IMG/VR virus record: IMGVR_UViG_3300031949_000001 | Span: 283,305 to 347,304 of that record | Direction: 5' to 3' (one strand) | Length of the DNA stretch: 64,000 nucleotides | DNA from: a virus | Taxonomy: Duplodnaviria > Heunggongvirae > Uroviricota > Caudoviricetes | Shown here: piece after piece, positions 1 to 64,000 of the stretch | Position numbering within the stretch: the stretch's first letter is position 1 | How the letters are laid out: each line of letters starts with the position of its first letter | The notes under the pieces: model-generated | The model's input: only the letters and a program-made list of their open reading frames with translations | Databases searched by the model: none | Told to the model about the DNA's origin: nothing | Position numbers and translations under genes: made by a program

Positions 1-465
1 ACGCCTTGGAGCAAATCGCTTAGCAATCTCAGCAAGGGGTGGAGGAGTACCCATACCCATTGTTTTAACATACAAATCCTTATTGAAAGTCGTAACGGAA
101 ATGCTACCTTTGTCGTATAAATCCATGATATCAAAACGAGGCAACGAAAGTACACCATTCGTTCTGATGCCAAACTTCAAGTTCGGTATGTATCTTAACA
201 GGTATTGCTTGAGTTGTAAAGTATGTTTATACAAGAGTGGATCAGTATTTGATCCTGTCACATTGACTTCATCGACACCTTTTTCAACCAGTTGGGCGAC
301 GAAAGTATCAAGATTCTTGAGTGGGAAGGTGTCGAGATTGTTGAGTGAGTCGAGAGCCATCATGAATTGTCCCACACAAAAATAACAGGCACGGTTACAC
401 GGACCCGATAGATGAATATTTCCAAAGTAATGAGAGAATTGTCCCTCTGAATTAAGGCAACCCAT
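1..465 (-). CDS. Radical SAM protein (3' end runs off the window)
   Basis: Manual translation from ATG at 465: ...NIHLSGPCNRACYFCVGQ... (CxxxCxxC), then VTGSNTDPLLY and FGIRTNG; missing from the ORF track because it is truncated by the edge. Confidence 0.85.
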   Translation of the reverse strand, partial: MGCLNSEGQFSHYFGNIHLSGPCNRACYFCVGQFMMALDSLNNLDTFPLKNLDTFVAQLVEKGVDEVNVTGSNTDPLLYKHTLQLKQYLLRYIPNLKFGIRTNGVLSLPRFDIMDLYDKGSISVTTFNKDLYVKTMGMGTPPPLAEIAKRFAPRR

Positions 466-466
466 A

Positions 467-1081
467 TTAACTCACTATATAAAAATTCGATTTAATGCTA
501 TTTTGTGATTTTGTTAATACTTGTAAATTGATATCTACATGTAATCCACAAACATTATGTTCCTGGGTTGTTGGGTCTTTTCCATATAACGGTATGATAT
601 GATCGACAGCATGTTTAATTCCGGTTTCTTTGGTTATTTGATTTGCTAAATCATAAATTTTTTGAATTTTAGAATGATCAACCCATAGTGGTATTGCGTT
701 CAAAAGACGCGCTCGCCTTCGAGTCTCTATTGCTGCGGCTCTCGAAGGATATTTTTTCGCCCAATTATTAGAAAAAGAAATACCTTTTCTATTGTACATC
801 AAGTTTCTTTCTCGTTGTTGCGCTTTTATCCTTTCCTTATTTCTTTGGTAATAACATCTTTTATAAGATGGGTAATCTACTTCTTTCATCCAATCTTTGA
901 ATGCTTCTTTTCGTTTTTCAATATTTTCCCAATAATATTCCTTATTGTGGATTGAGATACACTCGACACAATTTCCACATGTTGTATTACGACAAGCTAT
1001 ATGTCCATATTTACATGGATTACCAGTGAAATAGACATTCAAAGAACGATCACGCGCTTGCTTTCTTGTTATAATTTCCAT
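467..1081 (-). CDS. HNH homing endonuclease
   Basis: C-terminal AVDHIIPL...VCGLHVDINLQVLTKSQNSIKSN HNH core; N-terminal FTGNPCKYGH...CGNCVEC Zn module. Confidence 0.9.
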   Translation of the reverse strand: MEIITRKQARDRSLNVYFTGNPCKYGHIACRNTTCGNCVECISIHNKEYYWENIEKRKEAFKDWMKEVDYPSYKRCYYQRNKERIKAQQRERNLMYNRKGISFSNNWAKKYPSRAAAIETRRRARLLNAIPLWVDHSKIQKIYDLANQITKETGIKHAVDHIIPLYGKDPTTQEHNVCGLHVDINLQVLTKSQNSIKSNFYIVS

Positions 1082-1343
1082 GGCACTTCCTTAGTTTTGG
1101 ACTTTCTTTGTGTGGATGGTCCCGGGAAACATCTCGGAGCATCTCAAAGTATTCCCTGTGCATCGCTAAATTTACTTCAACTGTCTGTGGGTAAGTCAAC
1201 GCCGTTTCATCGCATGGATTACCGGTATTCTCCCAAAAGCCGATATGGGCGCGTACTTTGTTCATCAACCTCTTGAGGTTATGAAACTGAATCTCCTCGG
1301 CTTCGGTGCGGGTTAGTTTTCTATATCCTTTAGGGCTAGCCAT
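1050..1343 (-). CDS. Hypothetical protein
   Basis: 97 aa ORF in the minus-strand gene run. Confidence 0.7.
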   Translation of the reverse strand: MASPKGYRKLTRTEAEEIQFHNLKRLMNKVRAHIGFWENTGNPCDETALTYPQTVEVNLAMHREYFEMLRDVSRDHPHKESPKLRKCHGNYNKKASA

Positions 1344-1345
1344 AA

Positions 1346-1777
1346 TTACCTCTCCATTGCTGAGTTGATAAATCGTCGTTCTATAGCATATGCTTCTTCT
1401 TCGTCTTCTTTTAATTCAGCAGAACTAATAACGGGATTGTCGTGATGTTTGTAGTGTATTTGTAAAAAATGTACAAATTCATGCAAAGCAACTCCAACAG
1501 CATATGGTTCTTTATTTTTTAATCTTTGTTCAAGCTTGTCCACAATATAAAATTTAGGACGAAATCGATCATACAATCCAACCATATTACGACTGCCATA
1601 ATACTTTAAGCACTTAGGCATTTGTTCTGGTGTGGCATATTCACACGACTTTAAAACCAATGTTTCAACCGAAACGAATTCTAGTTGAGGAATAGGAAAA
1701 TCCGCTGGCAATGGCGGATTTCCAGTGTAATTTAATGCCAACTGTAAAATATAGGCAATGAGAGTCTTTTCAAGCAT
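1346..1777 (-). CDS. Putative zincin-like metalloprotease
   Basis: ALHEFVHFLQ (HExxH) plus downstream EEEAY glutamate. Confidence 0.6.
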   Translation of the reverse strand: MLEKTLIAYILQLALNYTGNPPLPADFPIPQLEFVSVETLVLKSCEYATPEQMPKCLKYYGSRNMVGLYDRFRPKFYIVDKLEQRLKNKEPYAVGVALHEFVHFLQIHYKHHDNPVISSAELKEDEEEAYAIERRFINSAMER

Positions 1778-2078
1778 TTGTTTTTATCATTTCCTGATAT
1801 TCACGTTCCGCTGCCATCCCTGACACTCTTTCTCGAAGAGCTTCTTTTAAACTACCGCCACAATGACGTATGATAAAACTACGATCCAGACATTTTGAAT
1901 TTCGAGATATTGAAACATTAAAACCGTACTTGGTTATACAACCACCGACATATGACGCCCGAATACAGGCACGTCTTTTGACGTATCTGCCTTCGGGCTT
2001 GTTTCCGAAGAAGTATAATTTAGTACCTACCGGTTTCCAATCGAAATGATGGTAGGGACTATATGGAAAGTTTTGCAT
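1770..2078 (-). CDS. Hypothetical protein
   Basis: 102 aa ORF overlapping the neighbour's start/stop. Confidence 0.65.
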   Translation of the reverse strand: MQNFPYSPYHHFDWKPVGTKLYFFGNKPEGRYVKRRACIRASYVGGCITKYGFNVSISRNSKCLDRSFIIRHCGGSLKEALRERVSGMAAEREYQEMIKTNA

Positions 2079-2082
2079 ATGT

Positions 2083-3561
2083 TTACATCTTGATCGGCAG
2101 GTTTGAATTGGCTCGGACTTCCGCCAGAGTCATATCAACTAGCAATTCACCAGTCTTCCAAACAGGACGGAAGATTTTTTCATGACCGAATGCTTGCTCA
2201 ATAGTGACTGTCGCATAGTCTCCGTTAAACTTGCGGATCAGAGTCAGACGCCCTTCCTTCGAACGCTTGCCCGGATCGGTGATCGGGTCTTTACTGTAAC
2301 CTTTCCAGCTTTCACCAACACGCTTGGTAGCACTACACTTATAGGCAAACTTCTGTGTGTCGCGATTAACCTGCTGAAGCAGAGCCCCACCCATACCGAA
2401 AACGACGTTGTCTGCGCTGTAACCATGAGCCTTAAGAGTCTGAAGAATGTCACGAATACTATTTTCGTTGATGCCATCGCCTTGGATCAGACGGACGTAA
2501 TTAAGAGTCTTGTAACCCTTGACGTTCATTGTGGTGCCAAAGTAACCCTCAAGAATCTGAGCACACTTCAGAACAACGGTAGATGGGTCACCAGAGTCAG
2601 GACGAATAACTAGAGTGGCACCCGATTTGATAACTTGCTCCTTAAGATCAACACCCCACATACGGCAGGCATTGAAAATGTCGTAGGAGTCAGAAACGCA
2701 CGCAACGATTGAGCCGGGTTTCGCAACCTTTTCGATGATGTTGCGATAAGCATCCAGTTCATGTTCCTTACCCCATGTAATGATGGTAGTGTGTTCTGTA
2801 GCTCGTACAGAATATGAAGGTACTTCCTGATCATCATCAACACCCATCTTACCATCGTGGTTGTAGAAGTCCATCAACATGGCAGCGCCAGTCTGCGTAT
2901 CCGAACCAAAGAAGTTAATAAGGTGAGCAGCACCATTAATACCAGCACTTTCGAATGAACTGACGCCTCGGGCACCAAAGTCATTCAAAGCGAAGCCAAT
3001 ACCACCAGGAGTGCCAGTGTCTTCCAGATAACGCTCGATGATACGTTTGGCAAACCAAGAACGAGTGGCAACAGTTGTCGGCGACCAAACTCGGGTCAAT
3101 TGAGTTTCAAGGTGCGAACCGAACATACGGCATTCTGGATCGAGGTTTTCGACTGTGAATAATGCGTTGTGCGTCGGAATGACCAAACCTTCCGGAGCAG
3201 CATTGATGATTACAGGAAAATAACCACCATGTTTGTTTACTATACGATCCCAACCAGGACGGTTGAAAACATCGGGTCCAATGTGCTTATTGACCCATTT
3301 GTTGGCTTGTTCGACCATCTCAGCGGTAATCTTAACGCTGAGATATTTCTTCAGAATGTACTGAAGACCGAACCAAACAGTGTGGGTGTAAAGACCACCA
3401 CGGGATTCAAAATAATGAGAGAAGTATTCTGTTCCCGGTGGATACATGCTTGCGCCAGGAATGTCATGTGTGTTTTTGTAACTGTCTGTGTCAAGGACAC
3501 GATTATCGGTAAAAAGCATAGGAAAATCCTTCCTAAAAATGTTGTCTGTCGGTCTATCCAA
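2083..3561 (-). CDS. nadV: Nicotinamide phosphoribosyltransferase (NAMPT)
   Basis: DTDSYK, DFGARG, ATEH, VSDSYD, IRPDSGDP, IQGDGI and RDTQKFAYK motifs of NAMPT. Confidence 0.95.
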   Translation of the reverse strand: MDRPTDNIFRKDFPMLFTDNRVLDTDSYKNTHDIPGASMYPPGTEYFSHYFESRGGLYTHTVWFGLQYILKKYLSVKITAEMVEQANKWVNKHIGPDVFNRPGWDRIVNKHGGYFPVIINAAPEGLVIPTHNALFTVENLDPECRMFGSHLETQLTRVWSPTTVATRSWFAKRIIERYLEDTGTPGGIGFALNDFGARGVSSFESAGINGAAHLINFFGSDTQTGAAMLMDFYNHDGKMGVDDDQEVPSYSVRATEHTTIITWGKEHELDAYRNIIEKVAKPGSIVACVSDSYDIFNACRMWGVDLKEQVIKSGATLVIRPDSGDPSTVVLKCAQILEGYFGTTMNVKGYKTLNYVRLIQGDGINENSIRDILQTLKAHGYSADNVVFGMGGALLQQVNRDTQKFAYKCSATKRVGESWKGYSKDPITDPGKRSKEGRLTLIRKFNGDYATVTIEQAFGHEKIFRPVWKTGELLVDMTLAEVRANSNLPIKM

Positions 3562-3582
3562 CAGGTTATCAATGATGATATC

Positions 3583-3611
3583 AGTATATATTACTTGACA
3601 TCAGATGTCAA
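3583..3611 (-). promoter_or_regulatory. Sigma70-type promoter for NAMPT, containing a palindrome
   Basis: TTGACA-17 bp-TATACT; TTGACA-N5-TGTCAA palindrome at 3595-3611. Confidence 0.75.
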
Positions 3612-4115
3612 TTCTTTCTTACAACCATCATAAAAAATTGCGGAAAGAACTTCATAATCAACACGCTCCCTACCTTCTTGAACCCACTTATCGGCTTGTT
3701 TCCAGCCGTAAAAGGCGATTTCTTCATATTTCTGCCGTTGATCAAGATTCAATTCATCAAGGACATAGATGCCATCGGTCGGGATATTTTCATCGTAACC
3801 CATGAACATCTTCTTGAGTGGTGCTTCAGGGATGTATTTGAAAACTGCGGGAGCACCTAAAAAGCGAGCTTGGGCGCCCCAGGCTGCTCTTACACCAATG
3901 GTGAGACAATAACGCATCATAGTGTTTTCTGGAGTATTAGGTTCATTGGGATTCGGAGGAGACCAATGCGGAGATTCTCCGGAGTGATCATCACCATTAA
4001 TGGAATGATCTGGAGTTTGATCGTCAGCAAAAGCAACGGAAGATAAACCAACAGCAAGCACAGCAATCAGGAGAAATTTTTTCATGGTCATACTCCTTTT
4101 AATGAATGACGACAA
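3591..4115 (-). CDS. Exported hypothetical protein
   Basis: Signal peptide MKKFLLIAVLAVGLSSVAFA. Confidence 0.75.
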   Translation of the reverse strand: MSSFIKRSMTMKKFLLIAVLAVGLSSVAFADDQTPDHSINGDDHSGESPHWSPPNPNEPNTPENTMMRYCLTIGVRAAWGAQARFLGAPAVFKYIPEAPLKKMFMGYDENIPTDGIYVLDELNLDQRQKYEEIAFYGWKQADKWVQEGRERVDYEVLSAIFYDGCKKELTSDVK

Positions 4116-4126
4116 AAGTGTACTCC

Positions 4127-4714
4127 CTATTTCTTCATTATGTCAACTCTTATTGGTTGAATTTCGGCTAATTCTTCCGCCCACACTTTAATATCATTAT
4201 CCATATTTCGCGTAGTAGCCCATGTCGTATCATCATAATATCGATGCGTAGTAAGACCATGAGTCATATCCAAAGCGTCTTGAACAGTTTTAACAATATG
4301 AACCAATGGGTGTGTGATCCAAGAACCAATAGGACGAAATGTCCTACCTTCAGGTTCAAAATTTAACACAACGATAATCGGCTTATTATAGGCAAGAGCC
4401 ATGCCAGCCTCTATCAAAGCTCCTTTTAATGGAAAGTCTTCTTTTTCAGCATATAAAATAAAGTATTCACAAGATTGAACTTCTTGAGAAATTCGAAGCC
4501 ATAATTCATCGAAACTTTCTGTTTCGCCTTCACCGGCTTCATCAATCCAAGTTGAAATGATATCCCAACCATGGAGACGATGTTCACGCCACATAGCAGA
4601 GCGCGCTGGAATACTAGCGCGCGATGCCACGTAGATACCTTTAGAAACTGGTTCCCACCATGGGTCATATCCACCAACTGCTACTGGAACACCTGGAGAT
4701 TCTAACTTTTTCAT
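4127..4714 (-). CDS. Nucleoside 2-deoxyribosyltransferase-like protein
   Basis: IYVAS...WDIISTWID...LKGALIEAGMALAYNKPIIVV pattern. Confidence 0.7.
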   Translation of the reverse strand: MKKLESPGVPVAVGGYDPWWEPVSKGIYVASRASIPARSAMWREHRLHGWDIISTWIDEAGEGETESFDELWLRISQEVQSCEYFILYAEKEDFPLKGALIEAGMALAYNKPIIVVLNFEPEGRTFRPIGSWITHPLVHIVKTVQDALDMTHGLTTHRYYDDTTWATTRNMDNDIKVWAEELAEIQPIRVDIMKK

Positions 4715-4865
4715 TATTATTTTCCTTTGTTCTTTTTATTATAAGAAAGATGGGGCGACCCCCAAATGGTCACCCCACCCGAATCTGCCAATGTTTGCTT
4801 AAGGAGGCATAATGGCAGCAGACTATACTGTATCAAGGACCAATTAAGAAGTCAAGTTACAAAAG

Positions 4866-4894
4866 AAAAAGACTAGGTCGGAACCTAGTCTTTT
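4866..4894. terminator. Intrinsic terminator (bidirectional-looking)
   Basis: AAAAGACTAGG-loop-CCTAGTCTTTT. Confidence 0.75.
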
Positions 4895-4920
4895 CGATTT
4901 CTTGACCAATTTAGATCGAA

Positions 4921-5634
4921 TTAAGAACGACCTACTTTAGCTGTAGTTGCTGCTGGCGCACTCTTGACTGCGGAGGCTGGAACACCTAGATCAGCCTTAT
5001 CATTTTCGTCGTAGCCCTTACAAACCACTTCACCACTACGCTTGAAAGCTTCGCGGTTAGCTTTGCTTGCGCAAAGACGTTGATCGGCTGTTGCGTTATG
5101 ACCTAGCGCCTTAAAAGTTACTGCGTCTTGAATCATAACGCAATGCTCGAACTCGTAACTAAAACCACCAGAAACACCAAGTCCTGGGGTTGAAACACCA
5201 ACACCGGCTGTTCCGCCACAAGTTAGGTTAGACACGGACAATTGAACATTAGCTGCCTGTGCGGCAACGCGAGGTTCATTGTTTGTGTAAGACCAGTTGT
5301 TACCATTGTTGTCAGCGCTCTGACCCTGAAGCTGTCCTTGACCTTGAATCTGACCTTGCTTGTTGGTATTCGCATTAACGTTTGTATTGTCGTTGCGATT
5401 ACTGTTGGTATTCGCATTGACGTTTGTGTTGGTATTATGCAACGTGTTGTTTAGGGTATTGGTGTTGGTTACAGCATTGTTTGCATTTCCACCGCCACCA
5501 CCTTGACCACCTTGACCACCTTGACCACCACAAGAGTTACCTTGACAGTCGTTTCCAACTCCATTGTTGGTAGCAAATGATGTTACTGATCCCAAACATA
5601 CCGCCATTACGACGGCTAAAATTACCTTCTTCAT
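4921..5634 (-). CDS. Exported Gly/Gln/Asn-rich low-complexity protein
   Basis: Signal peptide, GGQ repeats, NTNxN repeats, Cys-containing C-terminal domain. Confidence 0.8.
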   Translation of the reverse strand: MKKVILAVVMAVCLGSVTSFATNNGVGNDCQGNSCGGQGGQGGQGGGGGNANNAVTNTNTLNNTLHNTNTNVNANTNSNRNDNTNVNANTNKQGQIQGQGQLQGQSADNNGNNWSYTNNEPRVAAQAANVQLSVSNLTCGGTAGVGVSTPGLGVSGGFSYEFEHCVMIQDAVTFKALGHNATADQRLCASKANREAFKRSGEVVCKGYDENDKADLGVPASAVKSAPAATTAKVGRS

Positions 5635-5740
5635 GTTTTTCTCTCCTATGTGTTATGAAGTTTTCTCGTTAGTTACTGCTAACTCTTCGACTCTATCAAA
5701 TGTAAAACCCGTTGTCAAGAGGCGACAACGGGTTTTATGA

Positions 5741-6031
5741 TTACTTACCTCCGCAACCGTTACCGCTTGAACCACCAGTGGAACCACCTGTACTACCACC
5801 GCTCGAACCGGCTGATCCAGCGGAACCAGCGGAACCAGCAGAACCTGCTGCACTACCACTTGAACCACCAACACCACCCCCACCAACACCATCATGCATT
5901 GGGTAAACGCTGTTTAGCTTGACGACTTTCTTGTTACCATCCAATACTTCGTCATTGCTGATACTAACTGCGAGAACTGGATTTACTGCGAATGCAGCAA
6001 GAATTGCTGCCAAAACGATACTTTTGAACAT
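5741..6031 (-). CDS. Exported Gly/Ser-rich small protein
   Basis: Likely start MFKSIVLAAILAAFA (signal peptide); GSA and STGG repeats; ends GCGGK. Confidence 0.75.
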   Translation of the reverse strand: MFKSIVLAAILAAFAVNPVLAVSISNDEVLDGNKKVVKLNSVYPMHDGVGGGGVGGSSGSAAGSAGSAGSAGSAGSSGGSTGGSTGGSSGNGCGGK

Positions 6032-6125
6032 GAGGATCTCCTTGGATATCTTGTTGTGTCTTCGAATGAAGACGTTGTTCATCTATTGTTGTAGCATACT
6101 AAAATGAACAAGTCAAGAGATTTAT

Positions 6126-6857
6126 TTAGTCGTGAAATGGATCGGTGAAAATCATTTGAATGCCATATGGAGAACGGCGGAACATGATGTTGTGTAGATG
6201 AAGATCGGAACGCAAACCAGAGTTGTTTTTGAACTTTTTCATTATGCGTATTGCATTTTTTAGTTCTGGATTAACGAATGTCGCCATCGTATCGCTGGTC
6301 TTTTTTACGCTTTTTAATAATGGATCACGATTTTGATATCCTAAAATAGAAGAATCGATATATCTAACTAAATATTCAAAATAAGGGCTACTAGAGAACC
6401 ATTCATTTCCCCATTCTTTTGATTTTTGTCGTATTTCTGCTTTTTCTTTAGACGTTAATCGATGACCAAATGTTTGTTCTAATAATTGAAGAATTTCTTC
6501 TTCAGAAATATCTTCCACAGGTAGTAATCGTTCGATTTGAACAACATAATATTTTCTGAAATCTGTTTCAGGATCACCGTCAAACATTGATACGTTAAAT
6601 ATTTGAGGCAAGTATCGATTATGATTGGCGTTGAGAACCTCATTTATGTATCGAAGATAGCCATTGTTTTGAGGATGCTGTCCAATAGCCACCACTTTGT
6701 TGACGCTAAATTGATCTGCAACGTATACTTTGTTGTAGAATCCAGAGCCGAGTTCTGCCCTGTTAGTAACCAGATGAAATTCTTGATTTGTTATTTTCTT
6801 AACAGTTTTGGGATCAAGAATATTAACTGACTCTATTAAAAATTCACTAATTTTCAT
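6126..6857 (-). CDS. T7 gp0.7-like Ser/Thr protein kinase
   Basis: LGSGFYNKVY Gly-loop, DLHLHNIMFR catalytic loop, FTDP. Confidence 0.85.
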   Translation of the reverse strand: MKISEFLIESVNILDPKTVKKITNQEFHLVTNRAELGSGFYNKVYVADQFSVNKVVAIGQHPQNNGYLRYINEVLNANHNRYLPQIFNVSMFDGDPETDFRKYYVVQIERLLPVEDISEEEILQLLEQTFGHRLTSKEKAEIRQKSKEWGNEWFSSSPYFEYLVRYIDSSILGYQNRDPLLKSVKKTSDTMATFVNPELKNAIRIMKKFKNNSGLRSDLHLHNIMFRRSPYGIQMIFTDPFHD

Positions 6858-7526
6858 TTAACGTCTCTGTGTTTGCTGTTGCTTCAGACGCGTCTGTTTT
6901 TGAGCCAATCGAGCCTGTTTTTGACGTTCTATCTCGGCTTGATATTTTTGTGTGTATTCCGGACTTGCTCCATGCTTACGATAATCAGTTTCGCCCATGT
7001 GATAAGCATTCATAGCAGCGATCTTATCACCTTTGAATTTCTTGTAGTAGTACTTCAGGACTTTTTTGCCGTGGTGAATTTGTCCCCTTATGGTTGAAAG
7101 CCCTCCTGTTGGAACTTTCCAAAGACCAGGACGAACTTGCAACAAACCATAAGGTGTGTCTCTCTGAATACGAGCATGAGTCTCTGGATATTTTTTCTTA
7201 GAATATTGAGGAGTTGCGTTCTTATTAAAACTCGATTCAACGCCAGTCAGTGCCAATAAATCATGTGGCTTTGGAAATACCGGGTCACCTTCTGTATGAG
7301 CAGCGTCTACGATTTCTCTTGCTTCATTTGGGTTAATACGATAATGTTTAGCAATAGCGATTGCCATATCCTGACGATATTGCTCTTGTGGTGTCATTGA
7401 ATAGGCTGGATTAGTAAGACCATCCATTCCGAGAGCACCAAGCAAGCTCGCTCCAGCAGCAGCTTGTTTTAAATTGAGTTCGTCTAATTGTTGTGGTTCT
7501 TCTTTGATGAATTCGGAAAAGTGCAT
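6858..7526 (-). CDS. SLT-domain lytic transglycosylase
   Basis: ALTGVESSFN, YGLLQV, AAMNAYHMG motifs. Confidence 0.85.
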   Translation of the reverse strand: MHFSEFIKEEPQQLDELNLKQAAAGASLLGALGMDGLTNPAYSMTPQEQYRQDMAIAIAKHYRINPNEAREIVDAAHTEGDPVFPKPHDLLALTGVESSFNKNATPQYSKKKYPETHARIQRDTPYGLLQVRPGLWKVPTGGLSTIRGQIHHGKKVLKYYYKKFKGDKIAAMNAYHMGETDYRKHGASPEYTQKYQAEIERQKQARLAQKQTRLKQQQTQRR

Positions 7527-7545
7527 GTTTTATCCTCTCATGCCC

Positions 7546-7561
7546 TATTTATTGCTAAATA
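7546..7561. promoter_or_regulatory. Divergent T4-type late promoters
   Basis: AATAAATA on minus (7546-7553) and CTAAATA on plus (7555-7561) at a strand switch. Confidence 0.65.
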
Positions 7562-7580
7562 ATGTATACTGGAGTTACAA

Positions 7581-7844
7581 ATGGCTGTCTATGTTGATAA
7601 CGCAAGAAATGCCTACCGACGTATGTTGATGTGCCACATGTTGGCGGATACACCCGAAGAACTTCATGCTATGGCAGATAAAATTGGTGTTCGACGCAAG
7701 TGGTTTCAGAATCATAAAACGCCTCATTATGACATCTGTCAATCGAAACGTGGATTGGCTCTAATACATGGTGCTATTGAAATAGATCGTCATCAAACGG
7801 TAGAAATAATCAAAAGAATTCGGAAGCAAGGTGATTGGAAATGA
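7581..7844 (+). CDS. DUF4031-like protein
   Basis: MAVYVD...CHMLADTPEELHAMADKIGVRRKWFQ...HYDI pattern. Confidence 0.75.
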   Translation: MAVYVDNARNAYRRMLMCHMLADTPEELHAMADKIGVRRKWFQNHKTPHYDICQSKRGLALIHGAIEIDRHQTVEIIKRIRKQGDWK

Positions 7845-8254
7845 AGATAGTAGATTTGTTTGAAATGCAAGCTCGTCCTACACCAGAGGAAACTCGGGCA
7901 TGGGCGAAAGAAGTTGAACACCGCCTCGGGTTGGTGGACTTCGACGTTTGGCAATCAAGCAATGGAAATTTAAAACTAAATCTTCTGATCGTTCCGAAAG
8001 ATAAACGCAAACAAGGAATCGGATCACAAGCAATGGAAGAACTGATTCGTTACGCCGATAGATATGGCTTCCAGTTGACTCTGTCTACCGCCATCAAAGA
8101 TGACCGTATGGGAACAACTTCCAAAGGACGCCTATTGAAATTTTACAGGCGTTTTGGTTTCGTCAGAAATTTTGGTAGGAAGAAAGACTATACAATCAGT
8201 GATAATATGTATAGAAAATTTAGAGGTAAATCACATGAAACTCAATCAATTTAA
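7841..8254 (+). CDS. GNAT acetyltransferase
   Basis: VPKDKRKQGIGSQAMEELIRYA acetyl-CoA motif A; FYRRFGF motif; likely start MKIVDLFE. Confidence 0.85.
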   Translation: MKIVDLFEMQARPTPEETRAWAKEVEHRLGLVDFDVWQSSNGNLKLNLLIVPKDKRKQGIGSQAMEELIRYADRYGFQLTLSTAIKDDRMGTTSKGRLLKFYRRFGFVRNFGRKKDYTISDNMYRKFRGKSHETQSI

Positions 8255-8558
8255 AGACATTATCGAAGAAGCAAAAGAAGAGCCGCTAGTCGGGACAAAC
8301 TGTGGCAATTGTCGATTTGTTGAACTCGAAGGAAAGAAAGTCTCTTCCAAAGAATTAAACGAGCAAGGTGGTCGTGACCCCCAAGGATCAACCGAAATGG
8401 AACGAGCCAAAGAATATGATGTAATCACCCTCCCAGGAAAGATCACCGTAACTGAAATTCATCGTTGTTTACATAAAGACATAAACATGGATGTAACCTC
8501 ACACATGTGCTGCGCGCTTTGGGAAGCGGAAGGAATTATTCGCCCTTGGCTTAAATAA
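8235..8558 (+). CDS. Cys-rich hypothetical protein
   Basis: Start MKLNQF after GAGG RBS; CGNCRF...CL...CCALW. Confidence 0.7.
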   Translation: MKLNQFKDIIEEAKEEPLVGTNCGNCRFVELEGKKVSSKELNEQGGRDPQGSTEMERAKEYDVITLPGKITVTEIHRCLHKDINMDVTSHMCCALWEAEGIIRPWLK

Positions 8559-8559
8559 A

Positions 8560-9222
8560 TCAAATTAATTCAACAGCGTACTTCCGATGTAATTTTAGAT
8601 CATTAGCCGCATTAATTAATTTTAATATTTGCCTAACTTTATCTTTACCATCGATGTAAAGCCGTCCCCATATTTTATTCTTTGGTAATTCAAAGCTTAT
8701 CTTTTCATTGAAGCCCAATCGAACGAGAGAGTTGGCGTACCATTGTAAAGCTTCTTTGTTTCCAGTTATTCTAAAACGAGGACAATTCTTACAATTTAGA
8801 TTACCGTCTCCATCAAACCAACCCCTTAAAAAGTCTGGTAGGAGTTCACCATTTACTTCAGGTAGTTCGAAATTATAAGTTTTACGTGGTACAATTCCCC
8901 AATATTTTAAACTTTCAGAAATACCATTACAATACAAACTAACTATATATTTATTTTGACCTACTTTCTTGTTTTCTTTATATAAATGGCTTTTGTTATA
9001 CTGTATGTGATCGCAGAAAATTTCAAGATGTGTTTTATCCATTTCCGCCAATGACATCGATAGGCGATTATATCTCCTATTTTTATATATTTTATCCTCT
9101 AAACATCCATCAGCTAATAAAAATCCAGACCAATAAGCAGTTATCGGAGTTCTATTGTTAAAAAATTTTTGGTCAAAATTAATTTTTCTTGAGGCTCTAC
9201 CACCGTTTGATCTATTGTTCAT
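8560..9222 (-). CDS. LAGLIDADG homing endonuclease
   Basis: Two motifs: YWSGFLLADGCL and FLRGWFDGDGNL. Confidence 0.9.
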   Translation of the reverse strand: MNNRSNGGRASRKINFDQKFFNNRTPITAYWSGFLLADGCLEDKIYKNRRYNRLSMSLAEMDKTHLEIFCDHIQYNKSHLYKENKKVGQNKYIVSLYCNGISESLKYWGIVPRKTYNFELPEVNGELLPDFLRGWFDGDGNLNCKNCPRFRITGNKEALQWYANSLVRLGFNEKISFELPKNKIWGRLYIDGKDKVRQILKLINAANDLKLHRKYAVELI

Positions 9223-9242
9223 AAGATACCAAGATTAGGTCT

Positions 9243-9527
9243 TTAAGAAGCGTAGTAGTATGCTGGTTCAAGATCGTAAAAGTCATAATCTAGACGATGT
9301 CCAAGGTCTTCAACCATAACCTCAACGTGATCGATTATATCCCAATCTTCTTTAAAAACAAGAACTCGGGTAATATACCAACGAACTAACCCATTGATAG
9401 TATGAAAGGGGCGAACCACTTGCCACAGCTTCGGAATTTCTGTTTCTAAGATTCTGGAATGGTCAATTTTGTCGTCGTTTTGATCGCGATACTCAATTAA
9501 GATATTTCGTTTCATAGAATACTCCAC
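9243..9527 (-). CDS. Hypothetical protein
   Basis: 94 aa ORF. Confidence 0.65.
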   Translation of the reverse strand: MEYSMKRNILIEYRDQNDDKIDHSRILETEIPKLWQVVRPFHTINGLVRWYITRVLVFKEDWDIIDHVEVMVEDLGHRLDYDFYDLEPAYYYAS

Positions 9528-9553
9528 TGTTGGTTGAGCATTCTATCAGAAGT

Positions 9554-9907
9554 TTATTCAACTGTCAAAGGTTCTTCGACTCTTTTTACGGGAGGATAAA
9601 AAGGTGTGTCATCCGCGTGTATATCGTCCGTGATATCATCACCTGGAGTGATTTTCATTAAACGCGGACGATTAACGAACCATCCTTTTTCACTGGGAGA
9701 TGGACAAGTAGGAAAGTGAACGTAACAACCATAACCGACATACGGAACCATTAAATGATCCCAATAGGTTAAATCACCTTCACCTTCAATGACGGTGCCA
9801 CAGGTACCATCGAGGATGCCTTCAGTATCGAAGAAAATTCCAGGACAAGATGGACCTGGAATTTTCATAACCATATCATTAGGTTGAAGTCTTTCAAATT
9901 TTTTCAT
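9554..9907 (-). CDS. Hypothetical protein, dispersed member of the FEKLVPGD...LMKITPD family
   Basis: FERLQPNDMVMKIP...GTCGTVIEGE...YGCYVHF...PRLMKITPGD. Confidence 0.8.
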   Translation of the reverse strand: MKKFERLQPNDMVMKIPGPSCPGIFFDTEGILDGTCGTVIEGEGDLTYWDHLMVPYVGYGCYVHFPTCPSPSEKGWFVNRPRLMKITPGDDITDDIHADDTPFYPPVKRVEEPLTVE

Positions 9908-10181
9908 TGGTTACTATTTTGAGAGCATTGCGATTTTCTTCTTGTGTATCGGCTATGTAGGCTATTGTACCGAATTCATGAACTCGTTTCCTAGCTTCGG
10001 CGACTCTGTTTTCATTGCAAAATTCGGAAGCATAAATGTTGAGCCAATCATCAAGAGCGATACGGGATCGTTCTAGTGCTCGTTTGAGAACTACGATGGT
10101 TTCATGAGCTTCACGGGAAATTTCATCGGGAAATGCTATTTTAGGATGAAATCTGGTTTTGAGTTTTTCTAATATATTCAT
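9894..10181 (-). CDS. Hypothetical protein
   Basis: 95 aa ORF. Confidence 0.65.
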   Translation of the reverse strand: MNILEKLKTRFHPKIAFPDEISREAHETIVVLKRALERSRIALDDWLNIYASEFCNENRVAEARKRVHEFGTIAYIADTQEENRNALKIVTNEKI

Positions 10182-10200
10182 ATTTGCTGTACAGTAAATT

Positions 10201-10408
10201 TGGGGAAGCTGTGTTGTCAGGATTGCATTGGGATTCCAAAATCCACCTACTCCATAGCCCCCTTTTTCAGCTATGATAATCCAAACTTTTATCCTATAGT
10301 CCTGGTACCGGGACTTGACGGGGTACGTATTACAGTTGGCTTCGACTCGTAGAACACTGTCCGTCTACAAATCTTTGAGACAGTTAAAGCCATGACAACA
10401 CAACTTCC
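10201..10408 (-). ncRNA. Unassigned structured ncRNA (~205 nt) downstream of tRNA-Leu
   Basis: 16-bp terminal helix 10393-10408 with 10204-10219 (one G-U), followed by CCA; several internal stems; no ORF. Confidence 0.7.
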
Positions 10409-10409
10409 T

Positions 10410-10493
10410 TGGTACCAGTGAGAGGACTCGAACCTCCATGACTTTCGCCACTAGTTCCTAAGACTAGCGTGTATACCATTCCACCACACTGGC
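10410..10493 (-). tRNA. tRNA-Leu(UAG), canonical type II
   Basis: Cloverleaf, CTAGT-CTTAGGA-ACTAG anticodon arm, long V arm, A73, CCA encoded. Confidence 0.95.
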
Positions 10494-10494
10494 A

Positions 10495-10758
10495 TTACTT
10501 TTGAAATACCAACCTTTGCATCAATTCTCTTGCTCGCTTTGATGGTTGTTTCGTTAGAAATCCACCATCACGAGCCTTACTATAATCTGGTACGGATTTG
10601 AATTGTAACACAGTCGCGTCAAAAATCATACCATTTTCGTGCTTTAAAAACCAGTGAGTATCATTTTCATGCCGCATTCTCATCGGCTTCCAATCAGCCT
10701 TCTTGCCGCCAATCAAATGAAACAATGCTTCGCTAGTAACGTAGCAATTGCCTCTCAT
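10495..10758 (-). CDS. Hypothetical protein
   Basis: 87 aa ORF, GNCYVTSEAL...HWFL. Confidence 0.7.
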   Translation of the reverse strand: MRGNCYVTSEALFHLIGGKKADWKPMRMRHENDTHWFLKHENGMIFDATVLQFKSVPDYSKARDGGFLTKQPSKRARELMQRLVFQK

Positions 10759-11012
10759 ATGTAAAACAAGCCGTTTTCGGTAAAGTATTTATATACATCC
10801 TGGAACGAAAAGAGCTTCTCACCAGTAGGTGTTTCGACCATTATGAGACTTCGACCATTCGATTCCTTGAGTGCAACAATACCGTCTACTTTGTTGGTGT
10901 GCTGTCCTTGCCAAACAAGGAATGCCTCAATTACATTAAGTTCCCCAAACGCTCGAATAGCGAAGCATCCGTCATTCCATTTCGGTCTCGTATAATGGAT
11001 ATTGTAAATCAT
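10755..11012 (-). CDS. Hypothetical protein
   Basis: 85 aa ORF. Confidence 0.65.
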   Translation of the reverse strand: MIYNIHYTRPKWNDGCFAIRAFGELNVIEAFLVWQGQHTNKVDGIVALKESNGRSLIMVETPTGEKLFSFQDVYKYFTENGLFYI

Positions 11013-11014
11013 GG

Positions 11015-11557
11015 TTAGCTCGGTTCGCTTGGCATGTCAACTGCATCACACCAAAACTCGTATGTTCGTTTTCCGATGATCTTGTTGTGTGAAACGTATA
11101 CAACCTGGAGAGTACGAAACAGACTGAATGCCCAATCTTCATAACCAAGAAGGCAAAGCGACTTCAAAATCCTGGTCAAGCGCAGATAATTGTGGTTAAA
11201 GGGAGTCAACCAGTTTTCTGCTGCAAGCTTGAACTCTGGTGAATATGGGTCAACATCAATTTCAACCAAATCATAATCAGGTGTGGCGACTCTAAATCCA
11301 TAAAAACGACACATTAGAACGAGAGATTTAAACAATCTTCCTTCTACTTTCAGGTTGTCTAACAGTTCATTGATGTCATCATCTGTCAATACAGGTGATC
11401 CTGGGACCGCTCGACTCTCTTCATTCAACGGAAAAATCCATTGAATGTAATCATGATGATATTCAAGTTCTTCCGAAGAAAAAGCGTGGATATCCTTTAG
11501 CGTTTTGCTCGAAGGATTGGTTCCATCATCGGTATAAAAATCAACAATAGCTGACAT
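11015..11557 (-). CDS. OGFr-N (opioid growth factor receptor conserved region) domain protein
   Basis: LEYHHDYIQWIFPL...NHNYLRLTRILKSLCLLG. Confidence 0.85.
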   Translation of the reverse strand: MSAIVDFYTDDGTNPSSKTLKDIHAFSSEELEYHHDYIQWIFPLNEESRAVPGSPVLTDDDINELLDNLKVEGRLFKSLVLMCRFYGFRVATPDYDLVEIDVDPYSPEFKLAAENWLTPFNHNYLRLTRILKSLCLLGYEDWAFSLFRTLQVVYVSHNKIIGKRTYEFWCDAVDMPSEPS

Positions 11558-11904
11558 TACTGTTTTCCTCTCATTTTAACGCCCATTTCGTGAGCTTCTT
11601 CGATACTTCCAGCCATGACAGGAACCCAACGCATTCCCCATTCCTCTTCCAATCCACCTTGGGATTTAAAGAATTCGCCTTCCTTGACGTACACAGCCCA
11701 AGGCTCTACGAGAACATAATGAACAGTGGGTTTTGGCTTAGTTAGTTCAGCAACTTGCATTTTGAGATGCAAGTTTTCTCTTTCCAATCGGACTTGTCGG
11801 GCGCACTCTAGTTTCTCTTTTTCCATACGTTCATTCCAATATGTTTTACCAGCTTCGCTTGCTTTAAACTCAGCGGAATGAACAAAACTCATATCTATTG
11901 GCAT
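11557..11904 (-). CDS. Hypothetical protein
   Basis: 115 aa ORF. Confidence 0.65.
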   Translation of the reverse strand: MPIDMSFVHSAEFKASEAGKTYWNERMEKEKLECARQVRLERENLHLKMQVAELTKPKPTVHYVLVEPWAVYVKEGEFFKSQGGLEEEWGMRWVPVMAGSIEEAHEMGVKMRGKQ

Positions 11905-11915
11905 ACTATTCCTTT

Positions 11916-12140
11916 TTAGTGATATATGTAGTGATATATGAATGAAGAATCGTTGCGAGAGGAATTAGGACAATGTACCCAATGTTGAGCACTGAATTCA
12001 TATTCATCGGTAATCGATTCGCATTTTTCGTTACCGATCATGAATGGTTTAATAGTCATACCAATATGTTTTCCTTGCTCACCTTGCTTACCACAAGCTG
12101 TAAGAAAACTTACTAGTAGAAATAGAGTTAGCATTCTCAT
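11916..12140 (-). CDS. Putative lipoprotein
   Basis: Signal peptide with LTAC lipobox. Confidence 0.7.
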   Translation of the reverse strand: MRMLTLFLLVSFLTACGKQGEQGKHIGMTIKPFMIGNEKCESITDEYEFSAQHWVHCPNSSRNDSSFIYHYIYH

Positions 12141-12231
12141 TTTACACTTCCTCCGCGCATTTCGTGAGACATGTTTTACAATATTTACATAATTAATATT
12201 TTAATTTCCAACTTACTAGTAGTTGATAAAA

Positions 12232-12471
12232 TTATGCGTCACCCCATGAAAACTCATGAATCACTCCGTTTTCTCCACATTCAGCGACATGGAGGCAAGT
12301 CGTGCGCAGAGGGTCTACAAATGCATCAGCATAAAAACCATTTCCTTGTGCTTCAAAAGCCATTTGACGAGCGGCTATTTCATCTTTTGCTCTAACCAAA
12401 ATAGAGTGTGTCCTACCATAGGGCATTCTCCCAAACTCATCATCTGTAATATCCAATAAAAATATCTTCAT
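12232..12471 (-). CDS. Hypothetical protein
   Basis: 79 aa ORF. Confidence 0.65.
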   Translation of the reverse strand: MKIFLLDITDDEFGRMPYGRTHSILVRAKDEIAARQMAFEAQGNGFYADAFVDPLRTTCLHVAECGENGVIHEFSWGDA

Positions 12472-12803
12472 TTTTGTTTCCTTATAAAAGTTAACACATT
12501 AGCCTCGCGGACCACCGCAGGGGATGACACATCATTACCCGTCAACTCTTGTAGTTTTCCATTCAATTTCATGAAACTATCCCACATTCTTCGATACATC
12601 TTAATCGTTGCTCCAAGAGGCGACCCATTTGTCGATCTTTCGGCATCAATTGTCCACTGCAATTGACGCAATCGTTGCTTCGATTCTTCAGTCGAAGCAG
12701 CGTTAATGACTTTCTCAATTTCTTCCTTTCGTCTACGTTCAAACTCTTCCGAATTTTCCTTGAAAAGTTTTGACCAATAGTCAAAATTAAATTCAGGATT
12801 CAC
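12468..12803 (-). CDS. DUF3135-like protein
   Basis: FDYWSKLFKENSEEFERRRKEEIEKVI...QRLRQLQWTIDAER pattern. Confidence 0.65.
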   Translation of the reverse strand: MNPEFNFDYWSKLFKENSEEFERRRKEEIEKVINAASTEESKQRLRQLQWTIDAERSTNGSPLGATIKMYRRMWDSFMKLNGKLQELTGNDVSSPAVVREANVLTFIRKQK

Positions 12804-12805
12804 AT

Positions 12806-12997
12806 TTAACCCCTTAGAAGAGTTCCCAATAAATCCCCTCTGCCGATCAAACGTCCATTGGCATCGCGGGTGTCATCGGTTCTTGGGTTGTAGGCACCAA
12901 GCTTGTTGTTGTGCTTGTCACGAATGACAGTATAACCATTTTCCTGATGTAGAGTTCCAAGCAACTGACCATGTCGATCTCGTAGGGGATTACTCAT
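12806..12997 (-). CDS. Small beta-hairpin repeat protein
   Basis: Three RD(x)xG/N(x)xG repeats. Confidence 0.65.
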   Translation of the reverse strand: MSNPLRDRHGQLLGTLHQENGYTVIRDKHNNKLGAYNPRTDDTRDANGRLIGRGDLLGTLLRG

Positions 12998-13310
12998 TTT
13001 CTTTCCTTAATAGTTCAATGATTTGGGGCGTCGTCATGCCTTTCTCATTATTCAATTCAACAATATGACAGAGAAGTGACCATGTGTTTGATTTGATGGT
13101 TTGAATATAGACTTTTGCTTCTCCAGTCGATCCTAACAGATAGTGTCCAACTGCACAACAAGCCGTGGGTGCGGTTGGGCTTCCTTCGACCAATTTATTA
13201 AACAACTGGTGCGGACAGGCTTCCCAACCTTTCTCCATTCCATCAATAACGTCTTTAACGTGTGGCTGCATTTTGCGTCGTCTTCCTGAAAGAAACGAGT
13301 GCCATCGCAA
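12990..13310 (-). CDS. Hypothetical protein
   Basis: ORF; true start probably MQPH. Confidence 0.6.
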   Translation of the reverse strand: MRWHSFLSGRRRKMQPHVKDVIDGMEKGWEACPHQLFNKLVEGSPTAPTACCAVGHYLLGSTGEAKVYIQTIKSNTWSLLCHIVELNNEKGMTTPQIIELLRKENE

Positions 13311-13644
13311 GCCTTTTCAACCACGATGAACCTTGAGAGGCAGGAATCACACCCGGCGCATTACTAACTTCATCATTCCAAACCACTTCCAACATGCCAT
13401 TGTGCCGAATGTAGACCGCTGCATGTCTCTCATTATGAACACCCAAAAGCTTCCAGAAACGTCGGGCAGCACGGATAGCATCCTTATGGAGCGTGTAACC
13501 CCATTCGTAGTCACGGGAGTTGCGCACAAACCCTTTACCGGAACCGGTGAAATTGTGTTCTCGACCCTTCATTAGAAGAGCGTCGATTTCGGTCGGCTCA
13601 GTACCAACCAAATCTACTACCACATGAAAACGATGATCTGCCAT
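13255..13644 (-). CDS. Hypothetical protein
   Basis: 129 aa ORF with RBS. Confidence 0.65.
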   Translation of the reverse strand: MADHRFHVVVDLVGTEPTEIDALLMKGREHNFTGSGKGFVRNSRDYEWGYTLHKDAIRAARRFWKLLGVHNERHAAVYIRHNGMLEVVWNDEVSNAPGVIPASQGSSWLKRLAMALVSFRKTTQNAATR

Positions 13645-13671
13645 TTAAATTCTCCTAATAAATGTCGGCTA

Positions 13672-13971
13672 TTACACAGCCTGCTTAAGCTTCAAGTACT
13701 CATGACCAATGACGTTGTTCATCATGTCCGGAATACTCACAAACGGAGTTTCCAGATGGAATCGAAGCGTTGAATGTTGCTTGACGTGAATGTTACCCCG
13801 CTCGTCTTTGTTACCGAGGCTCAACATTGCAAATGCCTTCAGATGTTCCTGGTCGTGGGGATTGAAATCAACCACTTGCTTACGAACCTTGTTCAGTGTC
13901 GGACACAACATTTTCATTACTCCTAGAGGTTTAAGTATGAACATTGTACAGAGGTTAGTGGGTCTTGTCAA
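13672..13971 (-). CDS. Hypothetical protein
   Basis: 99 aa ORF. Confidence 0.65.
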   Translation of the reverse strand: MTRPTNLCTMFILKPLGVMKMLCPTLNKVRKQVVDFNPHDQEHLKAFAMLSLGNKDERGNIHVKQHSTLRFHLETPFVSIPDMMNNVIGHEYLKLKQAV

Positions 13972-14242
13972 TCATTACCTGTGCCAGATCGATTGCTTCA
14001 TTACGAACCTTTTCCAATTCATCAGCAAGTTTGCGTAATTTTTCAGGAGTCAAAAATCCTGGAAAAGCAAAAGTTGAAGAACTACCATGCGTGGATTGTA
14101 GCGTAATCTCTTGATGCGTAAGGATTTCAAGAGGACTGTACGCGAAATGTTCAGTTAAGATGTTCAAACTAGCGGCGCCGTCGTCTTCGGGGTTAAAAAC
14201 GAATAGATGGCGATTCAAAAACCTGGGGTCAAAACTAGACAT
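13955..14242 (-). CDS. Hypothetical protein
   Basis: 95 aa ORF. Confidence 0.65.
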   Translation of the reverse strand: MSSFDPRFLNRHLFVFNPEDDGAASLNILTEHFAYSPLEILTHQEITLQSTHGSSSTFAFPGFLTPEKLRKLADELEKVRNEAIDLAQVMIDKTH

Positions 14243-14251
14243 TTTATTTCC

Positions 14252-14602
14252 TTAATCGTTAACGGGTTTCATTGGGTATTCCATAACCTTGTAATACAGT
14301 GTATCAACAGCTTCACACAAGGTCGGCTTTCGTGCGTCGGCAGAAATTTGTACTTCTTGATGATATGAAGTAGAAAAAGAAGCATACCATTTTCCTAATT
14401 CGCGTTGATAAGATGGCGGCGTATCGTATTTGACTGTAACAGAACCATATCGTTCAAGTTCTTTTATCTGTCCAGTTTCATGTCCGCAACTTGATGCGGT
14501 TGAACGCGCGACTCCTGGAAAGCTAATCATTGGCAAGAACGCCATAAACGTCACCAACGAACTAATGACCGCCGTAATTATTACAACTTTTCTTGTGCCC
14601 AT
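14252..14602 (-). CDS. Membrane-anchored hypothetical protein
   Basis: N-terminal hydrophobic helix. Confidence 0.65.
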   Translation of the reverse strand: MGTRKVVIITAVISSLVTFMAFLPMISFPGVARSTASSCGHETGQIKELERYGSVTVKYDTPPSYQRELGKWYASFSTSYHQEVQISADARKPTLCEAVDTLYYKVMEYPMKPVND

Positions 14603-14631
14603 TCTAACCTCTTTAATGTAGGATCGATGGA

Positions 14632-14694
14632 ATTCTACCTAACTTTTACACCTTTGTCAAGGATTGGTATGTCTAATTTTTTAGGCTATAAATA
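14632..14694. promoter_or_regulatory. Back-to-back early (minus) and late (plus) promoters
   Basis: Minus TTGACA-17-TAGAAT (14632-14660); plus TATAAATA (14687-14694). Confidence 0.75.
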
Positions 14695-14707
14695 ACAAGA
14701 TTACAGA

Positions 14708-15553
14708 TTGTATGGAGAAAACATCATGAAAATCAAGAAGATATGGAACAGAATATTGTACGCACTATGTCACATGAAGCCCCCAACCGAAGCAAACACG
14801 GAAACGATGGCAAAAACCTTCAATTATTGTTGTAATTCTAAAGGTCATGGTTCAAAAGTAACTGAATTACCAAAAGGTATATCTCTTGAAGAATTATTTC
14901 TTGAAGAATCATTTGAAGAGCAAGTAGCACAACGGCTCGCCGCTGCTAAGCAACTTCAAAAAACAATAATCGAATGGCAAAAACTTGCTGGTATCATACC
15001 AGAAAAAACACTAGATTTATTGATTCCTATTAAGGAAGGTAAAACGGAACGTCACCGAAGTGTGACTTTTGATAGTACGCCTGACATGGTAGCATATCTA
15101 GCAGATAAAGGTTTCGTTCCTTATGATTTGGATTACATCGAAGAAGCTCGTACCGGTAAATATCGCTTCATTCGTATCAAGAAAAACGAAGTCAACAACT
15201 TCTTTGAATTTCCAGATGCTACATTTAATGGTCCTGAGTTTTACACTCCATACCAAGCAGATTATTCTCATCCAATAGTTTTTGGACCTTATCTTGCGCC
15301 ACACCAATTGTCGAATCCGGTTCCTATAACCGTTCAGGATATCGAAGCGATTGATGGAAAGATTTCTGTGCTTTCGCCTCTATCCCGGAATCGATACCAT
15401 TGGGAACAGAAGGATGGAATTTATTATCCAAAAAAAGAAGAGGATTTCAGGGATGAAGAAGTAGAAAAGGAGCGCGCCCAATATTACATTGAGATGCTCA
15501 AGAAACACGGTAAACCTCTTGATGTATTTAAAAAGGAAGAAAAAGGGGTTTAA
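14708..15553 (+). CDS. Late-expressed hypothetical protein
   Basis: 281 aa ORF downstream of TATAAATA. Confidence 0.75.
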   Translation: MYGENIMKIKKIWNRILYALCHMKPPTEANTETMAKTFNYCCNSKGHGSKVTELPKGISLEELFLEESFEEQVAQRLAAAKQLQKTIIEWQKLAGIIPEKTLDLLIPIKEGKTERHRSVTFDSTPDMVAYLADKGFVPYDLDYIEEARTGKYRFIRIKKNEVNNFFEFPDATFNGPEFYTPYQADYSHPIVFGPYLAPHQLSNPVPITVQDIEAIDGKISVLSPLSRNRYHWEQKDGIYYPKKEEDFRDEEVEKERAQYYIEMLKKHGKPLDVFKKEEKGV

Positions 15554-15907
15554 TTATTTAACGTATTTGATATCTGTTAAATGTAGAATAGCCCATTCAT
15601 CGGTTTGTTCTTCAACGCCAAAGTTTTCATCGTCAAACCACTGACGGGCACCATCGTAGTAGTATGCAACGAATCTGGTGCCTGTTGGCATGACTAAATT
15701 CGTGAAGCAATAGTTTTCAATAATTTCAAGTTGTTTCTCTATCTTGCCCCAAGTAACCCATTCGTCCATAGGCTCGAAATTACATTTCTTACAATCGACC
15801 AGATGTAAATCATAGTGTAATTGTGCGGTTGCGACGATTTTATCCTTTTGTTCCAACTCATTCGCGAGCGCCCGAAGTTGGGTTGGTGACATCAGATTCG
15901 CTTCCAT
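15554..15907 (-). CDS. Hypothetical protein
   Basis: 117 aa ORF. Confidence 0.65.
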   Translation of the reverse strand: MEANLMSPTQLRALANELEQKDKIVATAQLHYDLHLVDCKKCNFEPMDEWVTWGKIEKQLEIIENYCFTNLVMPTGTRFVAYYYDGARQWFDDENFGVEEQTDEWAILHLTDIKYVK

Positions 15908-16182
15908 TATTTAATCTCCGCCAGATAACTTATCCGCATTCTTTGATTAACTTCAGCTTCCAATGCTCTTAGTTGCGCTTCTGTAATTTCAATGAGTAGA
16001 ATGTCATCATCAAGAGCTTGTTGATACCAATCAGGTGCAGTTAGCGCCGTATTACGACTGTTGAAGTCTTTAGCCCATGCTTTAGCGGCTGGGAGGGTTA
16101 GACAAATCATGTAGTCATCAATCTTAGAACCCCAACCTCTTTCACTTTCGAAAATAGGTACAGAATATGCGGCGAGTGCCAT
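15907..16182 (-). CDS. Hypothetical protein
   Basis: 91 aa ORF, SVPIFESERGWGSKIDD. Confidence 0.7.
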   Translation of the reverse strand: MALAAYSVPIFESERGWGSKIDDYMICLTLPAAKAWAKDFNSRNTALTAPDWYQQALDDDILLIEITEAQLRALEAEVNQRMRISYLAEIK

Positions 16183-16185
16183 AAA

Positions 16186-16467
16186 TTACCTCTCTATTCC
16201 AAGACTTCGTAGTTCGATTATTGCGTCATCATCTGCTTTAAACCATACATATCCTAGAAAAACTGGAAAAGCAGCAGCACGTTCATTTTGATATTTTGCC
16301 GAAAAATCTTCATTTTCCGACGCGAATGGCATTGAAAATGGAATACCACAAAAAACGCCTGTAATGATAGCCTTTGGCGTCCATGTAAAATATCTCCCTA
16401 CCGGTGCCCTATCAACAGAATTAATTGGTTTATAATGAGGTATTTTTAAAAAATTTGAAATATGCAT
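16186..16467 (-). CDS. Hypothetical protein, paralog of 17160..17453
   Basis: Shared MHxxxFLKIPH, YFTWTP, YQNE...FLGYV, xIER. Confidence 0.75.
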   Translation of the reverse strand: MHISNFLKIPHYKPINSVDRAPVGRYFTWTPKAIITGVFCGIPFSMPFASENEDFSAKYQNERAAAFPVFLGYVWFKADDDAIIELRSLGIER

Positions 16468-16470
16468 AAT

Positions 16471-16692
16471 TTACTCTTTTAACGTGTTGTCGTAAGCTAT
16501 TTTTGCGGTTTCGAAATCATACAACGCTCTTTCCTTTCCATACTCAGCCAGATCAATCTTATATTGAAGCATTTCGTATTCTTGTTGCTTCAATATTTTA
16601 TTGTATTCATCCATTGCTTGAGTGAATTCTTCATCTGTCAAATTCGTTGGAAACTCAACCGCAAAATAACCAGTTGAATCATCATAGCCCAT
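16471..16692 (-). CDS. Hypothetical protein
   Basis: 73 aa ORF; true start may lie further upstream. Confidence 0.55.
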   Translation of the reverse strand: MGYDDSTGYFAVEFPTNLTDEEFTQAMDEYNKILKQQEYEMLQYKIDLAEYGKERALYDFETAKIAYDNTLKE

Positions 16693-16985
16693 ATCAAATA
16701 TGAAAAGTTTTATTTCAGATAGAGAGCAGGTAGCTGAATAAGGAAGGAGTGGTAATATAGAGACATCTATATTGTCCAGAAACTCATAATCGAAATTATG
16801 AGCTTTAACATCTTCAAAACTGACTAATTTATATTCAGTATCATCTTTGACGATCAGTTTAATAACGGTTGAATGTTGCTTTGGATAAACCGGTTTTTAA
16901 ATTTCGGTTTCGTTGGACGGACTGGCTTTTCCATTTATTTTCCTCTGTTGACTATAGTATATAACAAGGAAACAGAAAAGTCAAG

Positions 16986-17068
16986 TGGTAGGATCGGTGG
17001 GATTCGAACCCACAAAGGGCGACTTTCTAAGAGTCGTAGCTGTACCGATTTACATTATCCACGATCCC
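16986..17068 (-). tRNA. Atypical tRNA-Leu(UAG): enlarged D region, short variable loop
   Basis: GGGATCG/CGATCCT acceptor, CGACT-CTTAGAA-AGTCG, GTGGG-TTCGAAT-CCCAC, A73-CCA. Confidence 0.85.
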
Positions 17069-17074
17069 ATGGAT

Positions 17075-17158
17075 TGGTAGGAGTGGAGGGATTCGAACCC
17101 TCAAGAACGCACCGTCTTAAGCGGTGTGGCTGTGCCAATTTACCTACGTCACACTCCC
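17075..17158 (-). tRNA. Atypical tRNA-Leu(UAA)
   Basis: CACCG-CTTAAGA-CGGTG anticodon arm, same scaffold type, A73-CCA. Confidence 0.85.
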
Positions 17159-17159
17159 A

Positions 17160-17453
17160 TTATCTTTCAATAGCAACGGTTTTCAAATTAAAAATTCCAT
17201 TCTCTTTAATAAAGACATACCCTAAAAAACATGGATAATCCTTTGCTTTTTCATTTTGATATTCAGCAGAAAATTCCACCTTCTCGTCATTAATCAATTT
17301 ATAAAAAGGAATTTCGCCTTCAATTCCTGGTATACATGGAACCAAAAATTGTTTTGGAACCATAATGTCAGGTGTCCATGTAAAGTAACCCGTTTCTGGT
17401 CTAGGTTCGTCATCCTTCACATGAGGAATCTTTAAAAATTCAGTTACGTGCAT
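17160..17453 (-). CDS. Hypothetical protein, paralog of 16186..16467
   Basis: Shared motifs; preceded by TTGACA-17-TATCTT promoter and GGAG RBS. Confidence 0.75.
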   Translation of the reverse strand: MHVTEFLKIPHVKDDEPRPETGYFTWTPDIMVPKQFLVPCIPGIEGEIPFYKLINDEKVEFSAEYQNEKAKDYPCFLGYVFIKENGIFNLKTVAIER

Positions 17454-17503
17454 AATATTCTCCTATTTGATATAAGATATCATAGGGAAGAATGCTTGTC
17501 AAT

Positions 17504-17586
17504 TGGTAGGATCGGTGGGATTCGAACCCACAAGGGTTTAGGGTTTGAGCCTAATAGCTGTGCCAATTTACATTATCCACGATCCC
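17504..17586 (-). tRNA. Atypical tRNA-Leu(CAA)
   Basis: TTAGG-CTCAAAC-CCTAA; body nearly identical to 16986..17068. Confidence 0.85.
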
Positions 17587-17618
17587 ATAATGCCTAATAT
17601 TTTGAGCGTTATATCATT

Positions 17619-17642
17619 TAATGCCTAATATATTAGGCATTA
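17619..17642. repeat. Perfect 24-bp palindrome
   Basis: TAATGCCTAATATATTAGGCATTA; extra half site at about 17588-17600. Confidence 0.85.
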
Positions 17643-17645
17643 TGT

Positions 17646-17723
<78 letters not shown>

Positions 17724-17729
17724 ATTGTT

Positions 17730-17818
17730 TGGTTGCGACAGACGGTTTCGAACACGCCCTATGCCTTTCGGACCTTCGGGTTATGAGCCCGACGAGACAG
17801 CCACTTCTCCATGTCGCA
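17730..17818 (-). tRNA. Atypical tRNA(CAU): initiator-like anticodon arm with long variable insertion
   Basis: TCGGG-CTCATAA-CCCGA, ~17 nt variable region, bulged T stem, TGCGACA/TGTCGCA acceptor. Confidence 0.7.
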
Positions 17819-17826
17819 ATTCAATT

Positions 17827-17901
17827 TGGTTGCGCAGCCTGGATTCGCACCAGGATCGATGGCTTATGAGACCATCATGCTACATCTTACACCACCGCGC
17901 A
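17827..17901 (-). tRNA. tRNA(CAU), elongator Met or Ile2
   Basis: ATGGT-CTCATAA-GCCAT; T loop TGCGAAT; CCA encoded. Confidence 0.85.
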
Positions 17902-17906
17902 ATTGT

Positions 17907-17991
17907 TGGTGAGCCGTATAGGATTCGAACCTATTCACCCGAAGGATTTGTTTTACAGACAAACGTCACTCTCCCACTTGACCGCCGACTC
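17907..17991 (-). tRNA. tRNA-Tyr(GUA)
   Basis: TTTGT-CTGTAAA-ACAAA, long V arm, A73-CCA. Confidence 0.9.
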
Positions 17992-17992
17992 A

Positions 17993-18136
17993 TTATTCAT
18001 CACCATACTTCATTCTATAACTTGTACCTCGATACCACATACCATCAACAAAGATGATAATGTTATACGCCCATCTCATGCGAGGACAATAATCAACAAA
18101 CCTTTGTTCATCTAAATACCAACAAGTGACTTCCAC
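17993..18136 (-). CDS. Small hypothetical protein (47 aa) between the tRNA-Tyr genes
   Basis: GGAG RBS, GTG start, MEVTCWYLDEQRFVDY...; below the ORF-track cutoff. Confidence 0.55.
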   Translation of the reverse strand: MEVTCWYLDEQRFVDYCPRMRWAYNIIIFVDGMWYRGTSYRMKYGDE

Positions 18137-18152
18137 TTTTCTCTCCTTAAAC

Positions 18153-18241
18153 TGGTGGGTGATAGACGGAATCGAACCTCGTGCCTAATAGGAGCGGGTT
18201 TACAGCCCACTGACAGCCCAGCCGTCCTTATTGTATCACCC
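18153..18241 (-). tRNA. Atypical tRNA-Tyr(GUA), 8-bp acceptor and 6-bp D stem
   Basis: GGGTGATA/TATCACCC, GACGGC/GCTGTC, GTGGG-CTGTAAA-CCCGC. Confidence 0.75.
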
Positions 18242-18253
18242 AATCTTTAAATC

Positions 18254-18331
18254 TGGCAACCCCGTAGAGAATCGAACTCCACACACAATGTTTTGGAGAC
18301 ATCGTCGCCTAGCCTTGGGACATGCGGGGCT
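18254..18331 (-). tRNA. tRNA-Trp(CCA)
   Basis: GATGT-CTCCAAA-ACATT, G73-CCA. Confidence 0.9.
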
Positions 18332-18349
18332 ATAATTTACATCTAAATC

Positions 18350-18426
18350 TGGTACCCAATGAGGGATTCGAACCCTCAAACTCTACGGTCTGAACGTAGC
18401 GACTTTACCAATTTATCCAATCGGGC
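18350..18426 (-). tRNA. tRNA-Leu(CAG) with short variable loop
   Basis: CTACG-TTCAGAC-CGTAG, 5-nt V loop AGTTT, A73-CCA. Confidence 0.9.
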
Positions 18427-18439
18427 GTATTTACTTCTT

Positions 18440-18524
18440 TGGTGCTCATGACAGGAGTCGAACCTGCACGCCTCTCGACATAACGCTCTCAACGTTACGT
18501 GTCTACCAATTCCACCACACGAGC
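18440..18524 (-). tRNA. tRNA-Leu(GAG), canonical type II
   Basis: TAACG-TTGAGAG-CGTTA, long V arm, A73-CCA. Confidence 0.95.
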
Positions 18525-18535
18525 ATAAACTCTTT

Positions 18536-18609
18536 TGGTAGACCGCCAGGGTAATGATCCCTGTTCTGTAGGTTAAAAGCCTACTGCATCACCTTAATGC
18601 TTGCGGTCC
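18536..18609 (-). tRNA. tRNA-Lys(UUU), atypical T loop
   Basis: GTAGG-CTTTTAA-CCTAC; T loop ATCATTA. Confidence 0.85.
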
Positions 18610-18611
18610 TC

Positions 18612-18689
18612 TGGTGGGTCCACTCGGATTCGAACCGAGACGAAATGGTTAAAAGCCATCCATGCTATGCCGTTGAACATCATGGACCC
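18612..18689 (-). tRNA. tRNA-Lys(UUU)
   Basis: GATGG-CTTTTAA-CCATT, TTCGAAT T loop, CCA. Confidence 0.9.
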
Positions 18690-18692
18690 ATA

Positions 18693-18738
18693 TAAAGACA
18701 AAAAGCCTCGGGATTTCTCCGGAGGCTTTTTGTCTTTA
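18693..18738 (-). terminator. Attenuator terminator hairpin in front of the tRNA cluster
   Basis: Perfect 17-bp inverted repeat TAAAGACAAAAAGCCTC / GAGGCTTTTTGTCTTTA with inner GGA-GAAA-TCC and U-rich tail. Confidence 0.85.
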
Positions 18739-18756
18739 TTTGTGTTTTTCTACAGC

Positions 18757-18840
18757 TTAAGTCCACAAACTCTCAGACAAAACGCCTCCCAGGCTTTTAT
18801 AGCCTAACCAGAGTTTAAGTAGTGTCAGTAGTGTTTGCAC
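18757..18840 (-). CDS. Leader (attenuator) peptide MQTLLTLLKLWLGYKSLGGVLSESLWT
   Basis: GGAG RBS at 18847-18850, GTG start, 9 Leu codons using all six synonyms; codons 18-22 are complementary to the terminator 5' arm. Confidence 0.8.
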   Translation of the reverse strand: MQTLLTLLKLWLGYKSLGGVLSESLWT

Positions 18841-18983
18841 TTGTTGCTCCAAAAAATTATGAATTTGCTTTCAATATAATTAAATTAGTTTATTTAGCCT
18901 CGCATGTGTATTTCACGTATTTCCACTCACGAGGGCGGATTTCCCGCACCACCAACTTTTCCTAAAATTGGAAACGAATTTAC

Positions 18984-19012
18984 AGCTTAGCATAGGTATT
19001 TATACAAGTCAA
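18984..19012 (-). promoter_or_regulatory. Nested early and late promoter of the tRNA operon
   Basis: TTGACT-17-TAAGCT with TATAAATA (18997-19004) inside the spacer. Confidence 0.8.
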
Positions 19013-19380
19013 GAGATTTTTTGACAACGTTTCCTAATTAAATTCAGTAGCCTTTGTTTTCCATCTTCGCCATAAAATTTAGTCTTCTCTTCTTCTTGAA
19101 TCAATCCTTCATCTGGATTGATTTTCATCAAACCCGCACGAACTCGAAACCAAGCATTATCATATGACCATGAACACGGATAACGATCATACAAAATGAC
19201 ACAACCATACTTCTTGTATGTACCACCCAACCCATTGATATCCGTTACATTCATCTCGGATTCACCTTCCATAACAACACCCGAGGCACCGTAAGGTGCG
19301 TGCTCGTCGCCTTCCATCATTTCATCATTTGCGGTTGGTATTTTGATGATTCGATCACCTGGAACTAGCTTTTCAAACAT
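19009..19380 (-). CDS. FEKLVPGD...LMKITPD family paralog
   Basis: Shared N- and C-terminal motifs with the adjacent ORFs. Confidence 0.85.
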   Translation of the reverse strand: MFEKLVPGDRIIKIPTANDEMMEGDEHAPYGASGVVMEGESEMNVTDINGLGGTYKKYGCVILYDRYPCSWSYDNAWFRVRAGLMKINPDEGLIQEEEKTKFYGEDGKQRLLNLIRKRCQKIS

Positions 19381-19679
19381 TCTGCATTCTCCTCTTCTTT
19401 CATCTTTTCGTCAGGTGTGATTTTCATGAGTTGTTGCCGAAAAAAGAAAACCTTTCCATGATTGGGGTGATTTTTAAAAATTACATAACAACCATATCCA
19501 TATAGCGTTTGATGGGAGTATTTTTCGGGATAGATAAAAGGAAGAGTTGCCTCACTCTCTTCAACTATACCACAAGCACCATTGGGGATGTCGTTCGATC
19601 TGGCTGGCGCTGGAGTAAAACCGGGAATATATGCAGGTATCTTCATAACCTGATCACCCGAAACTAGCTTTTCAAACAT
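19365..19679 (-). CDS. FEKLVPGD...LMKITPD family paralog
   Basis: Shared motifs. Confidence 0.85.
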   Translation of the reverse strand: MFEKLVSGDQVMKIPAYIPGFTPAPARSNDIPNGACGIVEESEATLPFIYPEKYSHQTLYGYGCYVIFKNHPNHGKVFFFRQQLMKITPDEKMKEEENAECLKS

Positions 19680-19988
19680 TTAATTCACCTTTTCAAGTTC
19701 TATCTCGGATTCTTCTAATTTCAAATTTTCGTCTGGTGTGATTTTCATCAAGCCAGGGCGGGCTCTGAACCAATTTTTACTTGAAGAGGGAGAGGGATAA
19801 TTCTCGAAAAAAACACTACAACCATATTGTTTATACCGTATTGTGGAATTAAAATAATAACCTTCTTTAATTCCTTCTTCAGATTTTATAATCCCACAAG
19901 CACCATACGGCACAGCAAGCTCGTTAGCCACATCACCTTCACACGGTATGTTCATAACTTGGTCATCAGGAACTAGCTTTTCAAACAT
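19680..19988 (-). CDS. FEKLVPGD...LMKITPD family paralog
   Basis: Shared motifs. Confidence 0.85.
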   Translation of the reverse strand: MFEKLVPDDQVMNIPCEGDVANELAVPYGACGIIKSEEGIKEGYYFNSTIRYKQYGCSVFFENYPSPSSSKNWFRARPGLMKITPDENLKLEESEIELEKVN

Positions 19989-20275
19989 TCTGCATTCTCC
20001 TCTTCTTTCATCTTTTCATCAGGCGTGATTTTCATCAAGCCAGGACGTTCTCTTAACCAATTACCACTCGAATGAAATTGACAGATATAATTTTCGAATC
20101 TTACTACACAACAAAGTTTTTTGACTGATGTGCCGTCGTAATTTAAGCCTTGATGTTCGGCTTCCCCTTCAATGATTTCACCGCATGCTCCATAAGGAAC
20201 ACCAATTTTATATCCATAATCACTTTCCGTGGGAATACACATTACTTGATCACCGGGTACGAGTCTTTCTAACAT
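19973..20275 (-). CDS. FEKLVPGD...LMKITPD family paralog
   Basis: Shared motifs. Confidence 0.85.
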   Translation of the reverse strand: MLERLVPGDQVMCIPTESDYGYKIGVPYGACGEIIEGEAEHQGLNYDGTSVKKLCCVVRFENYICQFHSSGNWLRERPGLMKITPDEKMKEEENAECLKS

Positions 20276-20823
20276 TCGACATTCTCCTCTTCTTTCATTT
20301 TTTTGTCAATGTTTCCTTTCTGATATTCTTTCATTCGCTTATCAAATAGCGTCTCAAATACGCCATATTGATCAGTACCGACTGTTTCACCAGCGAATCT
20401 CCAAATAAAAGCTGGGTCTCCAGTGTTAACATAGTTGGTGCTATATTTGTATTCATCTACGACTTGTTCACGTCTCATGCCATCAATCTTACCCGCGAAG
20501 TTAGATTTGTAACCTTCTTTGACAACGTAATGTGTCCTATCGCTGCTCGGCACAATCGGAACCAATTCATAAATTATCTGATCTTGAAAACGCCAAAAGT
20601 GTTTGTCAGAGTCATCAGCAAGAGGAATTGTTGGAGGTCCATTGTCAACTGTCGCTGACATCGTCTTGCTAGAGACTTTCGTGACCATGGGTGCCGCGCC
20701 AGCGTTATATAATTTGTCCCACCAATCAATCACGCTTTTGTCGGCAAATCCAGAAGCGAGCCAATTGAGATATTCAATTGCTGCTTTCTCTGTTTGAAAC
20801 CCGTCTATCTTAACTGAATACAT
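20269..20823 (-). CDS. Hypothetical protein sharing the array's C-terminal tail
   Basis: Likely start MYSVKIDG; ends KKMKEEENVEC. Confidence 0.7.
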   Translation of the reverse strand: MYSVKIDGFQTEKAAIEYLNWLASGFADKSVIDWWDKLYNAGAAPMVTKVSSKTMSATVDNGPPTIPLADDSDKHFWRFQDQIIYELVPIVPSSDRTHYVVKEGYKSNFAGKIDGMRREQVVDEYKYSTNYVNTGDPAFIWRFAGETVGTDQYGVFETLFDKRMKEYQKGNIDKKMKEEENVEC

Positions 20824-20894
20824 GTTCTCTCCAAAACAAAAATGGATGCTTATTGGCATCCATTCTCTACCTTTCGAATCAGTTTGTCAAGTTT

Positions 20895-21257
20895 TTAGCG
20901 ATTTCGTTTTGTTGAAACCGGAAAAGGCCAACTTACATCAATGTCATCGTCAGCCTTTAATTTCTTTGCTTTCTTTGCTGTCATCACTTCGCCTACATCG
21001 CCAGGAATTGCTCTTCTTGGAGCACCATGATCTTCCATACAATAAACGGCAATACCGCCGATCTTACGCATTACATCAAGGGCTTGTTCGTCGCTTGGAT
21101 TAACCGTCCAAGCTTCTTGGAGTCTGGTGTAGTAATATCCCAACATTGTAATATAATCACCAACGGTATGTGGCTCGCCATCGGTGTGGCTCGGTGGAAG
21201 ATTATCTTTATATTCTCGTCCCTCATCTATTAGTTTATAAACGTCTTTCCTATTCAT
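20895..21257 (-). CDS. MazG-like all-alpha NTP pyrophosphatase fold protein
   Basis: IDEGREYKD...DYITML...MRKIGGIAVYCMEDHG; paralog of 21603..22025. Confidence 0.5.
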   Translation of the reverse strand: MNRKDVYKLIDEGREYKDNLPPSHTDGEPHTVGDYITMLGYYYTRLQEAWTVNPSDEQALDVMRKIGGIAVYCMEDHGAPRRAIPGDVGEVMTAKKAKKLKADDDIDVSWPFPVSTKRNR

Positions 21258-21600
21258 TTTTGCCCTCTTTGTTTTGTAGTAATATGTTTGGATCAACCGA
21301 GCCAGAAACTATTTGCCTTGGATCACCTTGCGCCTCTATAACTGCCTTTCTAACGGCATCAATATCAATCGCTGCCATAAATTGCTTTATGTCATTTCGT
21401 ATTTTTGCATCGCGAGGATGCTCTGGAATCGGATCTTCGAAAATTGGAACTGGTTCCCAAACAGCTCCGTGACTACCATCGACACAATATTCCAATACAT
21501 CGGTTGATACCAATGTCACAGGATTATCACCACCAAATCTGATTTCAGATAGCGGTAATGTGCATTTCCATTCATAGAAACGATGCAGGCGTAATTTCAT
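21250..21600 (-). CDS. Hypothetical protein
   Basis: 116 aa ORF. Confidence 0.6.
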   Translation of the reverse strand: MKLRLHRFYEWKCTLPLSEIRFGGDNPVTLVSTDVLEYCVDGSHGAVWEPVPIFEDPIPEHPRDAKIRNDIKQFMAAIDIDAVRKAVIEAQGDPRQIVSGSVDPNILLQNKEGKNE

Positions 21601-21602
21601 GA

Positions 21603-22025
21603 TTATCTTGGAGGATTTTCAGATGTTGGAAAAGGCCAAGCTGCCAGCTCTTGTGCCGTATCTAATTCTTTTTCGAATCGCATCGCTAATTCTTTTCGAA
21701 TCGCATCACAACAAGCCTCCCCCTGCGAGATCGTCATGTGACCAACGTCTATATAGAACACTTTCTTAGAAGTTGGATCGTAATGTCGTGGAGCAAATCC
21801 ACCATTGCGATCAAACGTCTCTAGAGCGGCTATACCGAGCGCTGTGACTTTGACCATCTGCTTGCGTTGCTCTTCCTTAGAATTGCCCACAGCGGCTGCT
21901 TTTGACCCGTGGATGTTGATATACTGCATCCAGTCATTCAGTGTGTTATTGTCATCAAATGCATGACCCCACTTACCGTCCTGATATTCTCTTTCTGCCT
22001 TTAATTCTTCATAAATGTTACTCAT
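21603..22025 (-). CDS. MazG-like all-alpha NTP pyrophosphatase fold protein
   Basis: AEREYQDGKWG...DWMQYI...MVKVTALGIAALE. Confidence 0.55.
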   Translation of the reverse strand: MSNIYEELKAEREYQDGKWGHAFDDNNTLNDWMQYINIHGSKAAAVGNSKEEQRKQMVKVTALGIAALETFDRNGGFAPRHYDPTSKKVFYIDVGHMTISQGEACCDAIRKELAMRFEKELDTAQELAAWPFPTSENPPR

Positions 22026-22030
22026 CTTTT

Positions 22031-22279
22031 TTATCCTTTTACCTCGTAAAATTGGAAAAACAAAAGGGCTTTTTTAATTTCCAAACACAATTTGTCTATG
22101 ACTTCTTCGTTTGTTGGATTATAAATGGCTTGTAAATCTTGAGCCATTTCAATAGAAACATTGATCGAAATAGTCAAAGGCATTAAAGGAATAAACTGTT
22201 CATCAACGAAAATTTCTCCTCTTTTAATTTCTATTTTGTTTATTAATCCCTCAAGTTTTTTTGTTATCACTTCGTTCAT
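22031..22279 (-). CDS. Hypothetical protein
   Basis: 82 aa ORF. Confidence 0.6.
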   Translation of the reverse strand: MNEVITKKLEGLINKIEIKRGEIFVDEQFIPLMPLTISINVSIEMAQDLQAIYNPTNEEVIDKLCLEIKKALLFFQFYEVKG

Positions 22280-22703
22280 TTTTCTTTTCCTTATTATTTT
22301 TTGCGATATTTTTTGGCTCTGGTATTATTAACACCTTAGTCGGTATTTCATGATCCATGGCATAGACCAATCTTGTATTGCCTGCTACTAATTCATAACT
22401 GCCATCTTTCATATGAAAAAGAATTGGCATTTCAACATTACCTTCTTCAAATGCTTTCTCAACACGATCACGTTTTTCAGAACTAAGGTTTTCAAAAGAA
22501 CCTTTTTCGGAGAAGTTAGTAATCTTCAACAGGATGTTCGGATGAATCGTGATGACCTTACCTTTACGAGCGGCATCTAACCATTCGGTCCTGGTTTTGA
22601 AGTATTCGGGATAACGTTTTACCTCGCTCCATTCCCGCATCAAATTAGGCGGATACCATGCGATATTCTTAATTTCTGTGTGGTGAAGTTCGAAAAGTTT
22701 CAT
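22251..22703 (-). CDS. ParB/sulfiredoxin-like domain protein, late
   Basis: MPIL...YELVAGNTRLVYA motif; ATAAATA at 22709-22715. Confidence 0.6.
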   Translation of the reverse strand: MKLFELHHTEIKNIAWYPPNLMREWSEVKRYPEYFKTRTEWLDAARKGKVITIHPNILLKITNFSEKGSFENLSSEKRDRVEKAFEEGNVEMPILFHMKDGSYELVAGNTRLVYAMDHEIPTKVLIIPEPKNIAKNNKEKKNERSDNKKT

Positions 22704-22737
22704 CCACTTATTTATGAATGGGACTCCTCGATTGTGT

Positions 22738-23847
22738 TTACTTCAATTCACCTACGACGATCTTCAACACCAATGTCGAGCCGGATCGCCATATTGAAAT
22801 CGTTGTTTCGGTTCCTGGCTTTGTTGCGCCCACAATCATCGGCAAGTCGGTAGATTCTTCAACCTTCTTATCTCCAAAAGCCACGACCACGTCTCCAATT
22901 TTAACACCAGCCTTAGCAGCAGGACCATCAGAAGGAACGTCAGCAACTAATGCACCAGCAGAATCGGTCAATCCCAATGCTTTTGCTGCATCATCGGTTA
23001 AGCCTTGAATCTGAATACCGATACGACCGCGTACAATCTTTCCATGAGTCTGTAATTGTTTAACGATATCCATTGCAATATCGATTGGAATTGCGAATGC
23101 TAATCCAGCAAACGAACCAGTCTGTGAATAAATTTCGGAATTGATACCAATAACTTCTCCACTTAAATTAAACAAAGGACCACCAGAGTTGCCTGGATTT
23201 ACGGCTGCATCTGTTTGAATGAAACGAATGAATGCGTTATTCGGAAGCGGGCGGTCTTTAGCGCTGATGATACCAGCCGTGACTGTATTAGCAAAGCCAA
23301 ATGGCGCTCCAATTGCTATAACCCATTGCCCAACTTTAGAATCATTCGGATTTCCGATCTTTACAACGGGAAGATTCGTTGCTTCGATCTTAATAATAGC
23401 AACATCACTCTTTGGGTCTATTCCAATAAGTTTTGCCTTGTACAATCGCTTATTTGTCAATCTGACTACCATTTCTTTTGCGTTATTCACGACATGTGCA
23501 TTGGTAACAATATAGCCATCAGACTTGATAATGAATCCTGATCCTGAACCTTTTGATTCGTTTGGATCTTTCTGATCTGGCTTTTCACCTTCGGGTGGAG
23601 TAGCACCGGGAGCAGGAGGTACAATCTTTGGAGGTTGACCTGGGATTAACTGATAAACTTGAGGCGTTTCTTCGACCTTTATGACACGAATACTAACAAC
23701 TGCTGGTAATTCTTGTTCAACAGCTACTGAAAAGTCGGGGATTACGATCAAACTTCGCGGTGCTGGAACTTGTTGCGAAGAAGCTGGCAGGACAAAAATG
23801 AATGAAAACGCGAAGGCAAGCAACAGTCGGGAAGCAAATTGATTCAT
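22738..23847 (-). CDS. degP: HtrA/DegP-family periplasmic serine protease with one PDZ domain
   Basis: Signal peptide, GSGSGFII, TNAHVV, DVAIIKI, IQTDAAVNPGNSGGPL, PDZ C-terminus. Confidence 0.92.
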   Translation of the reverse strand: MNQFASRLLLAFAFSFIFVLPASSQQVPAPRSLIVIPDFSVAVEQELPAVVSIRVIKVEETPQVYQLIPGQPPKIVPPAPGATPPEGEKPDQKDPNESKGSGSGFIIKSDGYIVTNAHVVNNAKEMVVRLTNKRLYKAKLIGIDPKSDVAIIKIEATNLPVVKIGNPNDSKVGQWVIAIGAPFGFANTVTAGIISAKDRPLPNNAFIRFIQTDAAVNPGNSGGPLFNLSGEVIGINSEIYSQTGSFAGLAFAIPIDIAMDIVKQLQTHGKIVRGRIGIQIQGLTDDAAKALGLTDSAGALVADVPSDGPAAKAGVKIGDVVVAFGDKKVEESTDLPMIVGATKPGTETTISIWRSGSTLVLKIVVGELK

Positions 23848-23988
23848 GTTAATCTCCTAACGTAGTATTGACATATTAATGTCAACTTAGAGCATACTCT
23901 TATTTTTCGTCGGTCGCAACTCTTCTTTGTACACCAACAGTCTGGAACCAAACATCTTCTGGTTTTATAACATCTGGTAGATCGCAAA

Positions 23989-24339
23989 TCATTTCGATTT
24001 GGTATATTCTTTTTCTACTTCCAGTGCCTTTTTCTCGGCAGCTTCTAAAACCACAGCCTGTCCGGAAAGAATTTCTCCGATACCAATATGTATGAGCATT
24101 TCTTTCAAATATACCCGTTGTTTCTCATTGAAACCGCGTCGATCAACGATGATTTGATAGTCTTCGAACTCGACTTGTCTATCAAGAAGAATGTACATTA
24201 CAACTTCTTGCCAGAGAATAGCCCATTTGAAGAATTCATTATCTTTATCTTCAGCGTCAAGGATATGTTTTTCCAACATAGGAATATCAGCATTCCACTT
24301 GGCTACGGCTGCTTCTCTAAGTTCATCTTTGGTTTTCAT
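23989..24339 (-). CDS. Hypothetical protein
   Basis: 116 aa ORF. Confidence 0.65.
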   Translation of the reverse strand: MKTKDELREAAVAKWNADIPMLEKHILDAEDKDNEFFKWAILWQEVVMYILLDRQVEFEDYQIIVDRRGFNEKQRVYLKEMLIHIGIGEILSGQAVVLEAAEKKALEVEKEYTKSK

Positions 24340-24910
24340 ATTTCTTTTCCTCTTCTAAAAACACACTATTCATAAACCAATCGATATTTTGAAACAATAG
24401 TTTTACAGTGCCATTATTATTGATTGTATGATCAGCGAGTAATTCGTTTAAGCCTTGCTCAGCAGGGTGGTTAGAATTGGCTATGTAACCTCTATTCTCA
24501 GAACTGCGGTAAACAAATAGTACCTTACCACCGTGAGCTTTGACCCATTCGGCTTCGTTAGCATAACGAATATCAGCTAAGACGATACCAACGTTGTCAG
24601 TATTATCATCATTTAATCGTTTCTCGACATGTCGCATCCAAATATCTTCAAAGAAAACATCTCGGCTAGATTCTTTCCCGATCTTTTGAGCCATTTCACG
24701 ATAAGAGATGCCCCAAAATGGATCAATCGTTTCTTTTATTTCTGGATTGTAGAAGCATTCAATATCAACATCGAACATTGCCGCTGCGGTGATTTTGATT
24801 GGGAAGGATGGTCCGAATTTGGAGAAACCATATTTGTCTACCAAATAATTGGCGGCAGTGTCTTTGCCGGAATGTGGTTTGCCGTGAATACCAATGAGGA
24901 GTTTAGTCAT
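24323..24910 (-). CDS. Deoxynucleoside monophosphate kinase (T4 gp1-like)
   Basis: LIGIHGKPHSGKDTAA P-loop; ADIRYANEAEWVKAHGG. Confidence 0.85.
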   Translation of the reverse strand: MTKLLIGIHGKPHSGKDTAANYLVDKYGFSKFGPSFPIKITAAAMFDVDIECFYNPEIKETIDPFWGISYREMAQKIGKESSRDVFFEDIWMRHVEKRLNDDNTDNVGIVLADIRYANEAEWVKAHGGKVLFVYRSSENRGYIANSNHPAEQGLNELLADHTINNNGTVKLLFQNIDWFMNSVFLEEEKKYENQR

Positions 24911-25115
24911 TAACTGCTTTTTTGATTATATGAGGAACATCCTTCCAACCAGTCCACCCTGCACAGGGAACCATTATTCCTGCGCTTTCTATTTTTGTAG
25001 CCTCTACCTGACTAAATTGAAGAACTTCTTCGAACTGATTTGGTGCAATTTCGCGGGTTAAATATCTTAGATCTATCATCATGATATTATCCTTATTATT
25101 GTTATGGGTTAATTA

Positions 25116-25213
25116 GAACTAATATGGCTCTTGACTTCGGACGCTATAACAAGAGGGATTTCAACCTCTACAGCACCATAAGTGGTCCTTTTCTACACTT
25201 TCGTGTTTAGTTC
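25116..25213 (-). ncRNA. Possible small structured RNA abutting the tRNA-Cys 3' end
   Basis: Terminal helix GAACTAA/TTAGTTC, three internal hairpins including a T-arm-like one. Confidence 0.4.
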
Positions 25214-25289
25214 TGGAGACGTGTAAGAGAATCGAACTCTTTTTGATCTGCTTTGCAGGCAGTCGCCTATCCAATCGAGCCACCACGTC
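25214..25289 (-). tRNA. tRNA-Cys(GCA)
   Basis: CTGC-CTGCAAA-GCAG, U73-CCA. Confidence 0.9.
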
Positions 25290-25296
25290 TTTGATA

Positions 25297-25905
25297 TTAC
25301 GATAAATCTACAAACTCAATTTTCTTGGGTGTATCCCAAAGTTTACAAACCGCATTACTGATTATCAACTCTTCTTCTGAATCAATGTCGCTAATATTGC
25401 ACTTAAATCGTACTTTGAATGGTGTTTCAAGACCAAACGGAAAATCCATGCAAATGTTATCACCAACGAATGTCATAGTTGACGGGTTTGGATCTTTCTC
25501 AAAATCATCTACCGTCGCAACTACCACTTGTTTCGGACCATTCATCCCATCATTTTTTTCTACAACGACACCATCAAACCATTCGAACTTGTATTTATCG
25601 AAGCGAACGGCTTGTGCGCGTGCGTCAGGTGCTGCATCACCATACTTATAATCAAACTCGTCTTCGTCATCATCTTTATTCCACTTTCCTGTTTCGATGC
25701 TGCTCTCGGGAAGCGGAAACTGACCTTGAATCTGACCACATTCCAAACAATAATCCATTTGGAGATAACTGTATTCGTCACCAAGCCCAATGTCAGGCGG
25801 AACATTTCCATCATATTCCTTACCATCGATTTTAACAGTATTCAAATCTCTCGACTTAGCAGAAATAAACACAATTCTATTACTATTACAACGTTGACAT
25901 GTCAT
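25297..25905 (-). CDS. Hypothetical protein with N-terminal Zn ribbon
   Basis: CQRC...CLECG. Confidence 0.7.
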   Translation of the reverse strand: MTCQRCNSNRIVFISAKSRDLNTVKIDGKEYDGNVPPDIGLGDEYSYLQMDYCLECGQIQGQFPLPESSIETGKWNKDDDEDEFDYKYGDAAPDARAQAVRFDKYKFEWFDGVVVEKNDGMNGPKQVVVATVDDFEKDPNPSTMTFVGDNICMDFPFGLETPFKVRFKCNISDIDSEEELIISNAVCKLWDTPKKIEFVDLS

Positions 25906-25923
25906 CTTTTCTCTCGCTTAGTT

Positions 25924-26001
25924 TGGAGCGAATGGAAGGAATTTAACGCTTCGACCTTCGGGCTTGCGGGCACCGACACTCTGACGCTGAGCTACATCCG
26001 C
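25924..26001 (-). tRNA. Degenerate or atypical tRNA-Cys-like gene
   Basis: Good acceptor and D arm, U73-CCA; distorted anticodon arm around GCA; T loop TTAAATT. Confidence 0.55.
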
Positions 26002-26012
26002 TTAGGGTAATA

Positions 26013-26276
26013 CTATTCATCGCTTCTCTCACACTTAGCTGAAAGCACAACTAATGTACTTCCATCCACTATAATCTCTTTGCTTTGAATTCTATTCAAT
26101 ATGATGTTACACATCCATTCTCCAAATGGCTTAAGTTCAGCAGTTTGTTGAACACCATTCAGCGTGAATACAATGATTAGAACCCACACGCTCAAATCCT
26201 TAAAAAGTTGCGTCTCCCATACGTTTCTATCATTACGATAGAACGCGCAGCCTTTGCACCTAGCGCAACACAGCAT
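26013..26276 (-). CDS. Small hypothetical protein (true start probably GTG, MWVLIIVFTLNG)
   Basis: AAGGA RBS before the internal GTG; the track's N-terminal extension lacks an RBS. Confidence 0.55.
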   Translation of the reverse strand: MLCCARCKGCAFYRNDRNVWETQLFKDLSVWVLIIVFTLNGVQQTAELKPFGEWMCNIILNRIQSKEIIVDGSTLVVLSAKCERSDE

Positions 26277-26633
26277 CCGGACTACCCAATGTCACCGGTT
26301 TACATACACTCTCTTGGGGTGAGCGCTAGCAGTCTAGCTGCTAGTACTGTTTTGCTGTAACCTCATACAGTTGCAGAGCATCCGTATGTGTCCTCGTCGC
26401 CACAGTCTCTATATTTTCAACGCCGCAGTATGATTAGGAATTATTGCCCCCGAAGCTGCGTCTTCTCAGGCACCATTCACACCCGAGCTTCACTCTCGGG
26501 ACATTGGAAATTCAATAAGATTGTAAGGGGATATGCACTTTCGGGATTACTCCCGATTCACTTACAGTCCCTTAATAGGAATAGTCTTGACTCTTCCTAT
26601 CACGCCTCGCCCAACCTTGAAACGAATCATAGA
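26200..26633 (-). ncRNA. Large unassigned structured intergenic RNA
   Basis: At least five clear hairpins, no convincing ORF. Confidence 0.55.
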
Positions 26634-27005
26634 CTATTTATTCAGGGTTGTCAAGCTTTTGAGTACTGCCGGATGACCACAATTACAACATTCACCACCA
26701 TCCCACCAGCATTGACAATGAGTTTCATCTTCCCGAGCGCCGCAATGACCTTCATCTATTGAACAGTCGATTGGAGCAGTTGCTAAAATCATTGGTCCAT
26801 TCGAACCGATTGAAAGACCACGACCATACCATTTTTCGCGTTTTTTACTGGTTTGATTGTATGCCATCAGGCAATCATAAAGATATTCCGCTAGAATGAA
26901 ATCAGGTGTATTTGAACCATTTTCGAGAGAGTGGCAATTGATTACATGCGCCAAATCTCTTTTGATTTCTTCTTCTTTTTCTTGTGTATAGTTTTCGTAG
27001 TACAT
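26634..27005 (-). CDS. Hypothetical protein with Cys-rich C-terminus
   Basis: INCHSLENGSNTPDFILAEYL motif. Confidence 0.7.
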   Translation of the reverse strand: MYYENYTQEKEEEIKRDLAHVINCHSLENGSNTPDFILAEYLYDCLMAYNQTSKKREKWYGRGLSIGSNGPMILATAPIDCSIDEGHCGAREDETHCQCWWDGGECCNCGHPAVLKSLTTLNK

Positions 27006-27230
27006 TTACATTCCCTCGCCTGCGGCTATAACTGTAGCCAACATGGCAATCATTGCTGTGTCATTGGCGGCTGTCTCTTCATCACGACGGCTGCTCTCTA
27101 TATAACTATTTGATTTAAATTTGGATTCTCGCTTTCGCTTGAAATCCGGCGACTGTTGATAACAGCGTTCACACATATCATTGGTGGTGCTGCTTGTTTC
27201 GTTTTTACATTGAATACAGATTAGAGGCAT
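27006..27230 (-). CDS. Small Zn-finger protein
   Basis: CIQC...CERC. Confidence 0.65.
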   Translation of the reverse strand: MPLICIQCKNETSSTTNDMCERCYQQSPDFKRKRESKFKSNSYIESSRRDEETAANDTAMIAMLATVIAAGEGM

Positions 27231-27423
27231 TAACCTTGCTCCACATCGTATTTTTGAAGCATTTTTTGCATCTGTTCTCTTGCTGCTAGATAAGCTTCGC
27301 CGGTCAATGCAAGTTCTTTACAATCTATTACTTCAGACGCGAGATAGGCGAACTCGTAAAGTTCGTATGGGGCGCCGTCATATTTTTCTCTAAATTCTTC
27401 CAATGTCATTCTTATTATCCTTT

Positions 27424-27789
27424 TTAGACCTGTGGACCGAACTTCTTGATTTCTGTATCACCACAATGTTTCTTGACCCAAGCTGGAACATCGGCTGGTG
27501 TGGTTTGATAGAATTCTGAGATAAGATCCCGAAGAGTTTTTGCATAGTCTGCGGAGATACCACCCATAGATTGTATCCAATTAACGACTTCTTCGTACTG
27601 CTCTTTGTTCATTTGTGGACCATGTTCCGCCACCATCACAGCATCGCATACCGGAGTCCTAAATGGTGCGCCTCCATCATTAAAGAAATCTTGCGCGAAA
27701 ACCTGGGATGGCGCAGCAAAACTTAATACAAAAGACATACTTACAGAAGCAATGGTTAGTGTCGAAATAGTTTTGAAAAAATCAAACAT
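27424..27789 (-). CDS. Exported hypothetical protein
   Basis: Long signal peptide ending VFA. Confidence 0.7.
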   Translation of the reverse strand: MFDFFKTISTLTIASVSMSFVLSFAAPSQVFAQDFFNDGGAPFRTPVCDAVMVAEHGPQMNKEQYEEVVNWIQSMGGISADYAKTLRDLISEFYQTTPADVPAWVKKHCGDTEIKKFGPQV

Positions 27790-27814
27790 AGGAGAACCCC
27801 CTTTTTAAGAAGTT

Positions 27815-27888
27815 TGGTGGAGAATAAGGGAGTCGAACCCTTGTTTTCACATTGCAAGTGTGAAGTCCTCCCGCTGAACGAATTCCCC
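27815..27888 (-). tRNA. tRNA-Ala(UGC)
   Basis: G3.U70 pair, TCACA-CTTGCAA-TGTGA; late promoter at 27898-27904. Confidence 0.95.
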
Positions 27889-28017
27889 ATATTACATTAT
27901 TTATCGAATACATCGAATGTGCCGACTAGACCTGGAGCGCATAGTATGCGTAGATTTCTCCACGTAGTAACCATGATCCACCGACCCATAAGGGTCATCA
28001 ACACATTCAAATAAAAC

Positions 28018-28202
28018 TGGCTGAGACTAGAGTTAGGTCTCAATTAAGTAGAACTTTAATCCACACCTAAAATGTTTGTTCCCGGTGCATAGTGCCAAAC
28101 GTCGAGGCAATTAATTGTCTGTTTGCGCTTCTGATCGAGGTACCTATATTTCAAAGCCCTTACACCTAAAATCCTGGGTTGCCTTCCCGGATAAGGAACA
28201 AG
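28018..28202 (-). ncRNA. Structured ncRNA ending in hairpin-GCCA (copy 1)
   Basis: Own promoter upstream (TTGACA-17-TAGTAT); TTGTTCC/GGAACAA helix; 3' TGAGAC-loop-GTCTCA-GCCA. Confidence 0.6.
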
Positions 28203-28244
28203 TTGTATACTAAACTATTTATTGGCGCTTGTCAAGAGGTAATG

Positions 28245-28622
28245 CTAGTCACACCACGTTCGATCAACGTAGACTTTCTTATTACCAGAACTAAAATAGA
28301 AACAACCATCTTTCGGACCCAAATAATATTCACGATCTTCTGGTGCAACTTGACGAGTTTTACAAGATAATCCGCGACGCTCAATTTTGTCTTTCTCTCT
28401 AGCATCAGGAACGGTTTGCCATTGCATATTTGATGGATCATCACGACCACCACAATCAAGAGGAATTACATGGTCAACAATATAACCGGGGCAAGCACCA
28501 ATAGACCGTTGAGTAATAGGACAAGGATGCGAGCGGTGAAATTCATTACGAGCAGTAGGAGAACGTGCTTCAACAACGGAAGAACCGATAATCAAGAGAA
28601 TACAAAATAGCAATCGTTTCAT
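28245..28622 (-). CDS. Exported HNH-family nuclease
   Basis: Signal peptide; CPGYIVDHVIPLDCGGRDDPSNMQWQT. Confidence 0.8.
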   Translation of the reverse strand: MKRLLFCILLIIGSSVVEARSPTARNEFHRSHPCPITQRSIGACPGYIVDHVIPLDCGGRDDPSNMQWQTVPDAREKDKIERRGLSCKTRQVAPEDREYYLGPKDGCFYFSSGNKKVYVDRTWCD

Positions 28623-28885
28623 TTTGTTGTGATTTGTTTATCTTTCAGTGTTAACCCACGAATTTCAGGCATTGGATAGTCTTTATACATCTTTTCCATT
28701 TCAGCGGCTCTATGTGGACCTGATTCGTTTTGCGTGAATGGTAGAGCTTGACAACGATACCAAATCGCTATGACCTTTCCATTATGAAGCTCGACGTTTA
28801 TGTCCGTGGTTCCGTGATAAGTATGTCCATCACCGTAGAAACGAGTTTCTTCCGAAACTTCTATATTACCAAGTCCGTTGCTCAT
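28619..28885 (-). CDS. Hypothetical protein
   Basis: 88 aa ORF. Confidence 0.6.
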   Translation of the reverse strand: MSNGLGNIEVSEETRFYGDGHTYHGTTDINVELHNGKVIAIWYRCQALPFTQNESGPHRAAEMEKMYKDYPMPEIRGLTLKDKQITTK

Positions 28886-29136
28886 TAGTATATCTTTCGA
28901 AGAATAAGTGGTAGGAACAGTGCCAATGAAATAATTGTAAACACTAAACCTGCTAGGATTCCGATGTTGTTGTATGCGTCTACAAGAATGGCGATTTCCA
29001 TTTTATTTTTTACTGTATTTGAATGCTTATGATAATTTTTGATAACTTTCACCGACTAGAACAATTTTGTTGTTTTTCGTAAGATAGACAAGCGATTCAA
29101 ATTTGTTCATTCTCTTACCCAATTAAATTTAAAAAT

Positions 29137-29375
29137 TGGCTGATGCTGTAATCATCATTTAAGCAACTTAGTACGCTTGCACCTAAATTTTACCAGATGC
29201 CCAATACCGAGCAGTTCTTTTGGTCTGGTGCCAAGAGCCACCTACTCATTAGATGGCGTGAGTATTCTTACCAGATGCTTTTCCAAGCAGGAGCGATGGT
29301 CTGGAAGCCAAAGGCGAGATTTATCAAGTGCTCACACACTGCTCTTGTTAGAGCCGATTGCTAAGTACACAATTC
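29137..29375 (-). ncRNA. Structured ncRNA ending in hairpin-GCCA (copy 2)
   Basis: Shares TTTAGGTG...CTTAA.TGA...TCAGCCA 3' module with 28018..28202; 5' boundary approximate. Confidence 0.55.
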
Positions 29376-29383
29376 TTAAATAA

Positions 29384-29568
29384 TCTACATTGTAGGACAG
29401 ACTAGATTCGTTCCTCCGCTAAAAGGACTAGTATCTACCGGGTATTAGCCGGGCATTCTGTTCTAATCCGCCTTATCCTGTTGATCTGTCATCAGCGTTA
29501 TCCATGGATTCACTAATGAGTAGCTGGACCTATATGCGTTTCGTTGAACTACCGTCCCATAATGTAGA
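29384..29568 (-). ncRNA. 185-nt rod-like RNA, 6S-like candidate
   Basis: 17-nt terminal helix 29552-29568 with 29384-29400 (one mismatch), extended irregular pairing. Confidence 0.55.
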
Positions 29569-29585
29569 CTATAAAATTCAAAATT

Positions 29586-29663
29586 TGGTCTAGGTAGCTG
29601 AATTCGAATCAGCGATCTTCGCATCCCAAATGCGACGGATTAACCATACTCTCCCATACCTAG
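29586..29663 (-). tRNA. tRNA-Pro(UGG)
   Basis: TCGCA-TTTGGGA-TGCGA, C1-G72, A73-CCA; late promoter at 29688-29694. Confidence 0.95.
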
Positions 29664-29902
29664 ATAGTGAATGAATCATACAGGCTTTATTTATCGTTGT
29701 CAAGCTCCTTTATGTATATTTAATGTCATGGTTTTAATCTTCAACATCATAACACCAAAGTTGACCGCAGCGGCATAAGCCTTACAATGCTGATGATAAG
29801 GCTGAAAATAAGTATCATAATCATAAACAGATCGAACGCTTTCAGTACCACAAACAATCCGAACAGAAAAGTTTTTATTTTTTCATTTAATATAATTAGC
29901 AT

Positions 29903-30307
29903 TTACTTCCTCCCACAGAATTCCGGATGTTCCTTGACCCAGGCTTCCCATTCATACTTTTCGAAGTTGTGCTGTGACAACTTGCCACTGTTATTGGCAC
30001 AACCCCTACACGCACAACCACTCTCAGGATTACACCAGACGCCACGCCATTCACGAGGCATTTGAAGCATGAGTTTACTTAGGAGGCGCTCGCGCTGAAT
30101 TTTGTCTTCTCCTGTATAAACCTTTTTGGTGTTGACTACGCGCCAGAAATCACTACTATTGAACGTTCGTCCTTCATTGTAAGCCCAAATTTCAGCCTGT
30201 TCTTCCGTTTCAAAGGGACCGAAAAGTTCAACCTCTCCACCTTCAACATCGAGGTCGGTTTCATAGCGTTCTTCAACAAAAGCAACGAAGATCATGATTT
30301 TCTCCAA
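29903..30307 (-). CDS. Hypothetical protein
   Basis: 134 aa ORF, WC...GCACRGCAN. Confidence 0.7.
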   Translation of the reverse strand: MEKIMIFVAFVEERYETDLDVEGGEVELFGPFETEEQAEIWAYNEGRTFNSSDFWRVVNTKKVYTGEDKIQRERLLSKLMLQMPREWRGVWCNPESGCACRGCANNSGKLSQHNFEKYEWEAWVKEHPEFCGRK

Positions 30308-30443
30308 GAAGAATTTTGATGACGAGATTCTATACTAATTCAAACTGCTTGTCAATCTTGCCCACTATTCCAACGGTCCATTTCTTCTGATTTCAATATT
30401 TTTTCTGTTTCTAAAATTTGTCTAGACATATTATCATAATATA

Positions 30444-30671
30444 TTACAGATTTATCTTTAACTCCTCTTTGTTAATTACCGATATGTCTATTTCAGATTC
30501 GGTAACGAGTAATTTAACACCGTCTGGCAGAACCCCATGGATAGCATTTTTAACTTCGTTCAGATATTCTTTAAACTTATGTGGAGGCATATTCTTGCGG
30601 GGAATTGAAACCCATATAACTTCATTTGGGTTAACGATAATTTTCTTTATGTGTTCTATTTCTAAATTCAT
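30444..30671 (-). CDS. Hypothetical protein
   Basis: 75 aa ORF. Confidence 0.65.
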   Translation of the reverse strand: MNLEIEHIKKIIVNPNEVIWVSIPRKNMPPHKFKEYLNEVKNAIHGVLPDGVKLLVTESEIDISVINKEELKINL

Positions 30672-30734
30672 GATGATTTCCTTATAATAATTACTGTGGT
30701 TGTTCCTTTGATTCGGTTAATTCGGTAAGTTTCA

Positions 30735-31247
30735 TTACATTTTCCCACGAGATTTGAGAAATGTGAGAAATTCTTTCATTCCGGGGTCTTCGTCATTTTT
30801 GAAGAGAATACTCAAAAGACCCTCAGCAGGGGTTGCTATATTTCTGATAACAGAACCAAAACTCTTAAGATACAACGGAATCATTTTATTGTAAATTCGC
30901 ATTCTTTCGTGTTCATCTTTTTTAGCACCGAATATTACGGCATCGTATTTTGAAATATCTCCTGCTTTTTCTTTGATACCGTTGAAAACGATACCTAAAA
31001 CCTTTGAAGCGTCTGGTGTATCATGTGTTAAACTTGTTTGTTCAATTTCATCATTGTCTTTTTCTAAAACACGAACAAAAGCAATGTTCAAAAATGTTTT
31101 AGTTTTTCCGCTAGGTAAGTCCCATGCGCCTTCTTCTAAAAGTAGACGATATTTTTTACCATTTAATTCGAAATCACCAATTAATATGTCGTCTCGTTGA
31201 GACCAATGAATATGGGCGGTAGTATCAAAGACTTCATTCATTTTCAT
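30735..31247 (-). CDS. Late protein with CTS-like N-terminus
   Basis: MKMNEVFD; ATAAATA at 31269-31275. Confidence 0.75.
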   Translation of the reverse strand: MKMNEVFDTTAHIHWSQRDDILIGDFELNGKKYRLLLEEGAWDLPSGKTKTFLNIAFVRVLEKDNDEIEQTSLTHDTPDASKVLGIVFNGIKEKAGDISKYDAVIFGAKKDEHERMRIYNKMIPLYLKSFGSVIRNIATPAEGLLSILFKNDEDPGMKEFLTFLKSRGKM

Positions 31248-31299
31248 ATATGGAACGTTCCTTACAAATATTTATCGTTCCTAGAATCTAAATCATTGT

Positions 31300-31626
31300 T
31301 TATGATTTTTCATTCCAACAGTCTACACTGCAATCTACATACCCACCGAGGTCTTGTATACGCCAGGGTATCACACCATAAAGAATCCATCTACCAATTT
31401 CCAACTCGGTAATTTTTATTCCTAGTTCCAAAATTTCGCCTTCTGGATCAATCAGTATTGAGTGAAACCTAATTCTACCTGGAAATTTTATCTTAATAGG
31501 TTCGTCTTTGGGAATCGATTTATTTCCAAAAAAGCGCTTAATTCGGTCTGTAACTGGAGGTTTGTCCCAGCCGACTAATAATTCGACTTCGTCTACAGAT
31601 GCTAATGGGGGTTCTAATAGTTTCAT
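31300..31626 (-). CDS. Hypothetical protein
   Basis: 108 aa ORF. Confidence 0.6.
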   Translation of the reverse strand: MKLLEPPLASVDEVELLVGWDKPPVTDRIKRFFGNKSIPKDEPIKIKFPGRIRFHSILIDPEGEILELGIKITELEIGRWILYGVIPWRIQDLGGYVDCSVDCWNEKS

Positions 31627-31640
31627 TTTATGATCTTTTC

Positions 31641-31892
31641 TTAATATCCACGCAACTTAAGCCACCAACCACGTATTTGTGTTGCGATATTTACGAAATG
31701 GACTAGCCTCCAAAATGGAGCACCAGTTGTGGAACCACCCCATCTAGTTGTCGTCCATACCCACCATGGTAATGGTCGTACTGCTTTTACAGTTATCATT
31801 AATTTTATCCTTTTATAATGGTGATCTACAACTTTCATTACAATATATCCTATGATTGCTACTATAGCAACCAATTTAACTAAATCAAACAT
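31641..31892 (-). CDS. Small membrane protein
   Basis: N-terminal TM helix. Confidence 0.65.
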   Translation of the reverse strand: MFDLVKLVAIVAIIGYIVMKVVDHHYKRIKLMITVKAVRPLPWWVWTTTRWGGSTTGAPFWRLVHFVNIATQIRGWWLKLRGY

Positions 31893-32874
31893 TCACCCCC
31901 CGTTTGAATTTAATCGGTTCCTCCAATACTTCCATTACAGAGAAACCAAAGTCTGGCACTAATAAACCGTCTTGTAGAGCGGAATGAAACAAGCCTACTC
32001 GCATATCATACTTCTTTCCAGTGTTTAATTGCTTATACTTCACGGAAGATGTATGTGTTGAAAAATTAGTTGTATACCTCACATGTGGAGTTTTTAGATA
32101 GAATTTCGTAATCCACCCTTCGACCTCAACTTGTGATCCTGAACCACATGGCTTCAAAGCAAACATCTTTTCCCAAAAATTGATGTTTACCTCTTTGAAT
32201 TGATGAACAATATTTTCAAGAACATTCCTAACATTATAGAAATAATCTTTATTAGAATCAAACAAAACGCCTATTCTTTCCCAACATTTTAATAATTCTC
32301 GCCAATCCTCTTCAGTTCCGTCCAAGCGAATGGATGGAATACCACACAACATCATAGAATATTTGTAATATGGACTACACATGTCACAGAACGCTGCTGA
32401 AAACGCATGTAGACTACGTTCCGTGGTGGTATTAAATTTCGGTAGAAAAATCTCACTGTTTGTTGGCACGTTGGCTTTCAACAGATCGATAAGCAAATTT
32501 AATGGCATCACTTCTAATTCTGCCGTAATGACTATAAGTTCTTTCTTCTCTTCACTATCGGTAAACAAATGACGATATCTCTTTGGATCGGCATTGACGA
32601 TCAATGCAAGTTCACAAAGCAATCCTTGCCAAATGATGTCGGGAGAAACAACTGCACCATAATGCAAATCCCAGCAAATCTCAAGATAAGTTAAATAGCT
32701 TTGATGATAGATTTTATCTTCAGGAAGGTTATTGAATACCGGCAAATTTTTTCTAGTGATGATTTTTGTTTGCCAATCAAATTTGTCATCAGTCATACCT
32801 TCGATGAATTCTTTATGAGATAAAGATTTCCTAAAATTATTTGTTTTTAGATTTTCATTCAATAAAATTAACAT
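31885..32874 (-). CDS. DUF4419-like protein
   Basis: HYGAVVSPDIIW, PKFNTTT, CGIPSIRLDGTEEDW, EGWITKFY. Confidence 0.75.
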   Translation of the reverse strand: MLILLNENLKTNNFRKSLSHKEFIEGMTDDKFDWQTKIITRKNLPVFNNLPEDKIYHQSYLTYLEICWDLHYGAVVSPDIIWQGLLCELALIVNADPKRYRHLFTDSEEKKELIVITAELEVMPLNLLIDLLKANVPTNSEIFLPKFNTTTERSLHAFSAAFCDMCSPYYKYSMMLCGIPSIRLDGTEEDWRELLKCWERIGVLFDSNKDYFYNVRNVLENIVHQFKEVNINFWEKMFALKPCGSGSQVEVEGWITKFYLKTPHVRYTTNFSTHTSSVKYKQLNTGKKYDMRVGLFHSALQDGLLVPDFGFSVMEVLEEPIKFKRGVNV

Positions 32875-33077
32875 TCAAGTATTCCCTCATTTAAAACCCT
32901 TCTACTTATTTCTAAGAGGATGTTTTCCTAACGCAATATTTCTGTAAATTTGCCGATCTTCTTCACTTATATTGAACCAATTCGACATTCCATATGCAGG
33001 AGGAAACACTTTGGATGCATGATCGTGTTCATATAGCTTAATGGCTAGAATTTCGATCAACGGATCATTAACTACAC

Positions 33078-33284
33078 TCATTTAAAATAATCCCCCCAAG
33101 GGCTTCTTACACCATAATTTAATGGATGCTCGTCGTCCCATTCCCCGATTTCAACTTCTTGTATATCTGTTATAGTAATAAAGTCCGCATCGCAGTTTTT
33201 CACAGCTTGCTTTACAGCATCTTTACTTCCAAAATCATAATTTAAATCGATAACGTAAACAGTCATTTTATAGGCTTTGGTCAT
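33078..33284 (-). CDS. Hypothetical protein
   Basis: 68 aa ORF. Confidence 0.65.
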   Translation of the reverse strand: MTKAYKMTVYVIDLNYDFGSKDAVKQAVKNCDADFITITDIQEVEIGEWDDEHPLNYGVRSPWGDYFK

Positions 33285-33517
33285 TTCAGTAACCTCATTT
33301 TACGATATTCACGTTGTTCATCGACCAAACCATCAAACAACCCTTTTCCTTCTTCAACCCAGGCTTTGGCATCGTCTTCAGTTAAAACGATCCAACCAGT
33401 TGGAATAAAACGAGGATGTGGGTTATTAACAAGCGGGTCGTACATCAGTATGTAGAATTCTCGTTCTCGTTTCATTTTCTTAACGTCATCCTTTTGTAAT
33501 CGCGATAACTGATCCAA
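33281..33517 (-). CDS. Hypothetical protein, tandem paralog of 33472..33711
   Basis: YILM...PTG..VLTEDDAKAWVEEG...REYRKMRL. Confidence 0.75.
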   Translation of the reverse strand: MDQLSRLQKDDVKKMKREREFYILMYDPLVNNPHPRFIPTGWIVLTEDDAKAWVEEGKGLFDGLVDEQREYRKMRLLK

Positions 33518-33711
33518 CGTTTCTTATTCATTTCATCACCTTCTTTTATCCAAGCTTTGGCTTCTTCTTCCGTAAGAACGTACTCTCCGGTCGGCGAAAG
33601 TGTTGAAAATGTATTGCCGGTGGTGTCTTCCATCAGGATATAGACTTCTGTTGCTACTAACTTTCGTTTAATTCCACGAACGCCTAGAGGCGGAAATGGT
33701 TGTGTTGTCAT
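33472..33711 (-). CDS. Hypothetical protein, tandem paralog of 33281..33517
   Basis: YILM...PTG..VLTEEEAKAWIKEG...RDYKRMTL. Confidence 0.75.
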   Translation of the reverse strand: MTTQPFPPLGVRGIKRKLVATEVYILMEDTTGNTFSTLSPTGEYVLTEEEAKAWIKEGDEMNKKRWISYRDYKRMTLRK

Positions 33712-33974
33712 TAAATATTCTCCCTTGTCCCGTTGTCACGAGCAATATCGTTGGCTCTATGAAATATATCCGTACTAACGCCCATTATGAGATCATCCAG
33801 TTCTTGTTGATAAAGAGGCACAACCACATCTTCTGTATATTCCCAAAATGTATATCTCTTAAAATGTTGTGCGAGTATTTCTTTTGGCATTTTACCAGTT
33901 CCAACTGTGCCTGGGAACCTTGCCATCAGTTCTTTTTCTTCCTTTGTAAATTCACTCATTTTTGTTCTTCCCAA
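33711..33974 (-). CDS. Hypothetical protein
   Basis: 87 aa ORF. Confidence 0.6.
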   Translation of the reverse strand: MGRTKMSEFTKEEKELMARFPGTVGTGKMPKEILAQHFKRYTFWEYTEDVVVPLYQQELDDLIMGVSTDIFHRANDIARDNGTRENI

Positions 33975-34318
33975 AGTGGGTTTTCAATTTCTAAATCTTC
34001 AAACTCACTAAGTTCTCCAATGCAATTCATGCTTGAGCCAGTCAATGCATAGAAGTCCAAATAATCTTCTTGACTAAATTCACCCTTGTTGTACATTCTA
34101 GCAAGCTTGTTGAAACCCATAGGCTCTCGGTCGTTATTACCAAAGCTTCTTTGTAAGCCGGGCTTGCAGTATTCATCCCAAGAGTCAAAGAAACTCTGCT
34201 GAATGGCTCGAATAACGCCATTAGCCTTCAAACGTTGTGTTCCATTCGGATCGATCACTGTGGTGAATTCTCGACCACCAATCTTCACTTTGATTTCATC
34301 ACCGGGCTTATAGGTCAT
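33956..34318 (-). CDS. Hypothetical protein
   Basis: 120 aa ORF. Confidence 0.7.
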   Translation of the reverse strand: MTYKPGDEIKVKIGGREFTTVIDPNGTQRLKANGVIRAIQQSFFDSWDEYCKPGLQRSFGNNDREPMGFNKLARMYNKGEFSQEDYLDFYALTGSSMNCIGELSEFEDLEIENPLWEEQK

Positions 34319-34572
34319 TTTGGAACATCCACGTGTTTGAAAAAATCTGTTGGGATATATCTAACGATGGTTTTTTCATCATCATCCAAATCTTCATCAT
34401 ACCCGAGGTCAACACTGTTAAATTCAACAGCAATCTTACCTTCTGGTGGATCATAATCAGGACCAGAGACGATAACACCACGAGTTCCTTTTGGAACGCC
34501 GTTAACCCAGGTATTCCCAGGTAAATCTTTAATCATTTCGATTTCTTGGGATTTCATTGTTTCACCGTTCAT
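34315..34572 (-). CDS. Hypothetical protein
   Basis: 85 aa ORF. Confidence 0.65.
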   Translation of the reverse strand: MNGETMKSQEIEMIKDLPGNTWVNGVPKGTRGVIVSGPDYDPPEGKIAVEFNSVDLGYDEDLDDDEKTIVRYIPTDFFKHVDVPK

Positions 34573-34831
34573 ATACCATTTTCGTTCGCATGTTGTCTGG
34601 AAATTCGATCATGAATGAGCCATCCGCTAGCGGTATTTCAATTAAACGTTCATGACAAACAACAGCAAATTGTATCCTGGGTTCCAGAACTTGTACTCGT
34701 TCACCAATGCCATATCCCATAAGAACTATTGATCCGTCTGGTTTGCGAATTCTAATCCTTACCGGTTCTAAAAATTCATAAATTACTGGAATGACGGGGG
34801 TGTCTTCGGGGCAACGTTTTTTGTATAACAT
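34562..34831 (-). CDS. Hypothetical protein
   Basis: 89 aa ORF. Confidence 0.65.
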   Translation of the reverse strand: MLYKKRCPEDTPVIPVIYEFLEPVRIRIRKPDGSIVLMGYGIGERVQVLEPRIQFAVVCHERLIEIPLADGSFMIEFPDNMRTKMVYER

Positions 34832-35097
34832 TATAGTCTTCTTTTCTTCCAGTTATAGTCAGGACCGACTACATCGACTCCTGGTTTGCCTACACTATTT
34901 GGGTTTTCACTCATTAGAGTAATATGGGAAAACTTTTCTCCAGCAAACTGGCGTTTACGAAGGCTTTCAGCACATTTCAATGCTTCTTCAAGATCGTCCG
35001 TTGTTTCATGACCTGGCTCATAAACCATACTACCGGTCTCTTCCGAATGCTCTAACCAATATATTACATAAATCATATTATCCAAAAAGCTCCTCAA
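34831..35097 (-). CDS. Hypothetical protein
   Basis: 88 aa ORF. Confidence 0.65.
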   Translation of the reverse strand: MRSFLDNMIYVIYWLEHSEETGSMVYEPGHETTDDLEEALKCAESLRKRQFAGEKFSHITLMSENPNSVGKPGVDVVGPDYNWKKRRL

Positions 35098-35296
35098 CGA
35101 GTTTGTGTTCAGTTAATTTTTCTAATTGACGAACAACGTCTTCTGCGGATTCTATGTTCTTGCTTTGAACTCGATAAAAAATAGGGGATATAGCAGGCTC
35201 AGCATATTCCCAAATTCCGTAGAAGAATCCTTCCATACATGTATCATGATGCTCGGCTGACTCGTGCGGATTAATGTTGTGGATGTAAAATTTCAT
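35078..35296 (-). CDS. Hypothetical protein
   Basis: 72 aa ORF. Confidence 0.6.
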   Translation of the reverse strand: MKFYIHNINPHESAEHHDTCMEGFFYGIWEYAEPAISPIFYRVQSKNIESAEDVVRQLEKLTEHKLVEELFG

Positions 35297-35481
35297 TTCT
35301 TATTCAGTCCGATACCATTACGCTTGAGAGTATCAAGGCAAAGGTTTAGAAGCACCTGAGTGTTCTCAAGGTCGCGGGTCAATTTCTCATTTTCCTTTTT
35401 GAGTGTATCAATTTTGATGCCTTGTAGGTAAATGGTGTTGCGACCCTGGACCATTTCCTCTACTTGCCAATCTTCTGCCAT
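35293..35481 (-). CDS. Small coiled-coil protein
   Basis: 62 aa ORF. Confidence 0.6.
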   Translation of the reverse strand: MAEDWQVEEMVQGRNTIYLQGIKIDTLKKENEKLTRDLENTQVLLNLCLDTLKRNGIGLNKK

Positions 35482-35674
35482 ATTACACCTTTGTTTCAGG
35501 AGTGGTCAAATCCTTCACCAAACCAAGCATTTGAGCCTTGATGTTGGTCAGGAGTTTGTTAACATCTCCTGTGTAAATGCCACCAGCAATACTGTGAGGA
35601 TTGGTGTCCGAAAGGACGCGAGCTGCGCGCTCGGCAATCATATCTGCTGTAATCATTTTTCATACTCCATAAAA

Positions 35675-35720
35675 CTCTAAGGGACAAGTGCATGATACAC
35701 CTGTCCCTTAGAGAAGTCAA
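35675..35720 (-). promoter_or_regulatory. Sigma70 promoter overlapped by a 12-bp inverted repeat
   Basis: TTGACT-17-TATCAT; CTCTAAGGGACA (35675-35686) / TGTCCCTTAGAG (35702-35713). Confidence 0.65.
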
Positions 35721-35865
35721 CAATTTTGTTTAGTAAGTCTTTTCGAAACGAGAAAGATAATCCTGATGCACTTCGAAAGACACAAGAGTTTTTGGCTTTA
35801 TATTAATGAACTTGCACCTATTGACTAAAAATTTTACGCTCTATTTCCACGGACATGAAATGTGC

Positions 35866-36192
35866 TCATTTCGGCTCTACAGATGCACCAACTGCTGCAT
35901 AATACAAACGCATCGCTTGTTCATATGACACCGTTGTGATACTAAGAGAAATATCATTATCAAGTCTCGCATAGTACACCAAAGCCTTTCCAGATGAGTC
36001 GCGTCTAATGCAAACAATACGATATACAGGAACCATTACATCTCCAAAGTTTATGCCACGATATGCTTCAAAGGGAATTGTCATTAAGAGACTCCTAAAA
36101 TGTTTCGAGGAATGAAACGTTGTAATAGTTAGTGCATTCACTTTGAATACAACCGTTCTTTCTAGACCACCATGGACGAAGACTACTTCCAC
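35866..36192 (-). CDS. Hypothetical protein
   Basis: 108 aa ORF; start uncertain. Confidence 0.5.
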   Translation of the reverse strand: MEVVFVHGGLERTVVFKVNALTITTFHSSKHFRSLLMTIPFEAYRGINFGDVMVPVYRIVCIRRDSSGKALVYYARLDNDISLSITTVSYEQAMRLYYAAVGASVEPK

Positions 36193-36258
36193 AGGTTGGA
36201 CAAAATTTGCCCCGACATTCTCGGATAATCCGCCCCAATGGTGGTGTAGGTTTATTCA

Positions 36259-37881
36259 TTATTGCTTCGGACCATATGCCATTTTATGAGCGAATTTTAA
36301 TATTCCTGTACTCCAACCACCCAAGATGTAAGTCTTGTCATAAAATTCCGGGATAATCGTATCCTGATAACCGGCAACCTGCACCAAATAAACCTGGACA
36401 TTCGGGTTAACCTTCTTACGATAATCAGCAACAAGCTTGGCTACGTCAATGTATCGTGCATCCCACAAATAATCTCGGTACTTGGTAGCATCGGTTCCAT
36501 ACAAACCACCATGACCAGCCTGCATGTCAGAGTAGACGAATACGTGATCCCAATGCTCGTTCTGCTTGATAGCCTTATCCCAAAACAACCAGATACCGTT
36601 TTCAGTTCCTTCACCAATATCATGAGCCAATTTCTCAGCCTTTTCCAAATGGGTGAAAATAGAATTCTTCTTGGTGATTGGGAATGTCGAAAGTTTATCA
36701 CCGAATATACCAACATAACCTTCTTCGCTGATTTTTCCAGTGATAACACCCATCAAGTTAGCAATATCGTTAACAGCTACGCTGCCCAACTCGCTAGTGG
36801 TGCTACGTTGAGCCGAGCCGCTGTTATCACAAAGCGACATAACACGACCACCAAATGATGGAACTTCTGTCAATGAAACCTCAAGACAAGTCTCGATTGC
36901 GTCCAAAAGCTTTGGATTCTGAATACCAGCGCCTTCAACTGCCTTGTAGGCAGAGTAATAACGGAATGGCAATTGCTTACCTTCCTTTACACCTTCGATA
37001 AGCTTGGTTGTGTACAAGTCTGGATCAACACCATGCTGCGACAAGTTACGCAGGTTGCGCAACAGCGCCATGTGTCCCATGACTCCGACTGCTTCAGTCC
37101 AAGAATCCTTGTTAGAACCCTTTGCTGAAATCAAAGCTTCCCATGTCTCGTTGTCGCTGAGAGTGAGCTTACCCTTCATCAGCTTACCGAGCGGATCGGA
37201 TTCGTTAAAAGATGGCCAAACCATACGAACCGTGTCAACAAGGTTATACTCGTGACCTTCCATACGATACTTCGCCAACTGGTATTCATTGTATGTGGCA
37301 AGCTTGTCGCCCAATGCACGCTTCAGACGTGTTGGAATCTTACCAAATGTAGCCTTGGTGTAGGCGAAACAGTTGATAACATCATCTGGACGGAAAAGAA
37401 TGTAAGGTGCGTACTGACGCAACAGAGTTGTTCCCTTGATCTTCGGATGCTGTGCAGCACGAGCCAAGATGATCTGTGGTGTCAAACGAATGTGATCTTC
37501 ATGACGAAGTTGGTTAGCAACCTTCAATGTCTCTTCGATGTTGAAATCTAGTGCATTGTCGATAGCAGATTCCATCAACTGCGCAGGAGTCATTGAACGC
37601 CATTCGACTGGATCAACAGCGTTGAGCGTATCACGCAAATGCTTGAGTTGCTTGCTTGAAAGACGAACGTGTTCTGCATGATTGTCTGGCTTGCGGGTCT
37701 TGCCTTCTGTGCCACCGCCATTGTAGTACGTAGGTTCACCGAAAAAACAGCTTGCCGCTGCCATCTTCAATGTGTTGATAGGGTTGTTTAGAAACCATGA
37801 TGGACCGCCCATCCAGTTCAGATGTGCGGATACTGCTGCCTTAGCAGCGCGTGGGGTTGCCTTTGGGTTGACGTTGCTCAT
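36259..37881 (-). CDS. rsr: Ro60/TROVE-domain RNA-binding protein with vWA domain
   Basis: N-terminal NWMGG..., FFGEPTYY, YQLAKY, MALLRNLRNL, QLPFRYYSAY, vWA MIDAS-like CDNSGSA. Confidence 0.92.
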   Translation of the reverse strand: MSNVNPKATPRAAKAAVSAHLNWMGGPSWFLNNPINTLKMAAASCFFGEPTYYNGGGTEGKTRKPDNHAEHVRLSSKQLKHLRDTLNAVDPVEWRSMTPAQLMESAIDNALDFNIEETLKVANQLRHEDHIRLTPQIILARAAQHPKIKGTTLLRQYAPYILFRPDDVINCFAYTKATFGKIPTRLKRALGDKLATYNEYQLAKYRMEGHEYNLVDTVRMVWPSFNESDPLGKLMKGKLTLSDNETWEALISAKGSNKDSWTEAVGVMGHMALLRNLRNLSQHGVDPDLYTTKLIEGVKEGKQLPFRYYSAYKAVEGAGIQNPKLLDAIETCLEVSLTEVPSFGGRVMSLCDNSGSAQRSTTSELGSVAVNDIANLMGVITGKISEEGYVGIFGDKLSTFPITKKNSIFTHLEKAEKLAHDIGEGTENGIWLFWDKAIKQNEHWDHVFVYSDMQAGHGGLYGTDATKYRDYLWDARYIDVAKLVADYRKKVNPNVQVYLVQVAGYQDTIIPEFYDKTYILGGWSTGILKFAHKMAYGPKQ

Positions 37882-37927
37882 GTTATAGCCTCCTTAAAAC
37901 GTAACATATGCTTGTTGTAATTAAAAC

Positions 37928-37994
37928 TTACGAGAAATAATGACTAGGTTTTTGCTTTGAAATGTAAAGAAGTATCCCAATCTCCACTTCGTAA
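37928..37994 (-). ncRNA. Y-RNA-like element 1
   Basis: TTACGAAG...TTTCTCGTAA bulged-C closing helix; GAAGTGG and TACTTC motifs. Confidence 0.7.
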
Positions 37995-38049
37995 GAATCT
38001 CAAAATTAGCACAGTCTAAGTGGTGTTGTCAAGAGCATTCTAAAAATAA

Positions 38050-38109
38050 TAGGAGAAACATTTGAAGGGCGTGTTTTCATCAAAGAAGTAACCCCACAAC
38101 CACTTCCTA
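38050..38109 (-). ncRNA. Y-RNA-like element 2
   Basis: TAGGAAG...TTTCTCCTA bulged-C closing helix; same motifs. Confidence 0.7.
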
Positions 38110-38122
38110 TTAATTCAAAAAT

Positions 38123-38145
38123 AAAAGCCTCTTGTTTAAGGAGGC
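38123..38145 (-). terminator. Terminator between Y-like elements
   Basis: GCCTC-loop-GAGGC-TTTT. Confidence 0.55.
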
Positions 38146-38154
38146 AAATAAGTC

Positions 38155-38277
38155 CAGGAGAAATTCGTAAGAGTGACAGAGTTGGCTTGCGCCTTCCCTT
38201 TGATGGGATTTGAACCCATCTCGAAACTCACCTTGCGGCGAGTCGCTTTGCCGAAGTAACTCTAACACCACTTCCTG
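38155..38277 (-). ncRNA. Y-RNA-like element 3 with tRNA-like T arm (YrlA-type)
   Basis: CAGGAAG...TTTCTCCTG helix; GATGG-GTTCAAAT-CCCATC T arm; TTGACA-17-TATATA promoter just upstream. Confidence 0.8.
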
Positions 38278-38447
38278 TTCAGATCTATATATCACAGTTT
38301 GAAAAAACTGTCAAGCTTTTTTAGTGTTAAAGCAACAAACCAATATGATTTGGAGACCACCAAATTTCCTGCCCTTAGTCTAAACCTCGTATACTAGACC
38401 CCTTTTTAGGTGTTTAACAAAACATGAAATTTGTAGTTTGTTGCTTT

Positions 38448-38538
38448 TGGCGGAAGGCAGAGGAATCGAACCCCAAGCCGTTCATCACGACTCCCATTGT
38501 TTTCAAAACAAGTCCAGACCCAGGCTGGTTTACGATCC
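38448..38538 (-). tRNA. tRNA-Ser(UGA), (8/4)-type, imperfect acceptor
   Basis: TTTGAAA loop, long V arm, AA linker, G73-CCA. Confidence 0.8.
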
Positions 38539-38733
38539 AAGTGTTTTTTCTAAATCTGTTAATTCTGTATTTAATCGCGCCAAATATGGTTTAGCATATC
38601 GTTCCATTCTTTCGGCAGGATAATTTTTACTAATTTTTTCGTAATGAGCTATTTCATCCTTTTTCAATTGGATGGCATGCTCAACATTTTTACCCTTAAG
38701 CTTACGTTCGAAAAGTATTGATTTTAATTTCAT
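38530..38733 (-). CDS. Small late protein with CTS-like N-terminus
   Basis: Likely start MKLKSILFE. Confidence 0.65.
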   Translation of the reverse strand: MKLKSILFERKLKGKNVEHAIQLKKDEIAHYEKISKNYPAERMERYAKPYLARLNTELTDLEKTLGS

Positions 38734-38801
38734 TATATTTACCCAAACAGACTTCACAAGGATTTCCGTTGTTGGACGTAGACCTTTGTAACGATTAGCG
38801 T

Positions 38802-38892
38802 TGGCGGAAGAAGGAGGTCACGATCCCCAACCGACTCTTCGCCGGTCCTTTAGTTTTCAAGGCTAAGCTGAACCCCGTTCAGTTCCACTTCC
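38802..38892 (-). tRNA. tRNA-Ser(UGA), (8/4)-type
   Basis: GGAAGTGG/CTTCTTCC acceptor, 4-bp T stem, T loop ATCGTGA, G73-CCA; TATAAATA at 38902-38909. Confidence 0.8.
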
Positions 38893-39145
38893 ATGGTTTG
38901 ATATTTATAGGTTTAGAATTTATTACTATATCGTATACTATATCACAAAAAGGTGGTACGTCAAGTTTTCCTTCATTGACATCGTAGTGTCTGATGCGTT
39001 CTCGCAGCCAGTGAGCATGTCGATCTGGCAAGCAGAGCGTTAAAACAGTGTTACCAGCTTCCCAAAATACATGGGTAACGGTCTCGTACACAACTTCTGT
39101 TGTTTCATCATCCGGAAAAATCCGAACTGTAAAAGTTTTTGTCAT
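38879..39145 (-). CDS. Hypothetical protein
   Basis: 88 aa ORF. Confidence 0.6.
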   Translation of the reverse strand: MTKTFTVRIFPDDETTEVVYETVTHVFWEAGNTVLTLCLPDRHAHWLRERIRHYDVNEGKLDVPPFCDIVYDIVINSKPINIKPWKWN

Positions 39146-39827
39146 ATATTATCCCTAAATCAATTAGAAATTGCTTTTCGACTCTACTTGCATCGACGTA
39201 TGTCATCGGATCTTCATCTGGATCATCATTGAATATTGTACCACCATTCTTCAGGAAGTCAACTATCTGAATGATCTTTTGTGGTGCCTTGTGGTCGCCG
39301 TTAACCATATAGAATTTCTGCTTCTGAGCGAAAAGAAGATCGATAACTTTCTGATCAATTATCAGTGATTCATCTTCGGTCTGATTTCTACCTTTAGGAT
39401 TGTACTTCTTTGTACGCTTAAGAAAAATGTTTATATTGTCGAAGGAATTAAAAGCCTCGTCAACCAAGGGGAGGAGATTTTTGTAATAGTCTTGGGAAAT
39501 GTACATATGACAAAGAAGCAACGGACTGTCCGTGACGCAATATTTGACTCCGTATTGAACCAATCTGCGTTGACGATGATGCTGTTCGGTGAAAATATCG
39601 GCTTGTTCGTAGAACATGTTCCATCGTTGCTGATAGACTAAATCCTTCGGGAATTCTGTGACTAGTTCAACATCATGGTTAGCTAATTTCATTAGATGGA
39701 ATAAACCAGAAGCCACGGTGCTCTTGCCTGCACCTGGACCAGCAAATAAGTTTATTACTATCAGATCTTTATTTTTTGTTATTGGTGTCTGAGGTAGGGA
39801 CATTGTTATTCCATAGTTATTTTCCAA
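39108..39827 (-). CDS. AAA_28 / NadR-kinase-like P-loop protein
   Basis: INLFAGPGAGKST, VELVTEFPKD, VTDSPLLL. Confidence 0.75.
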   Translation of the reverse strand: MENNYGITMSLPQTPITKNKDLIVINLFAGPGAGKSTVASGLFHLMKLANHDVELVTEFPKDLVYQQRWNMFYEQADIFTEQHHRQRRLVQYGVKYCVTDSPLLLCHMYISQDYYKNLLPLVDEAFNSFDNINIFLKRTKKYNPKGRNQTEDESLIIDQKVIDLLFAQKQKFYMVNGDHKAPQKIIQIVDFLKNGGTIFNDDPDEDPMTYVDASRVEKQFLIDLGIIYDKNFYSSDFSG

Positions 39828-39963
39828 GAAACTCCATCACGGCGATTACTCCCAAAACGATAAATGTAAGGATAGTCAGGAGTACATTCAGCACTCCCGA
39901 CCAATCAAATTGCGAGAAACGTCTTTTCATATCTATCCTTTTTAGCATATTAGGTCGTCAATG

Positions 39964-41100
39964 TCAATCGTCGTTGTCACTACCAACAAAATAATCAACA
40001 ATGTGTAGGTGATCGTCAAACATGACTTCTTCATCAAGTTCGTTTAGAGGAACCCATTTAGCTTTGTCCGTACCATCATCAACATCTTGACCACCTTTAA
40101 CTTTCGGAAGAGGACCGGGTTCGAGTTGAATATAAAACGCGTGGGTTATGATACGCCCAACTTCGGAGCGATCTTCATCATCAAATACGTGGTGCTTTTT
40201 AATTGAACCAATCAAAACTTTTTGTGGTACCTTGATTCTGGTTTCCTCATCAAGTTCGCGTAACATTCCAGCTTGAATTTTTTCGGTTGTCATCAAATAG
40301 CCTCCTGGCAATGCCCACAAACTTTTCCCAGGAGAAGCGCTACGACGCACCAAAAGAACGTGACCAGACTGTACCACGACCGCATCTACTGTCGTATGAT
40401 TCACGTCGTATGGCGCAGGTTCCCATTGTTTCTTCGTCTTCTTAATGTGCTCATACTCGGACTTAACGTATTGATAAGCTTCCGTTTCGCGAAACTTTTG
40501 TAGAAAAAGATATGTTCCTGCTGGTACAGCACTCTCAATGTATTTCAGATTTTTGCCTTCGAAATAGAGTTGACGGATTTCCGTTGCGCTGATGTTCTCA
40601 TTCAGAGGGTGTTCAATAGGATTTCCCCATTGCGGGAACATCTTCAAGTAATAGGAAGAATCATCCTTTGAATGACCAATGATTCCGATATTAGGATCAC
40701 GCATCTCCCAAAGCTGCCAATGTCCGTTGTAATGTAGCCCTCGCCGAGGACGCTCGTTACGACCAACGAAGTCATCAACAGTCTTCTGAACACGTTCAGC
40801 CCACTTTTCATCGTTGTACTTCTTGTCGCGAATTGGAAGGATAATAACCCGATTGCTAAGTGGCGTATCCAGACGAATACCTATCCTAAATAAATTAAGA
40901 TGTTGAAGAGATTTCTCAATCATCTCTTTTCTTTCCTCGAATTTCCAAGGATTCTTGAATTTTCGTGGTTGGAATGAACTTCCAACTAAAACGATGACGT
41001 GTTCTGCGATGGTTAATCCGTGCTGAATAATCTCTATATGACCTACATGGGGCGGCTCAAATCGTCCAATAAAAACCAAATAATCTAATTTCTTATTCAT
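39964..41100 (-). CDS. nadM: Bifunctional NMN adenylyltransferase / Nudix (ADP-ribose) hydrolase
   Basis: FIGRFEPPHVGH (HxGH), KNPW, ISATEIR, and WALPGG...RELDEET Nudix box. Confidence 0.93.
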   Translation of the reverse strand: MNKKLDYLVFIGRFEPPHVGHIEIIQHGLTIAEHVIVLVGSSFQPRKFKNPWKFEERKEMIEKSLQHLNLFRIGIRLDTPLSNRVIILPIRDKKYNDEKWAERVQKTVDDFVGRNERPRRGLHYNGHWQLWEMRDPNIGIIGHSKDDSSYYLKMFPQWGNPIEHPLNENISATEIRQLYFEGKNLKYIESAVPAGTYLFLQKFRETEAYQYVKSEYEHIKKTKKQWEPAPYDVNHTTVDAVVVQSGHVLLVRRSASPGKSLWALPGGYLMTTEKIQAGMLRELDEETRIKVPQKVLIGSIKKHHVFDDEDRSEVGRIITHAFYIQLEPGPLPKVKGGQDVDDGTDKAKWVPLNELDEEVMFDDHLHIVDYFVGSDNDD

Positions 41101-41141
41101 AAGATATTTCCTATCTTAAAAGTTATATGACGGTCTATCCA

Positions 41142-41516
41142 TCACATTAAAAAACCAATATCTCCAAAAGCTATAGCAAATAGCGTAAACAAAACAAACG
41201 ATATCATGTAAAGCGACTTACGCTCACCATCAAGGATTAATCGAGTGGTAGCAATAAAATAAAACATAAAAGCTATAACGGCTGCGCAACCCGATGCAAT
41301 CCTACACGCAAGGATGAAATATATAGGAATGAATTCTACCATCATTGCGAGAGGCGCAAAAAAGGATGCTACCAATATAGCAATAAACGTCATGGCAAGC
41401 GAATTAGTCCATACAATGAAATTCTTTCGAATTTCAAGTTTGTGTAGGGTTATTGGTCTGGTCTCTTCACTCATTTGTAGCCTTTTGTCTACCAATTTCA
41501 ATTTTACGGATATCAA
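41142..41516 (-). CDS. Membrane protein
   Basis: 3-4 hydrophobic helices. Confidence 0.7.
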   Translation of the reverse strand: MISVKLKLVDKRLQMSEETRPITLHKLEIRKNFIVWTNSLAMTFIAILVASFFAPLAMMVEFIPIYFILACRIASGCAAVIAFMFYFIATTRLILDGERKSLYMISFVLFTLFAIAFGDIGFLM

Positions 41517-41805
41517 GATCGGGGCGAATCAATCGCATATCATCAGCAAAGTCTCGATTCGAAACAACAATGATACAGCCAATAGAAGAAGGAAAATTCT
41601 TAACCCACTCCATAGCACGACCGTAAGAAGCCAAAACATGATAATCACTTATAGTTTTTTTATCACGTTCCACCAGCAAGAAATTTGAAATCTCTTGCGT
41701 GTAAATATCCGAATCAATTAAGACGTGCTTCGGTCCGTTGCTCCAAGAGCGCAATGCAAATGTGATTGTAAGTAAAGTACTCATGTTTGGAAAAATCCTT
41801 TCCAT
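41467..41805 (-). CDS. Hypothetical protein
   Basis: ORF; start uncertain. Confidence 0.55.
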   Translation of the reverse strand: MERIFPNMSTLLTITFALRSWSNGPKHVLIDSDIYTQEISNFLLVERDKKTISDYHVLASYGRAMEWVKNFPSSIGCIIVVSNRDFADDMRLIRPDLDIRKIEIGRQKATNE

Positions 41806-41878
41806 AGTTTGAAAAGCATCCGTCTATCGGATATCTTTGATGTTAGCATACTCCTATTTATGAGAAAAAGCAACCCCG

Positions 41879-42424
41879 TTACTTCTTTGGACAGATTTTT
41901 TCTTTGGCGGCTGGATATAGCTTAAACATTGGAACTTCATCTAAAAGCATAAGACCCTGAGGTATCGAGTGTCTATGAAAGCTAACTAAATGAAAATCAA
42001 CGGTAGTATAAATGTCTCGGAGAGGATACACGCCTCGATTCGAACATGAAACTAACGCCTCGCTAAAGACTCTCCGAACGTTTGTTCCGACACCTTGAAT
42101 AATTTTATCTGTATCGTATTGAATCATACCAATCATTACAAAGTTTGCCTTATCTGGTTCAATGCTTTTAACATTTAGCCAATAGGTTTCTTTTTCTTTT
42201 GTATCAGCACCAATTTGAACCCATTCTAAAGGATCGAATGCCATTACTGGATGTGTTGAATAATCGAACTCTCTCTTGGGTAGTTCAGAAGGCATTCTTG
42301 GTGGAGTAATTAGCTGCTCTGTAGCATCGTCCGTTGTTCCTGGGGTGATGTTCGGGAATGTATTATCTGCGTGTGCTACAGCCATCCCTAGTGCAAATGC
42401 AAGTGCTATAATTATTTTTTTCAT
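41879..42424 (-). CDS. Exported protein, surface-adhesin-E-like fold (paralog 1)
   Basis: Signal peptide; W..IG...YWLNVKSI...VSC pattern. Confidence 0.65.
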   Translation of the reverse strand: MKKIIIALAFALGMAVAHADNTFPNITPGTTDDATEQLITPPRMPSELPKREFDYSTHPVMAFDPLEWVQIGADTKEKETYWLNVKSIEPDKANFVMIGMIQYDTDKIIQGVGTNVRRVFSEALVSCSNRGVYPLRDIYTTVDFHLVSFHRHSIPQGLMLLDEVPMFKLYPAAKEKICPKK

Positions 42425-42425
42425 T

Positions 42426-42866
42426 TTATTTCTCCTGTGGGCAATACTTCAGCATGATTATTTCTGGTGGACTATCTGTGTCGATGGTTGTCGGAATTTT
42501 GAGCTTGGACTCAAAAATGAAAAACTGTTTATCATCGACATTAAACAATTTTTCACTAAAAACTCGATATGTGCTACCGTCACAATTGATGTATGTGTCT
42601 GTAATAATGTAAGACGTAGTATCGGTTAATGGCATCGTTCCCATGTCGTCGGGAGAAATATAACCTCGAAGTTTTTGAGGAGAACCAAACTTAGTCTTAA
42701 TGGCTACATGCAGGACACCCTTTTCAACCTTCATGTTTTGAGTATCAACCCATAGGCTTGGATTACCAGGAACTATTTCCTTCCACATTCGGTTAACTAT
42801 CACGTCATTGGCTTGGGCAGTAACAGTTGCTAAGATTAGAAATACGGATAAAAATAAAGATTTCAT
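42426..42866 (-). CDS. Exported protein, surface-adhesin-E-like fold (paralog 2)
   Basis: Signal peptide; W...WVDTQNM...INC...YC. Confidence 0.65.
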   Translation of the reverse strand: MKSLFLSVFLILATVTAQANDVIVNRMWKEIVPGNPSLWVDTQNMKVEKGVLHVAIKTKFGSPQKLRGYISPDDMGTMPLTDTTSYIITDTYINCDGSTYRVFSEKLFNVDDKQFFIFESKLKIPTTIDTDSPPEIIMLKYCPQEK

Positions 42867-43330
42867 GTGTCGGTTCTCTTGGAAGGTTTTTTATGACAGA
42901 AATGTTCAAACATGACCGTCGTATCATATCCAGGGGCTACAGGAATGATTTGATTTGGATCTACTTTATATGATAGAATTAATTTACCGAATTCATCATA
43001 ATAGTCAGTTTTAAAAGACACTAACGATTCAGTTGCACAGTTGACTTTAGTGTGATAAAAAAGAACAAACGCTGGTCTAGGAAGGGTAATTGTTTTACCA
43101 TCACCATTTTCAAAACTGACAACAGCTTTTCCAACTGCCATCGAAGTCGAACCTAAAAATTCCCAAGTGTTAGCATCTAATTTTTTAATGCTTAGTGTAT
43201 CGATGTAAATGGAAGCTTGCGCCCAGCCACCATAAAAAAGTGGGAGCCAATTGTGTTGGACCTTATCATCTGCTTGGGCAAAAGAGAATAAAAAAGCCAA
43301 AAAGAGATGCGGGAAGAACTGTTTAAGCAC
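42863..43330 (-). CDS. Exported protein, surface-adhesin-E-like fold (paralog 3)
   Basis: Signal peptide; W...YIDTLSIKK...VNC...FC; late promoter at 43364-43370. Confidence 0.65.
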   Translation of the reverse strand: MLKQFFPHLFLAFLFSFAQADDKVQHNWLPLFYGGWAQASIYIDTLSIKKLDANTWEFLGSTSMAVGKAVVSFENGDGKTITLPRPAFVLFYHTKVNCATESLVSFKTDYYDEFGKLILSYKVDPNQIIPVAPGYDTTVMFEHFCHKKPSKRTDT

Positions 43331-43417
43331 CTTGAGTTGCCTTCTAAAAAGTCTGGTTAGATTTATTTATCCCTAATCAGACTTATCCGTAGAATCTACG
43401 CTTCTTACAATCGAATG

Positions 43418-44584
43418 TCAAGCAAAAGATAGGTTTATAACGTCAAACGTTGCGTAATAATCGCTTGCATTTGGAGCAGCAAATGATGCCTCTTTTGTTG
43501 CAAATGGTAGAATTATTTCACCATCTTTTTTATACTTCCGACCGTGAGTTACCATAGTGTGCGGACAATAGAATAAACCACCATCAAGTTCTCCAGAGCC
43601 GCCTTTATATCCAATGAGTATTTTATCGATTGGTGTATGTGTATTATCATAATATGTTGGAAGGTATGAATACACATCAATGGAACCATTGAGTTTACCG
43701 ACGAGCATTGTACAATTCGGACCCTTGAACGATCCCTTCAAAGCCGGTGCGAATACCGCATGCTGCGAAACCTGCAAGACCGAAACCATCATCGGAGAAC
43801 ATAATATCCAATTACCAGGACCACGGTGAGTTTTACGAGCTATATCATTAGCAGTCTTGCTAATGTTTATAATGACTGACGAAAATCTATCAGCAATGAA
43901 AGCAGGCTGCTCTGGATCTTTTTTCTGAAAAATGGTAGAGAAATCAAAGTTCGGATATTTTGCACTTATGTCGATAAGTTTTTGAATGTATCGATCATCC
44001 AATTCTTGAACAAGCGCAGATGCGACTATTTCTTCCAATTCCTTTGCAGCATTCCAATCTTTGTGGTTACGTTCTAGGTTTTTAATGCAACTGACAGAAA
44101 TTCCTGTCTTGCATTTTTGAGTTAATGTGGATACATCACTAGCAACGACGTTTAATGACATAGAACGTCCACCAGTACCTTCTAGTTCAGGATTATCTTC
44201 GTACCTATATTGAAAGTAATAAACCTTTCCATCATTAGTCTTCATTGGTTGAGTACCAAGAAGTTCTTTGACAACGGTGCCTTCTGCGACATGTTTAGCC
44301 ATATTTTCATAATCTAATCCTTCAATCAAAGTACCTTCGCGCTCTCGACGGGCGACGTACTTGTGTTGATTTGTTAGAATGGCTTTTAAGTATTGCTCTG
44401 GACGACGATCTAGATACTCGGCAACTCCACTAAAATCATCCGTTTCTTCGTTATATGATTGAGTGGTGCGAAAGACAGCAGTGTCTTTTAGAAGTTCTTT
44501 CTTTTTTTCAATCCATGGATTATTTGGTATGTTTGCCATATACTTTTCCTCTTCGGTTGTAAAAGTATATAGCCCGGAAAACAC
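43418..44584 (-). CDS. T4 gp23/gp24-type capsid protein paralog (vertex-like)
   Basis: IARKTHRGPGNWILCSP, VGKLNG...VY, LIGYKG...DGGLFYCP motifs of gp23-family proteins. Confidence 0.8.
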   Translation of the reverse strand: MFSGLYTFTTEEEKYMANIPNNPWIEKKKELLKDTAVFRTTQSYNEETDDFSGVAEYLDRRPEQYLKAILTNQHKYVARREREGTLIEGLDYENMAKHVAEGTVVKELLGTQPMKTNDGKVYYFQYRYEDNPELEGTGGRSMSLNVVASDVSTLTQKCKTGISVSCIKNLERNHKDWNAAKELEEIVASALVQELDDRYIQKLIDISAKYPNFDFSTIFQKKDPEQPAFIADRFSSVIINISKTANDIARKTHRGPGNWILCSPMMVSVLQVSQHAVFAPALKGSFKGPNCTMLVGKLNGSIDVYSYLPTYYDNTHTPIDKILIGYKGGSGELDGGLFYCPHTMVTHGRKYKKDGEIILPFATKEASFAAPNASDYYATFDVINLSFA

Positions 44585-44597
44585 GAGGCGTGCAAAT

Positions 44598-45104
44598 CTA
44601 TGTGATTTTTACTGTTCCAATCAATTCCAAAGCATTCATATCGAACCAAACGGTACTTTCACAATCCCAGGCATGCATGATTAGAGGCATGTCTTCGCTA
44701 TAATCTGGATCATAGTGTATACCATCATATTGAGATGAAATGAGCTTCCAAGGGAAATGTTTAATTATAAACAATTTACTATCCCACGAGTCTGATGAAA
44801 GAGGGTAATCAGGTCCAAGATGCTTACGATAAATTACTTCTGCCTCATGATCATTACGAATCGTTAAAATTTTTGCTTGAGGTTTAGCTTTGAAAAGGAA
44901 TCCTTTAGGTGAGAACCATTCAGACATCTCACTCTTACACCATTCCACCCAAGAACTAGTGTAATTGCCGTCTAGGGCTTTAAAGGCGGTTGAAGTCCAG
45001 AAAGCATTCTTTGGTTTGAGACAAGATTTCTCACCAGAAATTTCAAAACGATGATGTTTGTCCGGTGGGTTAGAATCACCACCACGCATTGGGCTTTCTT
45101 CCAT
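44598..45104 (-). CDS. Conserved phage hypothetical protein
   Basis: FWTST...SWVEWC...YDGIH...AWDCESTVWF; start adjusted to MEESP. Confidence 0.7.
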   Translation of the reverse strand: MEESPMRGGDSNPPDKHHRFEISGEKSCLKPKNAFWTSTAFKALDGNYTSSWVEWCKSEMSEWFSPKGFLFKAKPQAKILTIRNDHEAEVIYRKHLGPDYPLSSDSWDSKLFIIKHFPWKLISSQYDGIHYDPDYSEDMPLIMHAWDCESTVWFDMNALELIGTVKIT

Positions 45105-45114
45105 CCAAAGTTGA

Positions 45115-45591
45115 TTACTGAGCGTATTTAACGTACTTATCATAGAACTCTTGGGGCTGACCTTTTCCAAGAGGGGTATTATACCACTGTTTCCAATAAT
45201 TTCCAAGAGCCATAATATCATCCGGGTCGGTTGGAAGCGGAGATGGAATTCTCAGATACTTAATACGAGCCATAGCAGCAGCATAATAAGGATTTTCAAC
45301 CATTATTTCAGCGTCTGGAAATTTCGTTTTATCATCATTTTGAATGAAAGACCGAACTTTAGCTGCCAAGGTTGCTCGATATTTCAGATAATTTTTCCAG
45401 CAATCATCGTGGGTAGCGGGTTCGCACTGAAAGTAACCTAAAGCTGGTCCACCAATTTGTCGTGTGTATGTCAAAAGACTTTCTTGAAGTGCTGTCCCAA
45501 CGAGAAGGTTTTCAGCAACTTGAGACCATAGCGCTAGTCTTTGGAGAACGGGGCGAACCACGTTCAATCTGAAGGTTATCGGGTCATCCAT
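45115..45591 (-). CDS. Lysozyme-like (putative endolysin or virion muralytic) protein
   Basis: GTALQES catalytic Glu, GPALGYFQCEP, YWKQWYNT; late promoter at 45620-45626. Confidence 0.7.
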   Translation of the reverse strand: MDDPITFRLNVVRPVLQRLALWSQVAENLLVGTALQESLLTYTRQIGGPALGYFQCEPATHDDCWKNYLKYRATLAAKVRSFIQNDDKTKFPDAEIMVENPYYAAAMARIKYLRIPSPLPTDPDDIMALGNYWKQWYNTPLGKGQPQEFYDKYVKYAQ

Positions 45592-45642
45592 TTAAATCTC
45601 CTTTAAATATCATATGATTTATTTATGGTCTGTAGAAATAAG

Positions 45643-45666
45643 AAAGGGCGGAAAAATCCGCCCTTT
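45643..45666. terminator. Intrinsic terminator
   Basis: AAAGGGCGGA-AAAA-TCCGCCCTTT. Confidence 0.8.
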
Positions 45667-45693
45667 CAAGACTTTGACTAATGTTTCTATTGC

Positions 45694-46668
45694 TTACTTC
45701 GAACCGGTTGAGTAACCGTCGCCTGCGCTCTTCCTATGAAATCCTCTTGCGAACTTTCTCGGGTCAATTGTATAACCTTGATTACCAGAAGCCTTCTTCA
45801 TCTTCTCAACGTGTTCAACTGCGTCTTTATAGTTAGGGAAAATACACTGAATTTTATCGCCTTCCATCACAACGTAGCCTTCTTCATCTTGTGGTACGTC
45901 ATTCAATCCTGCTGCCTTGCGGAAGAAGTCTAGATCCAAACCTTCCTTCTTTACACCGTAGGTGCCAGCACTCTTCTTAACGGCTTCTTTTGCCTTGTCT
46001 GATGCGGCGCTCTTGTCTAGAGCGGCTGCTGCATTCTTCGCACCTGATGCGTCTTCCTTGACTGTCTTGGCGCCATCATCAGCGCTCTTGACGGTTTCGT
46101 CACGCATGTGCTCGTTGTGCTTTTTCCACTTTTCATCTTTCTTGATATTTGGTGATCCTTCCATGCCACTGACCTTTGAGCCAGAGTCTTTGAAAGAATT
46201 ACCTTTGACTTCACTGTCGTATTGACCATGTAGACTCTTTGAGCCAGTATTGGTATCAACAACTGTTTCTAGAATACCGTCGAACTGTTTGAAATAGCCA
46301 GTCATTTCACCTTCAGTGACTTGGAACTTAACGCCCGCGTCGTTTAGTTTCTTCCAAAGGATAGCTTCTGTAACTTGCTTGGCGACCTTCTTGTCGCCGA
46401 AGTGCTTGGTAGCAGATGTAAGAACCTTGTCAAGAGTTTCGCACATTTCATGTGCTTTCTTGTTGCCCTTAGCAATCTTACCGACTGCCTTGAACTTCAT
46501 TTTCTTCATCTTCTTGTCAGCCATTTGCTTTTCAGTAAGATTAGCCTTTTTGGCTTTCTTCTTTTTAGCATCGCCTTTGTGAAGCACGGCTTCAGTAACC
46601 ACCCCGGCACGTTCGTCGGCTGTGATTGGAAGTCCTGCTAGCAATTTATATTGAGAAACTGTGTTCAT
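45694..46668 (-). CDS. Putative prohead core / internal head protein
   Basis: Highly charged, multiple [ILV]xE sites, two ...AGL motifs; TATAAATA at 46701-46708. Confidence 0.6.
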   Translation of the reverse strand: MNTVSQYKLLAGLPITADERAGVVTEAVLHKGDAKKKKAKKANLTEKQMADKKMKKMKFKAVGKIAKGNKKAHEMCETLDKVLTSATKHFGDKKVAKQVTEAILWKKLNDAGVKFQVTEGEMTGYFKQFDGILETVVDTNTGSKSLHGQYDSEVKGNSFKDSGSKVSGMEGSPNIKKDEKWKKHNEHMRDETVKSADDGAKTVKEDASGAKNAAAALDKSAASDKAKEAVKKSAGTYGVKKEGLDLDFFRKAAGLNDVPQDEEGYVVMEGDKIQCIFPNYKDAVEHVEKMKKASGNQGYTIDPRKFARGFHRKSAGDGYSTGSK

Positions 46669-46745
46669 ATTGTAGCTCCTTAGTCTTGAGTCTTCTTAGT
46701 TATTTATAAGCCTTTCAGGAAAATAGACTAATTTCTTTCAAGGGG

Positions 46746-47105
46746 TTATCCAAACATTGCTGCCCAAACGTTAAAATCAAAGTTACCGGCTGCTCGGGTA
46801 TATCTAAATCGAGCCTTTCCTGGTAGTACATCATTTGCGCTTATGTTTACTTGCGCAAGTACACCTGGAAGAACTTCGAGGCGAGTAGTAGTATCAGTAA
46901 CAACTGCGGCTGAAGTAATCAATGTCACTTCACCACCAGTCGGTGTTAATGCGCCAATACTGAAGGTAAAATTTCCAGCGGCGCCATTGGTAGTTTCGAT
47001 GTACAATGCCAATCCGGAGCCACCAAATGTTAATGGAATATCCACGAAGCCCGTAATCGCAACGGCTGCTTGAGAGAATACATTTTTTACGTTCAGAAAC
47101 CTCAT
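46746..47105 (-). CDS. Putative virion structural protein
   Basis: Beta-rich, Gly/Ala/Thr-rich, in the late operon. Confidence 0.6.
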   Translation of the reverse strand: MRFLNVKNVFSQAAVAITGFVDIPLTFGGSGLALYIETTNGAAGNFTFSIGALTPTGGEVTLITSAAVVTDTTTRLEVLPGVLAQVNISANDVLPGKARFRYTRAAGNFDFNVWAAMFG

Positions 47106-47119
47106 TGGTTCTTTCCTTT

Positions 47120-47145
47120 AAAAAGGGAGACATGCTCCCCTTTTT
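47120..47145. terminator. Intrinsic terminator
   Basis: AAAAAGGGAG-loop-CTCCCCTTTTT. Confidence 0.7.
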
Positions 47146-47177
47146 GATTATTTTATGTTATTTGGTCACTTCCTTGG

Positions 47178-47816
47178 TTAAATTGATACTGCAACGCCCG
47201 TTTCTGGATCAATCCAAGCTGCTGCGGCTGTATTACCATAAGCAATACGCCCAGCGCCTCCTGCTGCATCACTTACAAAAATCATACCGCCTGCAACAAC
47301 TGGTGGAAGACCTGTAGTAAGATATGTTGGCAGAACAGGGACGCTAGCAAATACAAGTTCACCAGTAGTAACACTAAGTTCTACATTAGATGTGTTTGCT
47401 GCACCCTTAAGGACTTTGTCAACCCGATCTACAATAAGTTGCGCTGGTGATGCGACTTCTGCATCTGCTTGCATATTAAATACAGTGTTTGTTCTGGACG
47501 AAATAAACACTTGTCCATCAGCAAATCCACCATCAACGGCAACGATACGAACTTGGTGTGGACCTTGAATTTCCATGTCCATTTCCACGTTAGCACCATG
47601 AATAACTCTTGTTTCTAAGGTACCAGTGTCAGCATATCCTACGTTGTAAAAAATACCAGAGTACGATTGAACGTCAGCTACGCCTTCGTTTGGTGATTGT
47701 GGACCCTTAACTCGCAAAGAAGTTGCGTTGTCTTTACGACCAATCAATACCACAGTATCCGCAGGTTGATTGCCAGCGTTTAAAGCTAATTGTCTTAAGT
47801 AAGCAAAATATGACAT
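47178..47816 (-). CDS. Putative virion structural / decoration protein
   Basis: C-terminal LPTY...LP...GGMIFVSDA...AY motif seen in fibre/decoration proteins. Confidence 0.65.
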   Translation of the reverse strand: MSYFAYLRQLALNAGNQPADTVVLIGRKDNATSLRVKGPQSPNEGVADVQSYSGIFYNVGYADTGTLETRVIHGANVEMDMEIQGPHQVRIVAVDGGFADGQVFISSRTNTVFNMQADAEVASPAQLIVDRVDKVLKGAANTSNVELSVTTGELVFASVPVLPTYLTTGLPPVVAGGMIFVSDAAGGAGRIAYGNTAAAAWIDPETGVAVSI

Positions 47817-47847
47817 GTGTTTTCTCCGTTTTTTTAAACATTAATCA

Positions 47848-49764
47848 TTAAACTATGAACCAGTTTGTACCATCAGATATAGCAGTTACTGTATCGTATT
47901 GGTTTGCAAGCGAGAATGATGCCGCACCGTCAATTGTACCTGCTGCTGGTGTTGCTGCTACAGCATTTACTGAAGCATCGACTTTCTTGACGAGGACGCG
48001 ACGACCCAAAGCTGCTGCTGGGAAAGTAACTGCGCCAGCGCCTAAAGTAGCATCTGCAAATACAACTTCATCTGTGATTGCCATAACGTATGGAACTGCC
48101 TGCGAAGTAACTGCACTTCGAACGTCTGAACTATCAAGAACGACTACACCAACCTTGGCGTTAACAGATGTTACTGGGAACGTAATCGCAACGTTTGCTG
48201 CTGCTGTAATCAAACCTTTCGCATTGACGGTAAATTGACCTACGTTTGTTGCAGTACCGAATGAACCAACGTTACCGTTTACAGTTGCTAATGTTGTTAC
48301 AAAGCTGTTAGCTGGACCAGTTAGAGCGGAAACTGGGACAGTAACGTCACCAGTTAGAGCCAATGTATCTGCCTTGTTTACCTTTTGGGCATCTGCGGTA
48401 TCGACATATAGCTTCGTTGTTGCATCACCAGCTAGTGTTGGTGCTCCCATGTTGGTGATTTTAAAGCCACCCATGTTGAGATCCACAGTAGCTGGACCAG
48501 TAACACTCAAACCACCTGTTGCGACGATATTACCTACAACGGATATGCCTGTTGCGGTAAATGTTGCGACGTTTACACCACCAGATGCAATACCAACCTG
48601 TCCTGCTGCTGCGCGATAGAAACCGGTTGTTAGATCGTTCGTGAATGCGAATTCTGGAGCGGCTGCTGTACCTGTACCTGGAGTAAAGAATCCTGAGAAT
48701 ACTGTTACGCCTGCTGCGCTGAATAGAACCTTCTGCGCGCCAGCAATTGCAACACTAACTTCGTTAACGGCACTGTGATAGAAACCTGTGCTGAGATCAC
48801 CCAAGAATGTAATTGCGGGGACTGCTGCGGAACCAACTGGATGTACCAAGACACCTGTCATTGTGTCGCCTGCAACATCAACGTAGGTAGTACCGATACC
48901 AGCGATTGCTGTATCAACGTAGCCCTTTGTTGCTGCTCCTAGTGGGATAACTGGAGCGGCTGCTAGAACCAACGCACCTGTTAGCGTACCACCTGTGATT
49001 GGTAGAAATAAACCAGCAATTGATCCTGATGTTAGAATGTCGCTGTATGTTGAACCATCATTCGTTAATTCCCATACGTCTATTCCTTCATTCCAACGAA
49101 GATAAGTGTTTGGCTGTGTGCCACGATCTACACCAAAGAAAACGTTAGTTGATGGAGCACCGACCCAATCGTTATTAAGAACGAATGTGTCAGAAGGGGT
49201 TCCATCTATATCTGCCTTGGACAAGAGACCATTTGCCAAGTCAGTGAATGTTGGGTGTAAAGCATCTTGGGAGTCAACGTATTGCTTTGTTGTCGCGCCC
49301 ATAGCGGCTGTTGGGTTAGCGTTTAGAATAAGCGGACCAGTCATCGTTGCGCCAGATAGCGGAACAAAACTTGTCTGCATAGCCCATAGTGGTCTTTCGT
49401 CAAAAATCATGTCGTTGGTGATTGCTGTTGTACCATTAACAAGGTAGACATAAGCAAGAGGAATCATGCCTGCTGGAACGGCTGGTGCAGGAGGGCTACT
49501 CGTTGCTGCTGGTACACCATAAACAAGCTGGACTGAAGCGTTGGCTGTGAGTGCTACAAGCACCCATACTGCAAGACCGGCTCCTGGTGGAACCATCACT
49601 GCGGTGTTGCCGCCAGTGAATTCGACTAACGTGTTACCACCGACCCAATAAGCGCCTTCGGCGATGCGGGAAGTTAGGTTTGGAACTGGCTGTTGACTGA
49701 CTTTGAGTGTCTCGAAATAAGCACCCAAACGAAATGCTGTATTACCTTTTGGTGGAACGTTCAT
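47848..49764 (-). CDS. Tail/head fibre-like protein
   Basis: 638 aa, repeated MTG.L.L...P.....ATK.YVD and G(S/T)AAxP..F..D..TGFY units; CTAAATA at 49798-49804. Confidence 0.8.
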   Translation of the reverse strand: MNVPPKGNTAFRLGAYFETLKVSQQPVPNLTSRIAEGAYWVGGNTLVEFTGGNTAVMVPPGAGLAVWVLVALTANASVQLVYGVPAATSSPPAPAVPAGMIPLAYVYLVNGTTAITNDMIFDERPLWAMQTSFVPLSGATMTGPLILNANPTAAMGATTKQYVDSQDALHPTFTDLANGLLSKADIDGTPSDTFVLNNDWVGAPSTNVFFGVDRGTQPNTYLRWNEGIDVWELTNDGSTYSDILTSGSIAGLFLPITGGTLTGALVLAAAPVIPLGAATKGYVDTAIAGIGTTYVDVAGDTMTGVLVHPVGSAAVPAITFLGDLSTGFYHSAVNEVSVAIAGAQKVLFSAAGVTVFSGFFTPGTGTAAAPEFAFTNDLTTGFYRAAAGQVGIASGGVNVATFTATGISVVGNIVATGGLSVTGPATVDLNMGGFKITNMGAPTLAGDATTKLYVDTADAQKVNKADTLALTGDVTVPVSALTGPANSFVTTLATVNGNVGSFGTATNVGQFTVNAKGLITAAANVAITFPVTSVNAKVGVVVLDSSDVRSAVTSQAVPYVMAITDEVVFADATLGAGAVTFPAAALGRRVLVKKVDASVNAVAATPAAGTIDGAASFSLANQYDTVTAISDGTNWFIV

Positions 49765-49821
49765 TTCTTTTTCCTCACAAGTGGGATTGTATTGGAGTAT
49801 TTAGTAATGTGAACGAATTTT

Positions 49822-50112
49822 TTGAGTAAATATCGATTTGGAGGAACGTTTATGCATGGAGGATTGCGAACATCAAGAAACGATCTAAAGCTTTCGTTTA
49901 TTGAAAAAGCACTCAAAAAATTTGGGAATCGTTTTAATTATTCATTGGTTGAATACATTAATCAACACACGCCCGTTAGAATCATTTGTACTACTCATTG
50001 GATATTCGAGCAGACACCAAATCATCATCTATTTACTAAAGAAGGATGCCCGCGATGTGGTCATGAAAAATCAAATAAAAAACGAACGAAAATTACGAAA
50101 GTGGATCAGTAA
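49822..50112 (+). CDS. Zn-ribbon (DUF723-like) module, probable homing endonuclease remnant
   Basis: FNYSLVEY...TPVRIICTTH..FEQTPNHHL...GCPRC without a nuclease domain. Confidence 0.6.
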   Translation: MSKYRFGGTFMHGGLRTSRNDLKLSFIEKALKKFGNRFNYSLVEYINQHTPVRIICTTHWIFEQTPNHHLFTKEGCPRCGHEKSNKKRTKITKVDQ

Positions 50113-50815
50113 TAACCGGTTGAACTCCATATGGAGTTCGACGGAACATAATATTGCCGGTATGAAGATCCATGCCGGCTTTTTTCACTTTACGAACAGA
50201 TTTAATTGCTGTTATCGCTGTTTGGAGATAACGGTCATGAATATCAGATATTTTAAGATTGAGTTCAACACCCAATATTCGTTTAACTTTACCATTATAA
50301 GCCAAACTTTGAAGAATATCAGCATAAAACCATATTTTACTTGTTCCCATGTTTCCTAAGATGTCTTCTTCGTGGGTTGTTAATTCACGACCTAATAATC
50401 GATAAATTAAAAAATCGTGTTCTTTTATGTTCAAATCATCGGAATTATATAGTCTCTCCATATTTATTTTATAACAATACCTCGGACCATAATTTACGTC
50501 TTCTTTATGTTGGAAAATTTCAATAGAATATATTTGTGGGAAAACAGGAAGTTTCAAATTTTTTATTCTGTTAATATAATTTAAATACCCGTCTCGTGTA
50601 GGCAATCCATAGCCATAATTCTCAGTCTTTCCAATTTTAAAAATTGAAGATGAATCCATTTTGTTTTCAAAGGCAGAAGCATATGCTCCAGAAGCTGATA
50701 CTCTCTCACCAGCAACATTAACTTTTGATAGCATAGGACCAACGTCGGGGTCTTTTATAACCTGTTGGATTGTTTTATCCGGATATTGTTGTTGAAAGAA
50801 TTCCAAGAGTTTCAT
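50093..50815 (-). CDS. T7 gp0.7-like Ser/Thr protein kinase (paralog 2)
   Basis: SGAYASAF, IFKIG, DLHTGNIMFRRTPYGVQPVITDP; ATAAATA at 50835-50841. Confidence 0.88.
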   Translation of the reverse strand: MKLLEFFQQQYPDKTIQQVIKDPDVGPMLSKVNVAGERVSASGAYASAFENKMDSSSIFKIGKTENYGYGLPTRDGYLNYINRIKNLKLPVFPQIYSIEIFQHKEDVNYGPRYCYKINMERLYNSDDLNIKEHDFLIYRLLGRELTTHEEDILGNMGTSKIWFYADILQSLAYNGKVKRILGVELNLKISDIHDRYLQTAITAIKSVRKVKKAGMDLHTGNIMFRRTPYGVQPVITDPLS

Positions 50816-50877
50816 GTGATTGCCTTGAATTCTTTATTTATCAAGTTGACAACACCAAGAAGTAATAGTATCCTTCT

Positions 50878-51273
50878 ATGGTATATAACTGGACGATGCA
50901 CATGATACCAAGGCTTGGAACATTATGGAATGGAAAATGGTCTTATGACCAATCATCAGGCGTGGGATTACGATTAGAAGGTCTACCGACAGACGTTGAT
51001 TCTTTCATTCTCATATTAGCATCTTATGGATGTCATCCAAAAGCTGCCGAGCGCATCCTTGATAGATTGAAGAGTCGAGGATATGATGAACTAACTGTAA
51101 GGTCGCAGCTTGATTTCGTCTCGTTGGCACAAGATATGAACAAGTTATCCGTAATCCTCTCCATTATCCCACCACAAGAAGATTGGACTAAAAAATTCGA
51201 TGATGGCGCGTTTGAAAAAGAATTACTAGACAAAGCATTCCGCATTCATGAAGAACGTCGAGATAGATTATAA
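50878..51273 (+). CDS. Hypothetical protein
   Basis: 131 aa ORF after a TTGACA-17-TATCCT promoter. Confidence 0.7.
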   Translation: MVYNWTMHMIPRLGTLWNGKWSYDQSSGVGLRLEGLPTDVDSFILILASYGCHPKAAERILDRLKSRGYDELTVRSQLDFVSLAQDMNKLSVILSIIPPQEDWTKKFDDGAFEKELLDKAFRIHEERRDRL

Positions 51274-51287
51274 TTTAGGAGATAATA

Positions 51288-51767
51288 ATGGAAATATTTT
51301 ACGCAGTCCAATCCCTTCCGAAATCTATATTTTTGGCTGGACCGACGCCTCGTGACGCAAATACTCCGTCTTGGAGACCTCGGGCTCTTGAAATATTAGA
51401 AGAAATTAACTTCGACGGAGCAGTTTTCGTTCCTGAAAGTGAAAAATGGACTACGAAAGAAGAGTATCTTTCCCAAGTTGAATGGGAATGGGAAGGCATG
51501 AATGGGGCTACAGTTGTCGTGTTTTGGATTCCTCGAAACCTTGAGGAGATGCCAGCATTTACAACCAACGTGGAATTCGGGTTAATGGCACACAGTAGCA
51601 AAGTTGTTCTAGGATACCCACCACATACTCCCAAAATGGGATACCTTCATGCGTTGGCAAAACGCTACAACATTCAAGTCGTCTCAAGTCTTGAAACATT
51701 GTTAGCTATTGCTGTTGAAACGACCAAGAAGCCGTTTGAGTCGGAAGTCAGATACGATATTGCTTAA
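51288..51767 (+). CDS. Nucleoside 2-deoxyribosyltransferase-like protein
   Basis: SIFLAGPTPR...SWR...QVEWE...FWIPR...FTTNVEFG. Confidence 0.85.
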   Translation: MEIFYAVQSLPKSIFLAGPTPRDANTPSWRPRALEILEEINFDGAVFVPESEKWTTKEEYLSQVEWEWEGMNGATVVVFWIPRNLEEMPAFTTNVEFGLMAHSSKVVLGYPPHTPKMGYLHALAKRYNIQVVSSLETLLAIAVETTKKPFESEVRYDIA

Positions 51768-51943
51768 TAAATGTCATACGCACCGTCGTAATTGCTCCAA
51801 TATTCAACCCAATCGATTTCTTTACCAGTGCTCATACAATTGGGGCATGCATCTAGATCAACGTCTCGTGTATGTGGATTAAAAAGCATAGCACCGTTGC
51901 CAGTGCCTTTACATTTTGAACATTCTTTAGGAAGAGATTCCAT
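51764..51943 (-). CDS. Small DnaJ-type Zn-finger protein
   Basis: Manual translation MESLPKECSKCKGTG...CPNCMSTG. Confidence 0.6.
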   Translation of the reverse strand: MESLPKECSKCKGTGNGAMLFNPHTRDVDLDACPNCMSTGKEIDWVEYWSNYDGAYDIY

Positions 51944-52244
51944 TCTCTTTCTTCCAAGTTAACCAAGTCTTCAAAATTGTGACGTTGAATGAATCATCCC
52001 ATTGTTTATGTGTTTGTATTAAAGCTGTAAGTCTATCTGAACAACCCTTGACCATATCCTCAAACATCCTGAACAGCAACGAATTATCCCAATATGGGTG
52101 AAACTCCTCATAGTCATTTTCAGAATGTTTTGGCGCCAATCTGTCGAGACGATATACAATACCAGAATGTTTACCGATAGCTAGATCAATACCAAATGTA
52201 TCACCGATTAGGATACATTCTTCTTTAGTTAGATCATAAAACAT
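51927..52244 (-). CDS. Hypothetical protein
   Basis: 105 aa ORF. Confidence 0.65.
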   Translation of the reverse strand: MFYDLTKEECILIGDTFGIDLAIGKHSGIVYRLDRLAPKHSENDYEEFHPYWDNSLLFRMFEDMVKGCSDRLTALIQTHKQWDDSFNVTILKTWLTWKKENGISS

Positions 52245-52426
52245 TATTTTTTCCTTTTTTCGCTACCCCAAACTTTGTTTTGGGCAGCTTGTGCCATGAT
52301 CACGAACATTGCGGACGTTAATTCTTTAAAGCCGCCTCTCATAACCGCGTCGGCTGCGTACTGCGAAGCCCAATCATGGAATTCATCAAAATCCATTTCT
52401 TGACAAGTTTTTTCACTTTTACTCAT
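52244..52426 (-). CDS. Hypothetical protein
   Basis: 60 aa ORF. Confidence 0.6.
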   Translation of the reverse strand: MSKSEKTCQEMDFDEFHDWASQYAADAVMRGGFKELTSAMFVIMAQAAQNKVWGSEKRKK

Positions 52427-52644
52427 GTTGTCTTCTCCTCGTTATTAATATTTTTTGTAATACGGGGTTCGCGTCTCCATACATCGAATATTCGACCATC
52501 GAATATACTTTGTGTCAATGCGAGCCCGCAACTTTTGCACCACCACGCCTCATGTCCAGATGAATAATCCGTCTCTCCGGTAGACAACAGTTTAACCCAA
52601 TCGTGGGTATCTTTTGTAAATTTACAACTCATGAAATTCACCAA
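52423..52644 (-). CDS. Small Zn-binding protein
   Basis: C...HDW...WCKSCG. Confidence 0.6.
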   Translation of the reverse strand: MVNFMSCKFTKDTHDWVKLLSTGETDYSSGHEAWWCKSCGLALTQSIFDGRIFDVWRREPRITKNINNEEKTT

Positions 52645-52702
52645 TTACTAGTAATTACTGTTTTGGAGCAAGAGCCGGTCCAGTTGCGACCGGCTCATTT
52701 CC

Positions 52703-53314
52703 TTATAGAGCGGCGAAAGAAAGTCCAAGCAATACGATCAACGCAATCAACATCCATATGCGCCAGTAGTTTGTATTTTCACTTTCATAGCTATCACCAT
52801 TTTTACGATATACGACCGTTTTCTTGTAGTGCCAGAAACCAGTACGTTCCATCGTGACAGTCTGAAGAACACAGATGCGTCGATACGTGTAAATCCAGAT
52901 TGGAAGCCAAATACACAAGCCGAGTGTCACACCAATAACATTTATGATTTCATGACCAAAGACATGAGCAATCAAAACCGCTACACCGATTTTACCGGCT
53001 GGCGTAGTCACGAATTCGTTAACAGTAATCCCGAGTTCTTTAACGATAGAAGCAAGCCCACGACCAACGCTAGTGCCAGCATCAACCCATTTCTGGAAGT
53101 TCTCTGGACTAACTGTGGTAGTGGAATTTTTCGTACTAGCAGCTTCCTCCGCTACTTTTTGTAGAATCGTCGTCTGTTGTGCTGGTGTCAATTTGAACCA
53201 ACCGGCATCTGTAACCGATTGAGTATTCAATGAATCCGCAGCACTTGCGCTGTGCATGTAGCCGCCCGCAATCAAGAACATTATTACAACAAAAACAAAA
53301 GCCAATCTATTCAT
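52703..53314 (-). CDS. Membrane protein
   Basis: Signal peptide plus 2-3 TM helices. Confidence 0.75.
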   Translation of the reverse strand: MNRLAFVFVVIMFLIAGGYMHSASAADSLNTQSVTDAGWFKLTPAQQTTILQKVAEEAASTKNSTTTVSPENFQKWVDAGTSVGRGLASIVKELGITVNEFVTTPAGKIGVAVLIAHVFGHEIINVIGVTLGLCIWLPIWIYTYRRICVLQTVTMERTGFWHYKKTVVYRKNGDSYESENTNYWRIWMLIALIVLLGLSFAAL

Positions 53315-53331
53315 ACACTTCTCCTTGGTTA

Positions 53332-53718
53332 TTAATGTAAAATTATATATTTGAACATGAATGCGAATGCTAGCATCCAGTCCGTAACACCCAAAACAAA
53401 ATAAAACAAATTTTTACCTCTCACTTCCTTCGGAAAAGATTCCATTTGCATAAGCGTTCCAGAACCTGTGAGGAAAGCTAGAATAGTCAACATTCCGTAG
53501 GAACCTTGGGTTAATCGAGAAAAATTATAGTCGGTGATACCGGCGAATATAGCCACAGCACCAACCAACATACAACTAAACAGGACCACCATATAGAGAA
53601 AGAAGACTATGATGCCGTTAAATTTTTCAGATTTAAGGGCATGAGAATTTCCTTCTATTGCGGGAATTAGATTCAATACCGCAAATCCGAACAGGACACC
53701 GATCATGTAGTTGTTCAT
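53332..53718 (-). CDS. Membrane protein
   Basis: 4 hydrophobic helices. Confidence 0.7.
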   Translation of the reverse strand: MNNYMIGVLFGFAVLNLIPAIEGNSHALKSEKFNGIIVFFLYMVVLFSCMLVGAVAIFAGITDYNFSRLTQGSYGMLTILAFLTGSGTLMQMESFPKEVRGKNLFYFVLGVTDWMLAFAFMFKYIILH

Positions 53719-53719
53719 A

Positions 53720-53914
53720 CTAGCTCCGTGTGTTCACCAAGGCGACCGCGCCCAATGATTCATCCATTCTAGCATTGTTACAGTCACGATGCAAACAATA
53801 TTTCTTACCCCATGCCGTTGTTACCACCCTCTCAACTACATTATGTCCTAATTCACTAGGGCATCGTTGAGACGTAATACTCTTAAAGATGCCTTCCAAC
53901 AGATCGTTTCCCAT
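53720..53914 (-). CDS. Hypothetical protein
   Basis: 64 aa ORF. Confidence 0.55.
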   Translation of the reverse strand: MGNDLLEGIFKSITSQRCPSELGHNVVERVVTTAWGKKYCLHRDCNNARMDESLGAVALVNTRS

Positions 53915-53924
53915 TCTTATCCCC

Positions 53925-54584
53925 TTACATCAACCAAGCAGCACCGCAGTTAGTCGCACCTGACATATCCCAGGTTGTGCCATTCACACACTGAGCCAGA
54001 ACGGGGGTGGCATCCGTTCCTGTATAAGTAGAAAATTGAAAACTTCCAGCCAAAGGATTACCGTCGTCAATCTTGCGATCAACTTCTAAAAGAATCTCGC
54101 TCGGGATCATGTTTCCAATCTTAAGGTTGTGGCGGACAGACGCCATTCCGTTTCCGAAAATATTGTCATAAGATACGTTCAGATAGACTCCATAAGGATT
54201 TTTCATGGTATTACTGTCACTAATGGCTGACGTGCCGTCATAACTGAAGCTACCCGTAATGAAACCCCCGGCTGACAAATGACTCCATACCAAAGTGTCT
54301 TCATGGAAAGACGCTTCGATGCGACCATTGCTGTTACCGTTGGCACAAGCAGGAACACAGGTAATATTAGTGGAAGCGGACGCAAAGTCGCCAGGAAGAG
54401 CGCGATAGCGATCACCGAACGCGAGGAAAGCAGCATGAATTTCAGCTTGTTCTTGAATAACGGCACGAACACGGCTGTTCTGAATGAGCGATTGTCCCTT
54501 CAGGACGCCAGCCAGAATCATACCAATTATTGCTACAACAATCGCAATTTCGATCAAGGTAAAACCGAGTTGTCGGCGAAACAT
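53925..54584 (-). CDS. Type IV pilin / pseudopilin (prepilin N-terminal cleavage-methylation motif)
   Basis: QLG^FTLIEIAIVVAIIGMILAGV class III signal; LPGD, IDDG motifs. Confidence 0.9.
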   Translation of the reverse strand: MFRRQLGFTLIEIAIVVAIIGMILAGVLKGQSLIQNSRVRAVIQEQAEIHAAFLAFGDRYRALPGDFASASTNITCVPACANGNSNGRIEASFHEDTLVWSHLSAGGFITGSFSYDGTSAISDSNTMKNPYGVYLNVSYDNIFGNGMASVRHNLKIGNMIPSEILLEVDRKIDDGNPLAGSFQFSTYTGTDATPVLAQCVNGTTWDMSGATNCGAAWLM

Positions 54585-54617
54585 TGTTCACTCCGAATAA
54601 AGTTTAAGACGAAAAGG

Positions 54618-54652
54618 ATTATAAACACTTTAGAACCGGTTGTCAATAAATA
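54618..54652. promoter_or_regulatory. Perfect sigma70 promoter (minus, pilin) overlapping a late promoter (plus)
   Basis: TTGACA-17-TATAAT at 54618-54646; AATAAATA at 54645-54652. Confidence 0.8.
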
Positions 54653-54677
54653 TCTTCGAATATAAAAGGTATTCTAA

Positions 54678-54884
54678 ATGAAACTCTCTGAACTTAAAAC
54701 CGAAGCGGTTGCAACAACATGTCAAACACCTGGAGCTATTTTCAAAATTCATATCGAAGCAAAGAAAATAAGGATAGAGATTAAGCTTCCAGAGACTACA
54801 GATTTGTCTAAAGAAGAAGCCAAACTTCTTGAACAGAACATTCACAATGCCTTAGAACTTGTTTTGAAGGAACTTTTTAAATAA
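54678..54884 (+). CDS. Small late protein with CTS-like N-terminus
   Basis: MKLSELKTE. Confidence 0.7.
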   Translation: MKLSELKTEAVATTCQTPGAIFKIHIEAKKIRIEIKLPETTDLSKEEAKLLEQNIHNALELVLKELFK

Positions 54885-54897
54885 AGTTATACTAGAT

Positions 54898-55131
54898 TTA
54901 TTCCCAGCATCCATGAGCGACAAACTTTCCATCTCCATCAAAGTAGAAATCGACATAAAAACCAGCATATCCGTGTCCATTTTCGATTCCAACTCTAGAG
55001 ACAATTTCCTTTGGGAATGTTCTAAATCCACCCAATGATTCCATGGCTGGGGTTGAAGGGCTAACTGGTGCAATTTCAACACATAATTCAAATGAGTCAA
55101 ATAGAGCAATCAATTTTTCTTTATCTGTCAT
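54898..55131 (-). CDS. Hypothetical protein
   Basis: 77 aa ORF. Confidence 0.65.
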   Translation of the reverse strand: MTDKEKLIALFDSFELCVEIAPVSPSTPAMESLGGFRTFPKEIVSRVGIENGHGYAGFYVDFYFDGDGKFVAHGCWE

Positions 55132-55366
55132 TTTTAATTTCTCCTATTAGAACATAATTGAGAATTGTCAACATATGCGCAGCAGCCTCTTCTTGCGTAT
55201 CAAATTCTACAGTAGATTTCTGAGTTATAGTTTCATCATCACCAAACATTTTTTCGGTGATCGCATATTCCCAAATGATTTTTCCTTTTGGGGTTTCGTT
55301 AATAGTAGCATTGATTGATACTAATGTGTTCATAGTTTTCTCCAACTTATCAATGAACCCTACCAC
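55121..55366 (-). CDS. Hypothetical protein
   Basis: 81 aa ORF. Confidence 0.6.
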   Translation of the reverse strand: MVGFIDKLEKTMNTLVSINATINETPKGKIIWEYAITEKMFGDDETITQKSTVEFDTQEEAAAHMLTILNYVLIGEIKNDR

Positions 55367-55389
55367 ATAACATATCGAGTTGTCAAATG

Positions 55390-55417
55390 AAAATGGGGAG
55401 CTTTCGGCTCCCCATTT
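55390..55417. terminator. Intrinsic terminator
   Basis: AAATGGGGAGC-TTTCG-GCTCCCCATTT. Confidence 0.75.
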
Positions 55418-55613
55418 ATTGGATAGACTATTTAGAAGAGAGTTCTTTTCTTCGTTCCTCTTCCTTCCTACGTTCTACACCGCCAGGAGGCGGCATATTC
55501 TTTATACGTCGGTCTAATTCTGATCTGATTATTCTTGCCGCCTCTTCGCTACGTTTTCTGTAGAGTTTGGGGTCGCCTATTATCTCAATTAATCTCATTA
55601 TTTTCTGGATTAC

Positions 55614-55961
55614 TTAGTCGTCACAATCACAATTTTCTTCAAGAATGTAACCATTGTCTTCTGCCCACTGAACCAATTCATCATCTTCGTTAATATTAAC
55701 GTAGCCATGGTCGGACGCCCATTCACCCATCGCTTCTTCGTCTTCTTCGGAAATGTAACCATTTTCAGCAGCCCAATTTACTAAATCTTCATCAGCCACT
55801 ATTTCGTTTATGTCTTGCTCCTGTGCCCATTCTGCAAGATCTTCTTCCTCGAAAACTTCGTCAGGTGTATAGTTTTCACGAACCCAATCCATTACATTTT
55901 CCATCATGTCTTCTGAAAAGAGCGCGTTTTGAAATGCTTTAACTTTGTTCTTAGCAGCCAT
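55614..55961 (-). CDS. Highly acidic repeat protein
   Basis: 37 D/E in 115 aa; repeated (D/E)L..WA.(E/D).GY(I/V) units. Confidence 0.8.
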   Translation of the reverse strand: MAAKNKVKAFQNALFSEDMMENVMDWVRENYTPDEVFEEEDLAEWAQEQDINEIVADEDLVNWAAENGYISEEDEEAMGEWASDHGYVNINEDDELVQWAEDNGYILEENCDCDD

Positions 55962-56019
55962 TTTTGTTCTCCTTATTTGGCGGGGTGGAACTTATATTTA
56001 TCCGTTCCTAGAACTCCTC

Positions 56020-56202
56020 TTACAAATTCTGACGAGATTTGCGGAGCATTTCCATGAGAATACGAACAGGTTCAGTATGGAGTGCCCATACATAGCGCGG
56101 TCCCAAGGCAGCGGCTATTTCATTTTCAAATCGTATTTCATTATCAACTTCCTCGACAAGTCTCGGAGATAACGCGGCGTCCAATTCTTCTTCGATATCC
56201 AT
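56020..56202 (-). CDS. Hypothetical protein
   Basis: 60 aa ORF. Confidence 0.55.
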   Translation of the reverse strand: MDIEEELDAALSPRLVEEVDNEIRFENEIAAALGPRYVWALHTEPVRILMEMLRKSRQNL

Positions 56203-56900
56203 TATACAAGCCGATCCAATGGCAATCCATTCAGGAAATCACCCGATAGAGCGTTCCTAACTAGAGCAACTTGTGACTTTAACATATGTTTTGCATTAAT
56301 ATACGCAAAAAATTGGTCAGGAAATAATCCTTCTGCTTTCTTGATCATCGGTAGAAAGAAGTGCTCAACCTCATTCACATAGCTAACTTGTTTCTCGGTT
56401 GAGAATACACCAGCCATTGAATTGACATTGTGGATGCGATCAGCAGCTTTTACGATGCTGGCGCGCAAATCATTGGCGCAGTCATCATAGTAAACCAAAT
56501 CAGCATTTTCGTGGGCATATTTTGCTGTGCCATTGACTTTCTTTGAGATTGCCCAAACGCTGTCCGCAATAGATTTACCGAAACGAGCTTCGATTGTTTC
56601 ACGATTTGTGTCGGTATCTTCGATAATATCATGAAGTAATCCGACAATAATGGTGTTCTCTTCTTCACGGATGCCTTTTAATGTTGAAATATAAAGACTA
56701 ATTTCAATTTGATGTTGACATTCTGGAGTTTTTCCGTCTTTTCTGAAACCATCATGCTTTTGTTTGGCGAATTGAAGCGCTTCGAGAGCGAGATTGTACC
56801 CTTTTCCGAGAAGGAAATATTTTAACGCAATTGAAAGTCTTTCATACCGATTACTCATTTCATCTATCCTCGAATTCATTTTTATAGTAAAACCATTCAC
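56202..56900 (-). CDS. HD-domain small alarmone hydrolase (RelA/SpoT/Mesh1-like)
   Basis: FAKQKHDGFRKDG.TP...H, GLLHDIIEDT, VKAADRIHN. Confidence 0.88.
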   Translation of the reverse strand: MNGFTIKMNSRIDEMSNRYERLSIALKYFLLGKGYNLALEALQFAKQKHDGFRKDGKTPECQHQIEISLYISTLKGIREEENTIIVGLLHDIIEDTDTNRETIEARFGKSIADSVWAISKKVNGTAKYAHENADLVYYDDCANDLRASIVKAADRIHNVNSMAGVFSTEKQVSYVNEVEHFFLPMIKKAEGLFPDQFFAYINAKHMLKSQVALVRNALSGDFLNGLPLDRLV

Positions 56901-57123
56901 TTATGTAAGGCTCCCATTCGAAACCAAATTCCAACCAACACTCACTGATGGTTCCATAACGCCAAACATATTCTAACCAAATACAGTTATAATCTCCACT
57001 GTTAAGACGTACCGGAAACCATGCAAACCATTTCGTTTTCTTTGCTAGTAGGCGAATTTTTTCCTTAAATGCTACTTTACGCTTCCTTTTCCTTTTCTCC
57101 CAATCAATACACTTAAATTCCAT
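56860..57123 (-). CDS. Hypothetical protein
   Basis: KWFAWFPVRL...IWLEYVWR. Confidence 0.65.
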   Translation of the reverse strand: MEFKCIDWEKRKRKRKVAFKEKIRLLAKKTKWFAWFPVRLNSGDYNCIWLEYVWRYGTISECWLEFGFEWEPYISEWFYYKNEFEDR

Positions 57124-57363
57124 TTACTTTCCCTTTGTAACAGAGACATTATTTCCTGATGTATGTCGAATCAATACAAACGCATTATTCAATGCTATTT
57201 CGAATTCGCGCGCATCTAACTCGTTAGTAAACACTTCAATTTCGGGGCGAGTTTGAGAACTAAAGTCTCCGTATCTCGATGTCCAACGGACTTCCCACAA
57301 TTGAACGGTGTTAATTTCTTTTATTTCATTTGAAATTGGGACTTTTACTTTCTTTAAAAACAT
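57124..57363 (-). CDS. Hypothetical protein
   Basis: 79 aa ORF. Confidence 0.65.
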   Translation of the reverse strand: MFLKKVKVPISNEIKEINTVQLWEVRWTSRYGDFSSQTRPEIEVFTNELDAREFEIALNNAFVLIRHTSGNNVSVTKGK

Positions 57364-57373
57364 ATTTCCTCCA

Positions 57374-57556
57374 TTAATTTATGAATATACTGTTCCTATA
57401 GGAGCGGTCCCGTTCCCATCTACGCATGCGATACTCAAGATCGGCAGCGTCTGTGGCTTGGGAAAGATATCTTTCTAGTTCCCAATCGTAGGTCGTAGTC
57501 ACCTTTTTATACCAGTCTTTAATTCTTGTCAATAAATTATTCATGCTATCTTCCAT
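57374..57556 (-). CDS. DUF3563-like small protein
   Basis: ERYLSQATDAADLEYRMRRWER. Confidence 0.7.
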   Translation of the reverse strand: MEDSMNNLLTRIKDWYKKVTTTYDWELERYLSQATDAADLEYRMRRWERDRSYRNSIFIN

Positions 57557-57602
57557 TCGATTACCATGAAAGTATATAGCAGTTTACATTGCACCGCAAC
57601 AT

Positions 57603-57929
57603 CTATACCTTCATGAATCCTTGTGGGTTAACATCAAGGTCTTCTTGTGGCTGTTCTTCATCTTCGGACTCACACTCTTCTTGTTTCAAGCGCAATTCGT
57701 AATTTTCAATGAAAAGTTTGACATTATCGTTAATGGACTCATTATAGACTGCACGAAGATTTTGATTCGCGAGCAACATCAACCCGATAATTGCAATTTG
57801 CGTTAAAACTAGAATTATTAACAAAATATTACCGTGTATCCGAAGAGTCGGGAACTGACGAAGTATAAATTCTTTCATGGGAAGCCCTTGAGTTGGACGG
57901 CTAAATAGTCTGTAATTATTGTAAGCCAA
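57603..57929 (-). CDS. Membrane-anchored coiled-coil protein
   Basis: Single TM helix then acidic tail. Confidence 0.6.
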   Translation of the reverse strand: MAYNNYRLFSRPTQGLPMKEFILRQFPTLRIHGNILLIILVLTQIAIIGLMLLANQNLRAVYNESINDNVKLFIENYELRLKQEECESEDEEQPQEDLDVNPQGFMKV

Positions 57930-57933
57930 AACT

Positions 57934-59034
57934 ATGTCCGAGTCAATACTTCCACACCAACTTATTTCAAGAGATGATGCCTTAACAGCAGATCTGAAAA
58001 TGTTTTTTACTGGTTTACCGTGTCAAAATGGACACATCTCTGAAAGATATGTAAGCAATTATAGTTGTCAAGAATGTCTTTTAACTTTAGCGGGTCGTCC
58101 AAGAAGGCTAGACCCGCCTAAGAAAATTAAAGAAACAGTTGGTAGACCAAAATTAGAATATGTTTCTTATGAAGAGGCACGTGCGTGGGTTCGGAAATTC
58201 CGTTTTAAAAGTTGGAAAGAATGGTTTAAATTTAGAAAAAAGAGAGATCCAAAAACGGGCAAACACCTTCGACCAGCGTGGATTCCAAACGCGCCAGAGC
58301 GAGCGTATAAAAATAATGGTTGGGTTAGTGGTGAAGATTATTTTGGCTTTGGTAGAGCAGCCCTTTTCTCTTATGCTAAAGCAAAGATGGAGGCACGCAA
58401 GCTGGGCTTAAAAAGCCGAACAGCATGGCGTGTTTGGTGGAGACAATATAGACCAGTGACAGTACCGTGTGCGCCGGAACTATATTACAAAGAATGGGAA
58501 AACTGGAATGAGTTTCTCGGTAATCGGAATGTTTTTAACACTTGGAAACCTCAACTTGTTTCCTATGAGCAGGCAAAAAAAATTGTTCATCCGCTTAAGT
58601 TTAGGAATCAAACAGAATACTTTGAATGGCATAAAGCAAACAGACCATATAACTTACCATTTCACCCAGCCATCACATACAAAAAGAGAGGATGGGAAAG
58701 TTGGACTAAATTCCTCGGTCGAAAGGTTGCAGACCGGTTAGAGAGCAAGAGCGTCAATACTGCTGTGTGGTATATCGTCCATCATCCAGGTTTACCAGAC
58801 AACGTTATAGAGGTTTCTATCGACGGTGTTGGCAAGAAGATTGTCTTACAAAAAGTAAAACAAAAAGAATTTATCTTATTAAAGATATACAAATATGAAG
58901 TGGCGTCGAAGCCACAAGTTGAAGCAATCCTTAATGAATTTAGCACTTCATATTGGGAAGATAGAAAACAGCGAATTTGTAGTAACATTTCCCAAATGCT
59001 TTTTGAACTAGACCAACTGCTGGAATGGGCTTAA
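57934..59034 (+). CDS. Zn-module plus phage-integrase-repeat-unit-like protein (endonuclease-derived?)
   Basis: FTGLPCQNGH...CQEC, then three YEEA...EW...P..P...Y...W..W..FLG repeats; CTAAATA at 57901. Confidence 0.7.
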   Translation: MSESILPHQLISRDDALTADLKMFFTGLPCQNGHISERYVSNYSCQECLLTLAGRPRRLDPPKKIKETVGRPKLEYVSYEEARAWVRKFRFKSWKEWFKFRKKRDPKTGKHLRPAWIPNAPERAYKNNGWVSGEDYFGFGRAALFSYAKAKMEARKLGLKSRTAWRVWWRQYRPVTVPCAPELYYKEWENWNEFLGNRNVFNTWKPQLVSYEQAKKIVHPLKFRNQTEYFEWHKANRPYNLPFHPAITYKKRGWESWTKFLGRKVADRLESKSVNTAVWYIVHHPGLPDNVIEVSIDGVGKKIVLQKVKQKEFILLKIYKYEVASKPQVEAILNEFSTSYWEDRKQRICSNISQMLFELDQLLEWA

Positions 59035-59246
59035 TTATCTTTAACGATAATTCGATTGTTGCGTTCCAAGAAATGTACAAGGAGAGATCCAAAGAAAACA
59101 CCCAAACCAAGACTCCAAGATCCGAGGATCGTTGATAGTATATCAATGGTGAAAGTTTTTACATATATGGTATACACACCTAGCGCAAATGAGATATTCA
59201 TTATCAGGATGGCTAATATCATACGCTTTTCACATTTTGTAAACAT
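59031..59246 (-). CDS. Small membrane protein
   Basis: Two TM helices. Confidence 0.6.
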   Translation of the reverse strand: MFTKCEKRMILAILIMNISFALGVYTIYVKTFTIDILSTILGSWSLGLGVFFGSLLVHFLERNNRIIVKDN

Positions 59247-59249
59247 TTT

Positions 59250-59528
59250 CTATTCCTTTATTTTGTAAGTTGAAACAATCGGCGGCTTACCAGGAAAAAA
59301 CCAACCATGAAGAGTTATTGGTTCTTTAGCTAACACGATACGGTCATGGGGGACGATAGAATCATCCACGGGGATCACATGCGCAGTCTGCTTCACAACA
59401 TCGTTTTGTAGACTCCAATATTTGGCATTATCACCTTCAAAAAGTTTAAGAAAATAGCCATTAGTCATCATTTCCAAAATTTTTTCTGGTGTCTTTACAA
59501 GAACGAATGGTTTGAACGGTTCGGTCAT
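59250..59528 (-). CDS. Hypothetical protein
   Basis: 92 aa ORF. Confidence 0.6.
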   Translation of the reverse strand: MTEPFKPFVLVKTPEKILEMMTNGYFLKLFEGDNAKYWSLQNDVVKQTAHVIPVDDSIVPHDRIVLAKEPITLHGWFFPGKPPIVSTYKIKE

Positions 59529-59962
59529 TTCTTTTCTTCACAAGGATAAAGATGACGCAGCCCAGCAAACAAATAGAAAGACGCTGGGAGAGCTAGATTT
59601 TTCTGAAGATTCTCAGGATCAGCCATTACATATGCATACGAAGCAGCCAGAGCACCTAACGACTTCTCCAAAAGATCGTGGTCAGTCTCGTTTTGTGGGG
59701 GGCAAATAGTTTTCAACATTCGCAAGGTATCGATGGTGCCCCCAATATACAACATAGCAGAGGCAGTTACGAGAAGATTTCCAGAATTTAAATTATCAAG
59801 CATGGAACCAAACGAAATCATAGCACCTGGGTTTTGAAACTCAGGAGGGATAGAAACTTCGTTTTGTCCCAATACATTGAAAGAAAGTAGCAAACCAACC
59901 ATCATAGAGAATAGTTTCATATTAAGCGCTCTTTTGTAATTGACGTGGAGAATGATATTCAA
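59525..59962 (-). CDS. Exported Rap1a-like immunity-fold protein
   Basis: Signal peptide; YIGGTID...ICPP...P..L..PAS....L...YPC. Confidence 0.65.
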   Translation of the reverse strand: MNIILHVNYKRALNMKLFSMMVGLLLSFNVLGQNEVSIPPEFQNPGAMISFGSMLDNLNSGNLLVTASAMLYIGGTIDTLRMLKTICPPQNETDHDLLEKSLGALAASYAYVMADPENLQKNLALPASFYLFAGLRHLYPCEEKK

Positions 59963-60122
59963 CGTAATGCTTTAGAATTTCGTTATAACTGGTAAATTCG
60001 GAAACAGTGCCACATTCTTGACACCATTCTATTCGTGTAGATGTGGAGGAAACGCGTGGTGTGTGGTAAATCTCTTTCCAATCATGTGTATACCCATCTT
60101 TACATTGTGGTAGTTCTGTCAT
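59922..60122 (-). CDS. Small Zn-binding protein
   Basis: C...HDW...WCQECG, similar to 52423..52644. Confidence 0.6.
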   Translation of the reverse strand: MTELPQCKDGYTHDWKEIYHTPRVSSTSTRIEWCQECGTVSEFTSYNEILKHYVEYHSPRQLQKSA

Positions 60123-60124
60123 GT

Positions 60125-61114
60125 TTATTCACTCCTCTGTTTACGGGCTACTTCCAGTTCTTGTGAAAGAGTCATAACTGCCATGCAATAGTTCACACTT
60201 GGATTGTAGCGGAAGATGGCATAGAAATTATCGAAACCATTCCAAATTTCTGTTCGACCTTCTTCAATCTCGATCTGAAACAAGCTCGCAGGATAATTAT
60301 AGTACGAAAAGTCATATGTGTCAACAACAGTTACACGGCATTTAGACGCCCATTCAATCATTTTAATAGTGGGACGAATTCTTTTAACATAACCTTCTGG
60401 TAGACTCTTACAATCTGATTGCTTCGCAATCTCTTGATCATGAACCCAACCCTTGCGTTGGAGATAAGCACCAACACTACCAATAGCATCTGTAACATTG
60501 TGCATCAGGTCAATTTTACCATCAGAATCAAAGTCAACAGCATAAATTCTATAACTGGATGGCATGAATTGAGGTAAACCTAGTGCTCCCGCATAAGAAC
60601 CTAAAACATCTCGTGGTTGCCAACCTTGTTCACGAGCAAGCAACATGAATTCAATTAATTCAGTACGAAAGTATTCTTGTCTGGCTTTTGGAGTATAGAA
60701 GGCTAGAGTCGTCAACGCATCAAAAGTACGAAAATTACCAATAGTTTCACCATATTTCGTTTCGACACCAATAACAGAAACAATTATTGAGGCTGATACT
60801 CCATAAGTTGTGGCGGCTCGATCCAATACCTCTTTATTTTCATCCCAAAATTTTACACCATTGTCAATTCGGCGCTGATTGACGAAGAGTGGTTTGAATT
60901 TGTACCATGGAAGATTTGTGACTGGTGTGGCAATATGTTGTTGAATCGGACGAACTTCTTCTGCCTGTTGAAGTAGTTTCACTACTTCTTTTTTGTCGAA
61001 ATGGAAACGTTTTGCCATCGTTGTAGCAAAACGTTCAAATTCTTTCTGAGGTTTAGCGGCTAATGCGTTTAATGAGAAGATAGCTAGGCATAGCGCTATG
61101 AGAAGCTTTTTCAT
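60125..61114 (-). CDS. mltB: Lytic murein transglycosylase B (SLT_2)
   Basis: Signal peptide, IIVSVIGVETKYG, GSYAGALGLPQFMPSS, AVDFDSDGKIDL EF-hand, YNPSVNY. Confidence 0.92.
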   Translation of the reverse strand: MKKLLIALCLAIFSLNALAAKPQKEFERFATTMAKRFHFDKKEVVKLLQQAEEVRPIQQHIATPVTNLPWYKFKPLFVNQRRIDNGVKFWDENKEVLDRAATTYGVSASIIVSVIGVETKYGETIGNFRTFDALTTLAFYTPKARQEYFRTELIEFMLLAREQGWQPRDVLGSYAGALGLPQFMPSSYRIYAVDFDSDGKIDLMHNVTDAIGSVGAYLQRKGWVHDQEIAKQSDCKSLPEGYVKRIRPTIKMIEWASKCRVTVVDTYDFSYYNYPASLFQIEIEEGRTEIWNGFDNFYAIFRYNPSVNYCMAVMTLSQELEVARKQRSE

Positions 61115-61121
61115 TGACTTA

Positions 61122-61655
61122 TCAATTTTTCCAAAGCCTATTTACTTCACCAACAAAGAGATAAAAATGGAAGCCCGAACCACACTCATCTTTAAATCCA
61201 CGCATGCGAAGTTGGAGAGTAGTATTCGGAATATAAGCAGTTTGTTCTCCTGTCAGGTTTTTTCTATGAGCCGAAACAGCGAACCCAAGTTTGTTCTCCG
61301 GGTTATCCAAATCATGAATGGAAATAATGGTCGCAGAATTACTACGAAGTTTTATCGTAGTGTTTTGACTAAACCTAAGTTGTGTTGGGTAAAAGAAAAT
61401 AAGAGAACCCGGTTTAACTTCGGCTTTTACGAGCGCGTTGTTGCGAACGAGGCTATTATTAAAAAGATCTGCCACGTCGTAATGAACCCCGCGCTTATAA
61501 ACGGTCAATTTCTTTGTTACTCGAAGGATGTAACCATTACCTTCTGCATGATCAAGTTCAGTATGATTTGACAGCTTACCAAGCTGTCGCTTGAATCGAG
61601 GATATCTAGTCAATAGACCTTTCCAAAATAAATTATCGCTACGCATTTTTTTCAT
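61122..61655 (-). CDS. Hypothetical protein
   Basis: 177 aa ORF. Confidence 0.65.
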   Translation of the reverse strand: MKKMRSDNLFWKGLLTRYPRFKRQLGKLSNHTELDHAEGNGYILRVTKKLTVYKRGVHYDVADLFNNSLVRNNALVKAEVKPGSLIFFYPTQLRFSQNTTIKLRSNSATIISIHDLDNPENKLGFAVSAHRKNLTGEQTAYIPNTTLQLRMRGFKDECGSGFHFYLFVGEVNRLWKN

Positions 61656-61878
61656 TCTCCAAAATTAGTTGTATACATTCCCATATGATCGTTCGCGTCT
61701 GTTCAACGTGCTTGAAAGTGTATATCGTCAAAAGGCTTCGAAGCCCTTTCTTCATTTGTTCTACACTGTCGATATCGAGCAAGTGTAGCACGTCATCTTG
61801 AAATTGTCTAGTGAGCGCATGAGGCACTTGGTCTAAGACCGGGCGCATACGTAGTTTAATCTCTGTTAGAAGGTCCAT
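61639..61878 (-). CDS. Hypothetical protein
   Basis: 79 aa ORF. Confidence 0.65.
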   Translation of the reverse strand: MDLLTEIKLRMRPVLDQVPHALTRQFQDDVLHLLDIDSVEQMKKGLRSLLTIYTFKHVEQTRTIIWECIQLILENEKNA

Positions 61879-62215
61879 TAATGCTATCTCTCCAATCGTG
61901 ATAGTATTCTACGAATTCAACTCCCTTTTCTATAGCTGTCATGAACACTAATGTTCCGAATATCCAAAAAATATTCCCAGCCCACAAAGTTGTGAGCACA
62001 ATAAGCAATAAAGAATCAACACCGTAAAGTTGGAAGAAAATGGTTAAGAAAGTAGCAGACACTAACACTCCACCAAGACCGGCGCCAAGAATAGTAAAGA
62101 ATTCTTTTTTTGTTTCTTCAAACCAAGAACGTTTGGCAAAATCAAAAAAGCTTACGGTTGCGAGCCAACCTGACCATCGTAGAAAATCTATTAATAGCGT
62201 TCTAAGAATTTCCAT
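61856..62215 (-). CDS. Membrane protein
   Basis: Hydrophobic helices. Confidence 0.65.
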   Translation of the reverse strand: MEILRTLLIDFLRWSGWLATVSFFDFAKRSWFEETKKEFFTILGAGLGGVLVSATFLTIFFQLYGVDSLLLIVLTTLWAGNIFWIFGTLVFMTAIEKGVEFVEYYHDWRDSINGPSNRD

Positions 62216-62380
62216 CTGTCTTTACTTCGGTTTGTGTAGGATGTTTTGAACATGATACTCCAAAGTGAACCTGTCCATCAATTCCGATTCCTAGTAAACA
62301 AAAAACCAAAGCAACACTGATATATTTCAACAGTTTGTTGAAAGTTTTTTCTTCATCGGGTTCGAACATTCTCTTCATGA

Positions 62381-62905
62381 TTACTTTTCATTGACATATT
62401 CGATGCCGATGCACACCTTATCTCTGGTGTTGCGAAGCCATTGTCGAAAAAGACTTGATTGTGGTGGATTATTTTTAAGTTCTTTTTCTCTATCCCATTT
62501 ACGGTTAACCCTGTCGGCATCCCAATTATCAATAGATTTGAACATGTTTTCAAAAAAAGAAGCTAGTTTACTTCCCCAATCATATCTGTGCCAGAGAAAT
62601 ATAACAGAAGCAATGACACTAAATATGCCAGTCAATATAGTACCAATCAAAAATTGGAGTTCAAAAGCAGAAATCCATCCGTAAAAAGGATTAAGAATTA
62701 ATGTGTAAATTGTCGAAAAGACCAGATAACTAAGCACGCCTGCGAGTATTGCACAAACTCCACCGGCACAAAGAAGCATAATCACGAAAGCGCGCCAGTA
62801 GGAACAAAAGTCTTTACATGAATATTGGACTGCAAAATCACTCCTCATCAAAATTCGTAGCAATTTGTAATGCCATTCATTTTTCGTTATAATAAATTTA
62901 TCCAT
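62381..62905 (-). CDS. Membrane protein
   Basis: Two TM helices; WHYKLL...CSYWR...KVC motif. Confidence 0.7.
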   Translation of the reverse strand: MDKFIITKNEWHYKLLRILMRSDFAVQYSCKDFCSYWRAFVIMLLCAGGVCAILAGVLSYLVFSTIYTLILNPFYGWISAFELQFLIGTILTGIFSVIASVIFLWHRYDWGSKLASFFENMFKSIDNWDADRVNRKWDREKELKNNPPQSSLFRQWLRNTRDKVCIGIEYVNEK

Positions 62906-63320
62906 TCGCTTCCACCTTTGTAAAATTATCTTTCATGTATCGTTGCAGATATTGAAGCATAGCAACATGGTACTCTATCATCTGCCAGTTTGAATACAGT
63001 TCTTCTGGATTGAACGCTTCATGGTATTCCGTGATTAGTTTGAATATCTTTTCTACTAGTAATGGGTCCGTTGTATGTTTCAAAACATCCTTTTCGATCT
63101 TAACGGTGTACGCTGTGAAAAGATTCGGATGTTCAACTAAGTAACGAAAAAAGAAAAGGGTCTCCTCGGGAGTCCAGTCAACAAAATTACTAGTATTAAA
63201 TAGCGTGCTGAATTTTTCCGTGTTGGATTTTTCCTCCACAGCATTCTTCTTGGCTACCCTCTTCGATGTATGAAACACGGCGAGCCTCCTATATACAACC
63301 TTACATTCTTGTACTATCAT
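62898..63320 (-). CDS. Hypothetical protein
   Basis: 140 aa ORF. Confidence 0.65.
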   Translation of the reverse strand: MIVQECKVVYRRLAVFHTSKRVAKKNAVEEKSNTEKFSTLFNTSNFVDWTPEETLFFFRYLVEHPNLFTAYTVKIEKDVLKHTTDPLLVEKIFKLITEYHEAFNPEELYSNWQMIEYHVAMLQYLQRYMKDNFTKVEANG

Positions 63321-63357
63321 CTCATCACGACTCTTGGATTCATAAACTAAATGCTAT

Positions 63358-63421
63358 CCGAAAAATGACCACATTCTCCGAAAAACAACCGTAGATGGCA
63401 ACACTCCCCCGAAAAACAACC
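63358..63421. repeat. Three 13-bp direct repeats
   Basis: CCGAAAAA(T/C)(G/A)ACC at 63358, 63378, 63409. Confidence 0.8.
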
Positions 63422-63916
63422 GCGAATTTTATAAACTACATCAACAACCCGAGTGTTACAACCCTGATCATAGATCGTATCCTCTCGTTTTAAGAAAGTC
63501 AACTAGCTTTTATCTTTTTTAAGTACTAATATGAACATTGTTATGCTCCGCAGGGGATAACAGGTAGAATTGTTAAAAGATCACCCTAATTATGTAAAAA
63601 TAACGAAAAACGCTGTTTTTGGAGCAAAAACGAGGCATTTTTGAGTTGAAAATGAGGATTTAATTGTTATATGAGTGTGTAGAAGGTGTCTTTTTGTGAA
63701 ATTGGAGCAAATCTGTCCAAAAACAGCCAGTTGGAGGTCTTTGCTGACTGTTTTAACATTTTTAAAGAGTATAAAACCACTAATCCATAGGTTCCCACTA
63801 CCCTCAGATGGCATCGTGATAACCATCATACACGAACTAACTTCATCTGTCAAGCCTTGACGTACATCTCTTTTACCTGTATACTGCGTTTCTACGATTA
63901 ATTATTGGAGTATCAA

Positions 63917-64000
63917 ATGTATCCCGATCCTAAACATGAATATTACACTTGCTTTGGCGAGTGGTGGGACGCTTATAGTGAAGAAGGAAAGCGTCATCCG
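63917..64000 (+). CDS. Start of a plus-strand gene (truncated by the window)
   Basis: TTGACG-17-TATACT promoter, GGAG RBS, MYPDPKHEYYTCFGEWWD... Confidence 0.7.
   Translation, partial: MYPDPKHEYYTCFGEWWDAYSEEGKRHP

Follow-up and report, generated by a model that had tools for sequence, protein, structure and literature searches.

A candidate leader-peptide attenuator ahead of a tRNA operon in an uncultured T4-like jumbo phage

The attenuators of the trp, his, leu, thr, phe and ilv operons are textbook systems of enterobacterial amino-acid metabolism. Their leaders (trpL, hisL, leuL, thrL, pheL and those of ilv) share a plan: a short, promoter-proximal open reading frame (ORF) with its own ribosome-binding site (RBS), control codons in the first two thirds of that ORF, a terminator before the regulated genes, and helices 1:2, 2:3 and 3:4 that exclude one another. 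What they sense is charged tRNA, not the amount of tRNA. Two other systems stand close by. In E. coli, the phenylalanyl-tRNA synthetase operon, pheST, carries a leader-peptide attenuator that governs a component of translation belonging to the same amino acid the leader reads. T-box riboswitches couple terminator read-through to the state of a specific tRNA, again through a choice between antiterminator and terminator. The locus we describe here has the form of the first group and comes closest in its logic to pheST, and it sits in a phage, in front of tRNA genes. Why large phages carry dozens of such genes, and how they are expressed, is the open question it addresses.

We analysed a window of 64,000 nucleotides, positions 283305-347304 of a 378,912-bp IMG/VR virus record with a GC content of 41.5%. 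ARAGORN finds 56 tRNA genes in the whole 379-kb record (G000 in what follows). The record encodes a T4-type Gp23 major capsid protein and is therefore taken to be an uncultured T4-like jumbo phage; the DNA runs that contain it are soil and freshwater-sediment metagenomes, and a look for RNA runs covering the region listed none. On the minus strand, the elements follow one another as the stop codon of P0001 (a 123-aa gene upstream of the unit), a promoter, a 5' untranslated region (UTR), a GGAG, a GTG-initiated ORF, a terminator and tRNA-Lys. Pfam returned no family for nine neighbouring ORFs. From the sequence and its predicted folds, we think it probable that this is a ribosome-mediated (leader-peptide) transcription attenuator controlling a phage tRNA operon. 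An earlier note on this DNA had proposed as much, an attenuator whose leader is written in the codons of the operon's own tRNAs, and that core reading is supported by the folds, by a second unit in the same genome, by seven units in related phages and by natural variants.

The likeness to the classical leaders goes beyond the general plan. The Leu-rich run of the phage leader resembles leuL, and in operation the multivalent leaders of ilvGMEDA and ilvBN are closest, the phage leader likewise using several amino acids. The differences are just as plain. The classical leaders belong to enterobacterial amino-acid operons and control biosynthetic enzymes, whereas this one belongs to a phage and controls 13 tRNA genes; the product would therefore act directly on the sensor. 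Unlike classical leaders, those of the phages list up to 13 amino acids (in the related genome G003). Segment 2 lies inside the phage ORF, in contrast to its classical position across or behind the stop codon. The pheST attenuator is chromosomal, with a single-amino-acid leader before a synthetase gene, whereas the phage unit stands before tRNA genes; and where a T-box binds one uncharged tRNA by its specifier codon, ribosome-free, the phage unit presents a putatively translated ORF of many codons. An Rfam search of 16500-19500 gave nothing above threshold except tRNAs, and no T-box match at E values up to 1. Its one suggestive hit, RF00506 Thr_leader at 18696-18859 on the minus strand (23.3 bits, E = 0.24, below the 55-bit gathering threshold), is, at that score, a likeness of form only, with no sequence homology. 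A full-text literature search found no paper, whether on phages or on anything else, in which tRNA genes are attenuated through a leader peptide, an outcome in agreement with the earlier remark that no attenuator of phage tRNA genes had been described.

The promoter had been placed at 18984-19012, and its elements are there: on the minus strand TTGACT (19012-19007), a 17-nt spacer and TAAGCT (18989-18984), the last a TGn extended -10, with the stop codon of P0001 overlapping the promoter. A sigma-70 scanner left it uncalled because the -10 matches at three of six positions only. Inside the spacer lies a TATAAATA box (19004-18997, minus strand), and the sister strain on contig L007 keeps -35, -10 and embedded box as TTGACA...TATAAATA...TAAGCT. 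Could the box be a T4-type late promoter? The counts do not support this. Composition alone predicts about 41 copies in the genome, which has 30, and not one stands before the capsid gene. The pattern TTGAC[AT]-N1-4-NATAAATA occurs five times in the genome, four of them immediately upstream of tRNA genes, and two tRNA genes of G000 follow a promoter of this type immediately, lacking any leader. An apparent association with TTGAC and with tRNA genes is the sole link of the box that stands. Downstream, the 5' untranslated leader (18851-18977, minus strand, some 125-130 nt) has three predicted hairpins and an AU-rich stretch and is as well conserved in L007 as the leader ORF itself. Classical attenuator leaders begin near the 5' end of their transcripts, whereas in the phage unit the GTG comes after a conserved 5' UTR of about 130 nt.

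The leader ORF is small. It runs from 18840 to 18757 on the minus strand, a GTG start and 27 codons closed by TAA (18759-18757), with the Shine-Dalgarno GGAG (18847-18850) six bases 5' of the start, just as the earlier note had them; at the equivalent site the other units described below carry AAGGA, GGAG, AGGAG or AGGA. Promoter and regulated genes are thus separated by an ORF with an RBS and a start codon. After the start it has 26 residues, 14 of them Lys, Leu, Trp or Tyr, and all six Leu codons are present. They cluster: codons 4-15 (LLTLLKLWLGYK; 18796-18831, minus strand) are Lys, Leu, Trp or Tyr codons in 10 cases out of 12, and these ten can be read by the downstream tRNAs. Codons 4-12 spell L L T L L K L W L, with 8 of the 9 decoded by tRNAs of the block, the count originally reported. 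All Leu, Lys, Trp and Tyr codons in the leader are readable by at least one block tRNA, and each of the five Leu isoacceptors of the block has at least one cognate codon in the leader. Such a composition is rare in this genome: a content of Lys, Leu, Met, Trp and Tyr of 54% or more was found in 10 of 2503 random ORFs of 22-35 codons (tail 0.004), and the richness of the control window, codons 4-15, was matched by 6 of the 2503 (tail 0.002). What the sequence shows directly is the anatomy, the predicted alternative folds and the match of codons to tRNAs across nine units; that the leader ORF is translated, that ribosomes stall on it and that read-through is regulated we infer.

The regulated block holds 13 tRNA genes (16986-18689, minus strand; ARAGORN and alignment), and the list given before, from the tRNA-Lys starting at 18689 onwards, held: Lys(UUU) twice, Leu(GAG), Leu(CAG), Leu(CAA), Leu(UAA), Leu(UAG), Trp, Tyr twice and CAU three times. 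It needed some care. At default settings ARAGORN sees 10 of them, and relaxed settings add Tyr at 18239-18157, Leu(CAA) at 17579-17504 and Leu(UAA) at 17150-17079. The gene at 17068-16986 is called Arg(ACG) by ARAGORN, an assignment we rejected on alignment with the Leu(CAA) paralogue: the aligned anticodon loop reads UAG, which makes it Leu(UAG). Two small ORFs are interspersed in the block. Promoter-like sites lie within it at 17502 and 16984, from which the distal tRNAs could be fed independently.

Between leader and block stands the terminator. RNAfold draws it at 18739-18692 (minus strand) with 18 perfect pairs, 18739-18722 with 18709-18692, and three further pairs beyond a C-C mismatch, followed by a UUUUUGUCUUU tract; its energy is -31.2 kcal/mol. 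The stem had been described as 17 bp and perfect: the stem is there, and its length is what changes. Its end and tRNA-Lys are 3 nt apart, and no promoter separates them. Segment 3 (18718-18744, minus strand) supplies both the terminator 5' arm and the 3' strand of an antiterminator, segment 4 (18692-18713, minus strand) is the terminator 3' arm including the U-tract, and segment 2 (18764-18791, minus strand, within codons 17-26 by the RNAfold helices) is the antiterminator 5' strand. Three helices make up the predicted antiterminator, -28.0 kcal/mol in all. The two outer ones, 18789-18784 with 18726-18721 and 18782-18775 with 18735-18728, bear out the 14 of 15 pairs claimed between codons 18-22 and the terminator 5' arm; to these is added an inner helix of 7 bp, 18770-18764 with 18744-18738, that the note did not contain. 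Segment 2 is the best duplex partner of the 5' arm, at -23.2 kcal/mol. Its alternative partner, in the predicted folds, is the beginning of its own ORF: codons 1-10 pair with codons 17-27 in a leader hairpin of -31.6 kcal/mol. The 1:2 partner proposed before, AAAAGCCU, fell away, as it makes no pair with segment 2 in the predicted fold and forms instead a local hairpin with UAGGCU (18806-18801 with 18795-18790). The layout said to be that of the trp, leu and his attenuators nonetheless emerges from RNAfold as three mutually exclusive predicted structures of similar stability (-31.6, -28.0 and -31.2 kcal/mol for leader hairpin, antiterminator and terminator): a terminator with a U-tract, an exclusive antiterminator 3' of the control codons, and a predicted 1:2 pairing that involves those codons.

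A sceptic might see in all this a short ORF, the ordinary bidirectional terminator of an upstream operon and a fortuitous repeat, thrown together by chance. Bidirectional terminators with A-tract, GC stem and T-tract are indeed common in this genome, and short ORFs are frequent in DNA of 41% GC. We took the energy with which each terminator 5' arm pairs with its upstream 110 nt and compared it with that for shuffled upstream sequence. Among the 50 terminator-like hairpins of the genome, the one at tRNA-Lys ranks first (z = -5.35); second, at z = -4.40, is a terminator 36 nt before tRNA-His (genome position 39405). The two best scores of the 50 belong to the two hairpins that precede tRNA blocks. 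The next two high scorers (genome 78533, minus strand, and 24848, plus strand) were set aside as the ends of ordinary longer ORFs with no leader layout. Against that antiterminator score and the composition tail of 0.004, with the arrangement replicated elsewhere in the genome and in those of four other phages and conserved above its flanks, a chance mixture seems to us barely credible.

How might the device work? Folding the transcript at growing lengths, to mimic the nascent chain, gave an orderly sequence of predictions. Through the stop codon, the ORF folds on itself as the leader hairpin. With the terminator 5' arm out and the 3' arm still missing, the minimum free energy structure switches to the antiterminator (18791-18764 with 18744-18719). 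Once the 3' arm is added, leader hairpin and terminator are favoured. With a ribosome footprint masked at codon 10, before segment 4 emerges, the predicted fold is the antiterminator, intact. This is the check that the earlier note had called for, co-transcriptional folding with and without ribosome footprints, and the switch between antiterminator and terminator appears in the expected order. Two details constrain the model. A ribosome standing on the stop codon has a 31-nt footprint that just misses the main part of segment 2 (18789-18775), and blocking would therefore need to be steric or due to the moving ribosome; and the basal pairs of the predicted leader hairpin take up the Shine-Dalgarno sequence and the start codon, and initiation would therefore need to be co-transcriptional.

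The attenuator we envisage would run as follows. RNA polymerase, having initiated near 18977 or arriving from the gene upstream, would transcribe the 27-codon leader ORF. If codons 4-15, with their Leu, Lys, Trp and Tyr, were decoded fast, the ribosome would cover segment 2 and reach the stop codon, leaving segment 3 free for segment 4; the terminator would form 3 nt before tRNA-Lys and transcription would end. If the matching tRNAs were scarce, the ribosome would stall at codons 4-15, segment 2 would be free as segment 3 emerged, the two would pair as the antiterminator, and RNA polymerase would continue into the 13 tRNA genes. A leader that went untranslated would have its segment 2 sequestered in the leader hairpin, and the terminator would again form. 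The output, tRNAs for Lys, Leu, Trp, Tyr and Met, would relieve the slow-decoding signal, and the supply would therefore be driven by demand under negative feedback.

The genome holds a second unit, at 39140-39405, and its terminator is the one ranked second above. Its parts come in the same order: a promoter (TTGACA, 17 nt, TATAGT, with an xATAAATA box in the spacer), AAGGA and ATG, an ORF of 35 codons (L004:519-626:+), a terminator and tRNA-His. Behind it are tRNAs for His, His, Phe, Pro, Phe, Glu, Gln, Glu, Ala, Pro, Thr and more. The ORF reads differently, as its tRNAs do. Of its 34 residues, 21 are in the downstream tRNA set. In the central 18, TNAAEHTFAEAFTAPAEP, the count is 17, a richness reached by one of the 2503 random small ORFs. 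Within the ORF, GCGCCCUU is the perfect complement of the terminator 5' arm, and the nascent folds predict the same switch from antiterminator to terminator. Scored for their match to the tRNA set behind them, the two leaders of G000 reach 0.54 and 0.62; small ORFs before its other tRNAs mostly score 0-0.3, the exceptions at 0.43-0.53 being a few ORFs that have no RBS and one 17-residue ORF that has one.

The capsid protein has 281 relatives in IMG/VR at about 58-67% identity, and we examined the tRNA regions of five large related records, G001-G005, with 19-55 tRNA genes each. Seven further units came from three of them: four from G005, two from G002 and one from G003. The four in G005 carry a near-identical cassette of promoter and RBS in front of different ORFs and different terminators. 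The one at L103:9981-10079 precedes tRNAs for Pro, Pro, Ala, Glu, Phe, Thr, His, Thr, Trp and Met, with 24 of its 31 residues in that set. At L104:4382-4477 the tRNAs are Gln, Gln, Asp, Arg, Val, Ile, Asp and three Arg, and the control run is RQQQSISIIRRRQVRRDSDII; at L104:10220-10321 they are Val, Asn and three Lys, and the run is NNVNVNNK; at L102:5213-5308 they are Tyr, Cys, Leu, Gly, Ser, Lys, Leu, Ser and Leu, and the run is GLGYCLSLGSLSIL. In G002, one unit (L099:6658-6795) stands before a block starting with His and the other (L097:13617-13694) before a Lys/Asn/Val/Ile/Thr/Ala block. The G003 unit (L106:5174-5323) has 38 consecutive residues that all fall within the 13-amino-acid set behind it. 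Contig L111 holds a further homologue of the His/Pro-type unit, and a scan of IMG/VR with the promoter cassette matched only L111 and G005 itself. In G001, tRNA blocks begin with no leader ORF, and the device is therefore common in the clade but not universal.

These units share the pairing as well. In 7 of 8 units, the terminator 5' arm has its best upstream partner in the final third of the ORF, with duplex energies of -15 to -26 kcal/mol; the eighth, the Lys-type unit of G002, is one for which the script picked the wrong hairpin. The ninth, from G003, has a perfect 8-bp complement to its terminator, read from the sequence. They share the codon matching too. When leaders are matched to tRNA sets in every possible way, the real combination comes out on top of all 40,320 permutations for eight units and, after correction for set size, of all 362,880 for nine, with the reservation that these tests overstate independence because some units are homologous. 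At least five different set types are represented among the nine. The leader at 18840-18757 itself ranks its own set second of nine, behind the Tyr/Cys/Leu/Gly/Ser/Lys set of G005-d. Homologous leaders keep their composition while the order of residues drifts, as selection on codon content would produce, and composition shifts along with block content from phage to phage. Looking for control codons in related phage genomes was another check suggested at the outset, and what it returned was that the composition of each leader tracks its own tRNA set.

It is on this point that another reading of the same architecture turns. The leader might sense the general state of translation (ribosome availability after host shut-off, starvation through charging, or early as against late infection), with the codon match a by-product. 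The structures alone would respond to any slowing of the leader ribosome; the promoter module with its TATAAATA box, common to tRNA units, could add temporal control; and the charging that classical attenuators sense is not the same as tRNA amount. Such a sensor, however, requires no matching of codons to tRNAs, whereas the nine leaders are enriched for the amino acids of their own blocks and not for one common set, the true pairing beats every other permutation, and composition follows block content across phages. We hold this reading unlikely.

If the attenuator does sense particular codons, its meaning for the phage would be considerable. We would put at about even the chance that giant phages run a demand-sensing tRNA supply, each block behind a translated "codon test strip" that passes RNA polymerase only while the codons of that block are being read slowly; if they do, the phage tops up exactly those tRNAs that are lacking in the infected cell, measuring its decoding capacity codon set by codon set and making tRNAs on demand. 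Textbook attenuation would then extend to genes for stable RNA, with direct feedback by the product, and for the first time an attenuator would be making the very molecule it senses. Several sources of the shortfall are conceivable: a mismatch in codon usage, decay of the host's tRNAs following shut-off, and cutting by anticodon nucleases of the host. Such nucleases are known to attack tRNAs for Lys, Tyr, Leu and Trp as well as the initiator tRNA, and a trigger by anticodon-nuclease defence is compatible with the data, though here we speculate; were it so, the phage would carry a built-in counter-measure against tRNA-targeting defence. Compensation for codon usage and replacement of degraded or cleaved host tRNAs would become directly distinguishable with reporters and defined tRNA pools. 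For uncultured phages, the signature of promoter, small ORF mirroring a tRNA set and terminator offers a means of annotating tRNA operons and their decoding specificity.

For the tRNA-Lys unit itself, comparison reaches near-identical strains only. Among GenBank phages the leader has no match and the block only generic ones to tRNA-Met; exact-pattern scans of IMG/VR for the terminator and tRNA-Lys found nothing, and the leader met only 14-nt, chance-level matches in the tRNA regions of G001-G005 (blastn-short). A metagenome scan with a 196-aa neighbouring protein returned contigs from the same sample only, with no intermediate relatives of the leader. P0001 has no relatives in IMG/VR and forms one cluster in a set of 5.8 billion proteins, and it was this cluster that led to the sister-strain contigs L005-L007. 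There, 19013-18663 is 94.6% identical; the tRNAs reach about 94%, P0001 72% and the more distant upstream genes 86%.

That the entire RNA, 5' UTR included, is conserved at this level bears on a different proposal: a small, free-standing transcription unit, whether a gene for a micropeptide or a small RNA of about 290 nt, with its own promoter and terminator and with the tRNAs reached through leaky read-through or other promoters. Promoter and terminator do bracket a highly structured RNA of that length (z = -5.2), and attenuator RNAs can double as small RNAs. One of them is rnTrpL (PMC7968998). Yet the terminator of the phage unit lies 3 nt from tRNA-Lys with no promoter between them, and an independent unit leaves unexplained the strongest antiterminator signal of the genome, the layout of the second block and the codon matching across nine units. 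We regard it as quite improbable as the whole explanation; a small-RNA role of the terminated product could coexist with attenuation.

Returning to the attenuator, contigs from four DNA runs gave strain variants only, and those in two sediment metagenomes are instructive in a small way. CTC to CTT at Leu10 is synonymous, and the same tRNA reads both. GGC to GGT at Gly19 is also synonymous and turns a G-C pair of the antiterminator into G.U, and U to C at 18738 turns a G.U of its inner helix into G-C. CTG to CAG (L17Q) falls outside the control run. As predicted pairings go, these natural variants fit the attenuator model, in numbers too few to count as covariation. The sister strain has a different first tRNA, followed by an inserted HNH endonuclease gene.

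The tRNA genes and their leaders share a promoter module, TTGAC[AT]-N1-4-NATAAATA-...-TAtaNT, which is nearly restricted to positions just upstream of one or the other. We see it at 19004-18997 in the window, at 39149, 313007 and 55009 in the genome, and in the tRNA regions (L101-L104) of G005, a related jumbo-phage record, where it takes the form of a near-identical 29-nt cassette reused ahead of four units, each a promoter, small leader ORF, terminator and tRNA block. The module contains an ATAAATA box; TATAAATA shows no enrichment across the genome. Downstream of the promoter, the leader has a 5' UTR of about 130 nt with three predicted hairpins (18851-18977, minus strand). In a sister strain this UTR is as conserved as the ORF itself, and a long UTR is also present in G005-b, one of the four G005 units.

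Structured or apparently structured RNAs also stand ahead of tRNA genes with no leader ORF between. One lies outside the window, at genome 10241-10668 on the minus strand (L003:342-769), where a promoter with the elements TTGACG and TAGAAT, 17 nt apart, leads into an ORF-free and apparently structured RNA, GC-rich and about 370 nt long, and then a terminator; tRNA-Thr begins 10 nt further on. Rfam returned no match to this RNA at E values up to 1; possibly it is a non-coding RNA of an undescribed kind that shares a transcript with the tRNA. The other is in G005 (L101:4895-5231), where the promoter type of the tRNA units precedes a highly structured RNA of about 300 nt and then tRNA-Gly. It lacks a leader ORF and contains T-arm-like pieces; it could represent unrecognised tRNA-like or tmRNA-like genes.

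Three tRNA-Leu genes of the window's block, all on the minus strand, are paralogues of one another: CAA (17579-17504), UAA (17150-17079) and UAG (17068-16986). Their D-arm region is unusually long and their variable region short. At default settings ARAGORN missed two of them and labelled the third (17068-16986) Arg(ACG). Rfam scored the CAA gene weakly as tRNA (23 bits), gave the UAA gene a single weak match, to tmRNA (16 bits), and placed the UAG gene above the tRNA threshold (37 bits).

In the sister strain (contig L007), an HNH endonuclease gene (997-1620; weak Pfam HNH_3/HNH matches) separates the first tRNA from tRNA-Leu. The anticodon loop of that first tRNA (813-943) seems to be interrupted by an insert of about 52 nt. 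The tRNA is assigned to Ile(GAT) by ARAGORN run in intron mode, although visual inspection points to Lys(UUU).

Upstream of the leader, three tandem minus-strand ORFs of about 100 aa each (19365-19679, 19680-19988 and 19973-20275) match no Pfam family. In blastn they cross-match the region around the homologue of P0001 (the 123-aa gene whose stop codon overlaps the leader promoter) on the sister-strain contig, which points to a small tandem array of related genes, with fewer copies in the sister strain.

Elsewhere in the window, a second Gp23-family ORF (43541-44302, minus strand; genome 326845-327606; 134 bits) lies in an open frame of 396 aa, shorter than the main capsid gene (genome 163844-165295), and is probably a gp24-like vertex paralogue.

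What the first reader, a model, noticed from the sequence alone, without database searches (positions are those of the whole stretch)
36259..38313. Phage Ro60 gene preceded by three covarying Y-RNA-like elements
Seen: three minus-strand elements (37928-37994, 38050-38109, 38155-38277) directly upstream of the TROVE/vWA gene. Each starts xxGAAGTGG, contains TACTTC and ends TTTCTCxx. The ends form a helix with a bulged C, and the helix covaries (AGG/CCT in two copies, ACG/CGT in the third). The longest carries a tRNA-like T arm (GATGG-GTTCAAAT-CCCATC). Established: bacterial Ro60 (Rsr) binds Y RNAs, and YrlA-type RNAs mimic tRNA and lie next to rsr. Inference: a complete phage Ro60-Y RNP with one tRNA-mimic and two minimal Y RNAs. 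It may act in RNA decay or repair, or as a nuclease decoy, fitting the tRNA-protection theme.
Basis: partly seen in the sequence, partly recalled or inferred. Interest (0 to 1): 0.8.

Follow-up and report, generated by a model that had tools for sequence, protein, structure and literature searches.

The report
Phage Ro60 with partner Y RNAs
A 379-kb uncultured phage encodes a Ro60 ring protein and, just in front of the gene, three small RNAs that share one conserved "handle" found beside this protein in over a hundred phage and bacterial loci. The pairing is a known kind (Ro60 with Y RNAs), but the same handle also sits as an extra arm on an otherwise complete tRNA elsewhere in the genome.

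Summary
Three minus-strand elements lie upstream of a true Ro60 gene: A 38155-38277, B 38047-38112 and C 37927-37995. All three share GAAGUGG, then 8-9 nt, then UUACUUC, and end in UUUCUC plus a closing stem.

They belong to a large RNA family. A covariance model built from 19 short copies finds 104 matches in 59 of 82 sources (81 phage Ro60 loci plus this window). It finds 30 more beside bacterial Ro60 genes. Every match is on the Ro60 strand and nearly all are next to the gene. Two helices covary strongly (88% of cells paired against 40-48% in slid controls).

Bacillus phage G carries six copies. One holds a YrlA-type permuted tRNA domain inside the same handle, so the handle is the Ro60-binding module of YrlA-type Y RNAs. 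Its "bulged C" pairing register is not conserved across the family.

Phage Ro60 with adjacent Y RNAs is already published (Chen 2014; phiLo 2025). This is therefore a new variant, not a new kind.

The added finding concerns a tRNA(CAU)-like gene 239 kb away. Earlier notes of this scan gave its 56-nt extra arm no function. That arm is this same handle, circularly permuted, on an RNA with a free acceptor stem and an encoded CCA end. Binding, expression and function are untested. One tool, the look-up of encoding contigs, was closed.

The parts
36259..37881 (-). Ro60 (TROVE HEAT-repeat ring plus vWA domain) gene, 540 aa
   Evidence: Pfam TROVE E 1.1e-14. PDB sequence match to phiLo Ro60 9KOP, E 4.7e-20. 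AlphaFold model pLDDT 78.6. Foldseek top 13 hits are all Ro60 structures (9KOP, 1YVP, 9NEN, 2NVO), E 1e-16 to 2e-10. MIDAS residues D352, S354 and S356 are invariant in 17 homologs.
37927..37995 (-). Element C: minimal Y RNA, 69 nt. It has a 7-bp closing stem, the handle, a 7-bp second helix and an A-rich apical loop.
   Evidence: R1 model 52.5 bits, E about 1e-10 to 1e-12. MFE z-score -2.7. 100% and 89% identical in relatives L319 and L322.
38003..38032 (-). Promoter-like site for C: TTGACA, an 18-nt spacer, then TGn-TAATTT (extended -10). The predicted start lies at the first base of C's closing stem.
   Evidence: Read directly from the sequence. Identical in L319 and L322. The consensus scan did not list it because its -10 has only 4 of 6 matches.
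38047..38112 (-). Element B: minimal Y RNA, 66 nt, followed by a run of five U (38042-38046)
   Evidence: R1 model 48.2 bits, E about 1e-9 to 1e-11. 98.5% and 97% identical in L319 and L322.
38117..38145 (-). Intrinsic-terminator-like hairpin (5-bp G+C stem, 9-nt loop) plus U tract, directly after A. It may overlap a weak promoter for B.
   Evidence: Read from the sequence. Fully conserved in L319 and L322. Missed by the scan because the loop exceeds 8 nt.
38155..38277 (-). Element A: 123-nt Y RNA. The handle encloses a V-like hairpin (38225-38244), a T arm (38202-38220) and an acceptor-like GNRA-capped hairpin (38178-38198). There is no D arm.
   Evidence: R1 with filters off: 15.9 bits, E 0.0017, full model despite a 79-nt insert. 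MFE -45.2 kcal/mol, z -3.1. Compensatory changes in the T stem and the acceptor-like stem, and a GCAA to GUGA loop change, in L319 and L322. No Rfam YrlA hit.
38286..38314 (-). Promoter-like site for A: TTGACA, a 17-nt spacer, then TATATA. It ends 8 nt before A.
   Evidence: Read from the sequence. The -10 is invariant and the -35 is conserved in L319 and L322.

Best explanation
A, B and C are separately transcribed small RNA genes for Y RNAs, the partner RNAs of the phage's own Ro60. Each folds so that its two ends pair in a closing stem. An asymmetric, sequence-conserved internal loop follows (5' GAAGYGG opposite 3' AWUAUUCUC), then a second helix, then the invariant UUACUUC. This 'handle' is the Ro60 docking site. 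It is homologous to the Ro60-binding module of YrlA. Beyond the handle each RNA carries a different body. B and C carry an A/C-rich single-stranded loop. A carries a partial tRNA mimic. By analogy with D. radiodurans, Salmonella and Thermus phage phiLo, the bodies tether Ro60 to other factors. The likeliest factor is a host 3'-to-5' exoribonuclease such as PNPase, because the phage encodes none. The phage would thereby redirect structured-RNA decay or quality control during infection. A fourth RNA 239 kb away carries the same handle as an internal arm of a tRNA(CAU)-like molecule with a free CCA end, so Ro60 is probably also loaded onto a tRNA-shaped RNA. Shown here: the family, the structure, the genomic linkage and the Ro60 fold. 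Inferred: transcription, Ro60 binding and the effector.
For: Motif and copies. Family: 65 regex copies beside Ro60 homologs, all on the Ro60 strand. R1 model: 104 hits at E<=1e-3 in 59 of 82 sources, with 1-6 per locus. R1 also gives 30 hits beside bacterial Ro60 genes in Polyangiales, Chloroflexota, Deinococcus xinjiangensis and others. Covariation: 88.4% of cells paired against 40-48% in slid controls, 467 double-change cells against 87-147, and 0 of 500 shuffles reach this. The same holds on the independent MAFFT alignment. G:U cells number 79 against 22 A:C cells, as expected for an RNA read from this strand. Link to YrlA: phage G L005:780-935 has V, T, closed acceptor and D arms inside the same handle, and it hits RF02553 at 36 bits, E 1.5e-6. 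The layout agrees with the published GNCGAA(N)G motif and the YUAY at nt 22-25. Selection: the block from the A promoter to the end of C is 94% identical in L322, while the flanks are 43% and 32% identical. Protein. Fourth copy. The three other contigs with the same arm-on-tRNA design all encode this Ro60 clade. Precedent for phage Ro60 binding upstream Y-like RNAs and host PNPase: PMC12135203.
Against: There are no transcript, binding or processing data for this uncultured phage. The elements do not reach, or even hit, the curated Rfam YrlA model. B has no clear promoter of its own. C ends 45 nt before the Ro60 start codon, so it could also act in cis. B and C (66 and 69 nt) are shorter than the 80-130 nt usually quoted for Y RNAs. 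The handle model finds nothing at the Ro60 loci of Gordonia phage Neville, Thermus phiLo or Desulfovibrio phage SRB7757, so it is clade-specific. Homology to their Y RNAs rests on layout only. The effector (PNPase) is pure analogy.
Confidence: 0.8

Rival explanations
1. The elements are cis-acting leader structures of the Ro60 mRNA, for example autoregulatory Ro60-binding attenuators, and not stand-alone RNAs. Ro60 would bind the handle in its own 5' leader and set read-through or translation.
For: All three lie upstream on the coding strand. C ends in a U run 45 nt before the start codon, and no separate Ro60 promoter is evident between C and the gene. In most loci the copies sit within 700 nt upstream of Ro60.
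Against: In many loci the copies lie downstream of Ro60 (L043-L050, L069, L084) or far from it (the fourth copy, 239 kb before the window's start). A and C have their own promoter-like sites, and A has its own terminator. In phage G one copy is a YrlA-type RNA 2 kb upstream, with a gene in between. A cis role for C alone cannot be excluded and may coexist with the trans role.
Confidence: 0.1
2. The RNAs are chiefly tRNA-related decoys or protected tRNA forms. In this view the handle recruits Ro60 as a shield or chaperone for tRNA-shaped RNAs against host tRNA-cutting defence nucleases, and does not tether an exonuclease.
For: The handle is joined to tRNA-like bodies in three topologies: permuted (phage G, L038, L041), enclosing a whole tRNA (L050), and as an arm on a tRNA with a free acceptor end. 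The genome has RNA ligases but no exonuclease.
Against: B and C, and most family members, have no tRNA-like part at all. No nuclease target site can be named. The published biochemistry of Ro60 with Y RNAs points to exonuclease tethering.
Confidence: 0.08
3. The repeats act at the DNA level, as operators or recombination sites, and the apparent structure is a by-product of inverted repeats.
For: Each unit is bounded by an inverted repeat, and units occur in tandem.
Against: All 134 model matches are on one strand relative to Ro60. G:U pairs outnumber A:C by 79 to 22. The stems change sequence freely while the unpaired loop bases stay invariant, which is the reverse of what a protein-binding DNA palindrome would show.
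Confidence: 0.02

Closest known systems
YrlA / YrlB Y RNAs of bacterial Rsr (Ro60): Salmonella, M. smegmatis, mycobacteriophages (Chen et al. 2014, PMC4201824; Rfam RF02553)
   Same: They are encoded beside Ro60 on the same strand. The 5' and 3' ends pair. A GAAG-containing motif lies near the 5' end and a YUAY about 15 nt later. One RNA per locus carries tRNA-like parts while others are minimal, like YrlB. In phage G the same handle encloses a domain that hits RF02553.
   Different: A, B and C do not hit RF02553. Here both strands of the internal loop and a full UUACUUC are conserved, whereas the paper reports only the 5' strand as recognisable in Salmonella and M. smegmatis. A lacks a D arm. 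Copy number reaches 6 per locus. The G-N-C part of the published motif is not conserved.
Thermus phage phiLo Ro60 with Yrl1 and Yrl2 (NAR 2025, PMC12135203; PDB 9KOP, 9L5Y)
   Same: It is a phage-encoded Ro60 with small RNAs directly upstream. Its protein is the best sequence and fold match to this one. The phage encodes no PNPase and is shown in vitro to use the host enzyme.
   Different: The proteins are only about 21-24% identical. The handle model finds nothing in the phiLo locus. phiLo has two RNAs defined by a CGAA motif and none is reported as tRNA-like.
D. radiodurans Rsr-Yrn1-PNPase (RYPER)
   Same: Both have a Y RNA with a paired-end Ro60 site and a T-arm-only tRNA resemblance, as in element A. 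In RYPER a single-stranded body binds PNPase.
   Different: No sequence similarity was detected. The effector here is unknown, and the host is not known.
RNase P-cleaved, CCA-tailed YrlA of M. smegmatis (Chen et al. 2014)
   Same: Like the distant fourth copy, it ends up as a Ro60-handle RNA with a tRNA-like acceptor end bearing CCA.
   Different: In M. smegmatis this arises by cutting a closed loop, which gives a nicked two-piece RNA. Here the free acceptor stem and CCA are encoded, the molecule is one chain in normal tRNA order, and it keeps an anticodon-like CAU loop.

Membership tests
Ro60 / TROVE protein family | TROVE HEAT-repeat ring domain | tested here: met
   Pfam PF05731, 54.9 bits against a cut-off of 23. 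Helical repeats span residues 76-336 of the model. Full-length Foldseek matches to 1YVP, 2NVO, 9NEN and 9KOP.
Ro60 / TROVE protein family | C-terminal vWA domain with a MIDAS motif (DxSxS) | tested here: met
   D352-N-S354-G-S356 is invariant in 17 homologs. Residues 343-521 of the model form an alpha/beta fold. vWA domains appear among the lower Foldseek hits.
Ro60 / TROVE protein family | Binds Y RNA on the outer ring surface | not testable with these tools
   This needs EMSA, RIP or a solved structure.
Y RNA (general) | The 5' and 3' ends pair into a stem that holds a conserved protein-binding site | tested here: met
   Stem 1 is 93% paired, with 6 of 7 pairs showing double changes. The adjoining loop bases are invariant.
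Y RNA (general) | Encoded next to Ro60 on the same strand (bacterial and phage Y RNAs) | tested here: met
   All 104 phage-locus matches and all 30 bacterial-locus matches are on the Ro60 strand, and most lie within 700 nt of the gene.
Y RNA (general) | Length of 80-130 nt with a large internal or apical loop | tested here: inconclusive
   A is 123 nt. B (66 nt) and C (69 nt) are shorter, although they do have a 13-20-nt open loop.
YrlA (Rfam RF02553) | Scores at or above the curated 69-bit threshold of the family model | tested here: not met
   No RF02553 match at E<=10 in 37700-38800. The best match in the whole genome is 11.8 bits, at another place. Even the phage G YrlA-like copy reaches only 36.2 bits.
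YrlA (Rfam RF02553) | GNCGAA(N0-1)G near the 5' end and YUAY about 15 nt downstream | tested here: inconclusive
   C matches 6 of 7 motif positions, and A and B match 5 of 7 (the GAAG core is kept and the G-N-C is not). UUAC or AUAC lies at the expected distance in all three.
YrlA (Rfam RF02553) | Permuted tRNA domain with T arm, closed acceptor stem and D arm | tested here: not met
   A has a T arm and two hairpins but no D arm. B and C have none of these.

The most novel reading that the evidence does not exclude
In this reading the Ro60 handle is a portable RNA module that phages graft onto tRNAs. In this genome it forms the 56-nt extra arm of a tRNA(CAU)-like gene in a tRNA cluster (genome 44054-44184). 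That gene has a 7-bp acceptor stem, D and T arms, an anticodon-like loop and an encoded CCA. Ro60 would therefore ride on an RNA that tRNA-processing enzymes, and possibly an aminoacyl-tRNA synthetase, EF-Tu or the ribosome, still recognise. This would tie the unexplained tRNA mimicry of bacterial Y RNAs directly to real tRNA biology.
Probability: 0.3. Interest if true: 0.75.

Novelty: new variant of a known kind. Interest (0 to 1): 0.55.

Why it matters
Ro60 with Y RNAs is conserved from bacteria to humans, yet the role of the tRNA-like part of bacterial Y RNAs is still unknown. This phage clade offers a compact, sequence-defined handle: two covarying helices around invariant loop bases. The handle appears on bodies of very different kinds, namely bare loops, partial and permuted tRNA mimics, whole tRNAs, and an arm on a tRNA with a free CCA end. 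That yields a ready set of natural variants, including six copies in culturable Bacillus phage G. With them one can map what Ro60 recognises and which partners each body recruits. It also gives a likely job to the extra tRNA arm, for which earlier notes of this scan could give no function.

Tried and rejected
Rfam at gathering and at E<=10 gave no family for the three elements, only a chance-level tmRNA T-arm fragment in A.

The local hairpin GAAGUG/UACUUC (6 bp) was considered and rejected. GAUG, GACG and GUAG variants keep CUUC unchanged, so there is no compensation.

An alternative register has the third base bulged and G4 paired with the first C of the 3'-strand CUC. It cannot be tested because both bases are invariant.

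No other covarying pair was found inside the internal loop. The highest mutual information was 0.17, against 0.36 for the A2:U pair.

A near-identity DNA search of cultured phages and a single-protein scan of IMG/VR found nothing. A protein-alignment query was needed.

The Desulfovibrio phage SRB7757 locus, whose Ro60 is 36% identical, has no copy within 2.5 kb.

An attempt to see the handle part of the Rfam YrlA consensus through a weak genome hit failed, so handle-to-handle comparison with Salmonella YrlA rests on the paper's text only.

The supplements of Chen 2014 (the phage list) and two reviews were not held.

The 78-87% identical Ro60 relatives therefore could not be fetched.

A loose pattern scan for permuted handles returned mostly chance hits in coding DNA. 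Only copies with a hairpin between the two halves were kept.
Full report
WHAT IS THERE

The window is bases 283305-347304 of a 378,912-bp IMG/VR phage record. On the minus strand a 540-aa ORF (36259-37881) is preceded by about 400 nt that hold no credible ORF. That stretch contains three units: A 38155-38277, B 38047-38112 and C 37927-37995. Each unit begins with a short stem strand and then GAAGUGG. Next come 8-9 nt, then UUACUUC (AUACUUC in C). Each unit ends with UUUCUC followed by the complement of the first stem strand.

The exact 5' pattern occurs four times in the genome, against zero for the reversed control.

A is preceded by a promoter-like site: TTGACA, 17 nt, then TATATA. It is followed by a G+C hairpin with a U tract. 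C has TTGACA, 18 nt, then an extended -10. B and C each end in a U run.

THE PROTEIN

The protein hits Pfam TROVE. By sequence, the only solved structures it matches are those of the Thermus phage phiLo Ro60. An AlphaFold model built from 17 homologs has pLDDT 78.6 and pTM 0.75. Its 13 best PDB matches are all Ro60 proteins, from phiLo, Xenopus, human and D. radiodurans, and each match covers the full length. The vWA MIDAS motif is invariant. This is a true Ro60.

Its clade is large. Thousands of homologs lie at about 55% identity. They include Polyangiales, Chloroflexota and a Deinococcus. Bacillus phage G gp540 is 36% identical.

THE RNA FAMILY

Bacillus phage G has a 1060-bp unannotated gap in front of gp540. 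That gap holds five units of the same design, and a sixth lies between gp538 and gp539.

Eighty IMG/VR loci that encode this Ro60 clade were fetched. A regular expression found about 65 units in them, all on the Ro60 strand. The family consensus has these parts in order:
- closing stem 1, 5' strand
- GAAGCGG
- a 9-nt strand of helix 2
- UUACUUC
- a variable body of 20-200 nt
- the other strand of helix 2
- A-W-U-A-U-U-C-U-C
- closing stem 1, 3' strand

On a plain MAFFT alignment of 19 short units, these two helices pair in 84% of cells. Slid controls give 40-51%, and 0 of 500 shuffles reach the observed covariation.

A covariance model, R1, was built from that alignment. Its results were as follows.
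- It matches C at 52.5 bits and B at 48.2 bits.
- With filters off it matches A end to end at 15.9 bits, despite a 79-nt insert.
- Over the window plus 81 phage loci it gives 104 matches at E<=1e-3 in 59 sources, with 1-6 per locus. All are on the Ro60 strand and nearly all are adjacent to the gene.
- Over 80 bacterial loci it gives 30 more, again all on the Ro60 strand and just upstream of the gene.

On the 87 distinct sequences, 88.4% of cells pair, against 40-48% in slid controls. There are 467 double-change cells against 87-147. That alignment is fitted to the model, so the MAFFT result is the independent check.

G:U cells outnumber A:C cells by 79 to 22, as expected for an RNA read from this strand.

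The invariant bases are unpaired ones: G1 and G4 of the 5' motif, U-A-C-x-U-C, and the 3' C-U-C.

CLOSE RELATIVES

Two metagenome contigs with Ro60 at 99% and 94% identity keep A, B and C, both promoters and the terminator. In the 94% relative, the block from the A promoter to the end of C is 94% identical. The flanking sequences are only 43% and 32% identical.

Within A, the T stem carries two double compensatory changes. The acceptor-like hairpin changes a G-C pair to U-A, and its loop changes from one GNRA sequence to another.

RELATION TO KNOWN Y RNAs

Chen et al. 2014 describe bacterial and phage YrlA RNAs. They are encoded beside Ro60 on the same strand. They have GNCGAA(N)G near the 5' end and a conserved YUAY at nt 22-25. 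They also have a permuted tRNA domain with V, T, closed acceptor and D arms. The authors found such RNAs in 22 phages.

The layout here is the same: GAAG, then UUAC about 15 nt later.

The phage G unit at L005:780-935 folds into exactly that V-T-acceptor-D order inside this handle. Its core hits Rfam YrlA (RF02553) at 36.2 bits, E 1.5e-6, which is below the 69-bit threshold. The handle is therefore the Ro60-binding module of YrlA-type RNAs in this Ro60 clade.

A, B and C themselves do not hit RF02553. B and C have no tRNA-like part, which makes them like YrlB. A has a T arm, a V-like hairpin and an acceptor-like hairpin, but no D arm.

R1 finds nothing at the Ro60 loci of Gordonia phage Neville or Thermus phiLo, so the handle sequence is specific to this clade. 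For phiLo, two upstream Y-like RNAs were shown to bind the phage Ro60 and, together with it, host PNPase.

THE PAIRING REGISTER

Across the family, however, the third base of the 5' motif varies (A, U or C) without compensation. What covaries is the pair formed by the second base: GUAG copies have G or A opposite, and a GGAG copy has C. The rest of the internal loop is conserved in sequence, and its pairing cannot be inferred from comparison.

A FOURTH RNA

The fourth genomic copy lies at genome 44054-44184, five bases after a tRNA-Glu gene in a tRNA cluster. There the handle is circularly permuted and closed by a GAAA loop. It forms an arm between the D arm and an anticodon-like hairpin (loop with U33, CAU, A37). 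The molecule has a 7-bp acceptor stem, a T arm and an encoded A-CCA end.

Earlier notes of this scan had described this gene as a five-armed tRNA(CAU) whose 56-nt arm had no known job.

A model of the permuted handle, R2, finds only this copy in the genome, at 61.9 bits. The same design occurs in three other viral contigs, one of them with two copies. One of these RNAs is tRNA-Tyr-like, with both an anticodon arm and a long variable arm. All three contigs encode this Ro60 clade at 43-44% identity.

In other loci the handle encloses whole tRNAs in normal order. L050 has three such units, with Rfam tRNA scores of 58.9, 37.8 and 36.4 bits. The handle thus behaves as a module joined to tRNA-like bodies in several topologies.

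M. smegmatis YrlA is known to gain a free CCA end through RNase P cleavage. A Ro60-handle RNA with a tRNA 3' end therefore has precedent, but not as an encoded single chain.

MECHANISM AND LIMITS

The likeliest reading is a phage Ro60-Y RNA particle with four RNAs. The handle docks Ro60, and the bodies recruit partners.

The genome has no RtcB, CCA-adding enzyme, PNPase/RNase PH or RNase II/R gene. It has two RNA-ligase-family genes. Any exonuclease partner would therefore be the host's, as in phiLo.

All of this is inference. Nothing here shows transcription or binding. C may additionally act in cis on the Ro60 mRNA.

NOVELTY

A phage Ro60 with adjacent Y RNAs is published. I did not find three things in the papers searched or in Rfam at its curated thresholds:
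- this clade-wide handle
- the multi-copy arrays of minimal Y RNAs
- the handle used as an arm of a complete tRNA

Other agents of this scan have reported analogous 'handle' RNA arrays beside Ro60-like genes in other phages, so the general pattern has been seen before on other DNA.

Noticed in passing
window 38451-38539 (-): A tRNA-Ser(UGA)-like gene with a long variable arm and encoded G-CCA lies just upstream of the A promoter. Its 5' end overlaps the stop codon of ORF 38530-38757. It scores 32 bits on Rfam tRNA-Sec (below threshold) and ARAGORN misses it. Two of its seven acceptor pairs are mismatched here, whereas the 94% relative L322 has a perfect acceptor stem.
   Followed up: partly
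genome G000:C1:44054-44184 (= L001:1439-1569), outside the window: A tRNA(CAU)-like gene whose extra 56-nt arm is the circularly permuted Ro60 handle. It has a free acceptor stem and an encoded CCA end. Three other viral contigs have the same design (L165:5367-5498, L193:13545-13681 minus strand, L300:10344-10487) and all encode this Ro60 clade.
   Followed up: yes
L050:4672-5059: Three tandem handle RNAs each enclose a complete tRNA-like sequence in normal order (Rfam tRNA 58.9, 37.8 and 36.4 bits; ARAGORN calls Lys-UUU and Thr-GGU). The layout resembles a pre-tRNA whose leader and trailer form the Ro60 site.
   Followed up: partly
L042:561-763, L051:2072-2267, L058:2569-2777, L064:2524-2738, L068:2577-2806, L073:833-993, L078:2526-2749, L081:2448-2677, L083:834-1054, L086:2458-2674: These are 160-230-nt handle RNAs that share a distinct conserved body with no tRNA features (for example ...GACUAGAAAU... 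and a GNRA-type capped hairpin before helix 2). No Rfam family matched it. It is a possible second effector module.
   Followed up: no
L005 (Bacillus phage G NC_023719) 780-935 and 2254-2950: Six handle RNAs, one of them YrlA-like, lie in stretches that the GenBank record leaves unannotated. This is a culturable system for testing the family.
   Followed up: partly
window 39108-39827 (-) and 39964-41100 (-): The genes upstream of the RNA cluster look like NAD salvage enzymes: an AAA_28 NadR-like kinase and a cytidylyltransferase-like plus NUDIX fusion of NadM type. Gordonia phage Neville likewise has a nicotinamide phosphoribosyltransferase and a nucleotidyltransferase just upstream of its Ro-like gene.
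   Followed up: no
window 38110-38295 (-): A 61-aa GTG ORF overlaps element A entirely. It is most likely spurious.
   Followed up: no
L220, L267, L280, L295 (contigs labelled as bacterial MAGs): The Ro60 loci in these 'bacterial' bins are followed by long tRNA arrays and look like phage or prophage DNA binned with the host. L284 is the same contig as the IMG/VR locus L033.
   Followed up: no
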